Assembly (NCBI GenBank): GCA_964541395.1 | Contig: CAZIPM010000001.1 | Span: 3,833 to 67,832 of the forward strand | Origin: an uncultured Gammaproteobacteria bacterium | Lineage (GTDB): Bacteria > Patescibacteriota > Microgenomatia > UBA8517 | Direction: 5' to 3' | DNA length: 64,000 bases | Part shown: positions 1 to 64,000 of the stretch, piece by piece | How the letters are laid out: each line of letters opens with the position of its first letter | Numbering within the stretch: position 1 is the first letter of the stretch | Made by a program: the position numbers and the translations under genes | Notes under the pieces: model-generated | Database searches by the model: none | Seen by the model: the letters and a program-made list of their open reading frames with translations, nothing else | Told to the model about the DNA's origin: nothing

Positions 1-1038
1 ATTGGCCCATTCGGATATTCTCAAATCGTCAATGTTTTTGTAAATGCCGATTCCTGCTATGTTGTATAGCATGTCTATCTTGTTGTATTTGGAGCTAATT
101 TCTTTAACTAATTTTGTTACTTCTTTTTCTTTTGAAAAATCGCATTCAAAATATGGTTTATTAAGAAGTTCATTTTGCCTGTCAACTCGTATACAAATAA
201 CCCCTTCTTTTTCAAGTTGATTTGCCAAAACATTTCCTATTCCTCCGCCTGCGCCAGTAATAACAGCAATTTTTCCTTTTAGATTTGCCTCGGCAAGTTG
301 CTCAGGAGTATTTACCCCAAACCAAACTGATTCGTCGTTCCATTTAAAACCATTTATTTTACATTGGTTTTGATAGGCAATTTTAACTATATCTGTAAGA
401 TAATACTCGTTTGATAATTCGTTTTTTTGTATTAAATTTATATATTTTTTTATAAATTTTGTTGAGAAACAATATAATCCTGAATTAATTTCAGTAATTA
501 ATTTTTGTTCATCTGTGGCATTTTTTTCTTCAATAATTGTATAAATAACACCTTTTTCATCCCTTGCTATTCTTCCTAAACCAAAAGGGTCACTTTTTGT
601 AATAGTTAATATGCTTAAGTCTGCATATGTATTTAGGTGTGAGGCCAGTAATCCTTTTAGCAATTCTGGAGTATAAAACGCGGAATCATCTCCACACATA
701 ACAATAACATACTCTATATCATCTGAGATTTTTGTTAATCCACATTTAACTGCGTCTGCAGTTCCTCTTCGTTCAGGTTGTTCAGCGTATATTACTGAAT
801 TTTTTAAAACTTTCTTGACTGATTCTTTTGCGTGCCCAACAACAGTTATAACAGTTTGAATACCTGCCCTTTTTATTATTTCTTTTGTATACCAAATCAT
901 TGGCTTACCTTTAAGTTTAAAGGTAACTTTGTTTTTATCGGCTGGAGCTTTCATCCTAGTTCCATTCCCTGCAGCCAAAATAATAACACCTACTTTAGAT
1001 AAATCAGGTATACTGGGTGCGAATGTAGAGTTTACCAT
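1..1038 (-). CDS. bifunctional sugar-phosphate nucleotidyltransferase (MobA/GlmU-like N-domain) fused to an SDR-family reductase (Bcs1/CDP-ribitol-synthase-like); the 3' end of the gene lies beyond the window start
   Basis: I translated the minus strand from the ATG at 1036-1038: MVNSTFAPSIPDLSKVGVIILAAGNGTRMK (nucleotidyltransferase G-rich loop) ... YAEQPERRGTADAV ... KIAVITGAGGGIGNVLANQ (SDR Rossmann TGxxxGIG motif). It is absent from the ORF track because it is truncated by the window edge. Confidence 0.6.
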   Translation of the reverse strand, partial: MVNSTFAPSIPDLSKVGVIILAAGNGTRMKAPADKNKVTFKLKGKPMIWYTKEIIKRAGIQTVITVVGHAKESVKKVLKNSVIYAEQPERRGTADAVKCGLTKISDDIEYVIVMCGDDSAFYTPELLKGLLASHLNTYADLSILTITKSDPFGLGRIARDEKGVIYTIIEEKNATDEQKLITEINSGLYCFSTKFIKKYINLIQKNELSNEYYLTDIVKIAYQNQCKINGFKWNDESVWFGVNTPEQLAEANLKGKIAVITGAGGGIGNVLANQLEKEGVICIRVDRQNELLNKPYFECDFSKEKEVTKLVKEISSKYNKIDMLYNIAGIGIYKNIDDLRISEWAN

Positions 1039-1264
1039 CGTGGGGTATTATAGTCCTATAATTATATATTTACAACTATGGGTTATAAAAGTCTCTATTT
1101 ATTATATACAGTATCCCAATTCATTATATTTAGCCACAGTATAAAGAAAAATATATAAAAATACATCTTTTGTTAATCGGTGTGACAACACTTCTAGAAA
1201 CGCGTTATATGTCTTGTGATATGCGTAATACTAAGACATAAAATTGTTTTAGTTGAAAAGGTGA

Positions 1265-1786
1265 TCTTTATACCTTGCTAACATCAACCTCGTTCAGTTT
1301 ATTATAGAACTCTTTGCTGAGGCGATTGCCGTAGCAGAGGATGACGCATTCTTTACAGGAACTGGTGTAGGACAACCTACCGGTATTACTACTTACAATA
1401 TTGCTAATGCGCAAATTGCAGGTGCAACTTTAACATTTGATGACATTATTCATCTTTTGGATTTAGTTCCACAAAGAGTAACACAGTCTCCAAGAGCAGC
1501 TTTCGTTGGGCATCGTTACGCAAAAAGAATAGCAAGGGGATTGAAAGATACTAATAACAATTTTATCTGGAGGGATTCTTCGCAGGGTCGTATGAGTGGT
1601 CAGACTGAAAAGTTGTCTGACATGTTATACGGATATCCGTTCTACGAACAGAATGACTTACCTCAATCTGAGTTGTACTTCGGTGACTGGAGCTATTACA
1701 TAATTGGTGACCGACAGACCATGACAGTAAAAACCACGACAGAGGGATTGAACTTCAAATTACAATCGGGTTATTTTTTTTATTGA
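1265..1786 (+). pseudogene. C-terminal fragment of an HK97-family phage major capsid protein (prophage remnant)
   Basis: The frame opens straight after a TGA at 1262-1264 with no plausible N-terminus. The translation ...ELFAEAIAVAEDDAFFTGTGVGQPTGITTYN... matches the conserved E..AF..G.G.g.P.GI block of HK97-type capsids. The track ORF 1457..1786 'starts' at a TTG. Local GC is visibly higher than the flanks. Confidence 0.55.
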
Positions 1787-1961
1787 CTTCATGCGTTATA
1801 TTCTGGTCATGTTATTTCAGAAAGACCATACAATCAATAAAGGCAGAGTTCCTTGTGAATATTTATTATTGTACGAAATCAAGTTTTTGGAGATAGCTTC
1901 TTTGGACATCAACCAACTACTTCACAATTTGCATAATTGACAACCGATGTAGAATGAGAAT

Positions 1962-2468
1962 GTGAATATTATATTGGTTGTTGTTTCTTTAGTGTTTTTT
2001 ATTAGCGGTGTATATATTAACCTAAAGGACAATAAAAATCCGGAAAACTTAAACAGTTGGATAGAAAATTCTCCATCATCAACTCCATTTCCAACCGGAT
2101 CGAGAAATGCTATCTCTTCACCCTCTGCTATTGTAAAAGGATCTGTTTCCTCAATTACTGTTCCCGAAGCATCAAAGCCCGCTTCAGACATACTTGGATC
2201 ATTTCAATATCCTAGGTCAAATATAATTTCTAAGACTGAAAGTGAAATGGTGTTGGAAAATTCCGGACAGGAGAACATTGTTACAAATTGGTACAAAAAT
2301 AAAATTGAAAGTCAGAGATATTCGTCAAAAAGTTATGCACTAACAAATACAAATGGGAATATATTAAATAAACTGTCAGCCGCAAAAAATGGAAGTAAGG
2401 TAGAGATTGAAATAAAAAAAGACAGCTCTGAATCAAAAATCCATATAATCATTCGCTTGACAAACTAA
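1962..2468 (+). CDS. hypothetical membrane-anchored protein (N-terminal TM helix, Ser/Asn-rich ectodomain)
   Basis: ORF with an N-terminal hydrophobic helix, IILVVVSLVFFISGVYI. I recognise no family. Confidence 0.35.
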   Translation: MNIILVVVSLVFFISGVYINLKDNKNPENLNSWIENSPSSTPFPTGSRNAISSPSAIVKGSVSSITVPEASKPASDILGSFQYPRSNIISKTESEMVLENSGQENIVTNWYKNKIESQRYSSKSYALTNTNGNILNKLSAAKNGSKVEIEIKKDSSESKIHIIIRLTN

Positions 2469-2520
2469 AAATCCTTCTGTAACATTCCAAGAAGTCAAGC
2501 CTGCCTGATGAAAAGTTCAA

Positions 2521-3159
2521 ATGCGTAATTTAAAAATTATACTCGGCAGGATAGTTGAAAACTTCAATAGAATAAACTTTAAAAATTTGCTGGGTAACAA
2601 TGAGTTTGCATTTAATAACCATTCATATAAAAAGATTGTTCCAGTTGTTATCCTTGTTGTTTTCGTTTTGATTACAATAATTCTTGTTTTCTATCTTGTT
2701 AGAAATTCAAAAAACCCTAGCGAAATAATCATTAAAGATGCTAAGGATGTTTATAACGTAGAGAAAGAGTTTTTATTTCCTATTTTTGATGATAAAGGTA
2801 AAGAAGTCTATAAGTTGAAATACATTATTCAGAATGTGGAGAAGAGGGATGAAATTGTAGTTAAAGGTCAAAGAGCAAGATCGGTTAAGGGAAGAACATT
2901 TCTTATTGTTAATATAAAAATAGTAAATGATTTCAATCAACCAATTACAATTCAGTCAAGGGATTATGTCAGATTTTCCCTAAATGGAGATAAAAATCAA
3001 TGGTTGGCTCCGGATATTCACAATGATCCGATTGAGATTCAGGCAATCTCCACAAAACTAATAAGAGTAGGTTTGGCTGTGAATGATTCCGACAATAATA
3101 TAGTCCTTCGTGTTGGAGAAATAAATGGAAATAAAACTGAAATTGAGGTAAAGATTTAA
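2521..3159 (+). CDS. membrane-anchored DUF4352-like beta-domain protein
   Basis: A TM helix (VPVVILVVFVLITIILVFYLV) is followed by ...KGRTFLIVNIKIVNDFNQPITIQSRDYVRFSLNGDKNQW..., the pattern typical of the DUF4352 family. Confidence 0.45.
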   Translation: MRNLKIILGRIVENFNRINFKNLLGNNEFAFNNHSYKKIVPVVILVVFVLITIILVFYLVRNSKNPSEIIIKDAKDVYNVEKEFLFPIFDDKGKEVYKLKYIIQNVEKRDEIVVKGQRARSVKGRTFLIVNIKIVNDFNQPITIQSRDYVRFSLNGDKNQWLAPDIHNDPIEIQAISTKLIRVGLAVNDSDNNIVLRVGEINGNKTEIEVKI

Positions 3160-3160
3160 A

Positions 3161-3346
3161 ATGAGTGATCCATATGCAACAAATAATGTCTCTCCACTAT
3201 TAATCGCAGAATTAACCAGGGCTTTGGAAAGTGTCAACGATTATGGCAGCGTGGAAATAATAATACAGGGTGGTATCGTTACTCAGATCAGTACCAGAAA
3301 AATTAGAAAGACCAGTGCCCAGGCTAAGTCAAATAATAACTCTTGA
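3161..3346 (+). CDS. small YezD/DUF2292-like protein
   Basis: 61 aa. ...YGSVEIIIQGGIVTQISTRKIRK resembles the DUF2292 core (GSV.i..qdGkVvqIe.tekir). The start overlaps the stop of the upstream gene (TAAAATG). Confidence 0.4.
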   Translation: MSDPYATNNVSPLLIAELTRALESVNDYGSVEIIIQGGIVTQISTRKIRKTSAQAKSNNNS

Positions 3347-3419
3347 CAAGCCTAAAATATTTAGCTATAAGTTATTATTACATTAACATTATAAGCTAAG
3401 GATTTATAAGCTGACCGCG

Positions 3420-3476
3420 AACGGAGGCTTTCTTCCCTCAATTGATTTTGGGGAAAGGAAGCCTCCGTTTTCGTTT
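3420..3476 (+). terminator. rho-independent terminator downstream of the YezD-like gene
   Basis: An imperfect stem of about 15 bp, aacggaggctttcttccc / gggaaaggaagcctccgtt, followed by ttttcgttt. Confidence 0.5.
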
Positions 3477-3563
3477 GTAACGGAAACGGTTTTAAAGTGC
3501 TCTCTTAAACCAGGTACTGAAAAGTAGCTGGGGAGAACAAATGAAAGGGGGTGAATAATATAA

Positions 3564-4823
3564 ATGAATAAATACCAAAAAGCAGTAACAGCTGCTGTAG
3601 CGGCTGGAACATTATTACTTCAAAGTTTTATGCCCATTTTTGCGGCAACGATAATAATTTCTGGAAACGGAACTGATTCCGACAATACAGCAGATGTAGA
3701 ATTAAATCACTCAGTAAGTGTTACTCAATCAAATTATGCGGACGTTAAAAACGATGTTGACGCATCAGCGACAACAGGTAAAAACGAAGCCGAGGGTAAT
3801 ACCGGAGGCGATGTTTCTATCGAAACAGGTAGCGCAGATACAACAGTAAATGTAAGCAACGATTTGAATAAAAACGTAGCTAATGTAGACTGCTGTGGAG
3901 CAACTGATTTTGAAGTCGAAATTTCCGGAAACGGAAAAGACTCAGATAATAAAGTTGACCTGGATTATAACGAAAAAACTTCTGCAGTAACAGTTTCACA
4001 AGAAAATTATGCAGATGTTGAAAACGATATAGATGCAACCTCTTCTACTGGTAAAAACGAAGCTGAAGACAACACGGGTGGAAATGTTTCTATTGAAACC
4101 GGTGCTGCAACAACTGAAGTTACCGTAGGAACGGCAGCTAATGTCAACTCCGCAAGAGTAGGAGGTGGCTCATCACAAGGTGGGTCAGTTTCAGCTCTAA
4201 TCTTGGGTAACGGCAAGGACAGCGACAACAAGATCGACCTAGATCTTAGTAGCTGGGTAGCCTTATACCAGGATAATTATGCAGATGTTGATAATGATAT
4301 CGACGCTGCAGCTTACACAGGTAAAAACGAAGCAGAAGACAATACCGGAGGTGAAGTATCCATAGAGACCGGAAAAGCAGACGTAACCGTTGAAGTAGAC
4401 AATTCAGTAAACTTCAACTTTGCAGATGCCAATTGTGGATGCTTATTAGAAGATCTTTTGGCTAAAATCGCTGGAAACGGAGTAGACTCCGAAAACAAGA
4501 TTGAAGCTGAAATAGGATCAGGACTTTCTGTAGATCAAAGCAACTGTGGAAGTGAAGAGAAAAAGTCTGAAGATTGTGAGTTAGACAACGATGTTGATGC
4601 ATTTGCAGGTACTGGCTTGAACGAGGCAGAGGATAATACCGGAGAACCGGGCGATGATCCTTCAATCGAAACTGGCGCAGCGGCTTCGACCGTTGAGTTA
4701 GGCAATTCAGGCAATACAAATGTATACGGTGCGAGTGATGACTGGGAATTACCAGGATTCGATTTCAATCTAAACTTTTCTTTCAGTTTATCTGAACTGT
4801 TAGATTTGTTAGGACTGAACTAA
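3564..4823 (+). CDS. secreted repeat protein with four tandem modules of about 100 aa each (novel family; module core GNGxDSDN...NYADVxNDxDAxxxTGKNEAEDNTGGxVSIETG)
   Basis: Signal peptide MNKYQKAVTAAVAAGTLLLQSFMPIFAAT. Four recognisable internal repeats, with CC/CGC motifs between modules. A strong SD (aaagggggtg) lies upstream of the ATG. Confidence 0.7.
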   Translation: MNKYQKAVTAAVAAGTLLLQSFMPIFAATIIISGNGTDSDNTADVELNHSVSVTQSNYADVKNDVDASATTGKNEAEGNTGGDVSIETGSADTTVNVSNDLNKNVANVDCCGATDFEVEISGNGKDSDNKVDLDYNEKTSAVTVSQENYADVENDIDATSSTGKNEAEDNTGGNVSIETGAATTEVTVGTAANVNSARVGGGSSQGGSVSALILGNGKDSDNKIDLDLSSWVALYQDNYADVDNDIDAAAYTGKNEAEDNTGGEVSIETGKADVTVEVDNSVNFNFADANCGCLLEDLLAKIAGNGVDSENKIEAEIGSGLSVDQSNCGSEEKKSEDCELDNDVDAFAGTGLNEAEDNTGEPGDDPSIETGAAASTVELGNSGNTNVYGASDDWELPGFDFNLNFSFSLSELLDLLGLN

Positions 4824-4927
4824 ACCGTACTTTTGGGATCTGGAGGGATTAAGCTTGCACTTAGCTAATCTCTCCGGAACCAGAAGACGAAAGTAAAAAA
4901 AATAAGAAGTTAAAAAAGAATAACAAA

Positions 4928-7213
4928 ATGACGGAAATTAAAAGAATATTTACGGGGTTACTTATTGGAATATTATTAATAGCCAATAATTCGTTTGTGC
5001 TGGCAATTGAACCTCCACCTGCAGCAACTCCACCACCTGCAGCAACTCCTCCGCCAGCGGCGACACCACCGTCTTCCACTATTAATCCTGTGGCAACTAT
5101 TACTCCACCACCTGCAGCAACTCCACCGCCAGCCTGGACACCTGCTGCAACAACAACAAATTCTCCGCAAGCATCCGGAGCGGGAGCTACAGCTACACCA
5201 AAACCAACCAAAACGCCAAAACCGGCAACTCCGACTCCTGCTCCTGCAGCGATTACATCAGGACAACCAACTCCTTCAAGTTCAACAAATGAACTAGTGG
5301 CACCCGTTAACAGTGAAGATACAGGAGGTCAGGATGGGGATGGAGGATTTGGTGCAACAATTACTACCTCTGATGCAAATAATACCGGAGCAATTGCCAA
5401 TAATGTTAATAGTAATCTTGCCGTAGTCTCAGGTGACGGCAGTAGTGGAGCGACGGTTGTAAATTCCGGAAATGGAAGTAATTCCACCAATTCAGGATCA
5501 TTATCTATTACAGGAGGAGACAATACAAATCAAATAAATAGCGCTGTAGTTAATAATAATTTGGCTTTAGTTTCGGACAGCGGAGACAATTCCGCTTCAG
5601 GTAATACCGGAGGAGATTCCGTAATATCAACCGGGAATGCAAATGTCACAGGTACAATAATCAATTCAGTTAATACAAATGTTTCTGGGATAAATGTGGC
5701 TGAATTTAACATAGTTGAGGATCACATGGGTGATCTTATCTTGGATTTTTCAGGAGCTTGCCCAATAAGTGGTTGTATCGGGTCAATTTACAATGTTGCA
5801 AACATTGATAATGGGTCAGGGTCAACGAACACAGCCTCCATTGATTCGGTAATTGATAATACAACTTTCCAGAATAATGACGCTACTGTTGAGAATAATA
5901 TGACTTTAGTTGCCGAAAGCGGTGAAAATAAAACGAACTATAATACGGGAGGCGATTCGTCTATAACAACAGGTGACGCAAACGTATCTGCAAATATTAT
6001 GAATTTTGTCAACAATAACATAGCAGGAGGAGTAGTCTATGCAGTTGTAAATATTTTCGGAGAATTGATCGGCGATATAATATTACCAGGTGGTATTTCA
6101 ATACCATGTTGTTTAGGGAGCAGCGATATTAATGCAATTAATTCGGATAACGGTTCAAATTCAACCAATAATATTAATTTGGATATTACCGATAACACAA
6201 ATTATGATCAATTTAACTCGGTAGACATAACCAATAACCTTATCTTTGATGCCAACTCAGGAAGAAATGAAACAAGTGATAATACTGCCGGAAGTTCGTC
6301 TGTAAAAACAGGGAATACTTCAGTTGACGCGCAGGTATTAAATATTGCCAATACGAATATAATCGGGGGAAATTGGTGGTTGGTACTGGTTAATGAGGCA
6401 GGAAACTGGGTAGGAAAAATATTAGGTGCTGACGGGCAATCTTTCGGAGGTTCCGACGGATTTAACTTTACTGTCAATGAATCAGGAGAGATTACAGTTA
6501 TGAATTCAGGTAACGGCAGTGACACAAATAATACTGTAAATGTTAGCGAAACTACAAATAATTCAGTTACTCAAAACAACACTGCAACTTTGGTAAATAA
6601 TGTAAATCTGACTGCTGACAGCGGACACAACTCAGCTTCGAGTAACACCGGAGGTAATTCATCAATCCAAACTGGTGATGCAAATATAGTCGCCAACATC
6701 GTAAACTTTGTGAATAATAATATTATTGGATCGGGTAAACTATTCGTAACAGTTGTTAACGTATTTGGAAATTGGATTGGTGATTTCAAAGGACCGGGTT
6801 TTGAAGAAAATATTGAAGATAATTCTGATTTGGCAATCGGAGGAGCGGAAGTTAATAATTCGGCGTCTAATGAAAATTTAAATGAAAATAGCAATCAAGA
6901 TAATAATATTCCATCTACAACCAACAGTCTCTCAAGATTTGTTAATGACCCGGTTAATGCGTGGAATAGTGCTAATAATGATGTCATCTCAAATTCAACA
7001 AACGAGTCCCTTACATCCGCCGGTCAGAAAGTTGCTAAGATATTAGGTTCATCTACAGTTACGAAAGATTCAAATGGAAAAAAGAAAGTTACCATAAATC
7101 TTGCCTGGCTACTGTTAGGTTTGTTCCCATTGGGATTAACAACAGGAGTATTAAGAAGAAGACAGTATATAAAAAATATAATCCTTAAATACAGGAGTAA
7201 TGGGAAAACTTAG
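4928..7213 (+). CDS. large cell-surface repeat protein (Pro/Ala/Thr linker, NTGG...S(I/V)xTGxAN modules, C-terminal hydrophobic anchor plus basic tail)
   Basis: Signal peptide; PPPAATPPPAATPPPAAT linker; multiple modules SGDNSASGNTGGDSVISTGNANV / SGENKTNYNTGGDSSITTGDANV / SGHNSASSNTGGNSSIQTGDANI; C-terminus ...LAWLLLGLFPLGLTTGVLRRRQY. Confidence 0.7.
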   Translation: MTEIKRIFTGLLIGILLIANNSFVLAIEPPPAATPPPAATPPPAATPPSSTINPVATITPPPAATPPPAWTPAATTTNSPQASGAGATATPKPTKTPKPATPTPAPAAITSGQPTPSSSTNELVAPVNSEDTGGQDGDGGFGATITTSDANNTGAIANNVNSNLAVVSGDGSSGATVVNSGNGSNSTNSGSLSITGGDNTNQINSAVVNNNLALVSDSGDNSASGNTGGDSVISTGNANVTGTIINSVNTNVSGINVAEFNIVEDHMGDLILDFSGACPISGCIGSIYNVANIDNGSGSTNTASIDSVIDNTTFQNNDATVENNMTLVAESGENKTNYNTGGDSSITTGDANVSANIMNFVNNNIAGGVVYAVVNIFGELIGDIILPGGISIPCCLGSSDINAINSDNGSNSTNNINLDITDNTNYDQFNSVDITNNLIFDANSGRNETSDNTAGSSSVKTGNTSVDAQVLNIANTNIIGGNWWLVLVNEAGNWVGKILGADGQSFGGSDGFNFTVNESGEITVMNSGNGSDTNNTVNVSETTNNSVTQNNTATLVNNVNLTADSGHNSASSNTGGNSSIQTGDANIVANIVNFVNNNIIGSGKLFVTVVNVFGNWIGDFKGPGFEENIEDNSDLAIGGAEVNNSASNENLNENSNQDNNIPSTTNSLSRFVNDPVNAWNSANNDVISNSTNESLTSAGQKVAKILGSSTVTKDSNGKKKVTINLAWLLLGLFPLGLTTGVLRRRQYIKNIILKYRSNGKT
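5012..5068 (+). repeat. 18-bp tandem repeat x3 encoding (PPPAAT)3, with a partial fourth copy near 5104-5136
   Basis: cctccacctgcagcaact / ccaccacctgcagcaact / cctccgccagcggcgaca, read directly from the sequence. Confidence 0.7.
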
Positions 7214-8381
7214 AAAAGTCCTAATCATCCTGCCTCAAATAACCTTAATTTTAGCCGGGATGTTTTCTCCGTTCACACGTGTTGCATACGCAACAGAAAT
7301 AATAGTAACTGGAAACGGTGACGGTTCAACCAGTGAAGTCAACACTGCAATTAATTCTACAACTTCCATAACTCAGAACAATGATGCTAATGTTAATAAC
7401 GATATTAATTCATCAGCATCAACAGGGGGAAACGAAGCAAATGGCAATGTCCAAGCAGTAAGTATTCAAACCGGAAATATAAATAATAGTGTTGAAGTAA
7501 ACAATAACTTAAATAATTCAATTGCAACAATTGACTGCTGCCCATCCAATGGAAGCACTTTTACAATCTCAGCTAACGGAACCGAAAGTGTAAATTCAAT
7601 TGAGGTTAATAGTGAATCGACAAATACGTATTCAATCAATCAAACCGCAATCATCAGAAATAATATCTTGGGATATTCCAACACCGGTGGTAATTCGGCA
7701 AATAACAATAGCGGTAGTGTGTCGATAGAAACCGGAAATATAGATTCAAAAAGTAAAATCATAAATGATCCGATAAACCAGTATTATTTAAAAGCTGGGG
7801 TTATTAAACCCAATTTTTCAGCATTAGTTTCTGAAAATGGCGCGGGTAGCGAAAACTATGTATCTTTAAATATTTTACACAATAATTCTATAACAATTAA
7901 CAATTTTTTTAGTGTTGACAACAATCTTGATTGGCAGCTAGTGACAGGTGATAATACTGCGAACAATAACTTAGGAAATGTTTTTATAAAAACAGGAAAT
8001 ATAATGTTTGATACAGTTATTAGAAATGCTGCCAATATTGGTGGAGTTAATTTAACTTGTTGCAAGGCCTTCAGAGACGATCAAGATCCCCCAGATGATG
8101 AAGAAATACCAGATGATAAAGAAGTACCAGATGATGAAAGAGAGGCTACCCCTACTCCTAAACCTACAAATGGAATAGGCGGAAGCTCGGTTTTAAACTC
8201 AGCTTCATCAGATAGTGGAGGTGTCAGTCCATCGGTACTTGGTCTTTCGGACACTTCAAGTCCGGCAATGAGCCTTATTAGATTATTAGTCGGAACTTTA
8301 ACTGCTCTATTGGGATTTATTATAGTTAGCCAAAAATTGTATGCTTACAAAAAAGCTCTTCAAATATATATTAAAGTTTAA
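7200..8381 (+). CDS. cell-surface repeat protein, paralog of 3564 and 4928, with an acidic PDDxEx repeat and a C-terminal membrane anchor
   Basis: Signal peptide. Modules ...STGGNEANGNVQAVSIQTGNINN..., IDCCPSNGS, LTCCKAF. C-terminus ...LIRLLVGTLTALLGFIIVSQKLYAYKK. AGGAG lies 3 nt upstream of the ATG at 7200. Confidence 0.65.
   Translation: MGKLRKVLIILPQITLILAGMFSPFTRVAYATEIIVTGNGDGSTSEVNTAINSTTSITQNNDANVNNDINSSASTGGNEANGNVQAVSIQTGNINNSVEVNNNLNNSIATIDCCPSNGSTFTISANGTESVNSIEVNSESTNTYSINQTAIIRNNILGYSNTGGNSANNNSGSVSIETGNIDSKSKIINDPINQYYLKAGVIKPNFSALVSENGAGSENYVSLNILHNNSITINNFFSVDNNLDWQLVTGDNTANNNLGNVFIKTGNIMFDTVIRNAANIGGVNLTCCKAFRDDQDPPDDEEIPDDKEVPDDEREATPTPKPTNGIGGSSVLNSASSDSGGVSPSVLGLSDTSSPAMSLIRLLVGTLTALLGFIIVSQKLYAYKKALQIYIKV
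8091..8144 (+). repeat. 18-bp tandem repeat x3 encoding PDDEEI/PDDKEV/PDDERE
   Basis: ccagatgatgaagaaata / ccagatgataaagaagta / ccagatgatgaaagagag. Confidence 0.65.
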
Positions 8382-8988
8382 AAAACTCGTTTCTAAACCA
8401 AAATTTAAGATTAGGTTAAAAAAACTTAAGGTTGGGAAATACCCATTTTCTTTAGGTTTAGCCCTTCTGATTTTTGGTGGATTTTTATTAGTTGGAAATG
8501 GAGTTAATAAAAATAAAGCAGCATATACATTTGCAACAGAACCTGTGAAGATTGAAGGGTTTAACCAAATTAAGAATCAAGAAGGTACTGAAGAACCTGT
8601 CAAGATTATTATACCGAAAGCTGGTATTGATCTTCCTGTAAAAAGATCAGAGGTAATTAACGGTTATTGGGAAGTATTTCAGGATACTGCTGGATGGGGG
8701 ATAGGGTCAGGTTTTCCGGGAAAAATCGGCAATCAGGTAATTTTTGCCCATGCAAGGGAAGGTTTGTTTTTACCTCTTAATAAATTGAAAAAAAATGACA
8801 GAATATATGTCCATACCAAAAGTTCTTGGTTTTCATATTATGTTATCGATATTAAAAGTGTAGCTCCTAACCAATTGGAAGTAATTGCACCCACCCAAGA
8901 TGAAACTCTGACACTTTATACATGTAGCGGTTATAAAGACTCGTACAGACTTATAATTGTTGCAAAACGTGAGGACCCCTTGTTCTAA
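8341..8988 (+). CDS. sortase-family transpeptidase (N-terminal TM anchor)
   Basis: Conserved His (VIFAHAREG), the TLxTC catalytic Cys motif (ETLTLYTCSGY) and an Arg (YRLIIVAKRE) in the canonical order and spacing. The N-terminal helix is FSLGLALLIFGGFLLV. The start is uncertain, because the track start overlaps the previous gene by 41 nt. Confidence 0.7.
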   Translation: MLTKKLFKYILKFKKLVSKPKFKIRLKKLKVGKYPFSLGLALLIFGGFLLVGNGVNKNKAAYTFATEPVKIEGFNQIKNQEGTEEPVKIIIPKAGIDLPVKRSEVINGYWEVFQDTAGWGIGSGFPGKIGNQVIFAHAREGLFLPLNKLKKNDRIYVHTKSSWFSYYVIDIKSVAPNQLEVIAPTQDETLTLYTCSGYKDSYRLIIVAKREDPLF

Positions 8989-9001
8989 TCAAGGGGTCCT
9001 C
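8971..9001. terminator. bidirectional intrinsic terminator between the convergent sortase and 9029..9637 genes
   Basis: Perfect 12-bp inverted repeat gaggaccccttg-ttctaat-caaggggtcctc. The sortase stop codon lies within the loop. Confidence 0.6.
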
Positions 9002-9028
9002 TAGACAAAACGACTACACTTTATACGA

Positions 9029-9637
9029 TTAAAGTGTGTTTGTACCTCCTGTAACGTCAAGAGTAGACGTGCTATCTGCACTATCGGTTGTTATACCGAC
9101 ATTTCCGCCACCGGTATTGTCTTTAACTTTATTTCTTCCAGTCCTAGATTTTGCTTTAACTTTAGCAAAAACTCCAGTAAAAGATTCCTGCTCAATAGTT
9201 GAGCTGGATGATTTATTAACCGTTACCTTATTGGTGGATTTTTTTGCGTTACCAGAAATATCAACAGTGCTTCCGTTTGGTTCACTGTTTGGTTGGCAGC
9301 AACATGGATTTGACATGTTATTGCTTCCGCCAGTAACTGTCAGAGATGCATTCGATGTGGCACTTCCAGTATCGATTGTTTTATCTCCTGCTCCTGTATT
9401 TCCAGATACTATATTTCCACCAGTTGATGATGTTGCAGATACGCTGGCTAGAACCAATGTATTTGTTTCTTGCTCAACTGTACAATCGCTAGTGTTATTG
9501 TAAATAATAGTGTTTGTTGATTTTTTAGCGTTACCTGTGATTGTCAGATTCTCGGCAAATACTGATGGAGCAAACGATCCAAATAATATCGCAGCTGTTG
9601 ATACCGCAACAGAAACTTTATATGCTAGTTTATTCAT
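9029..9637 (-). CDS. secreted repeat protein (two modules), paralog of the 3564 family
   Basis: Signal peptide MNKLAYKVSVAVSTAAILFGSFAPSVFA, similar to the 3564 N-terminus. Modules ITGNAKKSTN...STGGNIVSGNTGAGDKTIDTGSA. A CCC motif (NPCCCQPN). A strong SD, aggaggtg, on the minus strand. Confidence 0.65.
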   Translation of the reverse strand: MNKLAYKVSVAVSTAAILFGSFAPSVFAENLTITGNAKKSTNTIIYNNTSDCTVEQETNTLVLASVSATSSTGGNIVSGNTGAGDKTIDTGSATSNASLTVTGGSNNMSNPCCCQPNSEPNGSTVDISGNAKKSTNKVTVNKSSSSTIEQESFTGVFAKVKAKSRTGRNKVKDNTGGGNVGITTDSADSTSTLDVTGGTNTL

Positions 9638-9942
9638 TTAATTATCACCTCCTTTCTAATTTAAAATAAATTATTGATTTAGATTCATGAAAATGGAGAT
9701 TTAATCGAATGAAGTTATGAAATGATCTTAAACTAATTGTATTACTCATATAATGCCTCCGGTGGCGGTCAGCAAAATGTATCCAATAGTTTATCAAGTT
9801 ATTACACTATAGTGTCAACTGTATCTTTCACAATATTTTTAGTAACTAAATGTGTCAATAATATAAAAGCTAGGTTATCAAAAAAAGTAAGATAAATAGG
9901 TAATGATTGTAAATCACATTGTAAAATAATATGATGATATAA

Positions 9943-10932
9943 ATGATAATGATTCAGCAACTTTTACATTTATTATTGCCTCGGGAAAGTAATAATCATA
10001 AGGCAAAACTTCTGCATACAAGTAGTTTTCTAATAATTTCAGTACTATTGGTTATCAGTCAGGCAGTTTTATCAATTCTACCGAAACTTGGACCGTCAAT
10101 TTTGGGCTACACCGCCAATATATCACCGGAGGAAGTTGTACGCCTAACCAATGAGAAAAGGATTGCTGCAGGGCTTTCTACCCTTACATATAATAGTACT
10201 CTTGCAGGAGCAGCTTACAGCAAAGGGATGGATATGATAAACAGGGATTATTGGGCACATGTTGCTCCGGACGGAACACAGCCCTGGAAGTTTTTTTCTG
10301 ATTTCGGTTATAGGTACCGGTATGCCGGGGAAAACTTAGCCCGTGATTTTACCAATGCGCCAGCGGCTGTTGATGCCTGGATGAATTCACCGACACATAG
10401 GGACAATATATTGAATTCCAAGTATAAAGAAATTGGAATAGGTGTGGTTGAGGGAGATTTGGCAGGTGTTGATACCACGATAATAGTACAATTCTTCGGT
10501 TCCACCTATCAGGATAAGATAATCCAGCCTGTTGCCCAGGCTGAAAATACCGAAAATTCGCCTACTCTAAAACCTGTTGTAAGTTCGGAGCCTATTCTTC
10601 AGGTAACTCCAGTTGCAACTTTGACTCCACTTGTAGTTGTATCCCCAAGTCCATTTGCTGCACCGACAACTTTTACTCAAGTCTTGCAGGCAGATAAATC
10701 AGACACAGGGGGATTTGGCAAAGAACAGAAAGTGTTGATATCACCATTTACTACCACAAAAACAATATCTCTGGCAGTAGTCGGTCTTCTGGTGGTGGTA
10801 TTTTTGATTGACGGAGTATTAGTCAGCAGGCGAAAGATAGCCAGGATAGGGGGCAGGACGGTAGCCCACCTTGCATTTTTTGGGATGATTCTAACTATAG
10901 TACTTATTTTAAAGTCAGGAAAAATACTTTAA
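9943..10932 (+). CDS. CAP/SCP/PR-1 (YkwD-like) domain protein with N- and C-terminal hydrophobic segments
   Basis: ...SPEEVVRLTNEKRIAAGLSTL...WAHVAPDG...GENLAR...AWMNSPTHRDNIL...IGIGVV matches the bacterial CAP-domain signature. The C-terminus has hydrophobic stretches plus SRRK. The exact start is uncertain. Confidence 0.7.
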   Translation: MIMIQQLLHLLLPRESNNHKAKLLHTSSFLIISVLLVISQAVLSILPKLGPSILGYTANISPEEVVRLTNEKRIAAGLSTLTYNSTLAGAAYSKGMDMINRDYWAHVAPDGTQPWKFFSDFGYRYRYAGENLARDFTNAPAAVDAWMNSPTHRDNILNSKYKEIGIGVVEGDLAGVDTTIIVQFFGSTYQDKIIQPVAQAENTENSPTLKPVVSSEPILQVTPVATLTPLVVVSPSPFAAPTTFTQVLQADKSDTGGFGKEQKVLISPFTTTKTISLAVVGLLVVVFLIDGVLVSRRKIARIGGRTVAHLAFFGMILTIVLILKSGKIL

Positions 10933-10952
10933 AAAAATAAAGGATTAACAAT

Positions 10953-11216
10953 ATGAAAAAAATAGCTAAACACTTACCGCACTATATTAGCCTGATAGGT
11001 ATCTTGGTAGCCTCAATTTTTGCCTTTATACTTTTTTCATATGACCAAGTTTTTTTACTGGGAATTGCAGTTGCCACTTCAACTTCTTATTTTTCTTGGG
11101 GAATAATTCACCATTTACTGCATGGAGATTTAAATTTTAGTGTGGTTTTAGAATATATGGCGATTTCGGTTCTCGGAGCTGTCCTTCTGATTTCATTGCT
11201 TTTTAGAGCTGTATAA
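10953..11216 (+). CDS. small integral membrane protein (2-3 TM), hypothetical
   Basis: 87-aa hydrophobic ORF directly downstream of the CAP gene. Confidence 0.35.
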   Translation: MKKIAKHLPHYISLIGILVASIFAFILFSYDQVFLLGIAVATSTSYFSWGIIHHLLHGDLNFSVVLEYMAISVLGAVLLISLLFRAV

Positions 11217-11275
11217 GGGTATAATTTCAGGTGCTTTGGGATTAGTATAGTCGAAAGACAAAGTATTTAATTATT

Positions 11276-12169
11276 ATGAAAAAAGTCAGAAAGGCAGTCA
11301 TACCAGCAGCTGGTTTTGGTACGCGCTTTTTACCCCAGACCAAGGCTATGCCCAAAGAAATGCTCCCCATTGTCGATAAACCGGTTATTCAATATGTGGT
11401 TGAAGAATTGGTAGATGCAGGTATAAAAGATATTTTTATAGTCACCGGTTACCACAAAAGGGGAATTGAGGACCATTTCGACGCTCCAAACCTGGATCTG
11501 ATTGAAAATCTTAGAATGGGTGGTGAGAAGAAAAAACACTTATTGGAGGAAGTTGAAAAGATCTCCAATATGGCCAACTTTGTCTATGTCAGACAAAAAG
11601 GACCGTATGGAAACGGAACTCCTCTTTTAAATGTTAAGCATCTCATAGGTGACGAACCCTTTATTTATACCTGGAGCGATGATTTTATTGTGTCTGAGCC
11701 AAATAGGTTTAAGCAATTAATAGCTGCATATGAAAAATACGGTGTCAGTTGTCTGGCAGGGTTAAGAGTCAAAAATGATGAAGACTATAGCCGTTATGGT
11801 TTTGCCGGTGGAGAGGAAATTGAACCGGGAATCATTGATTCGAAAGTGATTATAGAGAAACCAGGTAAAGAAAATGCACCATCAGACTTAGCTACAGTAT
11901 CCGGTTATTTATTTACTCCGGATATTTTTAATTATTTGGATGAAGTTTTGAAAAATCTGCAGGAAGGGGATGAGTTTTACTACAATGATGCCCTTAAGCT
12001 GATGCTGAAGGATCACAAGAAAGTTTTGGCTGTGGAGATAAAAGACGGAAAATACTACGATACAGGCAATAAAATGGAATATCTTAAAACAGTAGTCGAA
12101 TTTGCCTTAAAACATAAAAGTTTAAACGGAGAGTTTAAAAAATATTTGGCTTCACTTGATCTGTCATAA
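11276..12169 (+). CDS. galU: UTP--glucose-1-phosphate uridylyltransferase
   Basis: N-terminus KAVIPAAGFGTRFLPQTKAMPKEMLPIVDKPVIQYVVEE is near-identical to the GalU consensus. Confidence 0.9.
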   Translation: MKKVRKAVIPAAGFGTRFLPQTKAMPKEMLPIVDKPVIQYVVEELVDAGIKDIFIVTGYHKRGIEDHFDAPNLDLIENLRMGGEKKKHLLEEVEKISNMANFVYVRQKGPYGNGTPLLNVKHLIGDEPFIYTWSDDFIVSEPNRFKQLIAAYEKYGVSCLAGLRVKNDEDYSRYGFAGGEEIEPGIIDSKVIIEKPGKENAPSDLATVSGYLFTPDIFNYLDEVLKNLQEGDEFYYNDALKLMLKDHKKVLAVEIKDGKYYDTGNKMEYLKTVVEFALKHKSLNGEFKKYLASLDLS

Positions 12170-12193
12170 TATTATATTAATCCAGTCCTTCTG

Positions 12194-12223
12194 TTGCCGA
12201 TAAATACATTTAACCTGTATAAT
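12194..12223 (+). promoter_or_regulatory. candidate sigma70-like promoter for rfbB (TTGCCG-N18-TATAAT, TG immediately upstream of the -10)
   Basis: Read directly from the sequence. Only about 14 nt separate the -10 from the ATG and there is no SD, so the transcript may be leaderless or short-leader. Confidence 0.3.
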
Positions 12224-12237
12224 ACAAAGCGCTTACT

Positions 12238-15219
12238 ATGAAAGTACTCATTACCGGTGGAGCAGGATTTATAGGGTCAAACTTCATTTACTATTGGTTA
12301 AAAAACCACCCCAAAGATAAAATACGAGTTTTAGATGCTTTGACGTTTGCCGGTAATAAAGATAATTTAAAACCTGTTCTTAAAAAATTAGAATTTATTG
12401 AAGGAGATATAACCAATAGGGATCAGGTAAAATCTGCAATGAAAGGTATTGATACTGTTGTCCATTTTGCCGCAGAAAGCCATGTGGACAGATCAATTTT
12501 TGAACCCGGCAAGTTTTGGAAGACCAATGTAGAAGGTACAAGAATTTTACTCGAAGAAGCTCATTATGCAAAAATACCAAGATTCCATCATGTGTCCTGC
12601 TATGACACGCAAACCAGGGCATTTACAAAAGAAGGTCTCAAAACTTATGATCAGATGAAAATTGGAGATTTGGTATTAAGCATTAATCTAAAGACTCAAG
12701 ATGTTGAATGGAAACCGGTTGAAAAGGTCATCATTCAGGACTACAAAGGAAAAATGATTCGGATGAAAAGTAAAGTTGTTGACTTTTTTGTGACTCCAAA
12801 TCACAGGATGCTTGTTCAGGCAAAAAGAAGCAGGGATTTATCTTTTAAGGATGCAAATTTTGTAAAAGATCAGGCTAGGAATTTCCTTCCTTATTACTAC
12901 CAGTGGAAAGGCAAATCTTCCAAAATTATTAAACAATTCGGTACTTGCCAAAAAGAATTTATGTATCTGCTGGGAATTTTTATCGGTGACGGATTTACTG
13001 CATATCAGGAAAAAAAACAAATCAACAAAACAGGATTGTCAAAACAGATGTATTGTCAGTTAGCCAGAGACAGTATGGGTAGGTTTATGCAAGTCTGTCA
13101 GATTGGGGATCAAAAATATACGATATCAAAATCATGGAGGATATTTTTGGATATTCCTGAAAAGGATGAGTGTAGAACCATGTGTGAATCCGCACTAACA
13201 AGACTAGGTATAAATTGGCATGCCCACAAAGGTAAGGCGGGAACTCATTTGTATATGACCTCAAAAAAGTTATTTGATATTTTTTCTGATTGTGGGAAAT
13301 ATGCAAAAAATAAACAAATTCCCGATTGGGCAGTGGATGCGCCACTGGAACTGTTGATGAATTTATGGAATGGATTGATGGATTCGGACGGAAGCAATCA
13401 TCGGGTGTTTTTTACCATTTCGCCTAAACTAGCCTATCAGTTTATGGAGCTAAGCGTAAAACTTGGTTACACTCCCACATTGAGTAAGCGATACACAAAA
13501 TCAATTTATGAAGGTCGAAATATTGAAGGTTGGTCATATGTCATATCGGTCGGATCAAGGCAAAGGATTTTAAGGAAAGAAATTTCTGAGGAAGTTGATT
13601 ACGATGGGAAGATTTGGTGTCTTAAAGTCAAAAACAACAAAAATTTCTTAATTGAAAGAAATGGAAGAACCGCTTTCTGTGGAAATACCGATGAGGTTTA
13701 TGGTGAACTGCCTTTGGATTCTAACGAACGCTTTAGTGAAAAAACTCCATATGCTCCCAGACCAGACAATTTGTATGCAATCAGTAAAGCTGAAGCAGAT
13801 AGGGTGGTTAGGGAGTTCTACAAAAGTACGGGAATGTATTTGACCATTTCTAACTGCTCCAATAATTATGGTCCATTTCAATTTCCTGAAAAATTTGTAC
13901 CCATTCTGGTTACCAACTTGATCGACGGACTTAAAGCTCCCGTTCACGGAGATGGGAAAAATGTCAGAGATTGGATACACACGGATGATCACGCAAAGGC
14001 TGTTGATTTAATTTTGGAAAAAGGAAAAGCTGGTGAAACTTACTTGGTTGGGAGTAATGTAGATGTTGCCAATATATACATTGCAAAACATATAGTAAAT
14101 CTGTATGGCAAAGATGAAAGCTGGATCCGTTATGTCCCTGACAGACACAGTAATGACAGAAGGTATGCAATCGATTCAAGAAAAATAATTCAGGAACTTG
14201 GTTGGAAGCCGGCTATAACCCGAGACAATTTTGATGATGGTTTAATGGATACTATCTCCTGGTATAAAAAGAATAAAGATTGGTGGAAGCCGCTTCTTTC
14301 CAGACAAACAGTAGTAGTTGACGGTGACAGTAAAATTTATGCATTTATAGAAATTGATAGGGAGTTAGGTAAAACCAAATTTAATTATGGTGAACCTGAA
14401 GAACACAACAAAGTTTCTAAACTTGCCGAAAAGATGATGGAGGAAGATCCCAGGAAAATATCTCTAATTAAAAAGAAAATCAAAAGTCACTATTGGTTTA
14501 AAAATTCTAAACCTGCTATACAAGACTCACTATTGGAACTTATTAAAATATCCAGAACATCAGGGTTTATTGAAGATCTGGCCAACAGACCGGAGGTTGT
14601 TGGTGGGTACACACAAAATAAAGTAGTTAAATTTGAACATTCACCAGACAAAAAACAAATCTATGGTGTAGCTATCTGGTTTGAAGTTGAAAACACTAAA
14701 GGTGAGAAACACATAGAAGGCTTTTATTCATGGGCTATGGGGGTTAAATCGGGAGCCAAAATGTTGGTTTTAATCCGTTACAAAAACGAAATAACCCATT
14801 TAGCCCTGACTAAGGAACAAAAATTTGCAATAGGTTCAGAAATCTACAATATGCCGGGAGGATTTCCAAAAATAAATGAAAGTGTTTTTGATTTGATACA
14901 CAGAAAACTTGAAGATGATTTGGGAGTGGATGTTAAAGACGGACATATTAAAGTCGGTGATATCATAGGTTTGGGTAGGATCATGCCTGATCCAGGTATG
15001 ACCAATAACCATCCATTTCTTTATGCCATAGTTTTAGATCTGACTGAAAACATCTTTCCCCCAATTAGAATCGGAGAGGTCTATGAAACAGGGGGAAAAT
15101 TGGTACTATGGCCTATTGAGAGATTATCTGAGCTGGTAAATAAAGTAGACGACTCATATTTCCTATCCTCACTTACAAGACTAATGCTTTCAGGGGTTAC
15201 TAGTCTAAAGTTAAATTAA
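12238..15219 (+). CDS. rfbB: dTDP-glucose 4,6-dehydratase interrupted by an intein, with a C-terminal Nudix-hydrolase-like domain fused
   Basis: Extein N: MKVLITGGAGFIGSNF...RFHHVS. Extein C: TDEVYGELPLD...YAPRPDNLYAISKAEAD...NYGPFQFPEKFVPI... (RmlB signatures). After about residue 700 comes an extra 300-aa domain with a degenerate Nudix box, PGGFPKINESVFDLIHRKLEDDLGV. Confidence 0.85.
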   Translation: MKVLITGGAGFIGSNFIYYWLKNHPKDKIRVLDALTFAGNKDNLKPVLKKLEFIEGDITNRDQVKSAMKGIDTVVHFAAESHVDRSIFEPGKFWKTNVEGTRILLEEAHYAKIPRFHHVSCYDTQTRAFTKEGLKTYDQMKIGDLVLSINLKTQDVEWKPVEKVIIQDYKGKMIRMKSKVVDFFVTPNHRMLVQAKRSRDLSFKDANFVKDQARNFLPYYYQWKGKSSKIIKQFGTCQKEFMYLLGIFIGDGFTAYQEKKQINKTGLSKQMYCQLARDSMGRFMQVCQIGDQKYTISKSWRIFLDIPEKDECRTMCESALTRLGINWHAHKGKAGTHLYMTSKKLFDIFSDCGKYAKNKQIPDWAVDAPLELLMNLWNGLMDSDGSNHRVFFTISPKLAYQFMELSVKLGYTPTLSKRYTKSIYEGRNIEGWSYVISVGSRQRILRKEISEEVDYDGKIWCLKVKNNKNFLIERNGRTAFCGNTDEVYGELPLDSNERFSEKTPYAPRPDNLYAISKAEADRVVREFYKSTGMYLTISNCSNNYGPFQFPEKFVPILVTNLIDGLKAPVHGDGKNVRDWIHTDDHAKAVDLILEKGKAGETYLVGSNVDVANIYIAKHIVNLYGKDESWIRYVPDRHSNDRRYAIDSRKIIQELGWKPAITRDNFDDGLMDTISWYKKNKDWWKPLLSRQTVVVDGDSKIYAFIEIDRELGKTKFNYGEPEEHNKVSKLAEKMMEEDPRKISLIKKKIKSHYWFKNSKPAIQDSLLELIKISRTSGFIEDLANRPEVVGGYTQNKVVKFEHSPDKKQIYGVAIWFEVENTKGEKHIEGFYSWAMGVKSGAKMLVLIRYKNEITHLALTKEQKFAIGSEIYNMPGGFPKINESVFDLIHRKLEDDLGVDVKDGHIKVGDIIGLGRIMPDPGMTNNHPFLYAIVLDLTENIFPPIRIGEVYETGGKLVLWPIERLSELVNKVDDSYFLSSLTRLMLSGVTSLKLN
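12598..13686 (+). mobile_element. intein (363 aa) with a LAGLIDADG homing endonuclease, inserted between Ser and the catalytic Thr of the RmlB 'TDE' motif
   Basis: It begins with C (CYDTQTRAF, block A) and has block B VTPNH. Two LAGLIDADG motifs are present (LLGIFIGDGFT and LWNGLMDSDGSN). It ends ...NFLIERNGRTAFCGN followed by T(+1)DEVYG. The host motif FHHVS|TDEVYG is perfectly restored once the insert is removed. Confidence 0.8.
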
Positions 15220-15226
15220 TATATTT

Positions 15227-15553
15227 ATGGACGTTATAAAATTAGATGGTGAAAATGGAGAAAGAAGGCCTTGGAATGGTAATGTAGTCGTAGAGCTTTC
15301 TAAGATTATCTCAGACCTACGATCCAAAAACGTACCCACTAAAAAGATAGTCAAAGAATTAAATAAAGAAGATAAATGGCACCCTCAAGATGTAATGGTG
15401 GCATTTGCAAGCAATGGTATTCGTTCAATTGTAGAGCGGGATGGAGAGGAAGTTTTTTTCCATATAGATACTGTTGGCGGAGGGAATGTTAATGGTCCAC
15501 GCGAAGAGTTGTTAAAATTACCTTCAATCAAGTGGGAAACCTTCAAAGACTAG
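15227..15553 (+). CDS. hypothetical protein
   Basis: 108-aa ORF tightly following rfbB. No recognised motifs. Confidence 0.35.
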   Translation: MDVIKLDGENGERRPWNGNVVVELSKIISDLRSKNVPTKKIVKELNKEDKWHPQDVMVAFASNGIRSIVERDGEEVFFHIDTVGGGNVNGPREELLKLPSIKWETFKD

Positions 15554-15708
15554 ATACCCTGTAGTAATTGTTTGTTTAGCTTCAATTTGATATAATACAC
15601 CCAGGTTTGAAGTACTTTGAAAACCTAAAGAAAGAGGCATAAGGCGGTAGGATTGGACACCCTATTTGCGAACAGCCTAATATAGTCATCAGCTTTGAAA
15701 GGAAAAAA

Positions 15709-17088
15709 ATGAACATCCAAAGCATGAATGAACTACCAGAAAGCGTGTTAAAACGCCTTCCTCGGAGTGCAACATTTCCGATCAAGGGCAGTCAGCAGGC
15801 GCTGGTAGGCAGAATCGACTGGGCGAAACAGGTGATAACCCGCGCAGTCGTTACGACCGAATGGCAAAAGTCGGCCACATTCGAGGGACGAGTTCCCGAA
15901 GAGTTTATGGCCAGTTTGCCGAAAGATTTCACCTTCTCGGTAGATTCTCCCGAGGATCACTGGCAAATTCATCTGACGGGTCTGAACCCCAGAACTTTTG
16001 AGGTTGAAGATCTTAAGGTGATCCGCGATGATGCAAAGTTTTGGTACTACATCATGGCGGCAGAGAATCAAATGGCGGTGCAGGAATATGAGCTTGTTTT
16101 CGCGCGCGTGTGGGGCTATCTTGCTCCCATTTTGCGCATCCGCGAAGGCTCTGCACAGCCGATGACTGGTCGAAGGTTAATTACCGTTGAAACAGCAGGA
16201 CCGGGTGGATACATTGGTGCTGTAGTGCCGAGCCTCCAACTGACTGATCAGTGGAGACTGCTGGTGCAAAAAGCAAACAATGTCTCTCCAGACCTGACAG
16301 CAATCCCAACGATGCGGTCAGTGCGCTTCTCCGTCCAAAATCCGGACAGACCTCAACCTAGGGAAAAAGCCATGGGCTTCTCCTTGTATGAGGTGGATTT
16401 GTTCCCCGAGCTAATCGCTTCGGGAGCAGCGGAGGAAAAAGGCAGAGTAAAGAATAACTTCTATTGGTGCTTGCCGGATTTTGAAGCACCGGAAGGACAG
16501 TCTTTCATGCCTCTGGGAGACTACCTTCGATACTCAGACGGCCCAGGAATGGCAGCGCTTTATCAGGCCATTGTTTTCCTGTTTCGTGCAATCGTGGGTG
16601 GTGAGCTCCCCGGCCAGCGTGATGAGGTAGCAAATTTCCCAGTTGACCCGAAAGAGTCATATGGGACGCCGATTCGCGTTGGTATTATTCGTCACAGAAA
16701 AGTGACCTTCGTGGTTTGCAAGACCAAAAACCAAGGTCGCTTCCGGCGGAGTGGCGAAACACTAGCAGCATCACAAGTTGCATGTGAGTTTGATCCGTCA
16801 ACACTTCCTGTCCCACCCAGGAAGGTTCACAAGTTTTGGGCAATCAACCCAAATAACCAGCGTCACACTGGTACAAACACCGCCGCAGGTCTCTATCCTG
16901 TGGAGGTCTATGAGTACCATAGCTGGGAAGTGGACAAAGGGGAACTGGAAATGGTGAACTTGTGCGATTTCGCACGATCTGGCGATGCCAGAGCACAAGC
17001 AGCACTACTTCAGTGGATCTGGTGGGTGTATCCAGGATTTGCAACTTTGAATCCGGATACTGACAGTATTCCTTCGTCCGAGGAATAG
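15709..17088 (+). CDS. hypothetical protein encoded in a GC-rich (about 50%) compositional island; likely horizontally acquired
   Basis: A long uninterrupted 459-aa ORF whose codon usage and GC are strikingly different from the about 33% GC surroundings. I recognise no family. Flanked by hairpins. Confidence 0.55.
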   Translation: MNIQSMNELPESVLKRLPRSATFPIKGSQQALVGRIDWAKQVITRAVVTTEWQKSATFEGRVPEEFMASLPKDFTFSVDSPEDHWQIHLTGLNPRTFEVEDLKVIRDDAKFWYYIMAAENQMAVQEYELVFARVWGYLAPILRIREGSAQPMTGRRLITVETAGPGGYIGAVVPSLQLTDQWRLLVQKANNVSPDLTAIPTMRSVRFSVQNPDRPQPREKAMGFSLYEVDLFPELIASGAAEEKGRVKNNFYWCLPDFEAPEGQSFMPLGDYLRYSDGPGMAALYQAIVFLFRAIVGGELPGQRDEVANFPVDPKESYGTPIRVGIIRHRKVTFVVCKTKNQGRFRRSGETLAASQVACEFDPSTLPVPPRKVHKFWAINPNNQRHTGTNTAAGLYPVEVYEYHSWEVDKGELEMVNLCDFARSGDARAQAALLQWIWWVYPGFATLNPDTDSIPSSEE

Positions 17089-17445
17089 AAAATACTGTCT
17101 AGTACTTCAGACTTAACACTTTGTTCTATACACCCCGAATTTGGGAAATATTATAAACCCTGTTCGGGGTGTATGAAGTGAAGGTAAGTGTTTGCCACAG
17201 TTTCCAATGCGGAAACTGATTGAGGCGAGCGCTAGCCTTTAAATTTGAATCGGGTGCTTATTGTATAGCATTCGAAAGGATAGATGGAATGCTTCCATCT
17301 GGGACTTCCGGGGAAATACCTGGAAACAAACCCAAAACCCTTTCGAAAAAATAAAAACAATAAGTACCCGCCCAAATATATGATTTTAAATCTTGTTGAA
17401 ATCATGTATTTGGGATGAATATGTTTATGCTATAATCAACTTAAC

Positions 17446-18207
17446 TTGGACGATTCACACAAGAATTATGAAGGGTATTTAGCCTTCGTAAATAAATATA
17501 AATCTTCATTAGGATATAAAGGCAATTACTCCAAAAACGAAATTGAAATTGTTGACGATATCTCATTATTTCCTACTTGTGAAGAATCTGCAGTTGGTCA
17601 AATGGTAAAGCAGGGAACCCCGCGTGAAGATGCAGTGAAAAGGGCAAGGATAGGAATTAGGGAAGAAAACAGATGGGGAGTTTCAATTTGTGAACCTGTA
17701 AAACTACCAACGGGGACATACGGAACTTTTATCAGATTTATTTCTTGGGGACAATTGGATTCTGGATTTGCGGGTATGATAATTATTCCTGTATTGACAG
17801 ATGGCAAGTTGATTTTTACTAAAGCATTCAGAAACGCCACCCGAAATTGGTGTTTGGAATTTCCAAGAGGTACAAGAGATCCGGGGGATTCCATATTAAA
17901 AACTTTAAATAGCGAATTAAAAGAGGAAGTCGGAGCTAAAGTTTTAAAAGACCCTGTTAAAATAGGAGAAGTCTTTCCTGACTCAGGTATCTTAACCTCA
18001 ATAGTTGAAATATATAAAGCAGAAATTGAGATTGTAGGTGAGGCTACACCTGGCGTGACTGAAGCCATAAAAGGCTTAGTATTTTTGACTCCCGAAGAAG
18101 TAAAGGCGTTACTTAAATCACAGCTTTATATAGATGAAGATGGAAAAGGGTATGAATTTAAGGATAGTTTTACACTGGTTGCATTAACGCTATTTAATAT
18201 ACGATAA
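17446..18207 (+). CDS. Nudix-hydrolase-like protein with a degenerate Nudix box; paralog of the C-terminal domain of the rfbB fusion
   Basis: ...LIFTKAFRNATRNWCLEFPRGTRDPGDSILKTLNSELKEEVGAKV aligns with ...LALTKEQKFAIGSEIYNMPGGFPKINESVFDLIHRKLEDDLGVDV of the rfbB C-terminal domain. It starts at a TTG; the true start is uncertain. Confidence 0.5.
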   Translation: MDDSHKNYEGYLAFVNKYKSSLGYKGNYSKNEIEIVDDISLFPTCEESAVGQMVKQGTPREDAVKRARIGIREENRWGVSICEPVKLPTGTYGTFIRFISWGQLDSGFAGMIIIPVLTDGKLIFTKAFRNATRNWCLEFPRGTRDPGDSILKTLNSELKEEVGAKVLKDPVKIGEVFPDSGILTSIVEIYKAEIEIVGEATPGVTEAIKGLVFLTPEEVKALLKSQLYIDEDGKGYEFKDSFTLVALTLFNIR

Positions 18208-18481
18208 GTTTATCTATACGAAGTTATGAACCTCATTTAAACATGAACCTCTTGGATGAAAAAGATAGAAAAAAAAGAAAAGGCCTAATAAAATTGAGTA
18301 CAAAATTATCTAATTTAAATAATGACAAAAAAATTGTACACCCAGAGAATTAGCAGACATACTGAAAAATAGAATTAATAGACTTAAACTAAATAAAAGG
18401 TTAATGTTTGAGACTGTTTTTTATCTTGTTATCCCGAAATTTCAACTTGACAAATTGAAATTTAAGGGTCATACTATCTCT

Positions 18482-19696
18482 ATGAAGCCAAGAACAATCT
18501 CGAAATTGATTCATAAGGTGATTAAAACTTTTCCTGCGATTGTTTTAACAGGCCCGAGACAGTCAGGTAAAACAACCCTGTTAAAACATGAATTTCCCAA
18601 CTATCAATATGCAAGTCTGGAGGATCCTGATGTAAGAATCAGAGCCAAAGATGATCCAAACGGATTTTTGAATCAGTTTGAAAAACAGGTTATTTTAGAT
18701 GAAATTCAATATGTTCCAGAACTCTTATCATATATAAAATCAAAAATAGATGAAAATAGAATGCCGGGAAAATGGATTTTATCCGGATCCCAAAATTTTT
18801 CTTTGATGAAGAATGTAAGTCAATCATTGGCAGGAAGAGCTGCCATCTTGACACTCCTACCCTTTTCCGTTGCTGAAAGAATTGGGAACGGGAACGGCTC
18901 ATTATTGGTAGATAAAGTTTTAAGTTTAAGTAGCGAAAGTAATTTAAAATCAAAATTTGATTTAAACGAAATTATTCTCCGTGGTAATTACCCTGAAGTG
19001 GCTAGTAATACAAAAGTTGATCGTCAAATCTGGGATGGATCTTATATCAATACATATCTTGAAAGAGATATTAGAAACTTGAAACAAGTAGGTGATTTAG
19101 GTCAATTTGAAATATTCCTGCGTGCTTGTGCAATTCGTACAGGACAGATATTGGATTTAAGTTCAATATCTAGAGAGATTGGAATTACCTTTACAACGGC
19201 TAAAAGATGGCTTTCACTTCTGGAAACTGGTTACCAAATATTTCTTTTACATCCATATTATCGAAATATCGGAAAGAGATTGGTTAAAAGACCAAAAATT
19301 TACTTTGCTGATACCGGGCTTGCCACTTATTTAATGGGTATAAATTCTGTTAACAGTTTAGTTTCTAGTTACCTTTATGGGGCAATTTTTGAAACATTGA
19401 TAGTTACTGATTTTTGGAAAAGATACTTTCATCATGGTCAAATTCCTCAGATGTACTTTCTACGAACGCATGATGATTTAGAGGTTGACTTATTAATCGA
19501 GAATCAAAATAAGCTGAATTTGATTGAAGTTAAATTAACATCAACAGTTAGAAAAGAGAATATCCAATCTCTTATCAAAGCGAGGACAGACATCAGAGGT
19601 GTTGATAAAACATTGGTTATCTCAAATACTAAGGAAAAGTTTTCTGTTGTTGAAGGGATAACCAATATTCCTGCGGAGTCGGTGTTAACTGTCTAG
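18482..19696 (+). CDS. AAA-family ATPase with DUF4143 C-terminal domain
   Basis: MKPRTISK...VLTGPRQSGKTTLL (Walker A) ...QVILDEIQYVPEL (Walker B-like), the typical AAA_14/DUF4143 architecture. The track start at 18404 adds 26 residues that are probably not translated. A TTGACA lies upstream at about 18446. Confidence 0.65.
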   Translation: MKPRTISKLIHKVIKTFPAIVLTGPRQSGKTTLLKHEFPNYQYASLEDPDVRIRAKDDPNGFLNQFEKQVILDEIQYVPELLSYIKSKIDENRMPGKWILSGSQNFSLMKNVSQSLAGRAAILTLLPFSVAERIGNGNGSLLVDKVLSLSSESNLKSKFDLNEIILRGNYPEVASNTKVDRQIWDGSYINTYLERDIRNLKQVGDLGQFEIFLRACAIRTGQILDLSSISREIGITFTTAKRWLSLLETGYQIFLLHPYYRNIGKRLVKRPKIYFADTGLATYLMGINSVNSLVSSYLYGAIFETLIVTDFWKRYFHHGQIPQMYFLRTHDDLEVDLLIENQNKLNLIEVKLTSTVRKENIQSLIKARTDIRGVDKTLVISNTKEKFSVVEGITNIPAESVLTV

Positions 19697-19730
19697 TTTC
19701 TAAAGGAATAATGGTATAATTATTCTTAAT

Positions 19731-20315
19731 ATGATGCGTTTTGACCCTGATAAACATGTTAAAAAAACTTCAATTGCAGGAGTTGTTTTAATTGAAAGAC
19801 CAATCATAGGTGATGCCAGGGGATTTTTACATGAACCGTACAATAGGGAAGAATTAAAAGCAGCAACAGGTGTGGAATTTAACCCTGTCCAGTGGACTCA
19901 TGCATACATAAAGCCCGGAGTTATAAAAGCTGTTCATAGTGAAGACTGGAATAAACTAATTTATCCTGTAACTGGAATTTTATACGCTCCTATTGTAGAT
20001 CTAAGGCCAGAATCTGAGACTTTCGGTAAAGTAGAATACATTACAATAGACAACACTAAAGATGATTCTCCAAGGCAGGCATTGTTTTTACCCTCGGGAG
20101 GTATCGGGAATTCAATTTGTACACCAGGTACTGAAATGATGCATTATTTTTATTTGATAGATGAATATTGGGATGATGCCAAAGCCAGGGGAATTGCCTG
20201 GGACGATCCAGATCTTAATATCAAATGGCCAATAGAAAACCCAATTCTTTCCGAAAGAGATAAAACCAATCCGACATTAAGGGAGGCTTTTCCCCAGAAA
20301 TTTAAAGACAAATGA
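19731..20315 (+). CDS. rmlC: dTDP-4-dehydrorhamnose 3,5-epimerase
   Basis: Cupin-fold RmlC signatures: GDARGFLHE, YAPIVDLRPESETFGKVEYI, FLPSGGIGNS, IAWDDPDLNIKWP. Confidence 0.85.
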   Translation: MMRFDPDKHVKKTSIAGVVLIERPIIGDARGFLHEPYNREELKAATGVEFNPVQWTHAYIKPGVIKAVHSEDWNKLIYPVTGILYAPIVDLRPESETFGKVEYITIDNTKDDSPRQALFLPSGGIGNSICTPGTEMMHYFYLIDEYWDDAKARGIAWDDPDLNIKWPIENPILSERDKTNPTLREAFPQKFKDK

Positions 20316-21217
20316 AAAAGATTTTAGTTGTAGGAGCAACTGGATTAGTGGGATCAAGATTTGTTTCTTTGGCTAAAGATAAAGTTGGAATAATCCCCGT
20401 TGATGAAAATACACTGGATATAACATCTGCTGAAGCTGTTGATAATTACTTTTCCGAAAATGAATTTGATTCAGTATTAAATTTTGCAGCAATTACAAAT
20501 GTAGATGCAGCAGAGAAAGAAAAAGGAGATGAAAATGGAATTACCTGGAGATTAAATGTGGTTGGTGTTGAGAATTTAACCAAAGCTTGTATTAAATATA
20601 ATAAATTTATAGTTCAGATTTCTACCGACTTTATTTTTAAAGGAGATCAGAACAATCCAGGACCGTACAGTGAAGATGCAGAAATTCCCGATAGTATGGA
20701 TGGAATTGGTTGGTATGGATGGACAAAGAATAGGGCAGAAAATTTACTCCGCAATTCCGAGTGTCGTAATGTGATTGTCAGGATCGCCTACCCTTTTTAT
20801 TCGGCTGAGTTTACACCAAAATTGGATTATGCAAAAAATTATTTAAAACTTCACGATGATGGAAAATTATTCCCTATTTTTACCGACCAGACATTATCAG
20901 TTATTAATGTAGATGAATTGGTAGAACCACTTCTCAAAATCTTAACAGAAGAACTTATAGGCACTTTTCATATTGTTTCAAGCAATACCACAACACCATT
21001 TGATTTTGTGGAATATTTACTTAGAAAAGCAAGAAATGTAGAAGGTGTTGTTCAGAAAGGGTTAATGGAAGAATTCTTAAAAGCAGAAGGAAGAACACCA
21101 AGACCAAGATTGGGAGGGTTTAAGACTAAATTTACTGAAAAAAACTTAAATATGAAATTTAAAACTTGGCAGGAAATGGTGGATGAATTTGTTATCAGGC
21201 TCCAAAATAAGAAGTAA
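20312..21217 (+). CDS. rmlD: dTDP-4-dehydrorhamnose reductase
   Basis: N-terminal Rossmann MKKILVVGATGLVGSRF; ISTDFIFKGD...PYSEDAEIP...YGWTKNRAENLL follows the RmlD pattern (STDYVFDG..PY.E.D...P...YG.SK..GE). It overlaps rmlC by ATGA. Confidence 0.8.
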   Translation: MKKILVVGATGLVGSRFVSLAKDKVGIIPVDENTLDITSAEAVDNYFSENEFDSVLNFAAITNVDAAEKEKGDENGITWRLNVVGVENLTKACIKYNKFIVQISTDFIFKGDQNNPGPYSEDAEIPDSMDGIGWYGWTKNRAENLLRNSECRNVIVRIAYPFYSAEFTPKLDYAKNYLKLHDDGKLFPIFTDQTLSVINVDELVEPLLKILTEELIGTFHIVSSNTTTPFDFVEYLLRKARNVEGVVQKGLMEEFLKAEGRTPRPRLGGFKTKFTEKNLNMKFKTWQEMVDEFVIRLQNKK

Positions 21218-21461
21218 CTCCGTTCTCAATTAATTGAAAATCTTTATCTACATCTGAAATTTGTTCTTCCATTGAAAATATTGGTCTTACTAGTTTTATC
21301 ACAATCCCTTCATCGTTTCGGCCAACACCAAATATTCCACCAGGTAAGTCTTTAATTCCCATATCTTGAAGTTGTCTTGTTCTAAATTCTTGGACCTCAC
21401 TATGTGTAACTTCGGTGCCACCTATTGGAGCAGTACGGGCCATTACTAGTTCTAATTCCAT
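21195..21461 (-). CDS. hypothetical small protein (possibly PRC-barrel-like), immediately downstream of trmD
   Basis: 88-aa ORF 15 nt after the trmD stop. It is not ribosomal protein L19, which is the usual trmD neighbour. The assignment is weak. Confidence 0.3.
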   Translation of the reverse strand: MELELVMARTAPIGGTEVTHSEVQEFRTRQLQDMGIKDLPGGIFGVGRNDEGIVIKLVRPIFSMEEQISDVDKDFQLIENGVTSYFGA

Positions 21462-21475
21462 ATTTTGTTAGGAGT

Positions 21476-22117
21476 TTATGTCCGTTTTCTCCAAATGTCA
21501 ATATTTTTATGATTACCCGTAAGAAGAATTTCAGGTACTCCCCATTTTTTATAAAGTGGAGGTCTGGTGTATTGGGGATACTCAGTCTCAATCTCTTCCA
21601 TGGAATGTGACTCTTCCAGAAGCGATTCTTTTTTAATAACTCCAGGGATCAAACGTGTTACGGTGTCAGTTATCACCATTGCAGGAATTTCACCACCTGT
21701 TAGAACATAATCTCCTATGGATATAATCTCATCAACTATATGGTCATGAACCCTGTGATCAATTCCTTCATAATGGCCACAAATAAGAACCAAGCGTTTT
21801 AAGCTTGAATACTCATATGCTTTTTTTTGAGTAAACTTCTCTCCTCCTGCATCCAAAAGTATTATTTTACTGTTTTTGGATTTTGGTTTTGCTTTAATGG
21901 AAGTTAAGGCATTATCTATGACATCGATTCTTAAAATCATTCCCGCACCACCTCCATATGGCCTGTCGTCAACTGTTTTTCTTTCGGTAATCCCAAATTG
22001 TCTTAAGTCATGAAAGTTAATTTCTACTAAACCTTTTTCTTTTGCCTTTTTTAAAATTGACATGTCAAATGGACCGCTAAACATGTCAGGAAAGAGGGTA
22101 ATAATATCAACGATCAT
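21476..22117 (-). CDS. trmD: tRNA (guanine37-N1)-methyltransferase
   Basis: MIVDIITLFPDMF...RPYGGGAGMIL...LICGHYEGIDHRV...GDYVLTGGEIPAMV: canonical TrmD SPOUT motifs. Confidence 0.9.
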   Translation of the reverse strand: MIVDIITLFPDMFSGPFDMSILKKAKEKGLVEINFHDLRQFGITERKTVDDRPYGGGAGMILRIDVIDNALTSIKAKPKSKNSKIILLDAGGEKFTQKKAYEYSSLKRLVLICGHYEGIDHRVHDHIVDEIISIGDYVLTGGEIPAMVITDTVTRLIPGVIKKESLLEESHSMEEIETEYPQYTRPPLYKKWGVPEILLTGNHKNIDIWRKRT

Positions 22118-22217
22118 AGACTGTATTTTAACATAGTAAACATCGATTTATTAGAAATATCAAAGTAATTGATTCCCCATATTGTTTTCTTTATATATTA
22201 AGTGTTTAATTAGGAAT

Positions 22218-23372
22218 ATGGACAAAGTTATTATTGTTATGCCCGCCTACAATGAGGCTGATAATATTGGCAAAATGATTGAGGTTTTATTTGAAGTAGA
22301 ATTTCCCAAAATAAAAGGTGTTGAAATGCATCTTTTTGTCGTAGATGACAAATCTCCTGATGGAACGGGAGATATTGTTAAAAAATACCAGAGTAAATAT
22401 TCCAAACTTCACCTTCTTCAAAAAGATAAGTCGGGATTGGGTTATGCTTATATCGCAGGATTTAAAAGGGCAATGGAAACATTAAAAGCCGATGCGGTTA
22501 TGGAAATGGATGCAGACTTTCAGCACCCACCAAGATTTGTCAAACCGATGGTTGAAGCATATCTAGCTGGTGCCGACTATGTTATAGGTAGCAGATATAT
22601 CAAAGGAGGATCTGTTCCTAAAGAATGGGCACTTTTCAGAAAAGCGATCAGTTATTTCGGCAATTTGTTTATTAGAATAGTTCTATTAAAGCCAAAATTG
22701 CATGATTTAACTACGGGCTTCAGACTTACCAGAGTTAAGGGAGTATTAGATCAAATTGATCTCAATAAACTAATGGAACCTGAAAGATTTGCATACAAAG
22801 TCGACCTTTTGTACAAGTCAATTAAAAACTCGAAAAAAGTTGTGGAGGTTCCTCTTGAGTTTGCTTCAAGAACAAAGGAAAAATCTAAATTTAATCCCAA
22901 AGAAATGGTCTCCACTTTCAAAGTAGCAATAATCTTGGGAATTAAAGACAAACAAAAAATAATTAAATTTGGAATAGTAGGCTTTACTGGATATCTTATA
23001 AATGCTTTCTTTTTAAATTTCTTTTCAAAATCAGGATTCCCAGAATGGTCATCTTGGGCACTCTCAACTGAACTGGCAATAGTCAACAATTTTACTTGGA
23101 ACAATTTATGGACCTTTAAAACTGATGAGATAAAAGGAATTGCTAATGTAATTAAAAAATTCCTACAGTTTAACTTGACATCAGCTGGCGCTCTTCTGAT
23201 ACAAACAGTTCTTGGAACTTTGGGAGTATATTTCTTCGGTTCTACATCAAGACAACTACTTCTTCCTTTCATAATTCTCTTTGTTGTTCTTCCATATAAC
23301 TATTTTATGTACACCAAAGTGATTTGGAAGAATAAATCGAAACCTGCAGTAAATCCTTCGATAGCCAAGTAA
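22218..23372 (+). CDS. GT2 polyprenyl-phosphate glycosyltransferase (Dpm1/ArnC/GtrB-like) fused to a C-terminal GtrA-like 4-TM domain
   Basis: MDKVIIVMPAYNEADNI...VVDDKSPDGTGDI...MDADFQHPP (GT2 DxD). The C-terminal third is hydrophobic (GtrA-like). I chose the ATG at 22218 with AGGAA upstream over the track's TTG at 22182. Confidence 0.7.
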   Translation: MDKVIIVMPAYNEADNIGKMIEVLFEVEFPKIKGVEMHLFVVDDKSPDGTGDIVKKYQSKYSKLHLLQKDKSGLGYAYIAGFKRAMETLKADAVMEMDADFQHPPRFVKPMVEAYLAGADYVIGSRYIKGGSVPKEWALFRKAISYFGNLFIRIVLLKPKLHDLTTGFRLTRVKGVLDQIDLNKLMEPERFAYKVDLLYKSIKNSKKVVEVPLEFASRTKEKSKFNPKEMVSTFKVAIILGIKDKQKIIKFGIVGFTGYLINAFFLNFFSKSGFPEWSSWALSTELAIVNNFTWNNLWTFKTDEIKGIANVIKKFLQFNLTSAGALLIQTVLGTLGVYFFGSTSRQLLLPFIILFVVLPYNYFMYTKVIWKNKSKPAVNPSIAK

Positions 23373-23378
23373 AAAAAT

Positions 23379-24212
23379 ATGCTATTTCAAGAAAGCCAAA
23401 TACGGGAGCGTGAGGATAATTTCTACAAAAACATTATCAGGTTGTATTTGAAATACGGTTCTGTTGATGAAGTAATAAGAAGAACAAATTATTCTCTTCC
23501 GATGTCCTATCCCGGAATGCACCACTTGATCAAAAGATGGGGAATAATAAAATCTGCAGGCCCTAACAGTAAACTATCAGAAGCATTAACTGTTTTGACT
23601 CAATTGTCTGACTCAAAAATTCCATTAGAAAGACTGTATAAAAATCTTCCACCTTCTTTTAAAACTTCACTTTCCACAATGCACAGGATTTTACATAACG
23701 TTAAAGAAGGTGTGATAAGAAGGTATGGAACCGCTTTGGTGGTAACCCGTGAGGGAGAAGAAAATAATGTTTTAACAGGTATTGATAAAGATCATAATAA
23801 AAACTTGACTCTTCCTATGACCTACTCAATTTACAAAGAAAACCCAAAAGCGTCTATTTTGAGAGTACTGCAGCAGGAAGTGTTTACGGAATTAGCAGTT
23901 GAAAAAAAGTTCCCATTTAAAGTTATTCCGAAAAATCCCAAGCCTTTTATGTTTTTAAATATAGCGGATATAAAAGTAGCAGTTTATCTGATTAAATTAA
24001 ATAAGGATATTATTGAAAATTACCAATTTACAAGCCAAAAAATATACAACCACGCATTTATCTCCTGTAGAGAAATAAAGTCATTAAATTACGGAGTCAG
24101 AGCGGGTGTTGAAAATATTGTTTCCGGTTATGAGAGGTATTTAAAAAACCAAAGTTCGGTAGTATTAGAAACCAGTGATATTAATCTTGCCTTGCTGCAA
24201 GTCTGGAGATAA
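23379..24212 (+). CDS. hypothetical protein
   Basis: 277-aa ORF. No confident family. Confidence 0.4.
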   Translation: MLFQESQIREREDNFYKNIIRLYLKYGSVDEVIRRTNYSLPMSYPGMHHLIKRWGIIKSAGPNSKLSEALTVLTQLSDSKIPLERLYKNLPPSFKTSLSTMHRILHNVKEGVIRRYGTALVVTREGEENNVLTGIDKDHNKNLTLPMTYSIYKENPKASILRVLQQEVFTELAVEKKFPFKVIPKNPKPFMFLNIADIKVAVYLIKLNKDIIENYQFTSQKIYNHAFISCREIKSLNYGVRAGVENIVSGYERYLKNQSSVVLETSDINLALLQVWR

Positions 24213-24416
24213 ACTTACTTCAAACATTCCATCCGATAACTTTCTTACTTCAAATGCCGATAACCCTCTTCTCCTCCTATTCAATTCTTCCAATTGTTCT
24301 CCGTTCAGCAGTACTCCATTATCGGTCTGGTCTGCCCAACCAATTTTACCTCCAAGATTAACCTGTATATAACTTTCTTCTGCTTTGAAAATTTCCCTTA
24401 ACATAGATAAATTCAT
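24165..24416 (-). CDS. hypothetical ORF; distal half of a reading frame interrupted by an in-frame TAA (see findings)
   Basis: It is in the same frame as 24423..24638, separated only by TAA plus two sense codons. It overlaps the 3' end of 23379..24212 by 48 nt. Confidence 0.2.
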   Translation of the reverse strand: MNLSMLREIFKAEESYIQVNLGGKIGWADQTDNGVLLNGEQLEELNRRRRGLSAFEVRKLSDGMFEVSLSPDLQQGKINITGF

Positions 24417-24422
24417 AATTTG

Positions 24423-24638
24423 TTATCTTTCTATTTGTTGAAATTCTCTTTCAAATAAAGCAATCTCTGGTTGTGAAACTTCGACCGTAAGAGGTTCTAT
24501 CTTACTCTTTTCCCTTAGATGTTCGGCAATATGATTGGAACCATCCTTAAAGGCATCTAATCCGTATACATTAGCAATTGGACCACTCGATGCTCTCCAT
24601 CTCATGGCTGGACTGGATGAATATATATTTACAGGCAT
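24423..24638 (-). CDS. hypothetical ORF; proximal half of the interrupted frame
   Basis: 71-aa ORF. No recognised motif. Confidence 0.2.
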   Translation of the reverse strand: MPVNIYSSSPAMRWRASSGPIANVYGLDAFKDGSNHIAEHLREKSKIEPLTVEVSQPEIALFEREFQQIER

Positions 24639-24687
24639 GAGAATATATTGTGAAGCAATTTAACTTTCAAACCCTATCAGGCTAACG

Positions 24688-25845
24688 TTATAAAAATGGA
24701 GCCCAATTGGATATTGGCATGGCATTTTGGGAGATAAAAGCCAAGGCAAAAAGATAAATAGGAATAATTGCAACTCCTAAGGCAATTTTAAATTCCTTGG
24801 AATTAATTAAATCTTTAAAGGCCAATATTAAAAGAGGCGTGATAGGTAAAGCATATCTAAGTAAATCCCTATGAGCAACAAAAAGAAGCGAGATGAAATA
24901 AACAAGTGAGTAATAGTAGAATGTGTCTTGATTTTGGACTTTAAGTTTATAAATTCCTATTGCACCAATGATATATAAAAAAATAATTTCTTCCAGCCAG
25001 AATGTTCCTACCCAAGGTGCTGAAAAGTTGAAAATTTGAAATGGCGGGAAGAAAAGATGAATATTGTCTCCGGATTTAAAATACACCCAGAAGTCACCCA
25101 TTCTAATCGAGTAAAAAATAAAAACAAATATAACCCCGATAGGAATTAATAAAAGAGGATAAACTTTTTTCAAATCTAATTTGCTTAAAAATTGTCTGGT
25201 TTTATTGGTTGCCAAATCCTTTAAATTGGGAAGAAATACTGATGCTCCGTAAGCCACAAACAAAAGAATTCCAGGTGATTTTGTCATAGCGGAAAGAGCT
25301 CCAAATATCCCTGCCCAGATGTATTTTTTTTGATTAAAGAAATAAATTGAAGTCAGTGTAAGGGCGATAAAGAGCGGCTCTGCTGATCCCACAGACCTGA
25401 CAATAAGCCATCTTGCAGGGAATAATGCAAAGACTAGAGTCATCCATAATGCATTTTCTTTATCCAAGGACTCTGCCAGTTTATAGAAGATAAAAAGTGC
25501 AAAGAATGAAGATATCACGGTTACGAAGAGCATAGAATAAGGAAATCCAAAAATAGCTGCAAAGAATTTAATCAGAACCGGGAAAAGTGGAAAATGTGCT
25601 GAATAATATTCATTTGAAAGGGGAAATTGGTAGTTGGATCCTATTTCAATGGGGTTGTAAAGTGTTTTGGCAGCCACCAAGTAGAGAGGTCCGTCATAAT
25701 TGGCAACAACTGTGGCCATTCCTTGACTTGGAATTGGGATTGTCCAAAATGACTTAATCCTACCGAAAAACGGCAACCAAACAAGAAGTGTAGGGATTAT
25801 TGTTAAAAGTAAGATAGGAAGAATGTTTTTAAATTTTTCCTTCAT
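24688..25845 (-). CDS. polytopic membrane protein, putative GT-C-fold glycosyltransferase
   Basis: 385 aa with about 10 predicted TM helices and conserved Arg/Asp in the loops. Divergent from the GT2 gene at 25913. Confidence 0.5.
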   Translation of the reverse strand: MKEKFKNILPILLLTIIPTLLVWLPFFGRIKSFWTIPIPSQGMATVVANYDGPLYLVAAKTLYNPIEIGSNYQFPLSNEYYSAHFPLFPVLIKFFAAIFGFPYSMLFVTVISSFFALFIFYKLAESLDKENALWMTLVFALFPARWLIVRSVGSAEPLFIALTLTSIYFFNQKKYIWAGIFGALSAMTKSPGILLFVAYGASVFLPNLKDLATNKTRQFLSKLDLKKVYPLLLIPIGVIFVFIFYSIRMGDFWVYFKSGDNIHLFFPPFQIFNFSAPWVGTFWLEEIIFLYIIGAIGIYKLKVQNQDTFYYYSLVYFISLLFVAHRDLLRYALPITPLLILAFKDLINSKEFKIALGVAIIPIYLFALAFISQNAMPISNWAPFL

Positions 25846-25912
25846 ATTTTGATCATATCACAAGTGAGGCTGTATGTGCGAGTTTCACTGAGACTGTGCT
25901 TATGGTAGACTT

Positions 25913-26632
25913 TTGATAATGGATAAATTTAAAATAGAGTCTTTATCAGTCTTTTTTCCGACATTTAACGAAGAAGAAAGTATAAAATCCACTGTCGAAT
26001 CAGCAAAGGAAATTCTTGAAAAGATAGCAAAAAACTGGGAAATTTTAATTATTAATGACGGCTCGAAAGATTCAACGGGAGGAATTGCAGATAATCTTGC
26101 AAAAACAGATTCGAGGATAAAGCATATTAAACATGTTGTGAACAGAGGATATGGTGCTGCTTTTAAATCAGGTTTTTATTCAGCTCAATATCCTTGGATA
26201 GCTTTTACTGATTCTGACGGGCAGTTTGTTTTTTCTGAAGTTGAAAACTTTATCGAGAAACAAAAAAATACAGGAGCTGATCTTGTTATCGGTTATTATA
26301 AAAAAAGACAAGTATCCCGATTTAAAATTATAACCAGCAGACTTTGGGAACTTGCAGTAATGATACTTTTTGGTTTATATGTTCACGATATTGATTGTGG
26401 TTTTAAGTTAGTCAACAAGAAAGTGATTGAGGGAATAGAAAAATTAGAGTCAGAAAGGGGAGCATTTATTTCCAGTGAATTTTTAATTAAAGCCAAGAAA
26501 AAAGGATTTAAGATTGTCGAAGTACCGGTGACCCATTTACCACGTACCAAAGGAAAAGGCACAGGCAGACATATCAGAGTAATAATTCAAAGTTTTGTTG
26601 ACCTGTTTAAGTTGTGGAGAAAATTATTATGA
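25913..26632 (+). CDS. GT2 glycosyltransferase (Dpm1-like polyprenyl-phosphate sugar synthase)
   Basis: LSVFFPTFNEEESI...IINDGSKDSTGGI...FTDSDGQF (DxD). Confidence 0.7.
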   Translation: MIMDKFKIESLSVFFPTFNEEESIKSTVESAKEILEKIAKNWEILIINDGSKDSTGGIADNLAKTDSRIKHIKHVVNRGYGAAFKSGFYSAQYPWIAFTDSDGQFVFSEVENFIEKQKNTGADLVIGYYKKRQVSRFKIITSRLWELAVMILFGLYVHDIDCGFKLVNKKVIEGIEKLESERGAFISSEFLIKAKKKGFKIVEVPVTHLPRTKGKGTGRHIRVIIQSFVDLFKLWRKLL

Positions 26633-28113
26633 TCAAAAAAGCCGGGCAAAATAAAATAATAACTTTTATCAAAAACAACTGGCCGTTGCTCATAATTTTA
26701 TTAATAGGAGCATTTTTGCGGCTTTATAGAATAGGGGAGTATATGACTTTTTTAGGAGATGAAGGCAGAGATGCAATTATAGTCAGAAGGTTATTGGTTT
26801 ATGGAGATCCGATACTAATAGGACCAGGCACTTCTGTCGGGAGTATGTATTTGGGTCCTTTATATTACTATTTTATGGCTCCTTTTCTTTTTCTGTCTAA
26901 TTTTTCTCCCATTGGGCCCGCTATCGGAGTTACTTTGTTGGGAGTAGCCACAATATATCTGGTTTATCTTTCCGGTAAAAACTGGTTTTCAAAAAAAGTT
27001 GGGTTAATCTCTGCCGTTCTTTTTGCCACAGCACCCGTGGTTATTATTTATTCCAGATCTTCCTGGAATCCAAACATCATGCCTTTTTTTGCACTCTTAT
27101 CTATTTATTCAATTTGGAAAGTATTTAAAGAAAAAAAGTATAAATGGCTTTTAATTACTGCTGTTTCATTTGCCTTTGTAATGCAGTCACACTACTTAGG
27201 TCTACTTCTGGCGCCTGTTCTTATTGTTTTTTGGTTATTAGCCAAAGTACCTTTAAAATATACTTTTTTTTCGTTGGCTCTATTTTTATTTCTAATGTCA
27301 CCACTATTAATTTTTGATATTCGTCACAATTACATCAATACAAATGCTTTATATAAATTTTTTACAGTCAGACAAGAAACAATTTCCATACGACCTTGGA
27401 ACGCAATTCCGAAAAGTTATCCCATTTTCGAACAAATAAACACAAGCTTATTATCTGCGAATAACCTACTGGTAGGTAAATATATAACAATTGCAATTAC
27501 CCTTTTTATTATTTGGGTTTTTGCCTTCAAAAAGAAAAATATTTTGGGTCCTAATTACTATTTACTTATATTATGGTTGGCATTTTCTTTGATTGGTTTT
27601 GGACTGTATAAACAACACATCTATGATCACTATTTCGGATTTCTTTTTCCTGTATCGTTTATTTTAACGGCACTTTTATTGCAGGAAATATTAAAAAGTA
27701 AATTAAAATATATAGGTACAATTGCACTTTTATTTTTAGTTTTCAATAATTTATCAAAAAGTCCCATCAGATCTAGTCCCAATAAACAGATGCAAAGAGC
27801 AGAAATGGTGGCTGAAAAAATAAAGATAGAATCAAATGGAGAACCTCTTAATTTGGCTGTTTTGGCAGAGAGAAACTATGAAGACGGTTATCAATATTTT
27901 TTGGAAAAAGACAATGTTAAAGTTGTGGAAATTGATGCCCAGATAGAGGAAAGTGTCGTGGATCAGTTGTTTGTTGCCTGTGAACTATCGCTTGAAAAAT
28001 GCGACCCAACTCATTCTCCCAAAACTGAAGTTGCCAATTTCGGTTGGAGTAAAATCGAAAATCAATGGGAGGTAGATGGAGTATTTGTCTTTAAACTGAT
28101 ACACTCACAATAA
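26614..28113 (+). CDS. GT-C family membrane glycosyltransferase (PMT_2/ArnT-like), subfamily A
   Basis: The N-terminus LRLYRIGEYMTFLGDEGRDAIIVRRLLVYGDPILIGPGTSVGSMYLGPLYYY is shared with 29098 and 33605. Multi-TM. Confidence 0.6.
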   Translation: MEKIIMIKKAGQNKIITFIKNNWPLLIILLIGAFLRLYRIGEYMTFLGDEGRDAIIVRRLLVYGDPILIGPGTSVGSMYLGPLYYYFMAPFLFLSNFSPIGPAIGVTLLGVATIYLVYLSGKNWFSKKVGLISAVLFATAPVVIIYSRSSWNPNIMPFFALLSIYSIWKVFKEKKYKWLLITAVSFAFVMQSHYLGLLLAPVLIVFWLLAKVPLKYTFFSLALFLFLMSPLLIFDIRHNYINTNALYKFFTVRQETISIRPWNAIPKSYPIFEQINTSLLSANNLLVGKYITIAITLFIIWVFAFKKKNILGPNYYLLILWLAFSLIGFGLYKQHIYDHYFGFLFPVSFILTALLLQEILKSKLKYIGTIALLFLVFNNLSKSPIRSSPNKQMQRAEMVAEKIKIESNGEPLNLAVLAERNYEDGYQYFLEKDNVKVVEIDAQIEESVVDQLFVACELSLEKCDPTHSPKTEVANFGWSKIENQWEVDGVFVFKLIHSQ

Positions 28114-28115
28114 AC

Positions 28116-29114
28116 ATGAATTACCCACAATCTCAACTTATTTTAGATGAAATTAAAAAAGCAAATAAAATTCTTCTGAATTGTCACAGAAATCCCGATC
28201 CCGACTCAATTGGAAGTGCTTTGGCAGTTAAGTGCGTATTAAAAGAAATGGGAAAGGAAACAACGGTTGTTTGTCCCACTGATGAACTTTACGAAAATGT
28301 AAATTTTCTAAAAGGGTATGATGAGATAAAAATAAATTTTAATTTTAAGGCAGCTGATTATTCACTTTATGATTTGTTTATAGTAGTCGATTCAGCCAGC
28401 TGGTCTCAAGTAAGCGGGTTTAACAATCCCAATATTGAAGCGGAAAAACTGATAGTGATAGATCATCATTTAACCAACGAAGGATTTGGCAATATTAATT
28501 TAGTAGATAGTGATGTAACATCGACCGCTGAGATTTTATATTCGATATTTGAAGATTGGGGAGTTAAATTGGATAGTGAAACCGCTGATTGTTTGATGGC
28601 AGGAATTGTTGGTGATACAGGTGCTTTTAGATATCCCGGAGCTGGACAACGAACTTTTTTTATTGCTGGTAAACTTATGGAATTAGGGGCAGATAAGGAT
28701 AGAGCAATCCATCAGCTATACAGAAGTGAACCATATGAACTTATTAAGTTTTATGGTGAAGTATTGTCTAAAGTCGAAATTGACCGCGATAGGCGATTTG
28801 TTTGGGCCGCGATCTCATATGAAACTTATGAAAAGTTGGGAAAGCCAGTCATGGCTAAAGAATCATCCGCCTCGATGTTTACTCAAGTCGTTAAAGGAAC
28901 TGATTTTGGTTTTGTTGCTTTGGAACAGGAAAAAAACAAACTTTCCATAAGTTTAAGATCCAGAAACGGTTTTGATACATCTAAAATTGCCGTCGAATTG
29001 GGTGGAGGTGGTCATATATACGCTTCAGGAGCAAGAATAGATTTGCCATTTGAGCAAGCCGTAGAAAAACTACTACAAACTGTCAGGAGAATCGCCGATG
29101 AAAACAAGTCTTAA
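28116..29114 (+). CDS. nrnA: DHH/DHHA1 phosphoesterase (NrnA-like nanoRNase/pAp phosphatase)
   Basis: NCHRNPDPDSIGSALA, VIDHHLTNEGFG (DHH), GGGGHIYASGA (DHHA1). Confidence 0.75.
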   Translation: MNYPQSQLILDEIKKANKILLNCHRNPDPDSIGSALAVKCVLKEMGKETTVVCPTDELYENVNFLKGYDEIKINFNFKAADYSLYDLFIVVDSASWSQVSGFNNPNIEAEKLIVIDHHLTNEGFGNINLVDSDVTSTAEILYSIFEDWGVKLDSETADCLMAGIVGDTGAFRYPGAGQRTFFIAGKLMELGADKDRAIHQLYRSEPYELIKFYGEVLSKVEIDRDRRFVWAAISYETYEKLGKPVMAKESSASMFTQVVKGTDFGFVALEQEKNKLSISLRSRNGFDTSKIAVELGGGGHIYASGARIDLPFEQAVEKLLQTVRRIADENKS

Positions 29115-30597
29115 AAAAAAACTTTCTTCATTTGAAAAACTTACAAACCGATGGAATTTACTTATTTTAATAATTCTTTTAGTAGCTTTAATTTTAAGGA
29201 TTTATAGGATAGGGGAAATACTTGATTTTCATTATGACCAAGGTAGAGATGCAATGGTTATTTGGAATTTATGGCATCAGGGAAAACTATTTCTGATAGG
29301 ACCGGTAACCGGTCTTCCAGGAATATTTCTTGGACCTTTTTATTATTATCTCATTGCGCCTTTTTATTTAATATCAGGAGGTAATCCTGCAATTCCTTCC
29401 ATATTTTTATCCGTTTTGGTTGTCACATCACTTTATATTTTGTATTTGACGGGAAAGGAGATAGGAGGTAAAAAACTTGGCTTGATAGCACTTTTGATTG
29501 GAGTCTTTTCCTATTACTTAATTATGTCATCCAGATGGCTTTCTAATCCAACTCCGATATATTTAACCTCAATTTTAATATTTTATTTCTTTGTCAAAAT
29601 AATAAGGTCTAAAACACCCAATCCTATTTGCTGGTACCTTGCATACCTATTGGTAGGAGTGTCTTTGCATTTTGAATCCGCCAGTGCTGCATTTTATATT
29701 CCGGCTCTTTTGGCTTTTACGGTTTGGAACAGAAAGAAAATGACTTTTAAAAGTCATATAATTTCAAGTCTATTATTATTTTTTACATTTATACCTCAAC
29801 TTATATTTAATTTTAGACACGACAATATTCTTTTAAATAATTTAATTACGGAATTCTCTGGAAGACAAAACTTTCCTTCTGATTTTACGATTCAAATAAT
29901 TTCAAGATTTAAAACTTTCTGGGATGTGTTTTCAAATAAAATATTTTATTCAAATAGACTAATAGCTGGTATTTTTAGTATTATCTCAGCGACAGGACTG
30001 TACTTATATTCAAAAGATGAAGAAAATAAAAATCTTTTAAAACTTTTTTTACTGTTTTTGGGAATTTCGGCAATCTGTTATTTAATTTACCAGGGAAACT
30101 ACGGTAATTTATATGATTATTATTTTACCGGTTACTATCTGATTCTTATTCTTTTGTTTTCTGTTGGGCTTTGGAGAATTGCACAGTTAAGAAGATTTGG
30201 AAATATAATCCTGATCTCTTTTTTTATTTTATTTTCATTCTTTAATCTACCTCCGACTATTAATAAATTAACGGACGGAGTTTATGAAGGAAACAATATT
30301 TATTTAACAACCCAGTTATCGGCAATAAGTTGGATATATGAAGATACCAAGGAAATTCCATTTAATGTTGATATTTATGTCCCTCCGGTAATACCATATT
30401 CATATGATTATTTATTTATATATGTTGGAGATAAAAGGTCGCAAAATTTGACCAAAAGGTTATATACTCTATATGAGATTGATCCACCTCATCCGGAAAG
30501 GTTGGAGGCATGGCTCAAGAGGCAGGAAGGAATAGGAACGGTTCAATCGGAGATGAAATTCGGCGGTATTGTAGTTCAAAAAAGAGAAAGAAAATAA
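29098..30597 (+). CDS. GT-C family membrane glycosyltransferase (PMT_2/ArnT-like), subfamily A
   Basis: LRIYRIGEILDFHYDQGRDAMVIWNLWHQGKLFLIGPVTGLPGIFLGPFYYY. An A9 tract sits at 29113-29121 in the N-terminus. Confidence 0.6.
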   Translation: MKTSLKKKLSSFEKLTNRWNLLILIILLVALILRIYRIGEILDFHYDQGRDAMVIWNLWHQGKLFLIGPVTGLPGIFLGPFYYYLIAPFYLISGGNPAIPSIFLSVLVVTSLYILYLTGKEIGGKKLGLIALLIGVFSYYLIMSSRWLSNPTPIYLTSILIFYFFVKIIRSKTPNPICWYLAYLLVGVSLHFESASAAFYIPALLAFTVWNRKKMTFKSHIISSLLLFFTFIPQLIFNFRHDNILLNNLITEFSGRQNFPSDFTIQIISRFKTFWDVFSNKIFYSNRLIAGIFSIISATGLYLYSKDEENKNLLKLFLLFLGISAICYLIYQGNYGNLYDYYFTGYYLILILLFSVGLWRIAQLRRFGNIILISFFILFSFFNLPPTINKLTDGVYEGNNIYLTTQLSAISWIYEDTKEIPFNVDIYVPPVIPYSYDYLFIYVGDKRSQNLTKRLYTLYEIDPPHPERLEAWLKRQEGIGTVQSEMKFGGIVVQKRERK

Positions 30598-30603
30598 TTA
30601 ATA

Positions 30604-31350
30604 ATGAAACCATATTTAAGTATAGTCATTCCTTCATATAACGAGGAAAACAACGTCAGAACCGGTGCATTATCCGGTATGGTTGATTATCTGAAAGAAC
30701 AACCATATTCCTGGGAAATGGTGGTAGTTGATGACGGATCAACTGACCAGACGGGTGATTTAGCCGAGAAATTTGCTAAAAACCATGAAAATGTCAGAGT
30801 ATTAAGGGAACCACATCGGGGAAAAGGAGGGGCGGTAATTGCAGGCATGTTACAAGCCAAGGGAGAAATAGTTGTGTTTGATGACATGGATCAGGCTACC
30901 CCGATTGACCAATTAGAAAGGGTGTTACCCAAATTTACCGAAGGATACGATGTGGTTATAGGATCACGAATTGGACGTGAAGGGGCTCCTTTAATAAGAA
31001 AAACAATGGCTTATGGCTATGCAATTTTGCGGAACATTGTACTGCAGTTACCCTTTAAAGATACTCAATGTGGATTTAAAGCTTTTTCCAAGTCGGCTTC
31101 AGATAGGATATTTAAGCGACTTCAAATTTTTAAAGAAAGCCAGAAATCAGAAGGAGCTTCTGTCTCCGCCGGATTTGATTTAGAAATACTTTACGTTGCC
31201 AGAAAATTAAATTTAAAAATATGCGAAGTTTCTGTTGTTTGGCATCACAAAGAAGGTACTAAAGTAAATCCCATAAAAGACTCTTGGGAAGGACTTAGAG
31301 ATTTGATCAAAGTCAGGATTAACGCGATTCAAGGAAAGTATAAAGTGTAA
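30604..31350 (+). CDS. GT2 glycosyltransferase (Dpm1-like polyprenyl-phosphate sugar synthase)
   Basis: LSIVIPSYNEENNV...VVDDGSTDQTGDL...DDMDQATP. Confidence 0.7.
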   Translation: MKPYLSIVIPSYNEENNVRTGALSGMVDYLKEQPYSWEMVVVDDGSTDQTGDLAEKFAKNHENVRVLREPHRGKGGAVIAGMLQAKGEIVVFDDMDQATPIDQLERVLPKFTEGYDVVIGSRIGREGAPLIRKTMAYGYAILRNIVLQLPFKDTQCGFKAFSKSASDRIFKRLQIFKESQKSEGASVSAGFDLEILYVARKLNLKICEVSVVWHHKEGTKVNPIKDSWEGLRDLIKVRINAIQGKYKV

Positions 31351-31359
31351 GAACAAAAA

Positions 31360-32079
31360 TTGATTAAACTTAATCAAATAAAAGATAAATTATCTAATAA
31401 GGGAAAGTATTGGATTGCGTTTACCGGTGATTCTATAACCTCGACTGAGTGGGTCCATCCAAACTGGAGAGAAATTATCCAGTATGTCTTGCAGGAGGAA
31501 ATGACTAGTTTATTACACGGTGACTGGAAAACTTCGGAGTGGGGAATTAAAGGTTTTAATTTCGGATATGACGGTTCAACTACAAAAGATATTTTAAATA
31601 AAGTAGACTCAATAAAAATAATAAACCCAGATTTAGTTATTGGATTGATGGGAGGAAATGATGCTCCTTTGGGAGTAAGTGTTTCTGAAAGCGTTGAAAA
31701 TATTTCCAAAATAGTCGAAAAATTAAATACTGAAGTTGTTTGGTGTAATTCTACTCCAGCTGGATTCGGATCTAATAAAAATGCAGAATATAAACCTTAT
31801 GCAAAGGCGTTTATGGAAATGAATCAAATGAAAAATCTTCAAAAAATAAATATGTTTGAAGTGTATCAAAAATATCCCACCGAACAATTCTTCACTTTTG
31901 TTTCGGAAGAAAATATTGTTGAAGGAGTTAAAGAGGGAGAGACAGATTTAATTCATCCAAACCAATTGGGGAATGCATATATTGCAAAGATTATATTAAA
32001 CGAAGTATTTGATATTGAATTTGATCCGCAAGGATACTGGCAAAGTACGTTACAAGGTGAAAAATACCCAAAATACTAA
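31360..32079 (+). CDS. SGNH/GDSL-family hydrolase (putative glycan O-acetyl esterase/acyltransferase-like)
   Basis: Block I FTGDSITS; block V DLIHPNQLG (DxxH). TTG start. Confidence 0.6.
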   Translation: MIKLNQIKDKLSNKGKYWIAFTGDSITSTEWVHPNWREIIQYVLQEEMTSLLHGDWKTSEWGIKGFNFGYDGSTTKDILNKVDSIKIINPDLVIGLMGGNDAPLGVSVSESVENISKIVEKLNTEVVWCNSTPAGFGSNKNAEYKPYAKAFMEMNQMKNLQKINMFEVYQKYPTEQFFTFVSEENIVEGVKEGETDLIHPNQLGNAYIAKIILNEVFDIEFDPQGYWQSTLQGEKYPKY

Positions 32080-32099
32080 TAAAGTAATAAACTATTTAA

Positions 32100-33608
32100 A
32101 TGATGAAGTATTGGAATGAATGGAGATGGTGGATAATAAGTTTAATTGGTATTTTGATTTTGGCCTTTTTTGTTAGGTACATAAATCTGACTTCATTACC
32201 AATATTTGCAGACGAAGCAATATATATCAGATGGGCACAGGTAATGAGGGCAGAATCTACATTAAGGTTTTTACCACTATCAGACGGAAAACAACCTCTT
32301 TTTATGTGGTTGATAATTCCTTTTTTAAAAATAATAAATGATCCGTTGATAGCTGGTCGAATGACATCCGTTTTTTCAGGATTGGGAACAATAGTTGGAA
32401 TATTTATTGCCAGTTATCTGCTTTTTAGTTCCAAAAAAATTGCATTGATCTCGGCGTTTGTTTATACTCTCGTTCCCTTTGCCGTTTTTTTTGAAAGAAT
32501 GGCTTTGTCGGATTCTCTATTAACAATGTTTGGTGTCTGGGTATTTACTGTGGGAATTCTATTGGTAAAAACCTTACGGCTTGATGTGGCTATGATTCTT
32601 GGGTTTGCATTAGGAGGTGCTCTTTTGACAAAATCTCCGGCATTATATTTTTCTCTTCTTTTACCTATATTATTAATTTTATTAAAAAATAAGAGAGAGA
32701 TCGTAAGGTATTTAATCCTATTAATTCCCACTTATATAATCGGTTACGGAATGTACAATATCTTAAGATTAGGACCTAATTTTCATTTATTAGCCAGTAG
32801 AAATATGGATTATGTCTGGCCTCTTAGTCACATATTAACGTCTCCATTTGATCCGTTCAAACCGTTTTTGAACAGAAGTCGCCAATTTTATTGGATAATG
32901 GGAACAGCTGGATTGTTTGCATCTTTTCTTTTGGCTTACTATGCAAATTATAAAACTAAGACAAAAGAATTGTTGATTCTAACCATATGGTTTCTATTTC
33001 CGATCTTGGTCTCTTCCGAATTCAGTAAGACAATGACGGCCAGATACGTATTTTTCAGTCTACCTTATTTTGTAATAATTGCATCTTCCTTCTTTTTAAC
33101 AAAAATAAAATGGTTCAAATTCGATATTTATATTTTGGGTTCCCTGTTTTTAATACAAAGTCTTGTTTTTCATTATAATCTGATTTCCAATCCGACAAAC
33201 GCATTTTTACCCAGAAGTGAACGGTCAGGATATTTAGAAGAATGGACAGCGGGGCAGGGCATCAGAGAAATTGCTAAATTTTTAAATGATGAAAGTAAAA
33301 ATAATCCTAATACAAATATAATTGTCGGAACTGAAGGATATTTTGGGACATTACCGGACGGGTTGCAAATTTATTTTGATAAAAATCCTAAAATAAACGT
33401 AATTGGAATAGGTTTGGAATTGGATAAAATCCCTGCATCTTTGGTATCTGCAAAAAAAGCCGGTAATAAGGTTTATTTAATGGCCAACAACGAAAGAATG
33501 AATACAGATTTTGATAAGCTGAATACCAAAAAAATAGGGGAGTATCCAAAAGAAACCAGACCCAATGGAACTATGCAGTCGCTTATGTTTTATGAAATTT
33601 TAAAATGA
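32100..33608 (+). CDS. GT-C family membrane glycosyltransferase (PMT_2/ArnT-like)
   Basis: N-terminal loop ...PIFADEAIYIRWAQ... carries the DE motif; about 12 TM helices; soluble C-terminal domain. Confidence 0.65.
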   Translation: MMKYWNEWRWWIISLIGILILAFFVRYINLTSLPIFADEAIYIRWAQVMRAESTLRFLPLSDGKQPLFMWLIIPFLKIINDPLIAGRMTSVFSGLGTIVGIFIASYLLFSSKKIALISAFVYTLVPFAVFFERMALSDSLLTMFGVWVFTVGILLVKTLRLDVAMILGFALGGALLTKSPALYFSLLLPILLILLKNKREIVRYLILLIPTYIIGYGMYNILRLGPNFHLLASRNMDYVWPLSHILTSPFDPFKPFLNRSRQFYWIMGTAGLFASFLLAYYANYKTKTKELLILTIWFLFPILVSSEFSKTMTARYVFFSLPYFVIIASSFFLTKIKWFKFDIYILGSLFLIQSLVFHYNLISNPTNAFLPRSERSGYLEEWTAGQGIREIAKFLNDESKNNPNTNIIVGTEGYFGTLPDGLQIYFDKNPKINVIGIGLELDKIPASLVSAKKAGNKVYLMANNERMNTDFDKLNTKKIGEYPKETRPNGTMQSLMFYEILK

Positions 33609-34993
33609 AAATAAAAGTTCCAAAAATATTTCGAAATATAAATTTTTGGGTGATTGCCATTCTTCTTTTGGGAGCATTTCTTCGATTTTATAATTTAGGG
33701 ACGAGGACGTATTTTGATGCCGATCAGGAATGGATGGCATTTAGATCCAGAGATTTATTAAATGGTGATTTGGCACTCATAGGACCTGTTACCTCTATTG
33801 GTTCATTTTCAATTGGTCCAGGATTTATTTATTTAAATAGCATATTCAGTTTTATATTTTCCAAAAATCCGATTTCGGGGAGCATTTTATCTGTATTGTT
33901 GGGGCTTTTAACTTGTTTGTCTTTGTATCTGTTTGCAAAAAATTTTGTCAATCAAAAATTTGCTTTGATATTATTGTTTTTAGTTTCCACCTCCTGGATG
34001 TTTATTAATTGGGACCAAATCCCGTGGACTCCCTCACTATTTTACCTGGCTCAGGTAATCGTTTTGGCAGGTGCTTATCTGGCATCAATTAAAAAAGATT
34101 TTGGGTGGGTACTTTTAACATTTGGTTTTGTAGTAGGTTTTCAGGCACACGTGGGAATTATAATTAGTATTTTTTGTGCATTTATATACTTGTTCATTAC
34201 AAGGTCCAAAATTCCTAAAATTAAATATGTCATTTATAGTATTGTTGTTTTACTATTCGGACTTCTTCCCAACATTGTTTTTGATGTTTTTAACAATTTT
34301 GTAAATTTTCAAAGATTTATGTCAATATTTTCAGATACTAATAATAACTATCTAAGTTTTTCAAAGGTGATTGGGGCTATGGCCAGATCTACTTCTTCAA
34401 TTATTTACCCGAGGCAGATTAATGCTATTGATACTGTTATTACCAGAGTCATACTAGCGGCAGCAATTGCTAATGGTTTGTCAATGCTTTTTGATAAAAA
34501 ACTAAGGAAATTGTCGCTTCTTTTTTTAATTACTGCAATTGTTCCCCCTGCACTGTTTTATTTACAGCAGGGTAAATTTTCGGAATATTACATCATGATG
34601 AGTGTGCCTTCTCTTCTTTTTCTAACGATGTTTCTGGTATATAAAGTCTTTAGTAACAAGTATCTTTTGTTTGTAATTTTATTGGTTACCACAATTATAA
34701 ATTATACATATTGGAAAAAACTGGACAGGAACTTAACTCTCCAGCACAAAATAAATATTGTAAGCAAAATTGTTGAAATGGGGGGAAAGGAGGGATATGG
34801 TGTTTCTTTGACAACAGCTCCTGGTATGAATTTTGGCTATAATTATTTATTTGATTATTACAAAGCAAAACCTAACCTCCCTCCTCTTAAAGATCAGAAA
34901 AAGATTTTTACAATTTTGGTGCCTGATGGGTTTGACGGAATACAGGGAATCAAAGATTTTGGTGGAATTGGGCTATTGTGGCAGGGGATTTGA
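33605..34993 (+). CDS. GT-C family membrane glycosyltransferase, subfamily A
   Basis: LRFYNLGTRTYFDADQEWMAFRSRDLLNGDLALIGPVTSIGSFSIGPGFIY. ATGA overlap with the upstream gene. Confidence 0.55.
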   Translation: MKIKVPKIFRNINFWVIAILLLGAFLRFYNLGTRTYFDADQEWMAFRSRDLLNGDLALIGPVTSIGSFSIGPGFIYLNSIFSFIFSKNPISGSILSVLLGLLTCLSLYLFAKNFVNQKFALILLFLVSTSWMFINWDQIPWTPSLFYLAQVIVLAGAYLASIKKDFGWVLLTFGFVVGFQAHVGIIISIFCAFIYLFITRSKIPKIKYVIYSIVVLLFGLLPNIVFDVFNNFVNFQRFMSIFSDTNNNYLSFSKVIGAMARSTSSIIYPRQINAIDTVITRVILAAAIANGLSMLFDKKLRKLSLLFLITAIVPPALFYLQQGKFSEYYIMMSVPSLLFLTMFLVYKVFSNKYLLFVILLVTTIINYTYWKKLDRNLTLQHKINIVSKIVEMGGKEGYGVSLTTAPGMNFGYNYLFDYYKAKPNLPPLKDQKKIFTILVPDGFDGIQGIKDFGGIGLLWQGI

Positions 34994-35009
34994 TTTAACT
35001 ATTTAAATT

Positions 35010-35282
35010 ATGGCAGAAATAGATTTACTTGGAAGATATGTTGTGACCGTGACTACTATGGATTTATATGAAAATTTACCACTCCCTGCATTTATTAAAA
35101 GTAAATTGATTAAAAGATCAGAAGATCCCAATACTGAAGTTATAGTCTATGGTTCATATGACGACGCCCTAAAAACTGCTGAAAATGAAACATGTGATAG
35201 ATACATACCTGTAAACGGTAGGCCAACTGCTTCAAAAGGTCAAGTTACCTCGTTTGAACCATACGGTAAAATACACTACTAA
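35010..35282 (+). CDS. hypothetical small soluble protein
   Basis: 90-aa ORF between glycosyltransferase genes. Confidence 0.35.
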   Translation: MAEIDLLGRYVVTVTTMDLYENLPLPAFIKSKLIKRSEDPNTEVIVYGSYDDALKTAENETCDRYIPVNGRPTASKGQVTSFEPYGKIHY

Positions 35283-35321
35283 TCATTTATTGTTTAATAG
35301 AATTTTGATAAGATTATATTT

Positions 35322-37076
35322 GTGAAATTTCTGAAAGCACTTTCTAAAAAAGAGAATTTTTGGCCTTTACTTCTGGTAATGATAGCTGGGATTTTAGCGT
35401 CGCGCACTCTTATTTTTCAGAAAGGTTACTTTAATATGCATGATGACTTGCAGATGATGAGGCAGCTTCAGATGGAGAAGTGCTTTTTAGATCTCCAAAT
35501 TCCCTGCAGATGGGTGCCTGATATGGGTTATGGTTTTGGATTTCCTCTTTTCAATTTTTATCCACCTCTCCCCTATCTGATAGGGGAGTTGTTTAGACTT
35601 ATTGGTTTATCATTTGTGGTTACTGCTAAATTAACATTTGCCCTGTCATTTATTGTCAGTGGGGTAGGGATGTACTACTTGGCCAAAGAGTTTTTTGGCC
35701 GTGTCGGAGGAATTGTGTCCGCTATCTTTTACGTTTGGGCACCTTATCATGCTGTAGATGTCTACGTCAGAGGAGCCATGAATGAATCTTGGGGTTTGGT
35801 CTTTTTTCCTTTTATCTTCTACTTTGGTTACAAACTTATATCTGAAAAAAAGAATATTAATAAATGGCTGATTGGCTTGATGCTTGCCTATTTTGGACTG
35901 TTTACGTCGCACAATCTAATGATACTGATCTTTACCCCTGTCTTTATTTTTTGGTCTTTGATGTGGATGAAACTCAAAAACTCTTGGAATAGAATCCCCC
36001 ATTTGGCTTTAGCAGGAATTGGATCTTTGGGTCTTTCTGCTTATTTTACGATTCCTGCAATAGCAGAGAATAAACTTACTTGGCTTAAGTCCCAGCTAAT
36101 TGGTTACTATGATTACACGGCTCATTTTGTAACCCTTAAACAACTTTTGATCTCCAGGTTTTGGGATTATGGACCCTCAGTCTGGTTGGAGTATGACAGG
36201 ATGTCTTTTCAAGCAGGTCATGTTCACTGGCTTTTATCGTTAGTTATTTTTGCATTAGTTTTGGCTGCAATTTTGAAAAACAGAAAGAAAGGTAAAAAAT
36301 TAAAGATAGATTCAGCCTATTTGATTATTATCTTTCTTTTTGTAATAGGTTGGATTGCTGCGTTTATGACACATGTCAGATCAACCCCTATTTATCAGGC
36401 TATACCGATTTTGGCTCTGGTACAGTTCTCCTGGAGATTTTTGACTTTGGTTACATTTGCTTTTTCTTTCATGGCAGGAGCGGTTGTGCTATTCATAAAC
36501 AAACTTGGAAATAAATACTTAATTTTGATTACTTCTGCACTTACAGTAGGACTAATTATTTTCAATTGGAATTACTTTTTACCTGAACATGGCAAAATGG
36601 GAAAACTTACTGATCAGGATAAATTCAGCGCAGCCGCCTGGGATCTGCAACAGACTGCAGGTATATATGATTACCTTCCAGGTACAGCCAAGGAGGCTCC
36701 AAAAGGTCCTCAAAAGGTCTTAGCAGAAATCATGGCAGGTGGCGGAAATGCTGCCAAAAGGCAGGATCAGGTTTCAAAAATGGAACAGGGAACAGATTGG
36801 GCAAGGTTTAGTGTAAATTCCGATAAACCTTTAAAAATAAGAATTGGAATTTTCCAATTTCCAAATTGGGAAGTAACTGTAGATGATAAAAAAATAGAGA
36901 CTTTTATGCCTGTTGAAGAAAGATGGGGAAGAATGTGGATTGAAGTACCAGAAGGAGAACATGTGGTAGTTGCAGAGTTCAAAGATACTCCAATCAGAAC
37001 CTTTTCTAATATTTTGTCGTTGCTATCTTGGTTGGGATTAGTAGGGTATTTAATTGCGATCAAAAAGAAGAAATGA
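35322..37076 (+). CDS. large polytopic membrane protein, putative GT-C-type glycosyltransferase/polymerase
   Basis: 584 aa with many TM helices and a soluble C-terminal domain with a final TM. GTG start. Confidence 0.5.
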
Positions 37077-37612
37077 AACTGACTTTTTTGACTGGTAACA
37101 AAGGTAAATTTGAAGAAGCTTCAAAAATTATTCCAGGTTTGCTACAAAACGACAATGATTTGCCAGAAATACAAAGTTTAGATTCCCATGATGTTATTAG
37201 CTCAAAACTTGAGTGGGCTAGGAATAATACAAAAGGATTCATAATTGTTGAAGATGGTTCATTAAGTATTGACTGCTTAAATGGATTACCAGGACCATTA
37301 ATAAAATGGTTTTCTAAGGCACTTGGGAATGAAGGTATTTATAATATTGTCAGTAAATTTGATAACCCAAACGCCCAGGCAAAAGTTGTTGTTGGCCTTT
37401 TGGAAGATCACAGTAAAATCAGTTATTTCGAAGGTGTTGTTAAGGGTAGAATTGTTGCACCTCGCGGAGAACAGGGTTTTGGCTGGGATCCAATATTCCA
37501 ACCTAATGGGTATGAAAAAACATTTGCCGAAATGGATCAGAACGAAAAAAACATTATAAGTATGCGAAAAATTGCACTTGAGAAATTAAATAGTTATTTA
37601 AAAATTTTGTAA
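37073..37612 (+). CDS. rdgB: non-canonical purine NTP pyrophosphatase (RdgB/Ham1/ITPase)
   Basis: [16 protein letters not shown] ... [19 protein letters not shown]...[14 protein letters not shown]. The start overlaps the upstream stop (ATGA). Confidence 0.8.
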
Positions 37613-37620
37613 AAATGAAT

Positions 37621-37968
37621 CTACCTACGATTGATTTTTATGGATGATTCAATGTGGGGAATATGTTCTATTATTTGATCATCTGCAAAAATTCTAACTA
37701 TTAGAGTTCCACTTCCGTTTTGGGTAACTGACTTAATGGGGGCTAAAAGCGACTCCCCGTCTCCATCTGGAAACTCGAGAAGCGGTGTTTGATTATTAAG
37801 CACAACTTCCTTTACTTGTTGTGCACGAGTTGAGGCTAATGTTTCTATTTCCAACTCTATTCCAAAAGTTCGAGGACCCAACTTGTCAAAACAAATAACT
37901 TCATCAGAATTTACCCTTAATGTTTTTACTCCGGTTTTTCCTGCAAAAAAGAATCTTTTTCCCTCCAT
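37621..37968 (-). CDS. hypothetical protein
   Basis: 115-aa ORF convergent with rdgB. Confidence 0.35.
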   Translation of the reverse strand: MEGKRFFFAGKTGVKTLRVNSDEVICFDKLGPRTFGIELEIETLASTRAQQVKEVVLNNQTPLLEFPDGDGESLLAPIKSVTQNGSGTLIVRIFADDQIIEHIPHIESSIKINRR

Positions 37969-38023
37969 ATAGTAATTATAGGGTATAAATTAGATTAATT
38001 CAAAAAAATGTTACAATTTAAGA

Positions 38024-39487
38024 GTGGAAGAAGATATTATTGCTGTTGAAACTGTCAAACAAAGATCAGTTCGTGGAGTCTTGGTTTTAACAGGTAGAAC
38101 CTTTTTACTTCAGGCTGTATCTTTGATTGCCCAACTTTTCTTATTTGCTTATTTGGGTCAATATGAATTTGGAGTTTTTGCTATTGTTTCTGCAGTTGTT
38201 AGCTTTTTGACCTACTTCTCTGATATAGGACTGGCAGCAGCATTAATACAGAAAAAAGAAACTCCCAGTGAAACAGATCTTCGTACTACTTTTACGATTC
38301 AACAGCTTCTGATTTTTACTCTTGTAGGAATTCTGTTTATATTTTCAAAACCAATTGCAAATCACTTCAATTTGTCAAATGACGGTAGAATTTTAATCTT
38401 CGCATTGGGTACATCCTTGATTCTATCCTCACTTAAAAGTATCCCCTCCGTGTTATTAGAAAGAAAGTTAGACTTTGTGAAACTGGTTTTTCCACAAATA
38501 CTGGAAACAGTTGTCTATAATATTGTTTTGGTAATTCTGGCGATGAAAGGTATGGGACTTGCCAGTTTTAGCTTTGCGGTTGTTTTAAGGGGAATAATCG
38601 GACTGGCTGCAATTTATTACCTTCAACCATGGAAAATTGGCTTTTCATTATCTATTAAAACTTTAAAAGATTTATTTAAATTTGGTATTCCATACCAGAT
38701 AAATTCTCTTTTGGCGACATTCAAAGATGATGGAATAACTTTAGTTTTAGGAAGTATTCTGGGTCCCGGAGGTGTGGGAATATTAACCTTTGCTCAAAAA
38801 GTTGCCAGATATCCCCTGACTTTCTTTATGGACAACGTTACCCGAGTTACATTTCCTGCTTTTTCCAGGTTACAGGATAAACCTCAAGATTTGGAAAGAA
38901 GCGTTACCAGGTCTATATTTTTTATAACACTTTTGGTATTCCCGTCCTTAGCTGGGATAGTACTTTTAATGCCGTGGGTTGTGGAGATAGTACCCAAGTA
39001 TTCGAAGTGGAGTGCTGCACTTTTACCTTTGATGTTTGTCAGTATCAACTTCGCCTTTGCGGCCGCAACTACTCAATTAACCAATCTTTTAAACGCAATC
39101 GGTAAAATTAAAATTACTTTTTACCTAATGATTATGTGGACAATACTTACTTGGGTTTTTATTCCATTTTTAGCACTTCGCTATGGAGTGGACGGAGCAT
39201 CGGTAGGATATAGTTTGGTTGGAGTTTCATCAATAATTGCTATTTATATAGCCAATAAATATGTGAATTTTTCAATTACAGATTCGATAATTAAACCACT
39301 TCTGGCAACAATATTTATGTTTATCGTTCTTTTATTTGCCAGAAATACAATGGAGGTCAATATTCTAAACTTACAACTCTTGGTTATTTTGGGAATTGTT
39401 GTTTATTCCGTTTCAATTATTTCAATGGTGGGAATGAGTCTATTGGAAGATGCTAAAAGAAGCTTTAAAACAATTTTTTCAAAATAA
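38024..39487 (+). CDS. Wzx-like oligosaccharide flippase (MOP superfamily polysaccharide biosynthesis protein)
   Basis: 487 aa and about 12-14 TM helices, with the typical Wzx/RfbX hydrophobic profile. GTG start. Confidence 0.65.
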   Translation: MEEDIIAVETVKQRSVRGVLVLTGRTFLLQAVSLIAQLFLFAYLGQYEFGVFAIVSAVVSFLTYFSDIGLAAALIQKKETPSETDLRTTFTIQQLLIFTLVGILFIFSKPIANHFNLSNDGRILIFALGTSLILSSLKSIPSVLLERKLDFVKLVFPQILETVVYNIVLVILAMKGMGLASFSFAVVLRGIIGLAAIYYLQPWKIGFSLSIKTLKDLFKFGIPYQINSLLATFKDDGITLVLGSILGPGGVGILTFAQKVARYPLTFFMDNVTRVTFPAFSRLQDKPQDLERSVTRSIFFITLLVFPSLAGIVLLMPWVVEIVPKYSKWSAALLPLMFVSINFAFAAATTQLTNLLNAIGKIKITFYLMIMWTILTWVFIPFLALRYGVDGASVGYSLVGVSSIIAIYIANKYVNFSITDSIIKPLLATIFMFIVLLFARNTMEVNILNLQLLVILGIVVYSVSIISMVGMSLLEDAKRSFKTIFSK

Positions 39488-41225
39488 CAGTCAATTTCTT
39501 CAAAAAAATAAACTATTAAGTATCTTGCTTGTTATAATAGCGTTTGCTTCAATTTGCTTTAGATTTTTATGGTTAGACAAATTTCCTGGAGGAATGGATG
39601 CTGACCAGATAGAGGTTGCATTAAGTATTAAAACCTTCCATTTATTTGGTACAGATTCGTCTGGGGTCAAATTTTACAACTCAATATTTAGTAATAATAC
39701 CAAAGCAGGTATAGCAGCTTTACCTTCTATTATTCTTGCGCCATTTGCTTTTTTTAATCTCAACTTAACTAACATCAGAACAATTTTCGTATTGGTAAAT
39801 ATTTTAACTATTATTTTACTTGCTTTGTTAGTTAATGATTTTACAAATGATAAAAGATTATCGTATATTACATTTTTTGTCGGAATATTAAATCCCTGGC
39901 TTTATAGCTATTCCAGGATGCCGACTGAAGCACCGTTTGCACTTCTTATTTTGGTATTTGCAATATATTTACTTTTTAAAAAGAAAAGAAAAAATATTTT
40001 TATCTCACTCCCCTTTTTCATTTTAAGTTTTTATTCGTATTTTGGTTTCAAACCATTACTTTATTTGCTTGTGCCGTGGTTATTGTCACTTCATTACTTA
40101 TTTAATTCAAAAAAAGACTTAAGAAAATATATTATATTCACCTTAATATTTATAGCTTTTAGCAGTATATATTTTATTTTCTCAAGATTATCAGGATCCG
40201 ACACTTTTAGCAGAAGAAGCGCGGAAGAATTAGTACTTCTAAATCCGGAATCTGTATCAGTAAGAGTAGATGAATACAGACGGGCTTCAATTAACTTTCC
40301 GTACAAAGATGTATTAATCAATAAGTATACTTTTACTGCACTTGAATTTGTCAGGAAATATACATCATGGATCTCGTCGGACTTTCTTTTTTGGAAAGGT
40401 GATATGCGGGGAATATATATCTTTGGAGATCATGGTTTATTTTATTTAATCGATTTTGTGTTTATGATTGTAGGAATTTTAGCACTAAATAAGTTTAAGA
40501 AATTAAAAAGTGTACTTTTTAGCTTGTTTATTATTGCGCCAATACCTACAGCCTTAAGCCTTAACGGAGACTCATTCTACTATCGGGGTGTTCTATTTAT
40601 ACCCGTATTTATTATCCTAATATCATTGGGGATAAATTACTCTTATAAAAAGGTAAATAATCAGATCAGATTATATTACTTTCCGTTTTTGTTATTTGTG
40701 TATATGGTTTTCTTTTTAATATTCCTAATGTTTTACTTTTTCAGGTATCCTGTCAAACAGCATGACAATAATTTTTTATCAGGTAGAATAATTTCCAGTT
40801 ATTTAAATAGAAATAGTAATTCAAATAATATTAAAGTTATTACCACTTCCCCATATTCATTAATTAATGAATATATTTTTTATAATAATTTAACAGAGGA
40901 ATCTCTATATCAGTTATCTAAAGAAAAAAATAAGTACATTATGAATAATATTACTATTACCAATGAATGCAAAACTGAATATAATTCTGATGTATTACTT
41001 TATGATACCCGTGTTAATTGCAATCAAAACTTCGGTGAAGAATTTTTGGTTATACAAAACCAAAGTGATTCCGGGGTTAGTTTTAAAATCTTTAACGATT
41101 CTCTATGTAAATCTTTTGTGACAACGAGTTATAGAAGATCCCATTTGATCAGTGACTACAATATAGAAATGATGGATAATGAAATGTTTTGTAATAGATG
41201 GATACAAAATGGCAAAACAAATTAA
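39450..41225 (+). CDS. GT-C family membrane glycosyltransferase (PMT_2-like)
   Basis: ...DKFPGGMDADQIEVALS... N-terminal loop, multi-TM, Asn-rich soluble C-terminal domain. Confidence 0.55.
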   Translation: MLKEALKQFFQNNSQFLQKNKLLSILLVIIAFASICFRFLWLDKFPGGMDADQIEVALSIKTFHLFGTDSSGVKFYNSIFSNNTKAGIAALPSIILAPFAFFNLNLTNIRTIFVLVNILTIILLALLVNDFTNDKRLSYITFFVGILNPWLYSYSRMPTEAPFALLILVFAIYLLFKKKRKNIFISLPFFILSFYSYFGFKPLLYLLVPWLLSLHYLFNSKKDLRKYIIFTLIFIAFSSIYFIFSRLSGSDTFSRRSAEELVLLNPESVSVRVDEYRRASINFPYKDVLINKYTFTALEFVRKYTSWISSDFLFWKGDMRGIYIFGDHGLFYLIDFVFMIVGILALNKFKKLKSVLFSLFIIAPIPTALSLNGDSFYYRGVLFIPVFIILISLGINYSYKKVNNQIRLYYFPFLLFVYMVFFLIFLMFYFFRYPVKQHDNNFLSGRIISSYLNRNSNSNNIKVITTSPYSLINEYIFYNNLTEESLYQLSKEKNKYIMNNITITNECKTEYNSDVLLYDTRVNCNQNFGEEFLVIQNQSDSGVSFKIFNDSLCKSFVTTSYRRSHLISDYNIEMMDNEMFCNRWIQNGKTN

Positions 41226-42075
41226 ACATAAATGTCCGATTTGTACAAGTTCAAAAACTTCTGAGTATTGGGCAATGCATGGATATAGGCTTGTTAAATG
41301 TCTAGAGTGTTCTATGGTATGGGATCCATATCATGCTGAAAACGTTCTAGCACAATATGACAAGAATTACTTTCAAAATGAAAACCCCAAAGGAGGCTAT
41401 TCTAATTATTATGAAGGAATGAGGGTTAACAGGAGAACTTTTTCCGAACGACTTTCAAGGATAGCAAATAAGACAAATGAAAAAACAAAACTTTTAGATG
41501 TTGGCTCGGCATTAGGAGATTGTTTATTGGAGGCCAAAAAAATGGGATGGAAAGAAACAATGGGATTGGAGGTTTCCAAATTTGCCAATGATTTTGCCCG
41601 AAAACGTGGCTTAAATGTAAAAAATACTACTCTTCAAAAGTCAGGAATAAAACCAGATTCGTTTAACGTAATTACCTATCAAGATGTTATCGAACATGTT
41701 GAAGATCCTGTAGAAGAATTGAAACTGGTAAATAAAAAATTAAAATCTAAAGGTTATGTTTATTTGGTTACTCCTGACATCGGTGGATTTTGGCATAGAC
41801 TTCTTAAAGGAATGTGGTATCACTACAAGCCGGGTGAACATATCATGTACTTCTCACAACAATCGTTAAGACTTGCACTTGAAAAGTCTGGTTTCAAAAA
41901 TGTAGAAACCAGAAAAACTTATCATGTTTTAAGTTTGGAATATGTTTTTGACCGACTAAAATATTATTCCCCATTAATTTTTGAAAACCTGTCTAATATG
42001 ATTGCTAAAACTAAAATTAAAGATTATTCCTTTAGGGCATATACAGGAGAAATAGAAGCATGGGGACAAAAGTAA
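41209..42075 (+). CDS. class I SAM-dependent methyltransferase with N-terminal Zn-ribbon
   Basis: CPICTSS...CLECSMVW; LLDVGSALGDCLLEA (motif I); VIEHVEDP (motif II-like). Confidence 0.65.
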   Translation: MAKQIKHKCPICTSSKTSEYWAMHGYRLVKCLECSMVWDPYHAENVLAQYDKNYFQNENPKGGYSNYYEGMRVNRRTFSERLSRIANKTNEKTKLLDVGSALGDCLLEAKKMGWKETMGLEVSKFANDFARKRGLNVKNTTLQKSGIKPDSFNVITYQDVIEHVEDPVEELKLVNKKLKSKGYVYLVTPDIGGFWHRLLKGMWYHYKPGEHIMYFSQQSLRLALEKSGFKNVETRKTYHVLSLEYVFDRLKYYSPLIFENLSNMIAKTKIKDYSFRAYTGEIEAWGQK

Positions 42076-43673
42076 CCTTAATTATTCTTTTTTTATTTGC
42101 ACTCTTATTGCGTACCTGGCAACTCCAAAAATATCCTGATGCAGTTGATGAAGATGAAATGGCAATGGGTTATTATGGATATTCACTAGCTACAAATGGT
42201 ACTGATGAATATGGTAACAAATACCCAATCTATTTTAAATCTGTAGGAGATTATAAATATGGACTTCCTTTCTATTTTGCAACATTACCTGTAAAAATAT
42301 TTGGGTTAAATACTTTTTCAACCAGAGTTACCTCAGCGTTTTTTGGCTCACTTTCTGTAATTGCAATTTACTTTTTAGTGATGGAACTTTTTAAAATGCG
42401 AAAATTGTCTTTAATCTCATCTTTTATGATAGCCATCTCTCCAATGCACATACATTTTTCTAGAATCGCATATACCAACATCTTTGGTTCATTTTGGGCA
42501 ATATTAACAATAATATTTTTTATTAAAATAATAAAAAAGTTCGATTATAAAATTTTCATTTTTGGGATAATATCATTAATATCCTCCATCTATTCATATC
42601 AGGCGTTTAGAGTTATTCTTCCGTTGGTATTTTTAACTCTCCCCCTTTTCTTATTCAAAGAATTTAAAAAGGATTTGAAAAAGAAAATAATATTACCTCT
42701 ACTTGGAACAATAATTGTATTATTATCGTTTATTAACCCTGTATCACGCGCCAGATCAAGTAATAACACGTCATTGATAAATACCCCTGCTTTAGTTGAA
42801 AACTTTTCTGAAGATAACATTGCAGGAACTAAACTTCTGGTAACCAGAATATTTCACAATAAATTGGAAATTGCTGGATTAGACTTTGCAAAAAGATATT
42901 TGTGGTATTTTGATCCAAAGACAATATTTATTGAACAGAGTTCGTCATCAGGAAGACATTTTATTCCCGGTATAGGATTAGTGTATTTAGTTGAGCTACC
43001 CTTTTTTATCTATGGACTTCTGAAAATGAAAAAATCATTTGTGCCGCTTCTTCTTTTGGCGATTGCACCAATTCCGGGAGCAATGGTGGCCGATTCGGTC
43101 AGTTTCACTAGATCTGTATTTTTAATCTACCCCATTTCTATAATTTCAGCTTATGGAATTTACCAATTAACAGAAAAGTTTAAATTAAATATATTATTAC
43201 AAATCTTAATTGTTGGATTGTTTGCTGCCAACTTTTCTTTTTTTGTTCATCAATATATCGTTCATAAAACTTTTCACCACCCCTGGTATTCTGATGTCGG
43301 TTTGGTTGAAATGGTTGAGGGGGTTAAAAAAAAGATTGACAACTATGATAAGGTGGTAATTTCGAAAGGCCACTATATACCCTTTTTGTTTGTTAATAAA
43401 AAACTTGATGAAAAATTGATTTTTAATATGCCTCACGACTGCCCTGCTCTAGGTCAAAAGAAAGTTTTATATGTTTGTTTCGGTTATAAAGTGCCAAAAT
43501 CAGCCAGAGTTTTAGAAGTTTATCGTTTTAAAGACGGATTACCTGCGATCTTTTTGGTTGACTTTAATCAAAAGCAAGAAGGCTCTCTTCCTGATAGACT
43601 TGAATGGGGAGAAGAAATACCTACATATAAATTGGATGAAAAAGATTATTGGCCTACTGATAACCGTAGGTAG
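42060..43673 (+). CDS. GT-C family membrane glycosyltransferase (PMT_2/ArnT-like), subfamily B
   Basis: LRTWQLQKYPDAVDEDEMAMGYYGYSL...GNKYPIYFKSVGDYKYGLPFY. The DE motif and the first periplasmic loop pattern are shared with 54533, 57435(-), 59797, 61855 and 63432. Confidence 0.65.
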   Translation: MGTKVTLIILFLFALLLRTWQLQKYPDAVDEDEMAMGYYGYSLATNGTDEYGNKYPIYFKSVGDYKYGLPFYFATLPVKIFGLNTFSTRVTSAFFGSLSVIAIYFLVMELFKMRKLSLISSFMIAISPMHIHFSRIAYTNIFGSFWAILTIIFFIKIIKKFDYKIFIFGIISLISSIYSYQAFRVILPLVFLTLPLFLFKEFKKDLKKKIILPLLGTIIVLLSFINPVSRARSSNNTSLINTPALVENFSEDNIAGTKLLVTRIFHNKLEIAGLDFAKRYLWYFDPKTIFIEQSSSSGRHFIPGIGLVYLVELPFFIYGLLKMKKSFVPLLLLAIAPIPGAMVADSVSFTRSVFLIYPISIISAYGIYQLTEKFKLNILLQILIVGLFAANFSFFVHQYIVHKTFHHPWYSDVGLVEMVEGVKKKIDNYDKVVISKGHYIPFLFVNKKLDEKLIFNMPHDCPALGQKKVLYVCFGYKVPKSARVLEVYRFKDGLPAIFLVDFNQKQEGSLPDRLEWGEEIPTYKLDEKDYWPTDNRR

Positions 43674-45261
43674 TTTAAGTTGGGTGATAACTATGGTTAA
43701 AAGTGGTTGGTTGTATCCTTTTGGACTTGGGTTTTGGGGAGCAAACGGTCATGACGGTATTTGGCATATCGCCCTAGCCAAAGGATTGGTCAGGGGAAGT
43801 ATGGAAAACCCTGTCTTTTCAGGAGAGGTTTTAAAAAATTATCACTTTGGTTTCGATCTTTTTCTTGCAGCTTTACATAAAATTACGGCTATTCCTATTG
43901 AAAATTTTTACTTTCAGGTCTTACCCCCCGCATTTGCATTATTGATTGGTTTACTGACATATGTTTTGGTTATCAACTGGACCAAATCAAAAAATTCAGC
44001 TTTGTTTTCAGTACTTTTTGTTTATTTTGGTGGATCAGCAGGATGGTTAATAGGTCGGGGAGAGTCTACGTTTTGGGCGGCGCAATCTATTTCCAGTTTA
44101 ATTAATCCACCCTTCGCATTTTCATTAATTTTTATTCTATTGGGATTGATTTGTTTACTACGTAATAAAAAAATAGCCGCAATAATATTTTTTGGCCTGT
44201 TATTACAATTGAAAGCGTATGCAGCGGTACTTATTTTGGTAGGACTATTAGTTACCGGAATCTTTTCATTTATATCACAGAAAAAAACAGATCTCTTAAA
44301 AATATTTTTAGGATCATTGGCTTTAAATATGGTGTTATTTTTGTTATTTAAATCCGACAGCCTTGGATCTATCTTTGTCTGGCAGCCGTTTTGGTTTTTG
44401 GAAACAATGATGGGGTATACGGACAGATTGGGATGGCAGAGGTTTTATTCAGCCATGACCACATATAAGATGGGTAATGTTTACCTCAAGCAAATTTTAG
44501 CATACAACCTGGCTCTTGCGATTTTTGTCATTGGTAATTTTTGGACCAGACTTTTGTTTCTAAAAGATTTATTCAAAAAATTAGATAACTTAAAGATTTT
44601 ACTTCTTTGTGTAATCGCGGCAGGTATTGTTATACCAACTTTCTTTGTGCAAACCGGTACCCCTTGGAATACTATCCAATTTCTATATTATTCACTATTT
44701 TTTTCAGGTATATTAGCTGGAGTATCGTTATCAAATTTTAAAACAAGTTTCATAAAGCCTCTAACAATACTTTTTATTTTATTAACAATTCCCACAACTG
44801 TGATCACTTTAAAAGATGTGTATATACCAGGTAGACCTCCCGCAAAGTTGTCAATTGATGAAAACGAAGCTTTAGAATTCTTAAGCAGACAACCGGATGG
44901 TGTTGTGTTGACTTTTCCTTTTGATAAAAATAAAGCAAAAGAAGCTGAGAATAATCCACCGAGACCTTTGTATCTTTACGAATCAACAGCCTATGTCTCT
45001 GCATTTGGCGGTAAAGCCGTATTTTTGGAAGATGAAGTTAATTTAAATATAATGGGTTATGATTACCTTCAAAGAAGGAACGACATTGAAACTTGGTATA
45101 AAGAGAGTGATCCGGATAAAGCAAAAGATTTTTTAACCAAAAATAAAATAAGTTATGTCTATTGGGTTAAGCCTCAACGTGGTAATTTAAGTGAAGATGA
45201 GTTGGGACTAAATAAGATTTTTGAAAATAAAGAAGCCGTTATATACAAAGTGGTAAAATAA
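43636..45261 (+). CDS. polytopic membrane protein, putative glycosyltransferase/polymerase (GT-C-like)
   Basis: About 14 TM helices and a soluble C-terminal domain. The start is uncertain: the track start at 43558 overlaps the previous gene by 116 nt. Confidence 0.45.
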   Translation: MKKIIGLLITVGSLSWVITMVKSGWLYPFGLGFWGANGHDGIWHIALAKGLVRGSMENPVFSGEVLKNYHFGFDLFLAALHKITAIPIENFYFQVLPPAFALLIGLLTYVLVINWTKSKNSALFSVLFVYFGGSAGWLIGRGESTFWAAQSISSLINPPFAFSLIFILLGLICLLRNKKIAAIIFFGLLLQLKAYAAVLILVGLLVTGIFSFISQKKTDLLKIFLGSLALNMVLFLLFKSDSLGSIFVWQPFWFLETMMGYTDRLGWQRFYSAMTTYKMGNVYLKQILAYNLALAIFVIGNFWTRLLFLKDLFKKLDNLKILLLCVIAAGIVIPTFFVQTGTPWNTIQFLYYSLFFSGILAGVSLSNFKTSFIKPLTILFILLTIPTTVITLKDVYIPGRPPAKLSIDENEALEFLSRQPDGVVLTFPFDKNKAKEAENNPPRPLYLYESTAYVSAFGGKAVFLEDEVNLNIMGYDYLQRRNDIETWYKESDPDKAKDFLTKNKISYVYWVKPQRGNLSEDELGLNKIFENKEAVIYKVVK

Positions 45262-45266
45262 TAATT

Positions 45267-45470
45267 ATGGTGGACAGAAGGAAACGTCAAATACCTGCAA
45301 GTTTTCGTGAAGTGCTAACCACTTTTACTGATGATCAATTTAATCAAATGGAAGATGGTAAATCTGGACAATTAGGATCAGGATTTAGACAAGTTTTAAG
45401 AGATATAGTTCTAGAAGAGCTTGATGTTAAAGATGGCAAGGGAGCAAAGGGGAAAGAACAGAAAACTTAA
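45267..45470 (+). CDS. hypothetical small protein
   Basis: 67-aa ORF. Confidence 0.3.
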   Translation: MVDRRKRQIPASFREVLTTFTDDQFNQMEDGKSGQLGSGFRQVLRDIVLEELDVKDGKGAKGKEQKT

Positions 45471-45519
45471 TAGGGAAATTATTTACTTCTTAACTTAGTT
45501 TCATGATAAAATTCAAGGT

Positions 45520-46428
45520 ATGGCTAAGATATCAGTAGTAATTAATACACTTAATGAAGAAAAAAGATTAACCAAAACTTTAGCCTCAATTAAGGATTTT
45601 GCTAATGAAATTATAGTTGTAGACATGGCCTCAACAGATTCTACAGTAGAAATTGCTCAGAAGGCTGGAGCTAAAGTATTCAAACATAAAAGGATAAACT
45701 ATGTTGAACCTGCCAGAAACTTTGGAATTGAAAAGGCAAAATACGATTGGATACTTATTATTGATGCAGATGAAAGGCTACCCCAGAATTTAAAGGATTA
45801 TCTAAAAAAACAGATTAAAAAAACAGAATACAGTTTTTTTAGAATACCCAGAAAAAATATTATTTTCGGAAAATGGATGCTACACACAGGGTGGTGGCCG
45901 GATTATAATATTCGTTTTTTCAGAAAAGGAACGGTTTCTTGGAGTGAGATAATTCACTCGGTTCCTACCACAACAGGACAGGGATATGACGTACCTGCAG
46001 AAAAAGAGATGGCAATTATCCACAATAGCTATTCGTCAGTTGAAGAATATTTACTTAGAATGAACCGCTATACCACGGTTCAGGCTAAAGAATTAAACAA
46101 AAATGGAATGGACTTCAACTGGAGGCTTTTAATTTCCAAGCCTTTTTCTCAATTTCTAACCAGGTATTTTGCTCAAGAAGGGTTTAAAGACGGGATTCAT
46201 GGTCTTGCCCTGTCACTTCTTCAGGCATTTTCCGAATTAATCCTCTATATTAAATTATGGCAGAAAAATAATTTTTCCAAGAAAAAAGTATCTTTAGAAT
46301 CGATCAACCAAGAAATAAATGAAGCAGGCACACAAATTATGTGGTGGTTATACCAAACAAAAATGACTCAGGAAAAAAATATGTTTAAAAAAATATGGCT
46401 AAAACTAACCAGAAAAATAACAGGTTAA
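45520..46428 (+). CDS. GT2 glycosyltransferase
   Basis: ISVVINTLNEEKRL...IVVDMASTDSTVEI...IIDADERL. Confidence 0.7.
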   Translation: MAKISVVINTLNEEKRLTKTLASIKDFANEIIVVDMASTDSTVEIAQKAGAKVFKHKRINYVEPARNFGIEKAKYDWILIIDADERLPQNLKDYLKKQIKKTEYSFFRIPRKNIIFGKWMLHTGWWPDYNIRFFRKGTVSWSEIIHSVPTTTGQGYDVPAEKEMAIIHNSYSSVEEYLLRMNRYTTVQAKELNKNGMDFNWRLLISKPFSQFLTRYFAQEGFKDGIHGLALSLLQAFSELILYIKLWQKNNFSKKKVSLESINQEINEAGTQIMWWLYQTKMTQEKNMFKKIWLKLTRKITG

Positions 46429-46436
46429 AAATAAAT

Positions 46437-47375
46437 ATGAAATCAAAAAAAATAAAAGTTTCAATAATCATACTTACCACCAATGCACGGGATATGACCA
46501 AAGAGCAGCTTCTTAATGTAGCAAAATTGAAAACAGGGAATCTTTTTATTGAATGCTTGGTTGTAGACAATGGATCCAAAGACGGAACAGAGGAAGCATT
46601 AAAAAATTACAAACTTCCCAATATGGAATATAAATTCATCCAAAGTGGGGCAAATTTAGGTTTTGCAGGCGGAAACAATGTAGGTATTCAAGATGCTATA
46701 AAAAGGAATTTCGATTATATCATTCTTATGAATAACGATCTTATATTGCCTTCCGATATTGTAATTAAACTTGTTGCTTTCATGGAAAAACAAAAAAATG
46801 TTGGAGTTGCCTCACCAAAAATGTATTTTGCAAAAGGATTTGAATTTCATAAAGACAGATATAAAGAGAAAGAATTGGGAAATGTATTTTGGTATGCAGG
46901 TGGGATTATTGACAGAGATAATGTCTATACAGTACATCGGGGTGTGGACGAAGTAGATAAGGGTCAATATAATAAGATTGAAGAAACTAATGTTGCCAAC
47001 GGAGCCTGTGTTATTATTAGGCGAGAAGTTTTTGAAAAGATAGGCCTGCTTGATCATACCTTTTTTCTCTACTGGGAGGATGCAGATTTCAGTGAAAGAG
47101 CAAAAAGAGCAGGTTATAAAGTAATGTATTATCCGGAAACTTGTATGTGGCACAAAGTTTCAGCGTCTACAGGTGGCTCAGGTAGTCCCACAAATGACTA
47201 TTTCTTGACAAGAAACAGATTTTATTATTCCATGAGATATTCTTCACTTCGTACCAAATTTGCAGTAATAAGAGACACGATCAAATTGATATTTATTGGG
47301 AGAACTTGGCAAAAGTGGGGTGCAATTGATGCACTTTTGGGTAGAGTAGGAATGGGACAATGGGCAAAAAGATAA
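46437..47375 (+). CDS. GT2 glycosyltransferase (WbbL/rhamnosyltransferase-like)
   Basis: VSIIILTTNARD...VVDNGSKDGTEEA...MNNDLIL...YWEDADFS. ATG at 46437; the track start at 46395 overlaps the previous gene. Confidence 0.7.
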   Translation: MKSKKIKVSIIILTTNARDMTKEQLLNVAKLKTGNLFIECLVVDNGSKDGTEEALKNYKLPNMEYKFIQSGANLGFAGGNNVGIQDAIKRNFDYIILMNNDLILPSDIVIKLVAFMEKQKNVGVASPKMYFAKGFEFHKDRYKEKELGNVFWYAGGIIDRDNVYTVHRGVDEVDKGQYNKIEETNVANGACVIIRREVFEKIGLLDHTFFLYWEDADFSERAKRAGYKVMYYPETCMWHKVSASTGGSGSPTNDYFLTRNRFYYSMRYSSLRTKFAVIRDTIKLIFIGRTWQKWGAIDALLGRVGMGQWAKR

Positions 47376-48076
47376 AAATATCGGTTATTATTCTTTCGGG
47401 TGGGGATATAATTCAAAAAAATTATAAAAAATGTCTAACCTCTGTTGGTACATTTGATGAAATTATTAAGATAGACACTTCCAAACTAAAGGGCAGTTTT
47501 TCTGAATGGAGAAATGAGGGCGATCGTAAATCAACGGGAGATTGGATATTTTATGTTGATTTGGATGAGGAAGTTACAAATGAAGTTAAGGAAGAAATCA
47601 AAACTGTTGTTGAAGATAATAATCAAAAAAATGCTGCCTTCGCAATTCCCAGAAGGAATTTTATTTTTGGAAAAGAATTTAAACATGGAGGACAATGGCC
47701 GGATTACCAAGTAAGATTGTTTAAAAAAGAAGCATTTATTAAGTGGGAAGGTAATCTTCATGAGCAACCAAAATATAAAGATGAATTGGGTTATTTAAAA
47801 AACCCTTTAATTCATCACAAGGATATTACAGTCGGACAGATGATAGATAAAACAAATATTTGGTCAGAAATAGAAGCAGACCTTTTGTTTCAAAGTAATC
47901 ATCCCAAGATGAACGGTTTTCGTTTCGCTTCAGTGGCTATACGTGAATTTTGGCTTAGATTTGTTAAACAGCTTTCATTTTTGGACGGAAGGGAAGGAAT
48001 AATTTACGGTATCTACCAAATTTACAGCAAACTAATAACTTATTCTAAATTGTGGGAAAGGCAATTGAAAGCATAA
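47360..48076 (+). CDS. GT2-like glycosyltransferase, paralog of 45520
   Basis: FAIPRRNFIFGKEFKHGGQWPDYQVRLFKK aligns with FRIPRKNIIFGKWMLHTGWWPDYNIRFFRK of 45520..46428. Confidence 0.5.
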   Translation: MGKKIKISVIILSGGDIIQKNYKKCLTSVGTFDEIIKIDTSKLKGSFSEWRNEGDRKSTGDWIFYVDLDEEVTNEVKEEIKTVVEDNNQKNAAFAIPRRNFIFGKEFKHGGQWPDYQVRLFKKEAFIKWEGNLHEQPKYKDELGYLKNPLIHHKDITVGQMIDKTNIWSEIEADLLFQSNHPKMNGFRFASVAIREFWLRFVKQLSFLDGREGIIYGIYQIYSKLITYSKLWERQLKA

Positions 48077-49110
48077 TGCGGGCAGCTATTTATAATCCAT
48101 ATTTGGATACTTTGGGTGGTGGTGAACGTTACACACTTGGTTTTGCCTATGTTTTGGCTAAAAACGGATATGATGTTGATATCAATTGGATAGATAAATC
48201 CATTTTAAGTACTTTGTATGACCGTTTTGGGTTAAAGTCTATACCAAACATCAACATAGTTTCTGATGTCAAGCGTGGTGAAGATTATGATCTTTGTTTT
48301 TGGGTAAGTGATGGTAGTATTCCAACCCTACGCGCTAAAAGGAACTTCTTACATTTTCAAGTCCCTTTTAAAAATGTGAATGGTAAATCACTTCTTAATA
48401 AAATGAAACTTTTCAGAGTAGAAAAAGTTATAGTTAATTCTAATTTTACCAAGAAAGTTATAGATAAAGAGTATGGAATTGATAGTTTAGTTATTTATCC
48501 TCCTGTTGACACCTTTTGTATTAAAAGAAAACGAAAGGAAGATATTATCTTATATGTTGGTAGATTTTCAGATCTGATACAGAATAAAAGACAAGACTTG
48601 TTGATTAATAGTTTTAAAAAACTGATAAAGGATGAAAAATTCAGAAGTTGGAAGTTAATACTTGCCGGAGGTGTAGAAGTAGGTGCTGATCAATATGTTT
48701 CTATACTTGAAAAACAAAGTTTGGAATCCCCGATCGAAATTATTAAAAGTCCTTCATTTAGCCAACTTCAGAATCTTTATGGTACCGCCAAAATATTTTG
48801 GTCGGCAGCCGGAAAAGGAGAAAATGAATCAGTTAATCCACAGAAATTTGAACACTTTGGCATTACACTCGTTGAAGCAATGGCGGGCGGGTGTATACCA
48901 GTGGTTTTTGCAGGCGGAGGATATTTAGAAATAATCAATTCCGGGGTAGACGGTTATTTATGGCAAGAAAAAGATGATCTTATTAAAATTACAAAAAGTC
49001 TTTTGTTAGAGAAAAAGAAAATGATAGAGATTTCAAATAATGCCATTGAAAAAAGTAAAAATTTTTCTCAAGAAGTATTTGAAAATAAAGTAACAAACTT
49101 ACTTCTGTGA
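48076..49110 (+). CDS. GT4 (GT-B fold) glycosyltransferase
   Basis: EHFGITLVEAMAGGCIPVV...GG (E-x7-E motif). Confidence 0.7.
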   Translation: MRAAIYNPYLDTLGGGERYTLGFAYVLAKNGYDVDINWIDKSILSTLYDRFGLKSIPNINIVSDVKRGEDYDLCFWVSDGSIPTLRAKRNFLHFQVPFKNVNGKSLLNKMKLFRVEKVIVNSNFTKKVIDKEYGIDSLVIYPPVDTFCIKRKRKEDIILYVGRFSDLIQNKRQDLLINSFKKLIKDEKFRSWKLILAGGVEVGADQYVSILEKQSLESPIEIIKSPSFSQLQNLYGTAKIFWSAAGKGENESVNPQKFEHFGITLVEAMAGGCIPVVFAGGGYLEIINSGVDGYLWQEKDDLIKITKSLLLEKKKMIEISNNAIEKSKNFSQEVFENKVTNLLL

Positions 49111-51425
49111 AAAAATACTTTCCGTTTATATTTATACTAATTCTAGTTGTATTGTTTTTTTGGAAGTTTTTCTTAAAAGGACTTATTCCAATTCCTGCCG
49201 ATTTAGTTGTTGGTGCCTATTTTCCTTGGCTTGATTACAAGTGGGGATATGAAATTGGAGTTCCTGTAAAAAATCCGATTACTTCTGACGTAGTATCTCA
49301 AATATATCCTATGAAAAGCTATCTTGTAGACCAACTTCATAGAGGAGGATCATCTTTATGGAATCCGACTATGTTTGGAGGATATCCGCTATTGGCAAAT
49401 CCAATACTTGCAGCTTTTTCGCCGACGTTTATTTTGTATTTTATACTTCCGAAAATTACAGCTTGGTCATTACAAATAATTATCCAACCGATCTTGGCTG
49501 CGGTATTTACATATCTTTTACTGAGACATTTTAAATTATCAAAAATAGCCAGTACCTTTGGAGGTTTATTTTTTGCATTCTCTGGTTTCAATTTAATTTG
49601 GTTAGAATGGAACATTCACTCATTGACTTCTGCTTGGATACCACTTTTGTTTTTATTAATTGATAAATATATTTATAAAAAAGAAATAAAGTATCTGATA
49701 TATTTCTCAATTGTGCTTGCTTTACAAATACTTTCCGGATATCCCCAAATCGTTTTATATACATTATTAGCCTTAGGTGTTTTTGTTTTAATAAGGAGAA
49801 AAGTTTTAATCGATAAATATAACTTAAAGATTTTAATATTTGTTGTAGTTGGTATTTTATTGTCTTCAATTCAGGTAATACCAATGGTAGAAATGTATTT
49901 AAGATCTCAAAGAGTAAGTGAAACCATATCTTCCGATATTATGTTCTTACCGTTTAAGCATCTTATTGCCCTTTTTGCCCCCGATTATTTTGGAAATCAT
50001 GCTACATATAATTTCTGGGGTAAAGGTAATTACACTAACAACGTAATATATTGCGGATTAGTTGTATTTGTGTTAGCGACAATCGGCTTGGCCAATAAAT
50101 GGAAAAACATCGAAATAAAATATTATTTTTGGTTATTTTTAGTTACTTTATTTGTAGCTCTACCTTTTACATTATCCAAAATATTATTCAACTTCTGGTT
50201 ACACGGATCAACAGCTGCTTCGGCAACCAGAATACTCATAATGACAAACTTCAGCATGGCAGTTGTCGCTGCATATGGAATTGAAGCTTTAACTTATAAA
50301 GGATTCAAGTGGATTTATAAATCACTTCTAATTCCATTTGCGACTTTATTAATGGTATTTGTTTATTCAATAAACAAAATTCATACAAGTAGAGATGAAT
50401 TAATTATCAGAAACATGAATGTTGGAATAAGAAATTTTATTTTTCCTACTATTTTATTATTTTCTTTATTAATTCTATTTTACAGTTTTAAATATTTAAA
50501 AAGTTTTAAAACAAGACTTCTTATCATTTTTATTATTTGTTTTCTAGCTACAATTGAGCTTTTCAGATTTGGTTGGAAATATACACCGTTTTCCAAAAAT
50601 GAATTAATCTTTCCGGAAACTCCTGTCATTACGTTTTTAAAAGAACAAAAAAAACCATTTAGAGTTATCGGTGGAGATGTAATCCCAAAAAATATGTGGA
50701 CGCCATACTTCTTGGAATCTTTAGAGGGCTATGATCCTGTTTATCCTAAATCAGTCTCAAAGTTTTTAGGTGTATTGGATAAAGGAAACGAAAACGCAGA
50801 ACCTCTTGACCGCTACGGATTTATCAGTAATTATGATAGTCCATTAATTAACTTAATTAATGTTAAGTATATTTTAGTTAATGTTTCCAACATAGAGTTG
50901 ATAAAAAAACTAATAAATAAAGGGTATAAACAAGCATTTACTGATAAAAGTGTCATTATCTATGAAAACACTAATTTCATTCCCCGCGCATTTTTAACTT
51001 TTGACTGGGAAGTCTCATCTGATAATAACTATATCTTTAAAAACCTTTTAGAAAGTAAATCGGAACTTAACGAAAAAGTATATTTAGAAAAAGATCCAAA
51101 AATAGAGAAAAGTAAAAAAGATATGTATCTATTAAATTTCGAAAAATATGATTCTGGAAAAATAATATTATCTACAAATTCAACGAAAGACGGTATTCTG
51201 TTTATTTCCAATGTATATTTTCCGGGATGGAAGGCGTCAATTGATAATAATCAAACCGAAATAATTAAAGCGGATGCAACTTTTCAGTCGATTGTTGTAC
51301 CAAAAGGTGAACATAAAATAGAGTTTATTTATGATCCGAAATCATTTAAAATAGGAAAGCTGGTTACAATTTCTATATTTGTAACACTGATATTGTTTTA
51401 TTATTATGAAAAAAGAAGAAAGTAG
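49107..51425 (+). CDS. YfhO-family membrane protein (GT-C-like glycan transferase)
   Basis: 772 aa. N-terminus ...DLVVGAYFPWLDYKWGYEIGVPVKNPITSDVVSQIYP...LWNPTMFGGYPLLANP. C-terminus ...FPGWKASIDNNQTEIIKADATFQSIVVPKGEHKIEFIYDP follows the YfhO pattern. Confidence 0.6.
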   Translation: MKKYFPFIFILILVVLFFWKFFLKGLIPIPADLVVGAYFPWLDYKWGYEIGVPVKNPITSDVVSQIYPMKSYLVDQLHRGGSSLWNPTMFGGYPLLANPILAAFSPTFILYFILPKITAWSLQIIIQPILAAVFTYLLLRHFKLSKIASTFGGLFFAFSGFNLIWLEWNIHSLTSAWIPLLFLLIDKYIYKKEIKYLIYFSIVLALQILSGYPQIVLYTLLALGVFVLIRRKVLIDKYNLKILIFVVVGILLSSIQVIPMVEMYLRSQRVSETISSDIMFLPFKHLIALFAPDYFGNHATYNFWGKGNYTNNVIYCGLVVFVLATIGLANKWKNIEIKYYFWLFLVTLFVALPFTLSKILFNFWLHGSTAASATRILIMTNFSMAVVAAYGIEALTYKGFKWIYKSLLIPFATLLMVFVYSINKIHTSRDELIIRNMNVGIRNFIFPTILLFSLLILFYSFKYLKSFKTRLLIIFIICFLATIELFRFGWKYTPFSKNELIFPETPVITFLKEQKKPFRVIGGDVIPKNMWTPYFLESLEGYDPVYPKSVSKFLGVLDKGNENAEPLDRYGFISNYDSPLINLINVKYILVNVSNIELIKKLINKGYKQAFTDKSVIIYENTNFIPRAFLTFDWEVSSDNNYIFKNLLESKSELNEKVYLEKDPKIEKSKKDMYLLNFEKYDSGKIILSTNSTKDGILFISNVYFPGWKASIDNNQTEIIKADATFQSIVVPKGEHKIEFIYDPKSFKIGKLVTISIFVTLILFYYYEKRRK

Positions 51426-52062
51426 AGCGCTTAAATTACATGAACATGTTCCGCCCAATTGGTATTACGAATCATTGAAGGTGGATCCATTACAAAAAAT
51501 ATGGCACCGAACAAGATTCGATCAGGTTAAAAAAATATCGGAGCCTGCAGAAAAAATATTGGATGTAGGAAGTGCTGACGGAATGTTTTCTAAAGTTATT
51601 CTGGATGCAACCCGAGCAAAATCTCTAATTGGAGTTGATATAGTTAAAACTTCGGTCGATTGGGCAAAAAAACACTGGAAGAAAAATCAAAAGATGAAGT
51701 TTAAAGTTGGCGATGCCCATGACCTGAAGTTTAATAGTAACTCATTTGATGCAGTTTATAGTATGGAAGTCTTAGAACATGTAGAAAATCCTGTTAAAGT
51801 TCTGAAAGACATCAAAAGAGTGATGAAGCCTGGTGGCTTTGGCGTTTTCATGGTACCTTCGGACAATAATTTGTTTAAAATAGTTTGGTGGCTTTGGCTT
51901 CACTTTTACCCCAGAGGGTGGGTCTGGAGAGATACACACATTCAAACCTATAGGGGTAACTTTCTTCCTGTAATATGTAAAAAAGCCGGATTTAAAATCG
52001 AAGTAGCTAAAACTTTTAATTTTGGTATGCTTAGTATAGTTAAGGTTAGGAAAGTAAAATAA
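51406..52062 (+). CDS. class I SAM-dependent methyltransferase
   Basis: ILDVGSADGMF (motif I) ... MEVLEHVENP ... MKPGGFGVF. Confidence 0.65.
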   Translation: MKKEESRALKLHEHVPPNWYYESLKVDPLQKIWHRTRFDQVKKISEPAEKILDVGSADGMFSKVILDATRAKSLIGVDIVKTSVDWAKKHWKKNQKMKFKVGDAHDLKFNSNSFDAVYSMEVLEHVENPVKVLKDIKRVMKPGGFGVFMVPSDNNLFKIVWWLWLHFYPRGWVWRDTHIQTYRGNFLPVICKKAGFKIEVAKTFNFGMLSIVKVRKVK

Positions 52063-52064
52063 TC

Positions 52065-52955
52065 ATGAAGGTTTCAGTAATAATGCCCAATATCAATGGT
52101 AAAAGTATATTGGAAAAGAATTTACCTAAACTTTTTGAAGCCGTAGATAATCCCAATAACAAAATTCATGAAGTTATTATTGTCGATGATGGAAGCTGGG
52201 ATGACAGTATAGGATTTATAAATAAAAACTATAGCAAAAAAGTTAAGTTGATTAAACACAAAAAGAATCGTGGATTTTCGGCAGCAATAAATACCGGTGT
52301 TAGGGCTTCATCAGGAGATCTTCTTCTTTTGATAAATACTGACGTAATACCCGAAAAGAATTTTTTAACTTGGGTGTTGCCACATTTTAAAGACCCAAAA
52401 GTATTTGCAGTTTCCATTCATGAAAAAGGCTACGGATCAGCAGTCGGTTATTTTGGTGAAGGATATATTCAACTCGCAATGGGCAAAGAAAATGATAAAT
52501 TCCACAAAAGCTTCTATGTCAGCGGAGGCAGTGGAGTTTTTAGAAAAAGTATCTGGCGAGAATTAAATGGAATGGATGAAGAATTACTGTCTCCGTTTTA
52601 TTGGGAAGATATTGATCTCTGTTACAGAGCCGCTAAAAGAGGCTATATAAACCTTTGGGAACCGAAGGGTAATGTGGTTCACCAACACGAATCTACAATC
52701 TCCAAATTTCCCAGAAATTATGTTAATAGAGTCAAGGAAAGAAATCAACTTCTTTGCATCTGGAAAAATATCCAAAGTAAAAATTTAATCAAAAAACATA
52801 TTGTGGGAGTTTTAAACAGATTAATTCATCACCCCGGTTATATTAAAGTTGTTGTCATGGCGCTTTTTAGGATTCGAATCGCTTTAAAACAAAAAAGAAA
52901 AGAGATTAAAGAAAGTATTGTTTCCGATGAAGCTGTCTTTGCCCAATATAAATAA
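52065..52955 (+). CDS. GT2 glycosyltransferase
   Basis: VSVIMPNINGKSI...IIVDDGSWDDSI...INTDVIP...YWEDIDLCYR. Confidence 0.7.
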   Translation: MKVSVIMPNINGKSILEKNLPKLFEAVDNPNNKIHEVIIVDDGSWDDSIGFINKNYSKKVKLIKHKKNRGFSAAINTGVRASSGDLLLLINTDVIPEKNFLTWVLPHFKDPKVFAVSIHEKGYGSAVGYFGEGYIQLAMGKENDKFHKSFYVSGGSGVFRKSIWRELNGMDEELLSPFYWEDIDLCYRAAKRGYINLWEPKGNVVHQHESTISKFPRNYVNRVKERNQLLCIWKNIQSKNLIKKHIVGVLNRLIHHPGYIKVVVMALFRIRIALKQKRKEIKESIVSDEAVFAQYK

Positions 52956-52959
52956 GTAT

Positions 52960-53802
52960 ATGAAAACTCAAAAAGAAAAAATTACCTTATCCATTGTGAT
53001 TGTTAACCTGAACACGGTTGATTTGACACGGGGTTGTATAGAATCTATTTACAAACACAAACCAAAGTTTTCATTTGAAGTTATGGTAACGGACAATGGA
53101 TCAAATGATGGATCGGTTGAAATGTTAAAAATCTTTGACAAGAAATATGATAATTTCACCCTTATTTTAAATGACACTAATACCGGTTATGGTAAAGCGA
53201 ATAATCAAGGAATTAATAAATCAAATGGGGAATACATTCTTCTTCTAAATAACGACACAATAGTCTATAAAGACTCATTGGATAAACTCGTAGAATTTGC
53301 CGAAAAAACTCCGGATGCAGGAGTTGTCGGTAGCCGGTTGTTAAACATTGATGGGACACTTCAAATGTCCTGTTACCATTTTCCGACAATAACCAATGCA
53401 ATTAAAGAATATTGGTTTGGAAAAAAAGGATTATTTGAAAAATTTGCGCCTCTTGGGAAAAAGCCAGTTACTGTAGATAGTGTGGTAGGTGCTGCGTTTT
53501 TAATAACCCCAGAAGCCAGAAAGAGAGTTGGAATTTTGGACGAAAGATACTTTGCTTATTTTGAAGACGTTGATTATTGCAGACAAACTTGGAAAAAGGG
53601 ATTGAAAGTCTATTATCTGCCTGAATCAGTAATTAAACATTATCACGGAGCGACATTCAAAAAACTTGCAGATGACGGAAATAGGTGGAGAAAACTTATA
53701 CCAAGCAGCATTATTTACCATGGCCTTCTTAAACACTACATTCTATTTGTCATACTTTGGACAGGACAAAAGTGGCAGAAAGTCTTAAAATTATTGGGTT
53801 AG
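52960..53802 (+). CDS. GT2 glycosyltransferase
   Basis: LSIVIVNLNTVDLT...VTDNGSNDGS...LNNDTIV...YFEDVDYCRQ. ATG at 52960. Confidence 0.7.
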   Translation: MKTQKEKITLSIVIVNLNTVDLTRGCIESIYKHKPKFSFEVMVTDNGSNDGSVEMLKIFDKKYDNFTLILNDTNTGYGKANNQGINKSNGEYILLLNNDTIVYKDSLDKLVEFAEKTPDAGVVGSRLLNIDGTLQMSCYHFPTITNAIKEYWFGKKGLFEKFAPLGKKPVTVDSVVGAAFLITPEARKRVGILDERYFAYFEDVDYCRQTWKKGLKVYYLPESVIKHYHGATFKKLADDGNRWRKLIPSSIIYHGLLKHYILFVILWTGQKWQKVLKLLG

Positions 53803-53818
53803 CTAGGTAAACTATCCG

Positions 53819-54061
53819 CTATCTTCTATTAAACCTGGCGATAAGATTCTTTTCAGCTACTGCTGCAGCCATAATTATCTCGGCAGCAGTTGTTCTAGTT
53901 TGAGGAGTTGAATCACTTTCATTAAGGATAATTGCACTTTCTACCATTATTTCCTCTATCCTTTCTGATATTTTAGATCTTGCAAGTTTATGTTTATTAA
54001 CAGCGCCAGCTATACCTTCTTCAAGAGTTTCAGCTACTGTTTTTATTCTCCCCAACTCCAT
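53819..54061 (-). CDS. hypothetical small protein in an opposite-strand two-gene cassette
   Basis: 80-aa ORF, inverted relative to the surrounding operons. Confidence 0.3.
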   Translation of the reverse strand: MELGRIKTVAETLEEGIAGAVNKHKLARSKISERIEEIMVESAIILNESDSTPQTRTTAAEIIMAAAVAEKNLIARFNRR

Positions 54062-54193
54062 GCGTGTAGTTTACCACTGTTGTACTTTAAATCAATCTAT
54101 TTACTGTTACTAACAACATATTTTTGTTAATATCAAAACTAATAACGAAATTTATTTATTCAAAAATTATGTAATTTATTCTGAAGACAAGAT

Positions 54194-54460
54194 CTATTCA
54201 CAATCTTTATCATTATTAATATTAAGTTTAAAATATTTTAATAGTCGGTCTTCTACAACTGAAATAGCGAATACTGATTTTATGGCTTCACCTTTCGTTT
54301 TTAATGGAAATTTTGAGTTAGCGATGAGTTTAGTCGGAATTGCTGTTAATAAGGTAGCTTCATATTCTATATCATGAATTGTGACAGGTACTTTCTTCTT
54401 TCCAATATTGTCAAACCAAGCCTCTTCAATTTCTTGAATTAGTTTTTGGTACTCATTCAT
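54194..54460 (-). CDS. hypothetical small protein in an opposite-strand two-gene cassette
   Basis: 88-aa ORF. Confidence 0.3.
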   Translation of the reverse strand: MNEYQKLIQEIEEAWFDNIGKKKVPVTIHDIEYEATLLTAIPTKLIANSKFPLKTKGEAIKSVFAISVVEDRLLKYFKLNINNDKDCE

Positions 54461-54532
54461 ATGGAATTATAAAATAAATTGACAAAACTTCATAATTATT
54501 TAGATAAAAAGTGTTATTATTAAAAGAAGTTT

Positions 54533-56233
54533 ATGAAAAAGTTTTTTTTGAAAAATTGGTTATTAATTGTTATTTTGGTTACCGCTTCATTTTTAAGAAC
54601 ATATAAATTAAACCAAGTTCCAATATCACTTTTTGGTGATGAATTGGATGTAGACTATCATGCTCTCTCGATATTAAAAACTAGTCGTGATTACTCAGGT
54701 AATTTTATACCTTTTCACTTTCAGAGTCTGGCAGAATGGAGAACTCCTTTGTATTTATATTCAGCAGTTCCAACAGTAAGTCTTTTTGGAATTAGTCCTC
54801 TGGGGGTCAGATTACCTGCTGCTATTTATGGCATATTGGGAGTTTTTGGCATTTATCTTTTAGTTAAACAACTAACAAAAAAAGAATCTCTGGGTTTAAT
54901 AACCGGTTTTTTACTAGCGGTGAATCCTTGGCATTTGCAGTATTCAAGAGCCGGTTTTGAAGTAACTATGCTTCTTTGTTTTCTGCTATTTGGTTTATAT
55001 TTCTTTTTTAAATCTTTCGAAAAACCTAAGTTACTTTGGTTGTCTACCAGTTTACTTGTTATAACTCCACTTATTTATTCAACTGCCAAACTCTTTACTC
55101 CGATACTTTTTGTCTTTTTGTTTTTTGCTTACAGGAAAGAAATATTATCTCTGCCTAAAAAATACCTTAACTATGCTGTGGCATCCTTAATAATTTTGGG
55201 TGGAATAACAACATATGCCACACTTTTTTCTGGTGGTAGTCAGAGATTCGGTTACATTGGTGTTTTTACAGATCCAATCATTGAGCCTGAAGTTGGTGTT
55301 GATAGATTGAGAGATTCACTAATGCGGGGTGAGAAAGGTGTAGGTTTACAACCAAAATTCATTGACAGAGCCATCCATAATAAATTCACATTTGTGGGTG
55401 AGAGAATAGTAAATAATTACATCACTTCTTTATCTTTTGATTTCCTTTTTGTAAATGGAGATCCTAACCCAAGGCATATGATTGATGGAATGGGAATGTT
55501 TTATAAAGTAGAAGTTATTACTCTTCTTTTTGGTTTGTTACTCTTTTTTACGGATAAAAATGTTGATATCAAAATAAAACGATTGATAGCAGTTTGGATT
55601 TTAGCAGGAATATTACCTGCATCCATAACGCGCGACGGAGGAAATCATGCATCAAGATTAATATTAATTTTACCACCCCTTATTTTTCTTATGTCTTATG
55701 GATTTTCAAAATTTTATGATTTATCCAAAAAAATGACTGCTGTTTACTTATTGGTACTATTCGCTTTTATCGGTCTTTATTTACACAACTATTATGTACA
55801 TTACCCATGGGACAGTGAAAGATGGTGGCATGCAGGCTGGTGTGATGCAGTAGGTGAAGTAAAGAAAGTTGATGAAAGTTATGAAAAGATAATCATATCA
55901 ATGGCTGATGAACCAGCCTGGATCTTTTTTGCAGGGTGTTACCAGTATGATCCCTTTATATGGCAAAAAGAATTTCCTTTAGGAAATGATGTGGAAGTCA
56001 AAGGATTCGGAAAAATATCACACACTGATAAATTCTATTTTGGCAAACCGGAAGGTGGAATATACTCTTTAAAGGATAATTTGGATGAAAAAAGCCTGTA
56101 CCTTGCCTCCGCTAAAGAGATACCTTGGAATCTTATTATGGAACCGACCAGGGTTCCGGATGGGCTAAATTTAGTTAAAGCAATACCATTTCCATCAGGG
56201 GAACCTGCTTTTTATCTATTGACTAAAAAGTAA
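54533..56233 (+). CDS. GT-C family membrane glycosyltransferase (PMT_2/ArnT-like), subfamily B
   Basis: LRTYKLNQVPISLFGDELDVDYHALSIL..., multi-TM, soluble C-terminal domain. A T8 tract sits at 54542-54549. Confidence 0.65.
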   Translation: MKKFFLKNWLLIVILVTASFLRTYKLNQVPISLFGDELDVDYHALSILKTSRDYSGNFIPFHFQSLAEWRTPLYLYSAVPTVSLFGISPLGVRLPAAIYGILGVFGIYLLVKQLTKKESLGLITGFLLAVNPWHLQYSRAGFEVTMLLCFLLFGLYFFFKSFEKPKLLWLSTSLLVITPLIYSTAKLFTPILFVFLFFAYRKEILSLPKKYLNYAVASLIILGGITTYATLFSGGSQRFGYIGVFTDPIIEPEVGVDRLRDSLMRGEKGVGLQPKFIDRAIHNKFTFVGERIVNNYITSLSFDFLFVNGDPNPRHMIDGMGMFYKVEVITLLFGLLLFFTDKNVDIKIKRLIAVWILAGILPASITRDGGNHASRLILILPPLIFLMSYGFSKFYDLSKKMTAVYLLVLFAFIGLYLHNYYVHYPWDSERWWHAGWCDAVGEVKKVDESYEKIIISMADEPAWIFFAGCYQYDPFIWQKEFPLGNDVEVKGFGKISHTDKFYFGKPEGGIYSLKDNLDEKSLYLASAKEIPWNLIMEPTRVPDGLNLVKAIPFPSGEPAFYLLTKK

Positions 56234-57483
56234 TGAAAAAATTCTTTTTGATTGTAATTTTTGCTTTAGTATTTAGATTAGTCCTCTCTTTTATCGTTTG
56301 GCATCCGGATCTTAATAATCATTCGGATTGGGGAATTAGGTTTTTTGAATATAGAGCATCAAGGTTTTATTCACCTGAGACTAATGTCTGGAGTTTTACC
56401 TGGCCTAATCAGCCTCCCGGATCAATTTATATGTTTGCTGGTGTCAGGAAATTGTTTGAATTTGTATTTAATGTATTCTGGCTGATAAACGTTAAAATTC
56501 CAGCTTTTCCTTCAATAATTGTTTCCTACTTCGAAACTAATTTATATCCAGCCCTTTTAAAACTACCCGCAATACTTTCCGACTTTGGAATTGCTTATTT
56601 AATTTACAAGATGTGTGGTAAAAAATGGGCTAGTGTTGTTTGGCTTCTAAATCCTTTAGTTTGGTACAATTCCGCAGTTTGGGGGCAATATGATGCGGTA
56701 ATAAATTTCCTGGCACTTTTGTCATTTTATTTACTAACCAAAAAGAAATTGATTTTAGGTGCACTTTTTCTTGCTCTAAGTCTTTTTACCAAAGCCTCCC
56801 TTTTGATATTTGCACCAATTTGGATAATTTATTCACTAACTCAAAAATACAAAACCTCCGAATTCGTTAAAGCATTGACAATAACTTTAATTGTTATAGT
56901 TTTACTGACACTTCCTTTTTCCAACGGAAATCCAATTATTTGGCTTTATGAGCTTTATCAAAAGAAAGTGTTTACGCAACAACTTCATGTAATTACCGCT
57001 AATGCCTTTAATTTATGGGCAGGAGTAGCGGGCATCCATGAACGACCTGACACGCTTCCGTTTCTTGGTTTAACTTATCAACTGTGGGGTTATATTCTTT
57101 TTGCTTTGGTATATATTCCGTTACTGTTCCGTGTAGCCAAGAACGATAATGTAAAAACACTAGTTTGGATGTTGGCTCTTGCTGCATTTGCCAGTTTTAC
57201 TCTCTTAACAAATATGCATGAAAGATATCTTTATCCACTTTTCCCATACTTAACAATTCTTTTAGGATTGGGTTTGGTTAAGCATTGGTATTACTGGCTG
57301 ATTACCATAATTAGTTTATTGGGGATGTATAATTTTTGGTTTACACCGAAAATAGATACGATTATAAATTTTCTTTCTTTTGGAGATAGGCTTACACCAA
57401 GAGTTTTAGGATTTGTACTTACGATTATGTTTTTCTATTTAGTTTCTTTGGGATTGGTTTCAAAACCGCGTAAAATTACCTGA
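56233..57483 (+). CDS. polytopic membrane protein, DUF2029/GT87-like mannosyltransferase family (GT-C)
   Basis: 416 aa, about 10 TM helices, N-terminal loop ...HPDLNNHSDWGIRF.... TAATG overlap with the upstream gene. Confidence 0.5.
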   Translation: MKKFFLIVIFALVFRLVLSFIVWHPDLNNHSDWGIRFFEYRASRFYSPETNVWSFTWPNQPPGSIYMFAGVRKLFEFVFNVFWLINVKIPAFPSIIVSYFETNLYPALLKLPAILSDFGIAYLIYKMCGKKWASVVWLLNPLVWYNSAVWGQYDAVINFLALLSFYLLTKKKLILGALFLALSLFTKASLLIFAPIWIIYSLTQKYKTSEFVKALTITLIVIVLLTLPFSNGNPIIWLYELYQKKVFTQQLHVITANAFNLWAGVAGIHERPDTLPFLGLTYQLWGYILFALVYIPLLFRVAKNDNVKTLVWMLALAAFASFTLLTNMHERYLYPLFPYLTILLGLGLVKHWYYWLITIISLLGMYNFWFTPKIDTIINFLSFGDRLTPRVLGFVLTIMFFYLVSLGLVSKPRKIT

Positions 57484-59117
57484 CCATCGGAGTCGTTAAC
57501 CTCAAAAACTTTTGTTAAATTATGAAGCGCCACTTCATTGTCTGAAATGGTGACAGTGTCTCCTACTAAAACAACTTTTCGGTAGTTTGTTTCCCCCCAC
57601 TCTATTGGTCTGAATTCAAGGTTGTTAAAATTATGGGTAAAGTTAAATTTCTTATCATAATAATAATTTTTAACAATATCTTTATCTTGGTCTTTTTGCA
57701 AAATTTGCGGAGGTATTTTCAGGTAGAATGCCATTTGGATATAGGCGATGTCTTGTGGTTTTACCCTTTTTGTCTGGTCTATAATAAAAGTCTGGTTTGG
57801 GTGATCTTTAATATACTGAGCCAGTTGTGGATACTGAATTCCCCAAACATATTTTTTTTGATTTGGAAGAAAATTAAAATATGATCTGTAGAAAACTATT
57901 AATGAAAACATGAGTACTAACAGAACAGTTGGAATAACAAATTTATTTGGTCTTTTCAGGATCATTTTATCAATACCTACTGCTATCAGAAAAGAGACGG
58001 GAAGAAGCAGGGAATATGTTCTTTGGATATGAAACGGGTCTTGTGTTAATGCTCCTGTTAATGGGGTTATTAAAAACAGTGTCAATAAAAAAATACTAAT
58101 TTCTGATTTTTTGTTCTTAATTATTAAATAAAGACCTGTAAGATAAGGAATAATCATCCAGGAATAAAAAACGGAAAGATTCGGTATAGACCTTTGAGGA
58201 TCCGGGTCAGGTAGAAAAAACAAAGATCGGGGAGACAAATAAGTTATGTATTTTGCCAGGAAGTCTCTGGTGAAAGCAAGAATTACTGAAATTTGATAAG
58301 GTAAATAATTTTGCAATTTATCTATTTGATCGACTGAAATGTTGGATAGTAGATAATTGGATTTAGTATAAAAAGATGGTGTGGTGGCCATAAAAAGATT
58401 AGGGATCTGGATAATTGCAGCAATTATAAATCCAAGAACAATATGTCTTATATCTTTTTTAAAATTAATCTTTTTAAAAAATATAAACAAAAATGCAATT
58501 AAAAGTAAGGGACTGATAATTTTTTGTGAATAATCTGTGTATGTAGCCAGTGATATTAAAGGTAAAGACAACATAAAAAGTTTATTATTGGATATGGACT
58601 TCAAAAGCATTAAGACACAGGTTATAAAAAAGAGAAAAGCTAAGTTTTGTTCATAGCCTATACGACTGAAAAATATAAGCCAGGGAGTAATGGCGAAAAA
58701 TAAGGTGGATATGAATAAAGTGTATTTGGATTTAAAAATATTAAGCTCTTTAAGTAGAAAATAGTAAATATATATCGATGCAACACCACACAATACAGAT
58801 AAGAATCTTGCCGAAAACACGTTCAATCCTAAAAGAGCAATTATAGGTACATTAAAATATATGTATAATGGCGGCGTGTAAGACCCGAAAAGTTTGAACG
58901 CCATAGGGAATGCTTTACCATACTCATCTTTACCTGTCATTAAGATTGAATAGCTGTTATAGGCACTTCCTGCTTCATCGATATACAGACCCGGTGGATT
59001 ACTGTCAAGTCTAAACATATAAATGAAAGCTCCCAAGAAAATTATAGCCAGAAGAATAGTGCCTTTAAGATATTTAGATTTAATCAGTCGATTATATAAT
59101 TGATTTAGCATAGGCAA
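57435..59117 (-). CDS. GT-C family membrane glycosyltransferase (PMT_2/ArnT-like), subfamily B
   Basis: FRLDSNPPGLYIDEAGSAYNSYSILMTGKDEYGKAFPMAFKLFGSYTPPLYIY. Confidence 0.65.
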   Translation of the reverse strand: MPMLNQLYNRLIKSKYLKGTILLAIIFLGAFIYMFRLDSNPPGLYIDEAGSAYNSYSILMTGKDEYGKAFPMAFKLFGSYTPPLYIYFNVPIIALLGLNVFSARFLSVLCGVASIYIYYFLLKELNIFKSKYTLFISTLFFAITPWLIFFSRIGYEQNLAFLFFITCVLMLLKSISNNKLFMLSLPLISLATYTDYSQKIISPLLLIAFLFIFFKKINFKKDIRHIVLGFIIAAIIQIPNLFMATTPSFYTKSNYLLSNISVDQIDKLQNYLPYQISVILAFTRDFLAKYITYLSPRSLFFLPDPDPQRSIPNLSVFYSWMIIPYLTGLYLIIKNKKSEISIFLLTLFLITPLTGALTQDPFHIQRTYSLLLPVSFLIAVGIDKMILKRPNKFVIPTVLLVLMFSLIVFYRSYFNFLPNQKKYVWGIQYPQLAQYIKDHPNQTFIIDQTKRVKPQDIAYIQMAFYLKIPPQILQKDQDKDIVKNYYYDKKFNFTHNFNNLEFRPIEWGETNYRKVVLVGDTVTISDNEVALHNLTKVFEVNDSDGQVILRGFETNPKETK

Positions 59118-59766
59118 TTGATTGAATTAAAGAAAAAACAAACAAAAGCAAAAAAGGGATTATAAATTTCTTGTTTTCTATTACTTTTAATGTCCCAAGA
59201 TAAATAAGGATTACCATTAAAGGAAACAGGGTAAAAGGACCGAGGGGGTTATTGTTTCCGATAACACTAAGAAGAATAATCGGAGAAAGTGCTGTCAATA
59301 AAGCAATTATATGATCCTTCTTTACTTGGAAGATACCGATTAGAAAGAGGGGTAGTAAACCATAGGGAAATTTTTCAAATTCCTGAAACCAAAATCTGCC
59401 TCTGGGGAAATTTGAAAAGAAAAACAGATTTAGATCAAATACTTCAGAAAAGTTAAATTTTATTTTATTAAAAGTCGTATCATAAAGATTCAAGATAAAT
59501 TGTTTGATGAAGTTTATTCCAAATCCGTTTAATTTAGGAAATGTTAAATCACTCATAATAGTGGTTTTTATTTGCAGCAATAACGCTATAAGAAAAACTA
59601 CTCTTAATAAGTTTTGGTATTTATTGGTATTTTTTTGAAATGTAAGCCATAAAAGAAAGGTAGCCAAAATTGTTAAAAATGCTATATAGAAATTATCGCT
59701 AAAAAGTTTCCAAATCCAGAGATTTGAGAACAGGGAAAATATCAAAATCAGGGACTTTTTAATCAT
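59092..59766 (-). CDS. GT-C-associated accessory membrane protein of about 220 aa (paralog of 61274..61870)
   Basis: ...NFPRGRFWFQEFEKFPYGLLPLFLIGIFQVKKDHIIALLTALSPIILLSVIG aligns with ...FMPRSYFQAGDGTKFSPKGVEPIAGILFPFWIMGLISIIKDKYFKPLYLVLGTSLFAFLLG of 61274. Confidence 0.45.
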   Translation of the reverse strand: MIKKSLILIFSLFSNLWIWKLFSDNFYIAFLTILATFLLWLTFQKNTNKYQNLLRVVFLIALLLQIKTTIMSDLTFPKLNGFGINFIKQFILNLYDTTFNKIKFNFSEVFDLNLFFFSNFPRGRFWFQEFEKFPYGLLPLFLIGIFQVKKDHIIALLTALSPIILLSVIGNNNPLGPFTLFPLMVILIYLGTLKVIENKKFIIPFLLLFVFSLIQSIAYAKSII

Positions 59767-59796
59767 ATCAATATATTAACATTTTTAAGGTATAAT

Positions 59797-61284
59797 TTGG
59801 TTATGTTGAAATCATTAATGACGGTTAAAATTCTTCTTGTTATGGTACTACTCCTGGCTGCAATTCTCAGATTAATAGGTTTAACTCAATATCCGGTAGG
59901 TTTCACTCCTGACGAAGCATCTTTTGGTTATGACGCTTACAGCATTTTGTTGACAGGAAAGGACCAGTGGGGAAATACGCTTCCTTTAATCCTGAAATCA
60001 TTTGGTGATTACAAAGCACCCATCTATGCGTATTTGACAGTTCCTTCCGTCTTTATATTTGGTTTAAACAAATTTGCAGTCAGACTTCCTAACGCCATCT
60101 TGGGTGTACTGGCCGTCTACGTTGTTTATCTTTTGGTAACAAAACTGTTTAAAAACAAAAATATAGGTTTAATTACAGCTTTTCTGGTAGCAATTTCACC
60201 CTGGCATATAATGATGAGCAGAGGTGCTTTTGAGGCTAATCTGATAACTTTATTTATACCGTTGGGGATTTATTTGTATTTACAGGAAAAATACTATCTG
60301 TCCGCAATTACTTTTGGTCTAACCATGTTTACTTATCACACGGGTAAGTTTTTGGCACCATTAATTTTTGTTTTGCTGGTATTTCTTTATCATAAAAATA
60401 TAAAAAAACTTATCAAACCAACAATGGTATTTTTATTTTTTATAGCACTGACTATTTTTACCATTCTAGGAGGAGCAGGGGGTAGAGTTATCGAAAGAAG
60501 TATCACGCAGGGAGCATTGGAAGACGGAGCAAAAGTAAAAATAGAAAATATAAATAATGGAATGAACCCGATTGTGGCACGTTTACTACATAACAAATAC
60601 CAAATTGTAGCCAGCCGCTTTGTCTATAATTATCGTCAATACTTTTCATTAAAATTTTTGCTGTTTGAAGGACCGGCCGAAACCACCTACGGGATGATGA
60701 AAGGTCTGGGTGTATTGACTTATCTTGAGATGTTAGGATTTTTAACCGGTTTATATTTTTTAATAAGATCCAAGAATATTGATCCTAAAATAAAATATTT
60801 GATACTGCTCTGGCTTTTAATTGCACCTGTTCCTGCCAGTTTGGCAACCGGGGTTGGTTATGCAGCCAATCGTTCAGTTTCAATGATACCGGTTATCCAA
60901 GTAATATCAGGATTTGGTTTATTCAATTTAATAGACAAAAGAATTTATCTAAAGTATATTGCATTGATAATAGCCTTAGTAGGATTAACGGTGTTTATCA
61001 AAAAGTACTTAATTGAATCACCAATTACTTCTGCTCAGGGAATGCTTTCGAAGAATTTGATGATTGCAAACGAATATGTTGCCAAGTCAGCGGGAAACGA
61101 TACCGTAATTGTGCCAAGGACTTTATCTGAACCGCAGATTTATATCGCCTTTGTTTCTAAGATGGATCCGAGGTTTTATCAAAATGAGAGTAGAGGTTGG
61201 AATTTTGAGGAATTGGGTGTTAATTGGGTAGATCAAATACCGGAATATAGATTGGGAAAGTATTTATTTAAAAATGAAGAATAA
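59797..61284 (+). CDS. GT-C family membrane glycosyltransferase (PMT_2/ArnT-like), subfamily B
   Basis: LRLIGLTQYPVGFTPDEASFGYDAYSILLTGKDQWGNTLPLILKSFGDYKAPIYAY. The likely ATG is at 59803. Confidence 0.65.
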   Translation: MVMLKSLMTVKILLVMVLLLAAILRLIGLTQYPVGFTPDEASFGYDAYSILLTGKDQWGNTLPLILKSFGDYKAPIYAYLTVPSVFIFGLNKFAVRLPNAILGVLAVYVVYLLVTKLFKNKNIGLITAFLVAISPWHIMMSRGAFEANLITLFIPLGIYLYLQEKYYLSAITFGLTMFTYHTGKFLAPLIFVLLVFLYHKNIKKLIKPTMVFLFFIALTIFTILGGAGGRVIERSITQGALEDGAKVKIENINNGMNPIVARLLHNKYQIVASRFVYNYRQYFSLKFLLFEGPAETTYGMMKGLGVLTYLEMLGFLTGLYFLIRSKNIDPKIKYLILLWLLIAPVPASLATGVGYAANRSVSMIPVIQVISGFGLFNLIDKRIYLKYIALIIALVGLTVFIKKYLIESPITSAQGMLSKNLMIANEYVAKSAGNDTVIVPRTLSEPQIYIAFVSKMDPRFYQNESRGWNFEELGVNWVDQIPEYRLGKYLFKNEE

Positions 61285-61870
61285 TAAATTAATTTTAATA
61301 GTATTTTTATTGACTGCGGGAATCTGGTGGAACTTTTTTAACTTAAAGGAGATGGTGGTTCAATGGTCTCAAGCTCCAGATTATTTTAGTAAGAATATGA
61401 GATCTTTTTTTTCGGATGAAAATCTGATGAAAATTCAGGAAGTCAGATGGAATGCATTCGGGGAAAAAAGAGAAGACAACTTATCCAAAATTTATTACAA
61501 CAAAGGCTATATTTTGGTAGACAATTTCTTTTCCTATGTTAGTTATTTCATGCCCAGATCATATTTCCAAGCAGGAGACGGTACGAAATTTTCACCCAAA
61601 GGAGTGGAACCAATTGCTGGCATTCTCTTTCCATTTTGGATAATGGGATTAATTTCGATAATAAAAGATAAATATTTTAAGCCATTATATTTGGTTCTGG
61701 GGACTTCATTGTTTGCCTTTTTATTAGGACAACGGAATTTAGCTTTCCTTTTCCCTGTGATGTTGGTTTATATTTACATCGCTTCTAAATCTTTAGGTAA
61801 AAAACAATTTATATTTGTTTTGCTCTACACTCTATTTATCATAGGAAGGGTAATATGGCTAAAAAGTTAG
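61274..61870 (+). CDS. GT-C-associated accessory membrane protein of about 200 aa (paralog of 59092..59766)
   Basis: See 59092..59766. It sits between two PMT_2-like genes with overlapping junctions. Confidence 0.45.
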   Translation: MKNNKLILIVFLLTAGIWWNFFNLKEMVVQWSQAPDYFSKNMRSFFSDENLMKIQEVRWNAFGEKREDNLSKIYYNKGYILVDNFFSYVSYFMPRSYFQAGDGTKFSPKGVEPIAGILFPFWIMGLISIIKDKYFKPLYLVLGTSLFAFLLGQRNLAFLFPVMLVYIYIASKSLGKKQFIFVLLYTLFIIGRVIWLKS

Positions 61871-63435
61871 TAATTGTTTTAATATTTTTACTCGCATTCT
61901 TCTTAAGAACCTGGAATTTGTCAAAATATCCTGTTTCTTTGTCAATGGATGAAGCCGCCATCGGATACAATGCCTATTCTATTTTAAAAACAGGTCATGA
62001 CGAATATAAAGAATTCCTACCATTAACATTTAGATCAGCCGGAGACTACAAACCACCTGTTGATTTTTATCTTACAGTACCTTCAATTTTTCTTTTTGGA
62101 TTAACCGAATTCAGTATCCGACTACCTGTTGCATTAGTTGGTTCATTAACAGCTGTTGCCTTTATCTATCTGCTTATTAATTTAGGACTTTCTTTTAAAG
62201 CATCTGCCTTCGGAGGTTTTTGGCTGGCAGTACTTCCTTGGCATATTCATTTTTCCAGGGCATCTTTCGAGGCAGTAACAGCCCTCTTCTTTCTTATATC
62301 CGGTTCAGCACTTTTTATTTCCTGGGTAAAAAACAAAAAAACGTTGTATGCGTTTCTTACAGCCCTATCCTTCGGTTTGTCTGTTTGGTCATATCATGCA
62401 GAGAGACTATTTGTTCCAATGTTGGTTGTCTTTCTTTTTATAATTTTTAAACCAAAAAAGAACCTAGTCATCTTCTTTTTGGTCACGGCAATTCTGGCAA
62501 TTCCGTTTTTAAGATTGGCACTTTTTACTCCGGCAATTAGAGAGAGAGCTTCGTCTACCTCCATCTTAAGAGAGCAGTCATTAGTATTGGGACTGCATAC
62601 CTCAAATTATGAGAATTTTGTTGAAAAAGTATTTGATAATGACATTTATCTTGTTTATAGTCATTGGTTGGGAAAGTATCTTAACTATTTTGATATTCGT
62701 TTCTGGTTTTGGAAAGGCATGCAATTTACCCCACCGGGTTATCCTGATCTGGGACTTCTATATCTTGTTGATTTACCTGTATTTTTACTAGGTTTATATG
62801 TCTTGGTCAGATCAAAAAATAAAAATCTGAAAGCATTATCGGTATTTTGGTTTTTTGCAGGACCGTTTCCTGCATCACTAACAATGAATGAACAACATCC
62901 ATTAAGAGCTTTAACTTGGCTACCCTTTTTTGGAATTGTAGTTGCCATGGGTTTTGAATACATAACCGCTAAATATAAAACTTTTAAAATTTATTTGATT
63001 TATATAGCACTATTTTTGTTTAACTTCATTTACTTTTTTGATATTTATACGCATCAATCTCCAAGATTTTTTTCAGAGTATTGGTCTTACGGATATAAAG
63101 AATCCACAATATATGCTTGTGAAAACAGGGACAAATACGACGAAATAGTTGTTACCGATACTTTCGGAAGTGACGGACCATTAAACACAGGTCTTCCTTA
63201 TCTTTACTGGTTGGTTTATTGTGATTGGGATCGAGACAGTTTTTTAAGTACCGGAAAACATCCGGAAAAACTTAGATTTAGACGACCAAACAAAGAAGAT
63301 TTTTCGGATGGTAAAAAGAAACTGTTAATCGGATCCTCTTGGGATTTTTTGGAAGGCCTGTGTGACAAAGGAAAAATAGTTAAAACAATTTATTATTTAA
63401 ATGGTAAAGAAGGGTTTCTTTTAATAGAACCATGA
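61855..63435 (+). CDS. GT-C family membrane glycosyltransferase (PMT_2/ArnT-like), subfamily B
   Basis: LRTWNLSKYPVSLSMDEAAIGYNAYSILKTGHDEYKEFLPLTFRSAGDYKPPVDFY. Confidence 0.65.
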   Translation: MAKKLVIVLIFLLAFFLRTWNLSKYPVSLSMDEAAIGYNAYSILKTGHDEYKEFLPLTFRSAGDYKPPVDFYLTVPSIFLFGLTEFSIRLPVALVGSLTAVAFIYLLINLGLSFKASAFGGFWLAVLPWHIHFSRASFEAVTALFFLISGSALFISWVKNKKTLYAFLTALSFGLSVWSYHAERLFVPMLVVFLFIIFKPKKNLVIFFLVTAILAIPFLRLALFTPAIRERASSTSILREQSLVLGLHTSNYENFVEKVFDNDIYLVYSHWLGKYLNYFDIRFWFWKGMQFTPPGYPDLGLLYLVDLPVFLLGLYVLVRSKNKNLKALSVFWFFAGPFPASLTMNEQHPLRALTWLPFFGIVVAMGFEYITAKYKTFKIYLIYIALFLFNFIYFFDIYTHQSPRFFSEYWSYGYKESTIYACENRDKYDEIVVTDTFGSDGPLNTGLPYLYWLVYCDWDRDSFLSTGKHPEKLRFRRPNKEDFSDGKKKLLIGSSWDFLEGLCDKGKIVKTIYYLNGKEGFLLIEP

Positions 63436-64000
63436 TCTATCTAATTTTATTTTTAACAATTGTTCTTAGATTTTTATTTACATCGGAAATGCCCCCGTCT
63501 CTTAATTGGGACGAGATAAGTCACGGTTATAATGCTTATTCAATTTTAAAAACAGGTAGTGACGAATGGGGTAATTTTCTACCATCCATCTTTCGGGCAT
63601 ATGGTGATTACAAATTACCTGTTTATATTTACCTGACCTCAATCTCCGAATTATTTTTTGGTCTAACTCCCTTTGCTGTCAGATTACCCAATATACTAGC
63701 GGGGATAGGTACTGTTTATTTTACTTACTTATTGGTTTTAAGACTTTTCAAAGAGAATAAACAACTGGCTCTTTTGTCAGCTTTCCTTGTAGCAGTTGAA
63801 CCGTGGACTTTTTTTATAGGAAGACCTGCGTTTGAAGCCAACTTGGCGTCATTTTTCTTTGTAGCTGCAACTTATTTATTTTTAAAAGGTGTTCAAGAAA
63901 ATAAATCATCTTTACCAAGTATTATTTTGTATGGACTTACGGTCTGGACTTATAATTCATACCGCATTTTTACACCCTTGTTTTTAATTACACTGCATAT
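63432..64000 (+). CDS. GT-C family membrane glycosyltransferase (PMT_2/ArnT-like), subfamily B; 3' end off window
   Basis: ATG at 63432 overlaps the upstream TGA. MIYLILFLTIVLRFLFTSEMPPSLNWDEISHGYNAYSILKTGSDEWGNFLPSIFRAYGDYKLPVYIY. Confidence 0.6.
   Translation, partial: MIYLILFLTIVLRFLFTSEMPPSLNWDEISHGYNAYSILKTGSDEWGNFLPSIFRAYGDYKLPVYIYLTSISELFFGLTPFAVRLPNILAGIGTVYFTYLLVLRLFKENKQLALLSAFLVAVEPWTFFIGRPAFEANLASFFFVAATYLFLKGVQENKSSLPSIILYGLTVWTYNSYRIFTPLFLITLH

What the first reader, a model, noticed from the sequence alone, without database searches (positions are those of the whole stretch)
3564..9637. Sortase with a cluster of paralogous secreted repeat proteins built from a novel NTGG...S(I/V)xTG module
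Four genes (3564, 4928, 7200 and 9029 on the minus strand) encode signal-peptide proteins built from a recurring module: [IV]xGNGxDSxN...N(Y/D)A(D/N)VxNDxDAxxxTG(K/G)NEA(E/N)xNTGGxVSIxTGxA. The module is present four times in 3564. A sortase (8341..8988; conserved His, TLYTC and Arg) is encoded immediately downstream, and two of the proteins end in a hydrophobic segment plus a basic tail, consistent with sortase substrates. I know of no characterised domain with this module. In a CPR-type organism this may be the principal surface layer or an adhesin system for host attachment.
Basis: partly seen in the sequence, partly recalled or inferred. Interest (0 to 1): 0.65.

Follow-up and report, generated by a model that had tools for sequence, protein, structure and literature searches.

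The report
Microgenomates surface-protein operon with variant sortase
Four related secreted proteins built from an uncatalogued 90-residue all-beta repeat sit in an operon conserved across the Microgenomates (CPR bacteria), next to a dedicated sortase that appears to anchor one of them to the cell wall through a non-standard signal (GLSDTS instead of LPXTG).

Summary
ORFs A (3564-4823), B (4928-7213), C (7200-8381) and D (9029-9637, minus strand) carry 4, 4, 3 and 2 copies of one ~90-aa module. They score 82-380 bits, against at most 3.8 bits for shuffles, and nothing else in the window matches. ORF 8341-8988 is a sortase (Pfam E=7e-23; His137, Cys195, Arg203).

The module matches nothing in Pfam, NCBIfam or PDB sequences, yet it occurs in 3521 protein clusters at 50% identity. 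The order u212-DUF2292-A-B-C-sortase is conserved across the Microgenomates lineages sampled.

New result: C ends in VLGLSDTS + TM helix + basic tail. Across 57 loci the signal type tracks the sortase clade exactly: 25 of 25 GLSxTS with this clade and 28 of 28 LPXTG with another. The type changes about 9 times on the A-protein tree.

B's tail (INLAW + TM helix) does not track the sortase clade, so it is probably a plain membrane anchor. A and D have no anchor.

AlphaFold models (pLDDT 72 and 78) are all-beta. Their nearest PDB neighbours are beta-helices and solenoids (SufB/D, curli CsgA), but only weakly.

Most likely this is a wall-anchored, multi-paralog surface assembly, comparable in logic to chaplins or curli. 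That function is inferred, not shown.

The parts
1962..2468 (+). u168: small protein with an N-terminal TM helix; accessory member of the conserved cluster
   Evidence: Homologue found about 1.8 kb upstream of A in 50 of 83 loci. No Pfam family.
2521..3159 (+). u212: protein with an N-terminal TM helix and a beta-rich ectodomain; core member of the cluster
   Evidence: Homologue found upstream of A in 81 of 83 loci. Only a weak DUF4352 hit, E=0.015. No PDB relative.
3161..3346 (+). Small DUF2292 (YezD-like) protein without a signal peptide
   Evidence: PF10055 E=3.3e-7. Present upstream of A in 71 of 83 loci.
3564..4823 (+). Protein A (419 aa): signal peptide, four modules, conserved C-terminal tail, no anchor. 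Modules lie at nt 3645-3908, 3909-4181, 4182-4451 and 4452-4739. The tail is DWELPGFDFNLNFSFSLSELLDLLGLN (nt 4740-4820).
   Evidence: There are 490 or more full-length homologues at 50-98% identity, none with a Pfam domain. Strong Shine-Dalgarno sequence. AF2 model pLDDT 71.9.
4928..7213 (+). Protein B (761 aa): signal peptide, ~110-aa Pro/Thr/Ala-rich linker, four modules each followed by a hydrophobic ~25-aa insert, then a C-terminal INLAW + TM helix + RRRQ anchor. Modules lie at nt 5456-5695, 5807-6025, 6128-6358 and 6488-6724. The anchor is at nt 7094-7165.
   Evidence: B follows A in 78 of 84 loci, and an INLAW-like anchor is present in 74 of 78 irrespective of sortase clade.
7200..8381 (+). 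Protein C (393 aa): signal peptide, three modules (nt 7293-7535, 7557-7766, 7815-8039), acidic/Pro-rich disordered stalk (nt 8064-8234), and a C-terminal sorting signal
   Evidence: The AF2 model has modules above pLDDT 90, a stalk below 50, and a C-terminal helix at residues 355-392.
8235..8378 (+). Putative non-canonical cell-wall sorting signal of C: VLGLSDTS (nt 8235-8258), then a hydrophobic helix, then the basic tail KLYAYKK
   Evidence: Motif frequencies in 51 proteins of this type: G 51, L 40, S 35, x, T 36, S 38. It covaries perfectly with the sortase clade. It is the only such signal in the 64-kb window.
8341..8988 (+). Sortase (215 aa) of the Microgenomates clade called c2 here. It has an N-terminal TM anchor and His137, Cys195, Arg203. 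It overlaps the end of gene C by 41 nt.
   Evidence: It scores 297 bits against the c2 HMM and 44 bits against the c1 HMM.
9029..9637 (-). Protein D (202 aa): signal peptide, two modules (nt 9320-9547 and 9038-9268), CCC between them, no anchor; convergent with the sortase gene
   Evidence: D-like genes on the minus strand occur in 32 of 84 loci. Strong Shine-Dalgarno sequence.

Best explanation
This is a cell-envelope operon conserved across the Microgenomates: u168, u212, DUF2292, A, B, C, sortase, and D on the opposite strand. It encodes four Sec-secreted paralogues made of a ~90-residue, Asn/Gly/Thr/Ser-rich, all-beta module. Each module is itself four sub-repeats of ~22 residues and is predicted to have beta-helix/solenoid-like geometry.

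Shown here:
- The paralogy of the four proteins.
- Conservation of the gene order.
- The sortase and its catalytic triad.
- Strict covariation between the sortase clade and the signal type on C.

Inferred:
1. The adjacent, overlapping sortase cleaves C within G-L-S-D-T|S. By analogy with LPXT|G it then joins the Thr to the peptidoglycan precursor. C is thereby displayed on an acidic, disordered stalk.
2. B stays in the membrane through its C-terminal INLAW helix.
3. A and D have no anchor and carry the strongest ribosome-binding sites. They are released and dock onto the homologous modules of B and C. Docking would be beta-edge to beta-edge, possibly stapled by the conserved vicinal Cys pairs. 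The result would be a wall-tethered layer or fibre on the cell surface.

The logic resembles chaplins (sortase-anchored long paralogues plus secreted short ones) and curli (an anchored nucleator plus a secreted major subunit).
For: - Paralogy: 13 module copies, found only in these four ORFs; alignment; shuffle control; the search with C retrieves A-family proteins at E 1e-19 to 1e-34.
- Breadth: 490 or more A homologues. The module profile finds 3521 clusters at 50% identity, 2373 of them at E<=1e-10. A scan of species-representative genomes found 159 matching stretches. All but one of the 80 loci kept that carry a group-level name are from Microgenomates lineages: Woese-, Gottesman-, Chisholm-, Levy-, Davies-, Roizman-, Ames- and Curtissbacteria.
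- Synteny.
- Sorting signal: C orthologues carry either LPxTG or [VI]LG-L-[SA]-x-[TA]-[SG] in front of a TM helix and basic tail.
- Covariation: in 57 loci, 28 of 28 LPXTG signals sit next to sortase clade c1 and 25 of 25 GLSxTS signals sit next to clade c2 (the window's clade), with no cross cases. The type changes about 9 times on an A-protein NJ tree but only once on the sortase tree.
- Within-genome control: the Gottesmanbacteria locus L001 has a c1 sortase beside an LPATG SpaA-like protein and a c2 sortase beside its GLSAAAG C protein.
- Sub-repeats: a ~22-residue sub-period within the 90-residue period.
- Expression hint: strong Shine-Dalgarno sequences only for A and D.
Against: - There is no experimental evidence for cleavage at GLSDT|S, for wall attachment, or for any A-B-C-D assembly.
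- The covariation counts are not phylogenetically corrected. The tree used is an NJ tree of a repeat protein, not a species tree.
- In two species (L002/L011 and L008) the C gene, or a B-C fusion, ends right after GLSATSS with no TM helix. That does not fit a classical tripartite signal.
- For A, three of the five AF2 models were poor (mean pLDDT 39-45).
- There is no sequence relationship to curli: hhalign probability 0.3%.
- Nothing shows that A is abundant or polymeric.
Confidence: 0.6

Rival explanations
1. The four proteins are independent, monomeric beta-helical adhesins or host-binding proteins. C is wall-anchored, B is membrane-anchored, and A and D are soluble effectors. They share a fold but do not co-assemble. 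The operon would serve attachment to, or manipulation of, a host cell.
For: - All cultivated Patescibacteria grow attached to other microbes (abstract of PMC11623550).
- No assembly has been shown.
Against: - A is unusually conserved for an adhesin, with 50-65% identity over its full length across the candidate phyla sampled.
- The module number is fixed (4/4/3/2), and the gene order is strict.
- Host-recognition proteins of episymbionts would be expected to vary much more.
- The Cys pairs are conserved at equivalent module ends in A and C.
Confidence: 0.2
2. This is a sortase-polymerised pilus of the Gram-positive SpaA type. The sortase would join the C-terminal Thr of C to a conserved Lys of another subunit, for example the nearly invariant K301 of A, to build a covalent fibre.
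For: - The operon layout (several structural paralogues plus a dedicated sortase) resembles pilus islands.
- A has a nearly invariant Lys at position 301, at the start of module 4.
- The c1 clade leans towards class C in NCBIfam scores.
Against: - Only one of the four proteins has a sorting signal. At most a heterodimer could therefore form, whereas in SpaA-type pili every pilin carries LPXTG.
- No CnaB or Ig-like domains, pilin motif or E-box are present.
- The sortase scores far below the class C cut-off: 50.6 bits against 160.
Confidence: 0.07
3. GLSDTS is not a sortase site. C is simply held by its C-terminal TM helix, and the sortase acts on other substrates elsewhere in the genome. The covariation would reflect shared ancestry only.
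For: - No biochemical data exist.
- The motif lacks the Pro and Gly of LPXTG.
- Many LPXTG-type orthologues also have a VLG motif a few residues upstream, so VLG could have a separate role.
- Some C genes lack the TM helix altogether.
Against: - The association is perfect (53 loci, no exceptions), with about 9 joint switches on the A tree.
- The motif is the only conserved element in an otherwise low-complexity C-terminal region.
- The C and sortase genes overlap.
- Extra sortase/one-module-protein pairs in the flanks of L022 (LAVTG with c1) and L024 (GLPVTS with c2) follow the same rule.
- No other signal-bearing protein occurs in 64 kb.
Confidence: 0.13

Closest known systems
Streptomyces chaplins with class E sortases (long chaplins ChpA-C anchored through LAXTG; short chaplins ChpD-H secreted). 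From my own knowledge of the literature, not tested here.
   Same: A paralogous family sharing one small beta-rich domain. The multi-domain member(s) carry a non-LPXTG, Ala/Ser-type sorting signal and are wall-anchored by a dedicated sortase. Anchorless members are secreted and are thought to assemble on the anchored ones. Both have conserved Cys.
   Different: There is no sequence relationship, as no DUF320/chaplin hit was found. The module is about twice as long and is tandemly repeated 2-4 times. The sortase does not reach the class E cut-off (49 bits against 160). The motif ends in Ser rather than Gly. The lineage is Patescibacteria, not Actinomycetota.
Curli (CsgA major subunit and CsgB nucleator) and other functional-amyloid beta-solenoids (FapC)
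   Different: No sequence homology: hhalign probability 0.3% and no Curlin_rpt hit. One C orthologue gives only a 19-bit hit to the CsgA NCBIfam model, against a cut-off of 160. Global superposition fails (Foldseek TM <= 0.17). No CsgG/E/F-type secretion genes lie in the cluster. This is a monoderm-type envelope with a sortase.
Classical LPXTG surface proteins with housekeeping or pilus sortases (classes A-F)
   Same: The enzyme has the sortase fold and the His-Cys-Arg triad. The C-terminal signal is tripartite (short motif, hydrophobic helix, basic tail). The substrate and sortase genes are adjacent.
   Different: The pentapeptide is L-S-x-T-S, preceded by an invariant Gly, instead of L-P-x-T-G. 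It pairs with a separate sortase clade that falls below every curated class cut-off.
[not shown]
   Different: SufB/SufD are cytoplasmic Fe-S assembly proteins. Sequence identity is 7-13% and rmsd is 5-10 A over about 100-125 residues. This is a resemblance in fold class only.

Membership tests
Sortase (PF04203 / TIGR01076) | Match to the family profile above the curated cut-off | tested here: met
   PF04203: 81.1 bits against a cut-off of 26.6, E=7.2e-23. TIGR01076: 47.7 bits against 39.35.
Sortase (PF04203 / TIGR01076) | Catalytic His, Cys (TLxTC) and Arg | tested here: met
   His137, Cys195 and Arg203 align with the catalytic residues of 2kw8 and 3g66. They are conserved in both Microgenomates clades.
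Sortase classes A-F and GN (NCBIfam subfamily models) | Score above a class-specific cut-off (140-166 bits) | tested here: not met
   Best scores are class C 50.6 and class E 49.2 bits for the window enzyme. Other c2 and c1 members score 42-66 bits.
LPXTG cell-wall sorting signal | LPXTG pentapeptide | tested here: not met
   C has LSDTS, within VLGLSDTS. No LP.TG occurs in A-D. TIGR01167 gives no hit.
LPXTG cell-wall sorting signal | Hydrophobic helix followed by a positively charged tail directly after the motif | tested here: met
   C...SPAMSLIRLLVGTLTALLGFIIVSQKLYAYKK... AF2 predicts a helix at residues 355-392.
LPXTG cell-wall sorting signal | Cleavage by sortase and linkage to peptidoglycan | not testable with these tools
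   Only genomic covariation is available.
Curli / Curlin_rpt (PF07012, CsgA) | Sequence match to the curlin repeat | tested here: not met
   No Pfam hit for whole proteins or single modules. hhalign against E. coli CsgA gives probability 0.3%.
Curli / functional-amyloid beta-solenoid | Stacked strand-turn-strand solenoid fold | tested here: inconclusive
   [not shown]
Chaplins (DUF320) | Chaplin domain | tested here: not met
   No Pfam hit.
SpaA-type sortase-assembled pili | Every pilin subunit carries a sorting signal; CnaB/Ig-like domains; pilin-motif Lys | tested here: not met
   Only C has a signal. There are no SpaA, CnaB or Ig hits in A-D.
   No hit at E<=1 for the whole proteins, nor at E<=10 for the 13 single modules.
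S-layer proteins with SLH or other known anchoring domains | SLH or another S-layer domain | tested here: not met
   No Pfam or NCBIfam hit. Whether the proteins form a 2-D lattice cannot be tested here.

The most novel reading that the evidence does not exclude
The operon builds the still-unidentified proteinaceous surface structure (layer or fibres) of Microgenomates/OP11 cells. Curli-like beta-solenoid subunits A and D would be templated on a wall-anchored paralogue, C. C would be attached by a previously unrecognised sortase class whose recognition motif is G-L-S-x-T-S rather than LPXTG. This would be a monoderm, sortase-tethered functional-amyloid-like system specific to one CPR superphylum.
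Probability: 0.25. Interest if true: 0.8.

Novelty: new variant of a known kind. Interest (0 to 1): 0.6.

Why it matters
Microgenomates are a large, uncultivated part of the CPR. Their cell surface is presumably what mediates contact with hosts, yet it is molecularly unknown. Sortase was already noted as near-ubiquitous in this group (PMC6744442), but no substrates were named.

This analysis supplies three things:
- A concrete, conserved substrate family, found in 3521 clusters at 50% identity and absent from Pfam and NCBIfam.
- A defined operon.
- A sharp prediction that needs no cultivation: one sortase clade recognises GLSxTS and a sister clade recognises LPXTG.

If confirmed, this would extend the known range of sortase specificity, which is of practical interest for sortase-based protein ligation. 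It would also identify candidates for the major surface structure of these bacteria.

Tried and rejected
- B as a second sortase substrate: rejected. Its INLAW + TM tail is the same in loci with either sortase clade, and it has no conserved pentapeptide.
- SpaA-type pilus: rejected. Only one signal-bearing protein is present and there are no pilin domains.
- Sequence homology to curli: rejected.
- Composition artefact: rejected by the shuffle control.
- Promoter and terminator scan of 1800-10200: counts were no higher than in shuffles, so it was uninformative.
- PDB sequence and profile searches for A, for the module and for u212: no hits.
- Foldseek against AFDB50: the library was not available.
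- Foldseek against PDB with the C model: nothing significant.
- Literature searches: sortase or LPXTG with CPR, Patescibacteria, Microgenomates or Woesebacteria; Microgenomates metaproteomics and cell surface; S-layer with cryo-EM or tomography; and DUF2292. None described this protein family or its sorting motif.
- NCBIfam LPXTG-anchor models as a positive control: LPXTG-type orthologues gave only sub-threshold hits (8-19 bits) and GLSxTS-type orthologues gave none at the C-terminus. This is suggestive but weak.

Full report
**1. The observation**

The five ORFs exist as described: A 3564-4823 (419 aa), B 4928-7213 (761 aa), C 7200-8381 (393 aa), the sortase at 8341-8988 (215 aa), and D 9029-9637 on the minus strand (202 aa).

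I built a 93-position HMM from the four modules of 50 orthologues of A only, and searched all 306 six-frame ORFs of the window.
- It finds 4 modules in A, 4 plus a fragment in B, 3 in C and 2 in D.
- Domain E-values range from 1e-9 to 1e-34.
- Nothing else in the window matches.
- Residue-shuffled versions of the four proteins reach at most 3.8 bits, against 82-380 bits for the real sequences.

The 13 window modules align over about 88 columns with invariant N10, G47, N49, N54 and T63.

Profile autocorrelation shows the 90-91-residue period. It also shows sub-peaks near 22, 44-47 and 66-68 residues, so each module is about four sub-repeats of ~22 residues.

All four proteins begin with a classical signal peptide: a basic n-region, a hydrophobic core, and an AxA-like site (IFA|A, VLA|I, AYA|T, VFA|E). 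This was read from the sequence; no SignalP run was possible. The mature proteins are acidic (pI ~4 for A, B and C), rich in Asn, Ser, Thr and Gly, and poor in aromatic residues.

**2. The sortase**

ORF 8341-8988 matches Pfam Sortase (E=7.2e-23) and TIGR01076 above its cut-off. His137, Cys195 (in TLYTC) and Arg203 align with the catalytic residues of solved sortases. The protein has an N-terminal membrane anchor.

It falls below every curated class cut-off: the best scores are class C at 50.6 bits and class E at 49.2 bits, against cut-offs of 160. It is the only sortase in the 64-kb window.

**3. Is the module known?**

- Pfam and NCBIfam give no family for A-D or for single modules.
- PDB sequence and profile searches give nothing.
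- Sources name the homologues 'hypothetical protein', or give obviously spurious automatic names.
- I found no paper describing them or any Microgenomates sortase substrate. Meheust et al. [quoted passage not shown]

**4. Distribution and synteny**

A has at least 490 full-length homologues at 50-98% identity. A profile of the 13 window modules finds 3521 clusters at 50% identity with E<=1e-3, and 2373 with E<=1e-10. The architectures recur: about 410 aa with 4 modules, about 500 aa with 5, 700-800 aa, and up to 10 modules.

A scan of one genome per GTDB species found 159 matching stretches. Of the 80 loci kept, those with a group-level name are nearly all Woese-, Gottesman-, Chisholm-, Levy-, Davies-, Roizman-, Ames- or Curtissbacteria, or 'Microgenomates'. 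The apparent exceptions are short or probably misbinned contigs. Many TPA records carry a placeholder 'Gammaproteobacteria' title.

In 84 non-redundant loci:
- A is followed by B in 78.
- The downstream order is A-B-C-sortase.
- A D-like two-module gene lies on the opposite strand in 32.
- Upstream, u212 (window 2521-3159) is present in 81 of 83 loci, DUF2292 (3161-3346) in 71 of 83, and u168 (1962-2468) in 50 of 83.
- The CAP/YkwD gene downstream of D is present in only 12.

**5. The sorting signal (the main new result)**

A and D have no C-terminal anchor. A ends in a conserved tail, FxFNxSFxLSDLLxxLG.

B ends in K/R-x-INLAW plus a TM helix and basic residues. This tail is found in 74 of 78 loci whatever the sortase type, and it has no pentapeptide. 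I read it as a plain membrane anchor.

C ends in VLGLSDTS, then a hydrophobic helix, then KLYAYKK.

Orthologues of C fall into two types at this same place:
- A canonical type, ...G-x-[IV]-L-P-x-T-G followed by a TM helix and YLRLRSGRSP. In 71 proteins the counts are L 71, P 70, T 69 and G 71.
- The window's type, [VI]-L-G-L-[SA]-x-[TA]-[SG]. In 51 proteins the counts are G 51, L 40, S 35, T 36 and S 38.

The sortases next to them also fall into two clean clades:
- c1 has the pattern ...FAHSS...LILQTC.P.GT...
- c2 has the pattern ...INGYW.V...VIFAHAREGLF...TLTLYTCSG...RLIVVAK. The window enzyme scores 297 bits against c2 and 44 bits against c1.

Across 57 loci with a sortase downstream of A, 28 of 28 LPXTG signals are paired with c1 and 25 of 25 GLSxTS signals with c2. 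There are no cross cases. The four remaining loci are parsing failures or have no C gene.

On an NJ tree of the A proteins the type changes at least 9 times by Fitch parsimony. On the sortase tree it changes once. The pairing is therefore not explained by one ancestral split. The tree is rough, however, and the test is not formally corrected for phylogeny.

Further support:
- The Gottesmanbacteria locus L001 provides a within-genome control. A c1 sortase sits beside a 1840-aa SpaA-like protein ending in LPATG, and a c2 sortase sits beside its module protein ending in GLSAAAG.
- Extra pairs of a one-module protein and a sortase follow the same rule: LAVTG with c1 in L022 and GLPVTS with c2 in L024.

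By analogy with LPXT|G, I infer cleavage after the Thr of GLSDT|S and transfer to the wall precursor. This step is inferred, not shown.

**6. Structure**

AlphaFold2 gives the following.
- A, with 50 orthologues: mean pLDDT 71.9 and pTM 0.61, but three of the five models were poor.
- C, with 71 orthologues: mean pLDDT 77.6, and all five models between 65 and 78. The module cores are above pLDDT 90. Residues 290-352 form a disordered acidic, Pro-rich stalk. Residues 355-392 form a confident C-terminal helix.

Both models are all-beta with long strands.

So the local geometry is solenoid-like, but no solved structure shares the global fold. I could not inspect the coordinates. There is no sequence link to curli (hhalign probability 0.3%).

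Cys pairs are conserved at equivalent places. They follow module 1 (CC in both A and C) and module 3 (CGC in A, CC in C), and D has CCC after module 1. This suggests extracytoplasmic disulfide staples.

**7. Interpretation**

The best-supported reading is a conserved envelope operon producing the following:
- One wall-anchored paralogue (C), attached through the c2 sortase.
- One membrane-anchored paralogue (B), with an N-terminal Pro/Thr-rich linker.
- Two anchorless paralogues (A and D).

A and D are the only genes with a strong Shine-Dalgarno sequence.

The strong conservation of A, the fixed module numbers and the shared module all argue that the four proteins act together. The simplest mechanism is homotypic module-to-module docking that builds a tethered layer or fibre. 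This is the logic of chaplins and curli. That part is inference.

The rivals are independent adhesins, a covalent SpaA-type pilus, and 'the motif is not a sortase site'. They are weighed in the rival-explanations section of this report.

**8. Novelty and score**

Sortase-anchored surface proteins are a known kind. The new elements are:
- A large, uncatalogued repeat family specific to one CPR superphylum.
- The defined operon.
- A sortase clade paired with a non-LPXTG signal.

I rate this a new variant of a known kind, with interest 0.6. The key prediction is directly testable in vitro.

Noticed in passing
window 12238-15219 (+): A 993-aa dTDP-glucose/GDP-mannose dehydratase-like protein appears to be interrupted by an intein. 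The Epimerase and GDP_Man_Dehyd matches are split into residues 1-125 and 482-662. An Intein_splicing hit (28 bits, below its cut-off) lies between them. The insertion sits inside the catalytic HVS|C...GN|TDEVYG motif. The syntenic gene in L002 is only 630 aa.
   Followed up: partly
L002/L003/L011 11311-14451 and L008 12535-13566: In two Woesebacteria-type species the C gene ends right after ...AILGLSATSS[E/K]. In L002 it is a 1046-aa, 7-module B-C fusion. There is no TM helix or basic tail. In L002 the stop codon overlaps the sortase ATG (ATGA). This would be a sorting motif without a membrane-retention segment, which is unexplained.
   Followed up: no
L001 1266-8296: The same Gottesmanbacteria contig carries a second cluster just upstream: a 1840-aa SpaA-like protein ending in LPATG, a 301-aa protein, and a c1-type sortase. 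One genome therefore keeps both sortase clades with their matching signals.
   Followed up: partly
window 3161-3346 (+): A 61-aa DUF2292 (YezD-like) protein without a signal peptide lies immediately upstream of A in 71 of 83 loci. Its role is unknown; it could be a regulator or a chaperone. The literature has essentially nothing on DUF2292.
   Followed up: partly
window 3564-4823, residue K301 (nt 4464-4466), and Cys 110/111 and 291/293: A has a nearly invariant Lys at the start of module 4, in an otherwise Lys-variable protein. It also has invariant vicinal Cys motifs (CC and CGC) after modules 1 and 3. C has CC at the equivalent two places. These could be disulfide staples, or for the Lys an acceptor site.
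   Followed up: no
window 3538-3563 and 9638-9662: Only the two anchorless genes have near-perfect Shine-Dalgarno sequences: A (aaagggggtga) and D (aaaggaggtga). B and the sortase have none, and C has a weaker one. This hints that A and D are the abundant products.
   Followed up: partly
L008, L016, L019, L020 and many other TPA_asm loci: Many MAG records titled 'uncultured Gammaproteobacteria bacterium' carry this Microgenomates-specific operon. Their titles are evidently placeholder or wrong taxonomy.
   Followed up: no
window 9943-10932 (+): A CAP/YkwD (SCP-like) protein with C-terminal TM segments lies next to D. It is syntenic in only 12 of 83 loci, so it is probably not part of the system.
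   Followed up: partly
P0133 (Woesebacteria orthologue of C): It gives a weak hit to the NCBIfam curli major subunit CsgA model (E=8e-4, 19 bits against a cut-off of 160) over residues 9-145. This is too weak for membership, but it agrees with the curli-like repeat pattern.
   Followed up: no
L022 5363-7216 and L024 106-1327: Levybacteria-type loci have an additional mini-cluster of a one-module protein and a sortase in the sequence upstream of A. Its signal is LAVTG with a c1 sortase or GLPVTS with a c2 sortase, which follows the same pairing rule.
   Followed up: partly

Follow-up and report, generated by a model that had tools for sequence, protein, structure and literature searches.

Why should a gene for dTDP-glucose 4,6-dehydratase (RmlB) run on, in the same reading frame, into a domain resembling the Nudix hydrolases, and is that domain there to cleave a nucleotide sugar or to bind one? 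This question is raised by a locus within the window, the stretch of 64,000 nucleotides analysed here, whose features are all on the plus strand.

11276..12169, +: GalU-like sugar-1-phosphate nucleotidyltransferase, first gene of the operon (TIGR01099 269 bits, rmlA 42.8 bits)
12238..15219, +: fused ORF (RmlB, intein and C-terminal Nudix-like extension), 993-aa precursor
12238..12597, +: RmlB N-extein, residues 1-120, with the NAD-binding motif GGAGFIGS, ending in RFHHVS
12598..13686, +: intein of 363 aa, C121 to N483, with Thr484 at +1
13687..14298, +: RmlB C-extein, residues 484-687, with TDEVYG and YAISK (YxxxK)
14299..14448, +: linker of about 50 aa, modelled with low confidence
14449..15216, +: module of predicted Nudix fold, about 255 aa (helical N-terminal part, beta subdomain, Nudix core)
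14857..14928, +: degenerate Nudix box GGFPKINESVFDLIHRKLEDDLGV, residues 874-897
15227..17088, +: two inserted genes, orf108 and orf459 (GC-rich), separating the fusion from nudix253
17446..18207, +: nudix253, 253 aa, TTG start, by sequence of the ADP-sugar pyrophosphatase type
17869..17937, +: Nudix box of nudix253, GTRDPGDSILKTLNSELKEEVGA (G-x5-D-x7-S-E-L-K-E-E-V-G-A)
18404..19696, +: inserted AAA_14/DUF4143 ATPase, between nudix253 and rmlC (PADLOC candidate PDC-S01)
19731..20315, +: rmlC-like 3,5-epimerase (TIGR01221 102.9 bits, below cut-off)
20312..21217, +: rmlD-like 4-reductase (TIGR01214 132.2 bits, below cut-off)

The fused gene and its operon

The product of the fused ORF is RmlB. 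The dTDP-glucose 4,6-dehydratase profile TIGR01181 (cut-off 365.1 bits) matches it with a score of 369.1 bits, divided between two stretches flanking the intein, and GGAGFIGS, YAISK and, once spliced, STDEVYG are all present; the match ends at residue 686 of 993, which is the last profile position (321 of 321). The insert between them is a class 1 intein with a LAGLIDADG homing endonuclease, and carries the block B motif TPNH and two LAGLIDADG motifs (LLGIFIGDGF and LMDSDGS). It interrupts the catalytic motif of RmlB between the serine and threonine of STDEVYG, which splicing restores, and it ends in FCGN483 followed by T484, with glycine as the penultimate residue where histidine is usual. 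Its Pfam matches (Intein_splicing, Hint_2 and LAGLIDADG_3) are all weak, and in none of the orthologues examined was the intein found, their RmlB being contiguous across the insertion site. The initial annotation did not mention this intein, which takes up residues 121-483, and its placing of the Nudix-like region at residues 700-993 follows the numbering of the unspliced precursor.

Surveyed across related genomes, as had been proposed, the fusion of RmlB and module recurs in about ten independent loci besides the window, in one frame throughout. Its carriers include the complete Woesebacteria chromosome CP066686 and the complete genome CP129472, and the hosts, ultra-small CPR bacteria from groundwater, make up a small group. 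The fusion is conserved inside an operon of a galU-like gene, rmlB::Nudix, rmlC and rmlD: the GalU-like gene lies upstream in most relatives (in locus L013 it is divergent, on the opposite strand), rmlC and rmlD follow in all loci where the contig is long enough, and in six related loci rmlC comes directly after the fused gene. No RmlB-Nudix fusion was described in the literature searched, and the domain architecture appears to be a new one. The dTDP-sugar pool had been suggested as the target of the attached domain; the specificity for dTDP is in doubt because the nucleotidyltransferase of the operon scores far better as GalU than as RmlA, and the nucleotide of the pathway may be another.

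Neither orf108 nor orf459 was found in the related rml loci. The possibility that orf459 encodes a hidden Nudix-like protein was considered and rejected, as hhalign against the Nudix family gave a probability of 0.2% and no PDB relative was found; its similarity to a cassette protein of locus L016 is limited to the hexapeptide NQRHTG. Predicted promoters and terminators between 11000 and 21500 were no more numerous than in shuffled sequence, and none of the five proteins tested against PHROGs gave a match.

Fold and family of the extension

Past the end of RmlB the extension comprises 306 residues (688-993, nucleotides 14299..15216), for which searches of Pfam and NCBIfam gave no match. Used alone it did not match the NUDIX profile PF00293 at E <= 1 (gathering threshold 21.1 bits), and phmmer against the PDB returned only a marginal match to MutT2 (E 0.44). 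A word-indexed homologue search found three proteins only, and the AF2 model built from their alignment was useless (pLDDT 48.6); a confident model (pLDDT 85.7, pTM 0.81) was obtained only after an exhaustive profile search, which gathered 118 representatives, mostly of about 250 aa and aligned to profile positions of about 55-302. It is this part, common to the free-standing members, that the module covers, while the linker before it occurs in the fused proteins only, with A15, D20, R21 and G24 invariant among them. PF00293 is matched individually by 32 of 94 members of the extension family (E <= 0.01, best 2.3e-8), and the profile of the family matches NUDT5 at E 1e-6, aligning the family loop P-D-x-G-M-T-N-N with D-P-G-L-S-N of NUDT5.

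The model agrees with these matches. Foldseek retrieved NUDT5, a Nudix protein of Bacillus methanolicus, an NDP-sugar hydrolase of Bdellovibrio, YffH and NudE (E 1e-11 to 1e-9, target-normalised TM 0.62-0.76), and in structure comparison 160-170 residues of the module align to NudF, NudE and NUDT5, the N-terminal sheet included. The modelled extension is thus of the Nudix-superfamily fold, an alpha/beta/alpha sandwich in which the box lies on a helix (196-208 in the model), and the box motif is not a chance resemblance. The Nudix-box-like segment reported earlier beyond the RmlB end is therefore real, although PF00293, named then as a means of checking it, recognises part of the family and ORF 17446..18207 and not the extension itself. 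The N-terminal beta subdomain and the loop after the box place the module in the structural subclass of the ADP-ribose/ADP-sugar pyrophosphatases. It shares the same two-part fold with human NUDT5, E. coli NudF, NudE, YffH/NudK and Bdellovibrio Bd3179 over 160-210 residues, its post-box D-x-G loop being the counterpart of DPGLSN in NUDT5. It differs from these enzymes in its low identity to them (10-20%), its extra N-terminal helical segment, its lack of the glutamate triad and its covalent attachment to RmlB.

The extension defines a previously unannotated subfamily of Nudix proteins, which at 50% identity falls into about 118 clusters, and both the 630-aa fusions labelled 'RmlB' and the 'hypothetical proteins' of about 250 aa can now be annotated. 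At least one member links the family to 6-deoxyhexose pathways: the free-standing P0048, which has a canonical box, is encoded beside FdtA, an RmlC-like cupin, a radical SAM enzyme and a GT22 glycosyltransferase.

Lost glutamates and the role of the fused module

The canonical Nudix box reads G-x5-E-x7-R-E-U-x-E-E-x-G-U and contains three metal-binding glutamates. In the window the fused box reads G-x5-E-x7-R-K-L-E-D-D-L-G-V, keeping G, E and R while the E-E-E triad has become K-D-D, so that the extension lacks the catalytic signature. Among 14 fused sequences G188, E194 and R202 are invariant, and none has the triad. The first of its glutamates has been replaced in every case (by K in eight, S in five and N in one), the second position is D in five, E in four and K in five, and the third is D in 11, E in two and K in one; two sequences retain both the second and the third glutamate, and in one sub-branch a box glycine has changed to N or K. 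The free-standing relatives, in contrast, have E at the first position in 83 of 96 and the full triad in 65 of 96, and loss of the glutamates is therefore specific to the fused state.

It might be supposed that the extension is a decaying remnant. This was rejected because dN/dS is equal in the module and in RmlB (0.030 and 0.034 between loci L016 and L019, 0.046 and 0.047 between L014 and L016), purifying selection on the two being the same over a range of 0.03-0.06. Some 50 alignment columns do not vary among the fused proteins, K150, K154, H167, R227, D231, D284 and R294 being among them, and selection and invariance together indicate that the fused module is still functional.

We somewhat favour the view that this function is one of binding, the module being a likely pseudo-enzyme that holds an NDP-sugar without hydrolysing it and acts in cis on RmlB. 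It may have come from a small family of free-standing and mostly active-looking enzymes and would have lost the metal-chelating glutamates of its box after fusion to RmlB, a loss which, judged from the residues, makes it most likely that hydrolase activity went too. We infer that it would bind a dTDP- or UDP-hexose from rhamnose synthesis and leave it uncleaved, and that its effect on the dehydratase would be to sense or regulate flux, or else to retain a substrate or product. Of the two functions first proposed for it, binding only is thus better supported than hydrolytic proof-reading. There are non-catalytic precedents in NrtR and Bacteroides AraR, where a degenerate-box Nudix fold serves as a ligand-binding module on an effector domain, as the RmlB module would, and in NUDT9-H of TRPM2; these sensors are joined to a DNA-binding domain or an ion channel, whereas here the effector is a metabolic enzyme. 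Bifunctional fusions of an enzyme with a Nudix domain, such as NadM-Nudix (NMN adenylyltransferase and ADP-ribose pyrophosphatase), are unlike the RmlB fusion in having a canonical active box and another partner enzyme. The classical site of feedback in rhamnose synthesis is RmlA, and a ligand-sensing domain in RmlB, if real, would place control at another step, in a group, the CPR/Patescibacteria, about whose envelope glycans and nucleotide economy little is understood. The subfamily would also offer a natural series from enzyme to pseudo-enzyme in which to study how Nudix hydrolases become binding modules.

Considerably less probable is that the fused module remains a hydrolase with an unconventional site, cutting a dTDP- or UDP-sugar at phosphorus or C1 as a relief valve or proof-reader. 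Aspartate can still chelate Mg2+, the third position is acidic in 13 of the 14 sequences, and the invariant G, E and R of the box, the strong purifying selection and the NDP-sugar hydrolases among the structural neighbours would all suit such an enzyme. A parallel can be seen in the GDP-mannose mannosyl hydrolase of the colanic acid cluster (NudD/WcaH/Gmm), which cleaves at C1 and is active although its box is reduced to one of these glutamates, and whose gene adjoins that of an NDP-hexose 4,6-dehydratase (gmd, GDP-mannose 4,6-dehydratase) in a 6-deoxyhexose pathway. That enzyme, however, is a separate, small, single-domain Nudix protein with no N-terminal subdomain, and no specific similarity of the module to it was detected, nor any NCBIfam match. 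The replacement of the first glutamate in all fused sequences, mostly by lysine, the lysine at the second position in five of 14 with the glycine lost in that sub-branch, and the intact triad of the free-standing relatives argue against hydrolysis; catalytic positions that vary while the rest is conserved are the pattern of a pseudo-enzyme.

It is improbable that the module has a structural role alone, with no ligand to bind, serving as a dimerisation element or scaffold that alters the quaternary structure of RmlB or recruits RmlC, RmlD or glycosyltransferases. Enzymes of the NUDT5 and E. coli ADPRase type are obligate domain-swapped dimers, RmlB is itself dimeric, and the beta subdomain used for swapping is retained, but the best-conserved motifs surround the Nudix box and the loop D-x-G-M-T-N-N, and the invariant charged residues (K150, K154, R202, R227, D231 and R294) suit a pocket for phosphate and sugar better than an interface. 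Non-hydrolytic chemistry of the EvaA/TylX3 type would make metabolic sense in a fusion to RmlB, as those Nudix-superfamily dTDP-4-keto-6-deoxyglucose 2,3-dehydratases use exactly the RmlB product (PMC8987622), yet it is very improbable here, for PF03559 (hexose dehydratase) is matched by none of 94 family members at E <= 0.01, the module is one Nudix domain where EvaA has two, the listed PDB matches, by sequence or by fold, do not include EvaA, and rmlC and rmlD come next in the operon with no 3-ketoreductase evident.

The free-standing Nudix gene

ORF 17446..18207 had been called a clear paralog of the fused domain. It is a genuine Nudix protein, scoring 27.8 bits against PF00293 (cut-off 21.1) and matching PDB chains of NudF, NudE and ADPRase at E 2e-6 to 1e-4, but 'clear paralog' goes too far. 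BLASTP gives 20% identity to the extension over 115 aa (E 3e-4), within an overall range of 20-22%; hhalign of the two families gives a probability of 91% (E 1.1e-6, 186 columns), and with the HMM of the extension family the ORF reaches 41 bits. On this sequence evidence nudix253 and the extension are remote homologues of different subfamilies. A recent duplication of the fused module was rejected on the same low identity, because nudix253 belongs to a separate family of its own, of about 37 clusters, and was not listed by the exhaustive search with the extension profile. Its box keeps the glutamate triad as E-x-x-E-E, with S in place of R and D in place of the first E, and across its family E157 and E161 never vary, while E160 is at least 90% conserved; nudix253 is probably an active hydrolase of the same structural class as the fused module.

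Enzymes of the ADP-ribose pyrophosphatase type are domain-swapped dimers with composite active sites, and for this reason the fused pseudo-Nudix module could pair with or gate nudix253, tethering a sugar-nucleotide hydrolase to the step that commits the pathway to rhamnose. This is an improbable proposition, but if true it would amount to a switch, made of an enzyme and a pseudo-enzyme, that controls the NDP-6-deoxyhexose pool. Every examined locus with the most degenerate type of fused box (R-S-x-x-K-D, the glycine gone) also carries nudix253; the fragment P0043, which has such a box, is outside this count.

The gene has come repeatedly to sit between the fused gene and rmlC, where it is found in five independent loci (the window, L004/5, L014, L016 and L019). 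In about half of the contexts examined it lies away from rml genes, elsewhere being beside rho, and in GCA_964494885.1 the fused gene and nudix253 are both present and unlinked.

A Nudix domain beyond the end of RmlB

The RmlB reading frame matches TIGR01181, the dTDP-glucose 4,6-dehydratase equivalog, at 369.1 bits (cut-off 365.1), in two stretches of which the second reaches the last profile position at residue 686. It consists of the following parts.

12238..15219, + strand: whole ORF, RmlB, intein and extension, 993 residues
12598..13686, + strand: intein, 363 aa, C121 to N483, filling the gap between the TIGR01181 stretches
14299..15216, + strand: extension, residues 688-993, beyond the RmlB profile end

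The intein, which interrupts the catalytic S|TDEVYG motif, is recognisable by a TPNH block B, a pair of LAGLIDADG motifs of a homing endonuclease, a terminal Asn and a +1 Thr; its C-terminus reads G-N instead of the usual H-N. Its entry into this rmlB is a recent invasion, since it is absent from all RmlB-fusion orthologues recovered (more than 10 loci).

The initial annotation described the extension as Nudix-like and the free-standing 253-residue protein at 17446..18207 (nudix253) as its clear paralog. In Pfam the latter is recognised (PF00293, 27.8 bits), but residues 688-993 of the fusion have no match there, nor in NCBIfam, PHROG or PADLOC. A word-indexed search with the extension found only three homologues, each joined to the C-terminus of RmlB. 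When 1.84 billion representatives were searched exhaustively by HMM, 118 proteins came up at E <= 1e-3 (93 at E <= 1e-10), mostly free-standing, about 250 aa long and covering profile positions ~55-302; the extension begins with a linker of ~50 residues, seen in fused proteins only. When 94 family members were scanned singly, 32 matched PF00293, the best at 2.3e-8, and no second family recurred. Against solved structures the family profile matches human NUDT5 at E 1e-6, with the NUDT5 sequence D-P-G-L-S-N aligned to the family motif D-x-G-M-T-N-N, followed by the Nudix-type regulator AraR, NudF and ADP-ribose pyrophosphatases. The family's PF00293 matches and its profile match to NUDT5 bear out the Nudix assignment, and the C-terminal extension of RmlB is a Nudix domain.

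Full-text literature searches gave no earlier account of RmlB fused to a Nudix domain, and family members with any source name are called "hypothetical protein". Pseudo-Nudix sensors and enzyme-Nudix fusions are already known kinds; new here are the RmlB partner and the Nudix subfamily. One family member without RmlB, P0044 (571 aa; locus L029, 7001..8716), has two tandem modules.

Box degeneracy and the role of the fused module

The Nudix-box-like segment noticed initially lies at residues 874-897 and reads G-x5-E-x7-R-K-L-E-D-D-L-G-V. Its box was compared among 14 RmlB-fused sequences from the window, related loci and protein searches.

G188, E194, R202: invariant
First metal-binding Glu: K 8, S 5, N 1, never E
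Second box Glu: D 5, E 4, K 5
Third box Glu: D 11, E 2, K 1
Box glycine: N or K in one sub-branch

Among free-standing representatives of the family the first Glu is retained in 83/96 and the full E-E-E triad in 65/96, whereas the first is present in none of the 14 fused sequences; its loss therefore accompanies the fused state, and the degeneracy is by rule and not by accident. Decay of the module was considered and rejected. In the closest pairs of fused sequences, module and RmlB part have equal dN/dS (L016/L019: module 0.030, RmlB 0.034; L014/L016: module 0.046, RmlB 0.047), and about 50 columns, many of them charged, are invariant across the fused proteins.

The module is permanently and covalently linked to the committed dehydratase. 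Taken together, the NDP-sugar pyrophosphatase fold, the specific loss of metal ligands, full purifying selection and this linkage point, as the best-supported reading, to a pseudo-enzyme that would bind a nucleotide sugar and act in cis on RmlB. Of the two functions first proposed, a binding-only regulatory domain is thus favoured by the loss of metal ligands in the fused set, and hydrolytic proof-reading is kept as a less supported rival. NrtR, AraR and the NUDT9-H domain of TRPM2 are known parallels to such a binding-only Nudix module. One free-standing member with a canonical box sits among genes for FdtA, an RmlC-like cupin and a glycosyltransferase, which links the whole family with 4-keto-6-deoxyhexose pathways.

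The main rival to a binding role is that the fused module retains residual or altered catalysis; GDP-mannose mannosyl hydrolase, whose gene adjoins a 4,6-dehydratase gene, is active with a reduced box. A role as an EvaA-like 2,3-dehydratase (PMC8987622) is unlikely, because neither EvaA nor PF03559 was among the matches listed by any sequence or fold search.

Gene context and the free-standing Nudix protein

The survey of related CPR genomes recovered RmlB-Nudix fusions from genome and metagenome collections, RmlB and module sharing one frame in every fused locus. The records include CP066686, a complete chromosome of Candidatus Woesebacteria, as well as the complete genome CP129472 and a Patescibacteria MAG, so that the carriers, by their names, are CPR bacteria. 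The usual order is GalU-like nucleotidyltransferase, rmlB::Nudix, rmlC, rmlD. The following genes surround the fusion in the window.

11276..12169: GalU-like nucleotidyltransferase, head of the 'rml' operon; TIGR01099 269 bits (below cut-off), rmlA 42.8 bits
15227..15553: orf108, 108 aa, immediately 3' of the fused gene
15709..17088: orf459, 459 aa; 51% GC, GC3 51.5%, against 34.5% GC for the window
17446..18207: nudix253; PF00293 27.8 bits, likeness to NudF, NudE and ADPRase
18404..19696: AAA_14 + DUF4143 ATPase; PADLOC phage-defence candidate PDC-S01, E 9e-105

The nucleotidyltransferase is 79-90% identical to its counterparts in most related loci (59% in L016); that of L013 is divergent and on the opposite strand. 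As the transferase is GalU-like, and neither rmlC nor rmlD reaches its equivalog cut-off, the sugars of the pathway might be carried on UDP instead of dTDP.

In six loci rmlC directly follows the fusion (L001/L012, L002, L010, L011, L013). Additional genes intervene in the window, L004/L005, L014, L016 and L019, and the nudix253 gene is the only one common to all five. Orf108 has no family match and was found in none of the related rml loci. Orf459 has no match in Pfam, NCBIfam, PHROG, PADLOC or PDB, no detectable similarity to Nudix proteins, and only 8 homologues among 5.8 billion proteins; that of L032 lies directly upstream of rho, the slot of the nudix253 cassette in other genomes. The ATPase gene is inserted between nudix253 and rmlC.

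In base composition (36.5% GC) the nudix253 gene is native to the window. Its product is a true but remote relative of the fused module (BLASTP 20% identity, E 3e-4; family-to-family hhalign 91% probability, E 1.1e-6, 186 columns; extension-family HMM 41 bits), and the proposed paralogy therefore holds as homology but not as closeness. Its family is tight (~37 clusters, all ~250 aa), and as E157 and E161 never vary in it and E160 hardly does, the protein looks catalytically competent.

Nudix253 adjoins rho in L006-8, L015, L017, L018, L020 and L023, often together with a gene of inositol-monophosphatase type, to which some loci add a DUF6016 gene; in L014, L016 and L019 this gene set is placed within the rml operon. 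Assembly GCA_964494885.1 has fusion and nudix253 on separate contigs (L011 and L006, respectively), so their adjacency is recurrent but not obligatory. The inositol-monophosphatase/FBPase-like and DUF6016 genes accompany nudix253 at L016 10760..12141, L019 4485..5863 and L020 4075..6307; the window has neither. This association suggests a two-step breakdown, NDP-X to X-phosphate to X.

The L004 gap between fusion and rmlC holds more Nudix genes, one for a free-standing extension-family member and another for a 239-aa protein homologous to a PF00293-positive 274-aa ORF of L017. Three mutually divergent Nudix genes, for an extension-family member, the 239/274-aa protein and nudix253, are clustered (L004 2943..6762; L017 1..3362), either within the rml operon or beside rho.

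Follow-up and report, generated by a model that had tools for sequence, protein, structure and literature searches.

A GC-rich gene of Woesebacteria encoding a predicted tandem Nudix-fold protein and a putatively end-paired, heavily folded mRNA

The window analyzed here is a 64 kb stretch of DNA in which one open reading frame on the forward strand, hereafter gene X (15709..17088), is the strongest compositional outlier. Gene X encodes a 459-aa protein that corresponds to OGM02833.1, "hypothetical protein A2115_03335" of Candidatus Woesebacteria bacterium GWA1_41_8. In the window it is surrounded by sugar and Nudix genes, and rfbB, rfbC and rfbD adjoin it in this genome only. The GC content of the ORF is 0.512 compared to 0.341 across the remaining window. 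Among all segments of 1380 nt (mean 0.345, sd 0.034) it has the top value, the runner-up being a segment at about 4101 with 0.447. The GC3 of the ORF is 0.515, while the 49 ORFs of the window have a mean of 0.287 (sd 0.045), and 68% of its arginine codons are CGN compared to 20% in the adjacent genes. A sequence-only reading had described this region as a GC-rich island with G/C-ending codons. The sliding-window GC, which is not uniform and peaks at gene X, and the GC3 confirmed these two points for the ORF; the flanks, which had been included in the island, are only slightly enriched (0.36 on the 5' side and 0.41 on the 3' side up to 17350, compared to 0.25-0.38 in other intergenic regions). 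The contig sequence 10 kb past either window end has a GC content of 30-34% and carries envelope genes, housekeeping regions not being represented there. The ENA, JGI and NCBI assemblies, which were made separately, agree on the junctions of the island; a chimeric assembly is therefore unlikely and was rejected.

Differences between orthologs of gene X cluster at third codon positions, which indicates that gene X is a real coding gene. No match to its protein was found in Pfam, NCBIfam, PHROG, PADLOC or the PDB sequences, either with single sequences or with profiles. The 13 full-length members did not match PF03559 (Hexose_dehydrat) at E≤5-10, and the family did not match PF00293 (NUDIX) even at E≤10. 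A profile search of 1.84 billion representatives returned just 11 matches, and a wider profile of 16 sequences recovered no further members. A metagenome scan yielded nothing beyond one contig already in hand.

The structural prediction gave a different result. The protein of gene X is predicted to adopt the α/β/α fold of Nudix proteins in two tandem domains of about 450 aa in total, and the alignment of one half against the other (hhalign, E 7.5e-8) points to an internal duplication. EvaA, an NDP-hexose 2,3-dehydratase acting on dTDP-4-keto-6-deoxyglucose (PDB 4J7G; PF03559), was the top fold match by two methods and spanned nearly the whole protein. The identity was 9-10%, the global TM-score was just 0.31, with a different relative orientation of the domains, and there is no detectable sequence similarity; a profile search of the PDB sequences did not retrieve EvaA. 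In the viral fold library BFVD only weak Nudix matches were obtained. The protein is thus predicted to be an internally duplicated two-domain Nudix-fold protein with EvaA as the nearest structure. The earlier statement that no domain is recognisable holds for the sequence and fails for the fold, and the label of an orphan gene was too strong, as a small family with a tandem, EvaA-like Nudix fold exists. The Nudix box GX5EX7REUXEEXGU, strict or relaxed, was absent from all 16 family members in a regex scan, which distinguishes them from the canonical Nudix hydrolases (PF00293); the protein is therefore probably not a pyrophosphohydrolase. Homology to the flanking Nudix-like proteins was also considered and rejected, since neither the neighbouring 253-aa Nudix protein nor the C-terminal extension of RfbB has profile similarity to gene X. 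The catalytic acidic pair of EvaA consists of E139 and E190 in pocket A, and E161, R203, R206 and D277 are invariant across the gene X family, which also has an ETAGPGGYIG loop.

EvaA homologs belong to the antibiotic sugar pathways of actinomycetes (PMC8987622). From the fold, the protein of gene X may bind or modify a nucleotide-linked sugar, and since in this genome RfbB is encoded two genes upstream, its product would be a candidate substrate; both suggestions are made with low confidence. The context of gene X differs from that of EvaA in that its conserved neighbour is rho and not a deoxysugar pathway, and no 3-ketoreductase or aminotransferase gene for the subsequent steps is evident nearby. 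That the conserved neighbour is not a sugar gene is a counterpoint to a role in sugar metabolism.

Upstream of gene X a promoter was found (15556..15603, + strand) with a -35-like TTGTTT at 15568-15573 and an extended -10 element TGATATAAT at 15588-15596. The upstream DNA of all seven other loci aligns with it (TTGAC...TGnTATAAT), and the promoter geometry places the predicted transcription start near 15603-15604. The first nucleotides of the predicted transcript, GGUUUGAAGUACU (15604..15616, + strand), include a GGTTTG that is invariant in 8/8 loci. These first 12-13 nt are complementary to UAGUACUUCAGACUU (17100..17114, + strand), located 12 nt past the stop codon (RNAduplex, -16.7 kcal/mol). 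The post-stop site is the best sense-strand partner of the 5' arm in seven of the eight loci, and the helix that would thereby close the mRNA comprises 10-13 bp across the copies. Between the 5' arm and the ORF lies a leader stem-loop (15635..15678, + strand) composed of an outer 4-bp stem, a symmetric 5x5 internal loop (RUAAG / GAAYR) and an inner 8-bp stem. RNAalifold on the eight leaders gave 12 pairs, seven of them with compensatory double changes. The leader is hence a covarying structure 5' of one and the same gene in several lineages, as expected of a cis-regulatory leader, and it is present in 8/8 loci. A scan of 596 Gb of representative genomes with the leader motif returned 21 matches in unrelated taxa, compared to a rough estimate of 16 by chance, and these were dismissed as noise. 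A Shine-Dalgarno-like GAAAGGA was read in the sequence at 15697..15703 (+ strand), and the relatives have AAGAGG at the equivalent place.

Read as DNA, the two arms might also be the terminal inverted repeats (GGTTTGAAGTAC ... GTACTTCAGAC) of a small mobile element that prefers sites upstream of rho. The ORF is flanked by such repeats in all eight loci, its presence is patchy within a variable insertion region, and one relocation event is apparent. However, the homology between loci continues for at least 45 nt past the left repeat, through the promoter, and of the eight deviations from Watson-Crick pairing, four are G-U pairs, which are tolerated on the sense RNA only. The predicted fold is that of a Nudix protein and not of a transposase, recombinase or nuclease. 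Each locus has a single copy, and no target-site duplication or match in mobile-element collections was found. We consider a mobile element very unlikely.

Bacterial mRNAs with paired 5' and 3' untranslated regions are known, such as icaR in Staphylococcus aureus, and RNase III processing stems flank rRNA genes. In these cases, as in gene X, a helix between the 5' end and a 3' site encloses the functional sequence. The predicted helix of gene X differs in that it encloses a protein-coding region and in that its 5' arm consists of the very first nucleotides, not of the ribosome-binding site. A role in end protection or processing is therefore likely, rather than translational repression.

The coding region itself also appears to be structured. 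All eight ortholog coding regions fold far more stably than their synonymous-shuffled versions (z of -3 to -7, about -7 for gene X of the window), while controls gave z values of about -2 to +1.4. Other GC-rich genes displayed a similar but weaker excess. A conserved specific RNA fold within the coding region was rejected, as orthologs retain the predicted pairs at a frequency no higher than that of pairs shifted out of register. Since the helices are not conserved between orthologs, the excess folding could also stem from some bias in the sequence of GC-rich genes that has gone unrecognised.

High GC3 might simply reflect the use of the preferred codons CGT/CGC, GGT and NNC by a strongly expressed gene. 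Such ordinary codon adaptation would be consistent with the strong conserved promoter and with the shift of arginine to CGN, of glycine to GGT/GGC and of two-fold codons to C-ending ones in every ortholog. The rho gene of lineage L001 also displays a milder shift to C-ending codons. But in gene X the increase is as large for G-ending codons as for C-ending ones (0.39-0.58 vs 0.21-0.32), unlike in rho, and codon positions 1 and 2 and the amino-acid content are GC-shifted as well. Moreover, the excess folding persists in comparison with shuffles preserving codon usage. Codon adaptation is thus an unlikely explanation of the GC content.

Downstream of the stop codon the sequence is extremely structured. 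The stretch 17089-17445 folds at -141.7 kcal/mol compared to -75 ± 5 for its shuffles (z of about -13), and both hairpins noticed in the sequence-only reading belong to it. The first (17128..17174, + strand), described as having 13 perfect pairs, has instead 12 perfect base pairs (17128-17139 with 17163-17174), one G-U pair and a loop of 23 nt. The second, an 8-bp hairpin, was exact (17198-17205 pairs with 17211-17218) and is predicted to be contained in a long G-U-rich stem (17179..17240, + strand) that folds 25 kcal/mol better on the + strand than on the - strand. They are followed by a predicted branched structure (17251..17370, + strand) with a 14-bp closing stem (CGGGTGCTTATTGT / ACAATAAGTACCCG) and a 9-bp stem (TTCGAAAGG / CCTTTCGAA), which is unique within the window and the loci and matches no Rfam family. 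A fourth hairpin with a 19-bp AT-rich stem and a 6-nt loop (17371..17414, + strand) lies just 5' of the TGCTATAAT of the downstream Nudix gene. No repeats or extra copies of the structured tail were found.

GC-rich islands in AT-rich genomes are often structured RNAs. The pairing of the ends, the structured leader, the folded body and the 3' tail would accordingly fit a gene for a structured RNA, either non-coding or with a dual function, whose ORF is secondary or spurious. However, the full-length ORF is retained in 13 proteins with identities down to 29%, the third-position divergence is a coding signature, and the predicted protein fold is confident and recognisable. The helices of the coding region are not conserved, and the leader, coding region and 3' tail all lack a match in Rfam. 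Such an RNA gene, or else the assembly chimera contradicted by the shared junctions, is extremely improbable.

Gene X is located directly upstream of rho in five other lineages, where its neighbours are rho and glycosyltransferases. The promoter, leader stem-loop and end-closing helix are common to all eight copies, and relatives from no fewer than seven further lineages share the promoter, leader, ORF and post-stop complementary site. Phylogenetically, the window copy falls within the group of rho-upstream copies (96% bootstrap), which suggests that its position in the rfb cluster is derived and that the rho-linked position is ancestral. The whole unit may have moved into the dTDP-rhamnose cluster, or may have been re-acquired there from another Woesebacterium. 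In lineage L017, whose Rho is 92% identical to that of L001, gene X is absent at the rho locus, and it is, by inference, seemingly absent from more than 100 further lineages with Rho 80-92% identical. The DNA upstream of rho is a hotspot of variation. These data support the accessory and displaced character of gene X, whose family is tiny and confined to few Woesebacteria.

The composition of the orthologs is in accordance with a lasting trait. The rho-linked copies are 5-10 GC points above their surroundings, and the GC3 of gene X compared to the adjoining rho was 0.554 vs 0.354, 0.424 vs 0.246 and 0.364 vs 0.226. In each lineage having enough flanking sequence for the comparison, gene X is richer in GC and GC3 than its vertically inherited neighbours. 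The divergence of gene X ranks the lineages in the same order as rho and the M23 peptidase. Since each compared ortholog has the same excess, the atypical GC is weakened as evidence of recent transfer.

Recent horizontal acquisition was the explanation put forward by the sequence-only reading, and in this case the GC content would be that of a donor, not yet drifted to that of the recipient. In its strict form the donor would be the host of an episymbiont and in its weak form a Woesebacterium of 40-43% GC. The window copy fits this in having the largest GC excess of all copies (+17 points), a non-ancestral position and the most GC-shifted amino acids (GARP 0.29 vs 0.25 in orthologs), which is opposite to a slow drift toward the host. 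The patchy distribution of the gene and the variable hotspot upstream of rho fit as well. Gene X also resembles classical genomic islands in its composition, atypical for the host genome, and in being absent from a close relative (L017) or at another locus (the five rho-linked relatives). On the other hand, all orthologs, including the rho-syntenic ones, exceed the GC3 of their hosts by 0.14-0.20, and the excess folding over same-composition shuffles goes beyond what composition explains. No homolog beyond the small clade was found in the 185,579 representative genomes of GTDB, in viral contigs or, by tblastn, in phage and plasmid records, so no host-like donor is visible and the suggestion of host-derived DNA is unsupported. 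The borders of the island lack an integrase and direct repeats beyond chance, and there is no tRNA in the window. Unlike classical islands, gene X is a single gene, and its atypical composition lasts in copies that diverged along with their neighbours. Likewise, hallmarks of transposable elements are missing, as the gene is single-copy, has no target-site duplication and encodes a Nudix fold instead of a transposase or recombinase. Vertical context across relatives, named beforehand as the observation that would count against acquisition, was partly found, the order of gene X and rho being kept in five lineages. Of the original claim, the accessory and displaced character of the gene therefore stands, while its high GC does not serve as a sign of recent foreign origin. 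We regard recent acquisition as possible but rather unlikely.

With our confidence about evenly divided, we favour an explanation in which the island represents an accessory gene unit complete in itself, and not the scar of foreign DNA. The unit carries its own conserved promoter, the leader stem-loop, the ORF and the post-stop complementary site. Its high GC would be a long-standing property of the family that is passed on with the gene, and selection favouring a heavily folded mRNA with paired ends would maintain it. This mRNA would probably be long-lived and well expressed; its start, the pairing of its ends and its high expression are all predictions. The product is predicted to be a tandem Nudix-fold protein, perhaps, with low confidence, with a nucleotide-linked sugar as ligand or substrate. 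The rho-linked position would have come first, and the whole unit would later have been shifted or re-acquired into the dTDP-rhamnose cluster. Counterpoints to this explanation are that no sequence-level link to PF03559 or NUDIX appears at E≤10, and that the +17-point GC excess and the GARP of 0.29 of the window copy also fit a recent arrival.

When a sharp island of high GC occurs in an AT-rich CPR genome, it would routinely be read as horizontal transfer, and gene X calls for caution in such genome scans, since here the atypical composition travels with the gene and accompanies the folding of its mRNA. A broader and quite doubtful possibility is that some Woesebacteria, as members of the CPR, build the mRNAs of a small gene set in a distinctive manner, GC-rich, heavily folded, tied at the ends and exceptionally protected. 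If so, GC islands in AT-rich Woesebacteria would often reflect selection at the RNA level and not horizontal transfer, and the protein of gene X would be the founder of a new branch of tandem Nudix-fold enzymes that act on a nucleotide-linked substrate and are functionally connected to rho or envelope glycosylation. The analysis defines an unannotated protein family with a predicted, very divergent EvaA-like tandem Nudix fold, and offers a biochemical lead toward nucleotide-sugar chemistry in bacteria with little-understood envelopes. It also yields two concrete RNA elements that Rfam lacks, namely the conserved leader stem-loop and the predicted helix closing the 5' and 3' ends. For the locus occupied in the window, the sole variant contig (L041) is short and has an identical sequence.

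Gene X (ORF 15709-17088, + strand), which encodes a 459-aa protein deposited as hypothetical protein OGM02833.1, has a GC content of 51.2% against a window mean of 34.5%. No other 1380-nt window reaches this value (mean 0.345, sd 0.034; the second-highest, 0.447, lies near position 4100), and the GC-rich island recognized in the sequence-only reading was borne out. The flanks, there also taken as GC-rich, are enriched, but only slightly (0.36 and 0.41). The surplus is seen at all three codon positions (GC1 0.585, GC2 0.435 and GC3 0.515; window means 0.416, 0.335 and 0.287, GC3 sd 0.045). CGN accounts for 68% of the Arg codons in X versus 20% in adjacent genes, and among two-fold codons the C-ending and G-ending forms both reach about 0.5 versus 0.28. 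The island junctions were identical across independent ENA, JGI and NCBI assemblies, so the chimera considered earlier is unlikely. The window together with L013 and L015, which extend the contig beyond its ends, forms about 85 kb of contiguous sequence with 30-34% GC, encoding envelope functions and consisting nearly entirely of glycosyltransferase, PMT/YfhO-like and sugar-nucleotide genes. The source is a Rifle groundwater bacterium, Candidatus Woesebacteria bacterium GWA1_41_8, whose bin name presumably encodes 41% GC by convention. In that case, the region as a whole may be an envelope super-cluster poor in GC, and X would stand about +10 points above its genome, like the copies in the relatives.

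In the relatives' loci L001, L002/L003, L004/L005, L010 and L011, the X homolog is located directly upstream of rho. Three longer contigs carry a YfhO-like glycosyltransferase gene upstream and a LysM-M23 peptidase gene downstream of rho. The divergence of Rho, M23 and X ranked alike across L001, L002 and L004 (identities of 93%, 90% and 79%, respectively, between L002 and L004, and of 75%, 60% and 46% between L001 and L002). In the window, X sits between the rfbB fusion gene with a 108-aa gene and a 253-aa Nudix gene. The neighbor-joining tree nested this copy among the rho-linked copies (L001 and L010) with 96% support, therefore its position beside the rfbB fusion gene is derived. Rho proteins with 80-92% identity to the L001 protein number more than 100, many of them encoded on contigs of 0.1-1 Mb, whereas only about eight clusters make up the X family; X is accessory. 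In the related locus L017, which lacks X (Rho 92% identical), a different GC-rich gene of 206 aa is located between a 23S-IVP gene and rho, and DNA homology between L001 and L017 ends after the IVP gene and picks up again at the rho promoter. This marks the stretch ahead of rho as a hotspot of variation. The 206-aa gene (L017 7128-7748, 0.51 GC) is Thr/Pro-rich and lipoprotein-like. A 76-aa gene with 0.50 GC follows rho (L017 9608-9838), and the contig also bears a BrnT/CopG toxin-antitoxin pair, a PT-HINT protein and a Y1 transposase gene.

Gene and flank GC contrasted clearly in the four lineages whose flanks were long enough (window, 0.512 and 0.341; L001, 0.507 and 0.401; L002, 0.454 and 0.354; L004, 0.432 and 0.353). 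The X genes of L009-L012 had 0.475-0.503 against 0.32-0.44 in short flanks. In the three lineages where both could be measured, GC3 of X exceeded that of the adjacent rho by 0.14-0.20, and the shift towards CGN for Arg and towards C- and G-ending codons was repeated in each. High GC is a trait of the X family. Since this composition persists through divergence shared with the neighboring genes, a decaying foreign signature is unlikely. The proposed host-derived origin was unsupported, with no homolog in representative genomes, viral contigs, or phage and plasmid records. Of the suggested horizontal acquisition, high GC as a foreign mark did not hold, while a weak version of it, in which the gene moved laterally between members of the clade, may apply, given the extreme GC and GC-shifted amino-acid content of the window copy. 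The earlier observation is thus confirmed and its interpretation partly supported.

No match for X was found in the annotation libraries searched (Pfam, NCBIfam, PHROG, PADLOC and PDB sequences), in agreement with the earlier failure to recognize a domain. Only eight relatives were detected among 5.8 billion clusters (42-62% identity, 454-463 aa). When 1.84 billion representatives were searched exhaustively with a profile, 11 were found, including five more distant full-length and three short single-domain sequences, and a broader family profile added no further members. Differences between close orthologs concentrate at the third codon position (rates of 0.15, 0.09 and 0.47 for positions 1, 2 and 3) and synonymous changes prevail over non-synonymous ones, indicating a real coding gene.

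The AlphaFold model (eight-sequence alignment; pLDDT 75.4, pTM 0.67) is mainly beta. EvaA, the dTDP-4-keto-6-deoxyglucose 2,3-dehydratase, was the top match with two methods, one of them Foldseek (E 1e-7 over about 440 aligned columns). EvaA has two Nudix-fold domains arisen by duplication, with one active pocket and catalytic E139 and E190 (PMC8987622). An internal duplication was also detected in the X family by hhalign of the halves (residues 238-300 vs 387-447, probability 94.5%, E 7.5e-8). However, the TM-score against EvaA was only 0.31, indicating a different domain arrangement. The Nudix box was absent from every family member scanned, neither PF00293 (Nudix) nor PF03559 (hexose dehydratase) matched the family, and X showed no profile similarity to its two Nudix-like neighbors. 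The modelled tandem Nudix fold is fairly firm, and the protein adds a new and very divergent form to a known fold class; it is at most a candidate member of the 2,3-dehydratase family. Enzymatic activity is hypothetical, with a nucleotide-linked sugar as a plausible substrate. That X lies beside the genes for RfbB and two Nudix-like proteins is suggestive, though chance may account for it.

The DNA upstream of X could be aligned in all eight loci. It begins with a promoter with a TTGAC-type -35 and a TGnTATAAT extended -10 (in the window, TTGTTT at 15568-15573 and TGATATAAT at 15588-15596), followed by an invariant GGTTTG at the predicted transcript start (15604). A leader stem-loop (15635-15678), for which Rfam has no family, is predicted to form 12 pairs, seven with compensatory changes. 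Over its first 11-13 nt, the leader is complementary to a site lying 12-29 nt past the stop codon (15604-15616 with 17100-17114 in the window), and the duplex energies of the loci are -14 to -17 kcal/mol. In seven of the eight loci, no partner sampled on the sense strand was better. In a hand-registered alignment, 95% of cells paired versus 18-51% with the partner slid. Two pairs of this helix show compensatory changes (GC to AU and AU to UA), and four single-side substitutions give G-U pairs, tolerated on sense RNA only. Terminal repeats of a DNA element are disfavored by these changes and by homology running past the left repeat into the promoter, which, taken together with the pairing statistics, argue for RNA pairing. 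These predicted RNA features have not been described before.

Between X and rho, a single long hairpin (GUACCGAGGGGAGA...UCUCCUCUCGGUAC) is conserved in the relatives ahead of the rho promoter. In the intergenic regions of L001 (11387-11637), L010 (1931-2189), L011 (1884-2155) and L009 (1614-1867), the order past the 3' arm is a second GGTTGC motif, resembling 'GGTTGCGAA' of the leader, then a conserved hairpin of 14-16 bp and the rho promoter TTGACA-N17-TATACT, which is also found in L017. The window differs, with 357 nt (17089-17445, +) bearing four strong structures instead, among them a branched element of 120 nt (17251-17370). This tail folds with -141.7 kcal/mol versus -75 +/- 5 for shuffles (z about -13), and its + strand surpasses the - strand in stability by 25 kcal/mol. 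It is unique, without Rfam match or shared sequence in the relatives. The two hairpins of the sequence-only reading are parts of it: the 8-bp one is exact (17198-17205 with 17211-17218), while that described as 13-bp perfect has 12 perfect pairs and one G-U (17128-17139 with 17163-17174). Candidate roles are a terminator or stabilizer of X, or a leader of the Nudix gene. An extended -10 (TGCTATAAT, 17428-17436) ends only 9 nt short of the TTG (17446) annotated as the start of the latter, so its mRNA would be leaderless or the true start lies downstream, e.g., at an ATG near 17470.

Folding of the coding region was compared with synonymous-codon shuffles preserving protein and codon usage. All eight orthologs folded significantly better (overall z -3.1 to -6.9), whereas 17 ordinary-GC control genes from the same contigs gave -1.3 to +1.4 and a separate set of four controls -2.07 to +0.19. 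Block shuffles within 40 codons, preserving local composition, gave -3.4 to -7.3 for X and -2.0 to +0.9 for five ordinary-GC controls. The predicted pairs were kept between orthologs at 0.24-0.40, no more than in slid controls; overall foldedness is maintained, not a specific architecture, and a conserved non-coding RNA is disfavored. The excess fits selection for a compact, nuclease-resistant mRNA, although it may come from an unrecognized sequence bias of GC-rich genes, a few others of which likewise fold better than shuffles (L001 3240-5665, z about -3.5). Selection on the mRNA enters the most economical reading, which has three parts: the GC-rich, folded, end-paired mRNA of the accessory unit would be a selected property, the protein would have a divergent tandem Nudix fold, and the unit, with its ancestral home upstream of rho, would have reached the dTDP-rhamnose cluster of this genome by relocation or by re-acquisition from a related Woesebacterium.

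A second GC outlier (3340-4900, +; 0.41-0.45) contains a 419-aa orphan gene (3564-4823) that has a sortase gene nearby. Its promoter is TTGACA/TATAAG, a long hairpin lies in its 5' leader (about 3415-3472) and another hairpin on the 3' side, and its coding RNA also folded better than synonymous shuffles (z -5.9 globally and -2.1 with block shuffles). On the L001 contig (roughly 40% GC), three adjoining orphan genes lie downstream of a sortase gene (3195-5665; GC 0.51-0.54, GC3 0.50-0.67), and the two checked showed excess mRNA folding (z about -3.5). These findings suggest that GC-rich, structured genes form a class of their own in these genomes.

The RfbB (dTDP-glucose 4,6-dehydratase) gene (12238-15219, +) carries an intein-like insert at about residues 121-472, with sub-threshold Pfam matches to Intein_splicing, Hint_2 and LAGLIDADG_3, and a C-terminal extension of roughly 300 aa that weakly resembles (pairwise E 5e-4) the 253-aa Nudix protein encoded downstream. 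An AAA_14/DUF4143 ATPase gene between the Nudix gene and rfbC (18404-19696, +) matched the PADLOC candidate defence family PDC-S01 (E 9e-105). A 109-aa ORF with a Phage_capsid (PF05065) match (about 1457-1786, from L015 3729-4058) stands alone among sugar-nucleotide genes, possibly as what is left of a prophage or as an encapsulin-like fragment.
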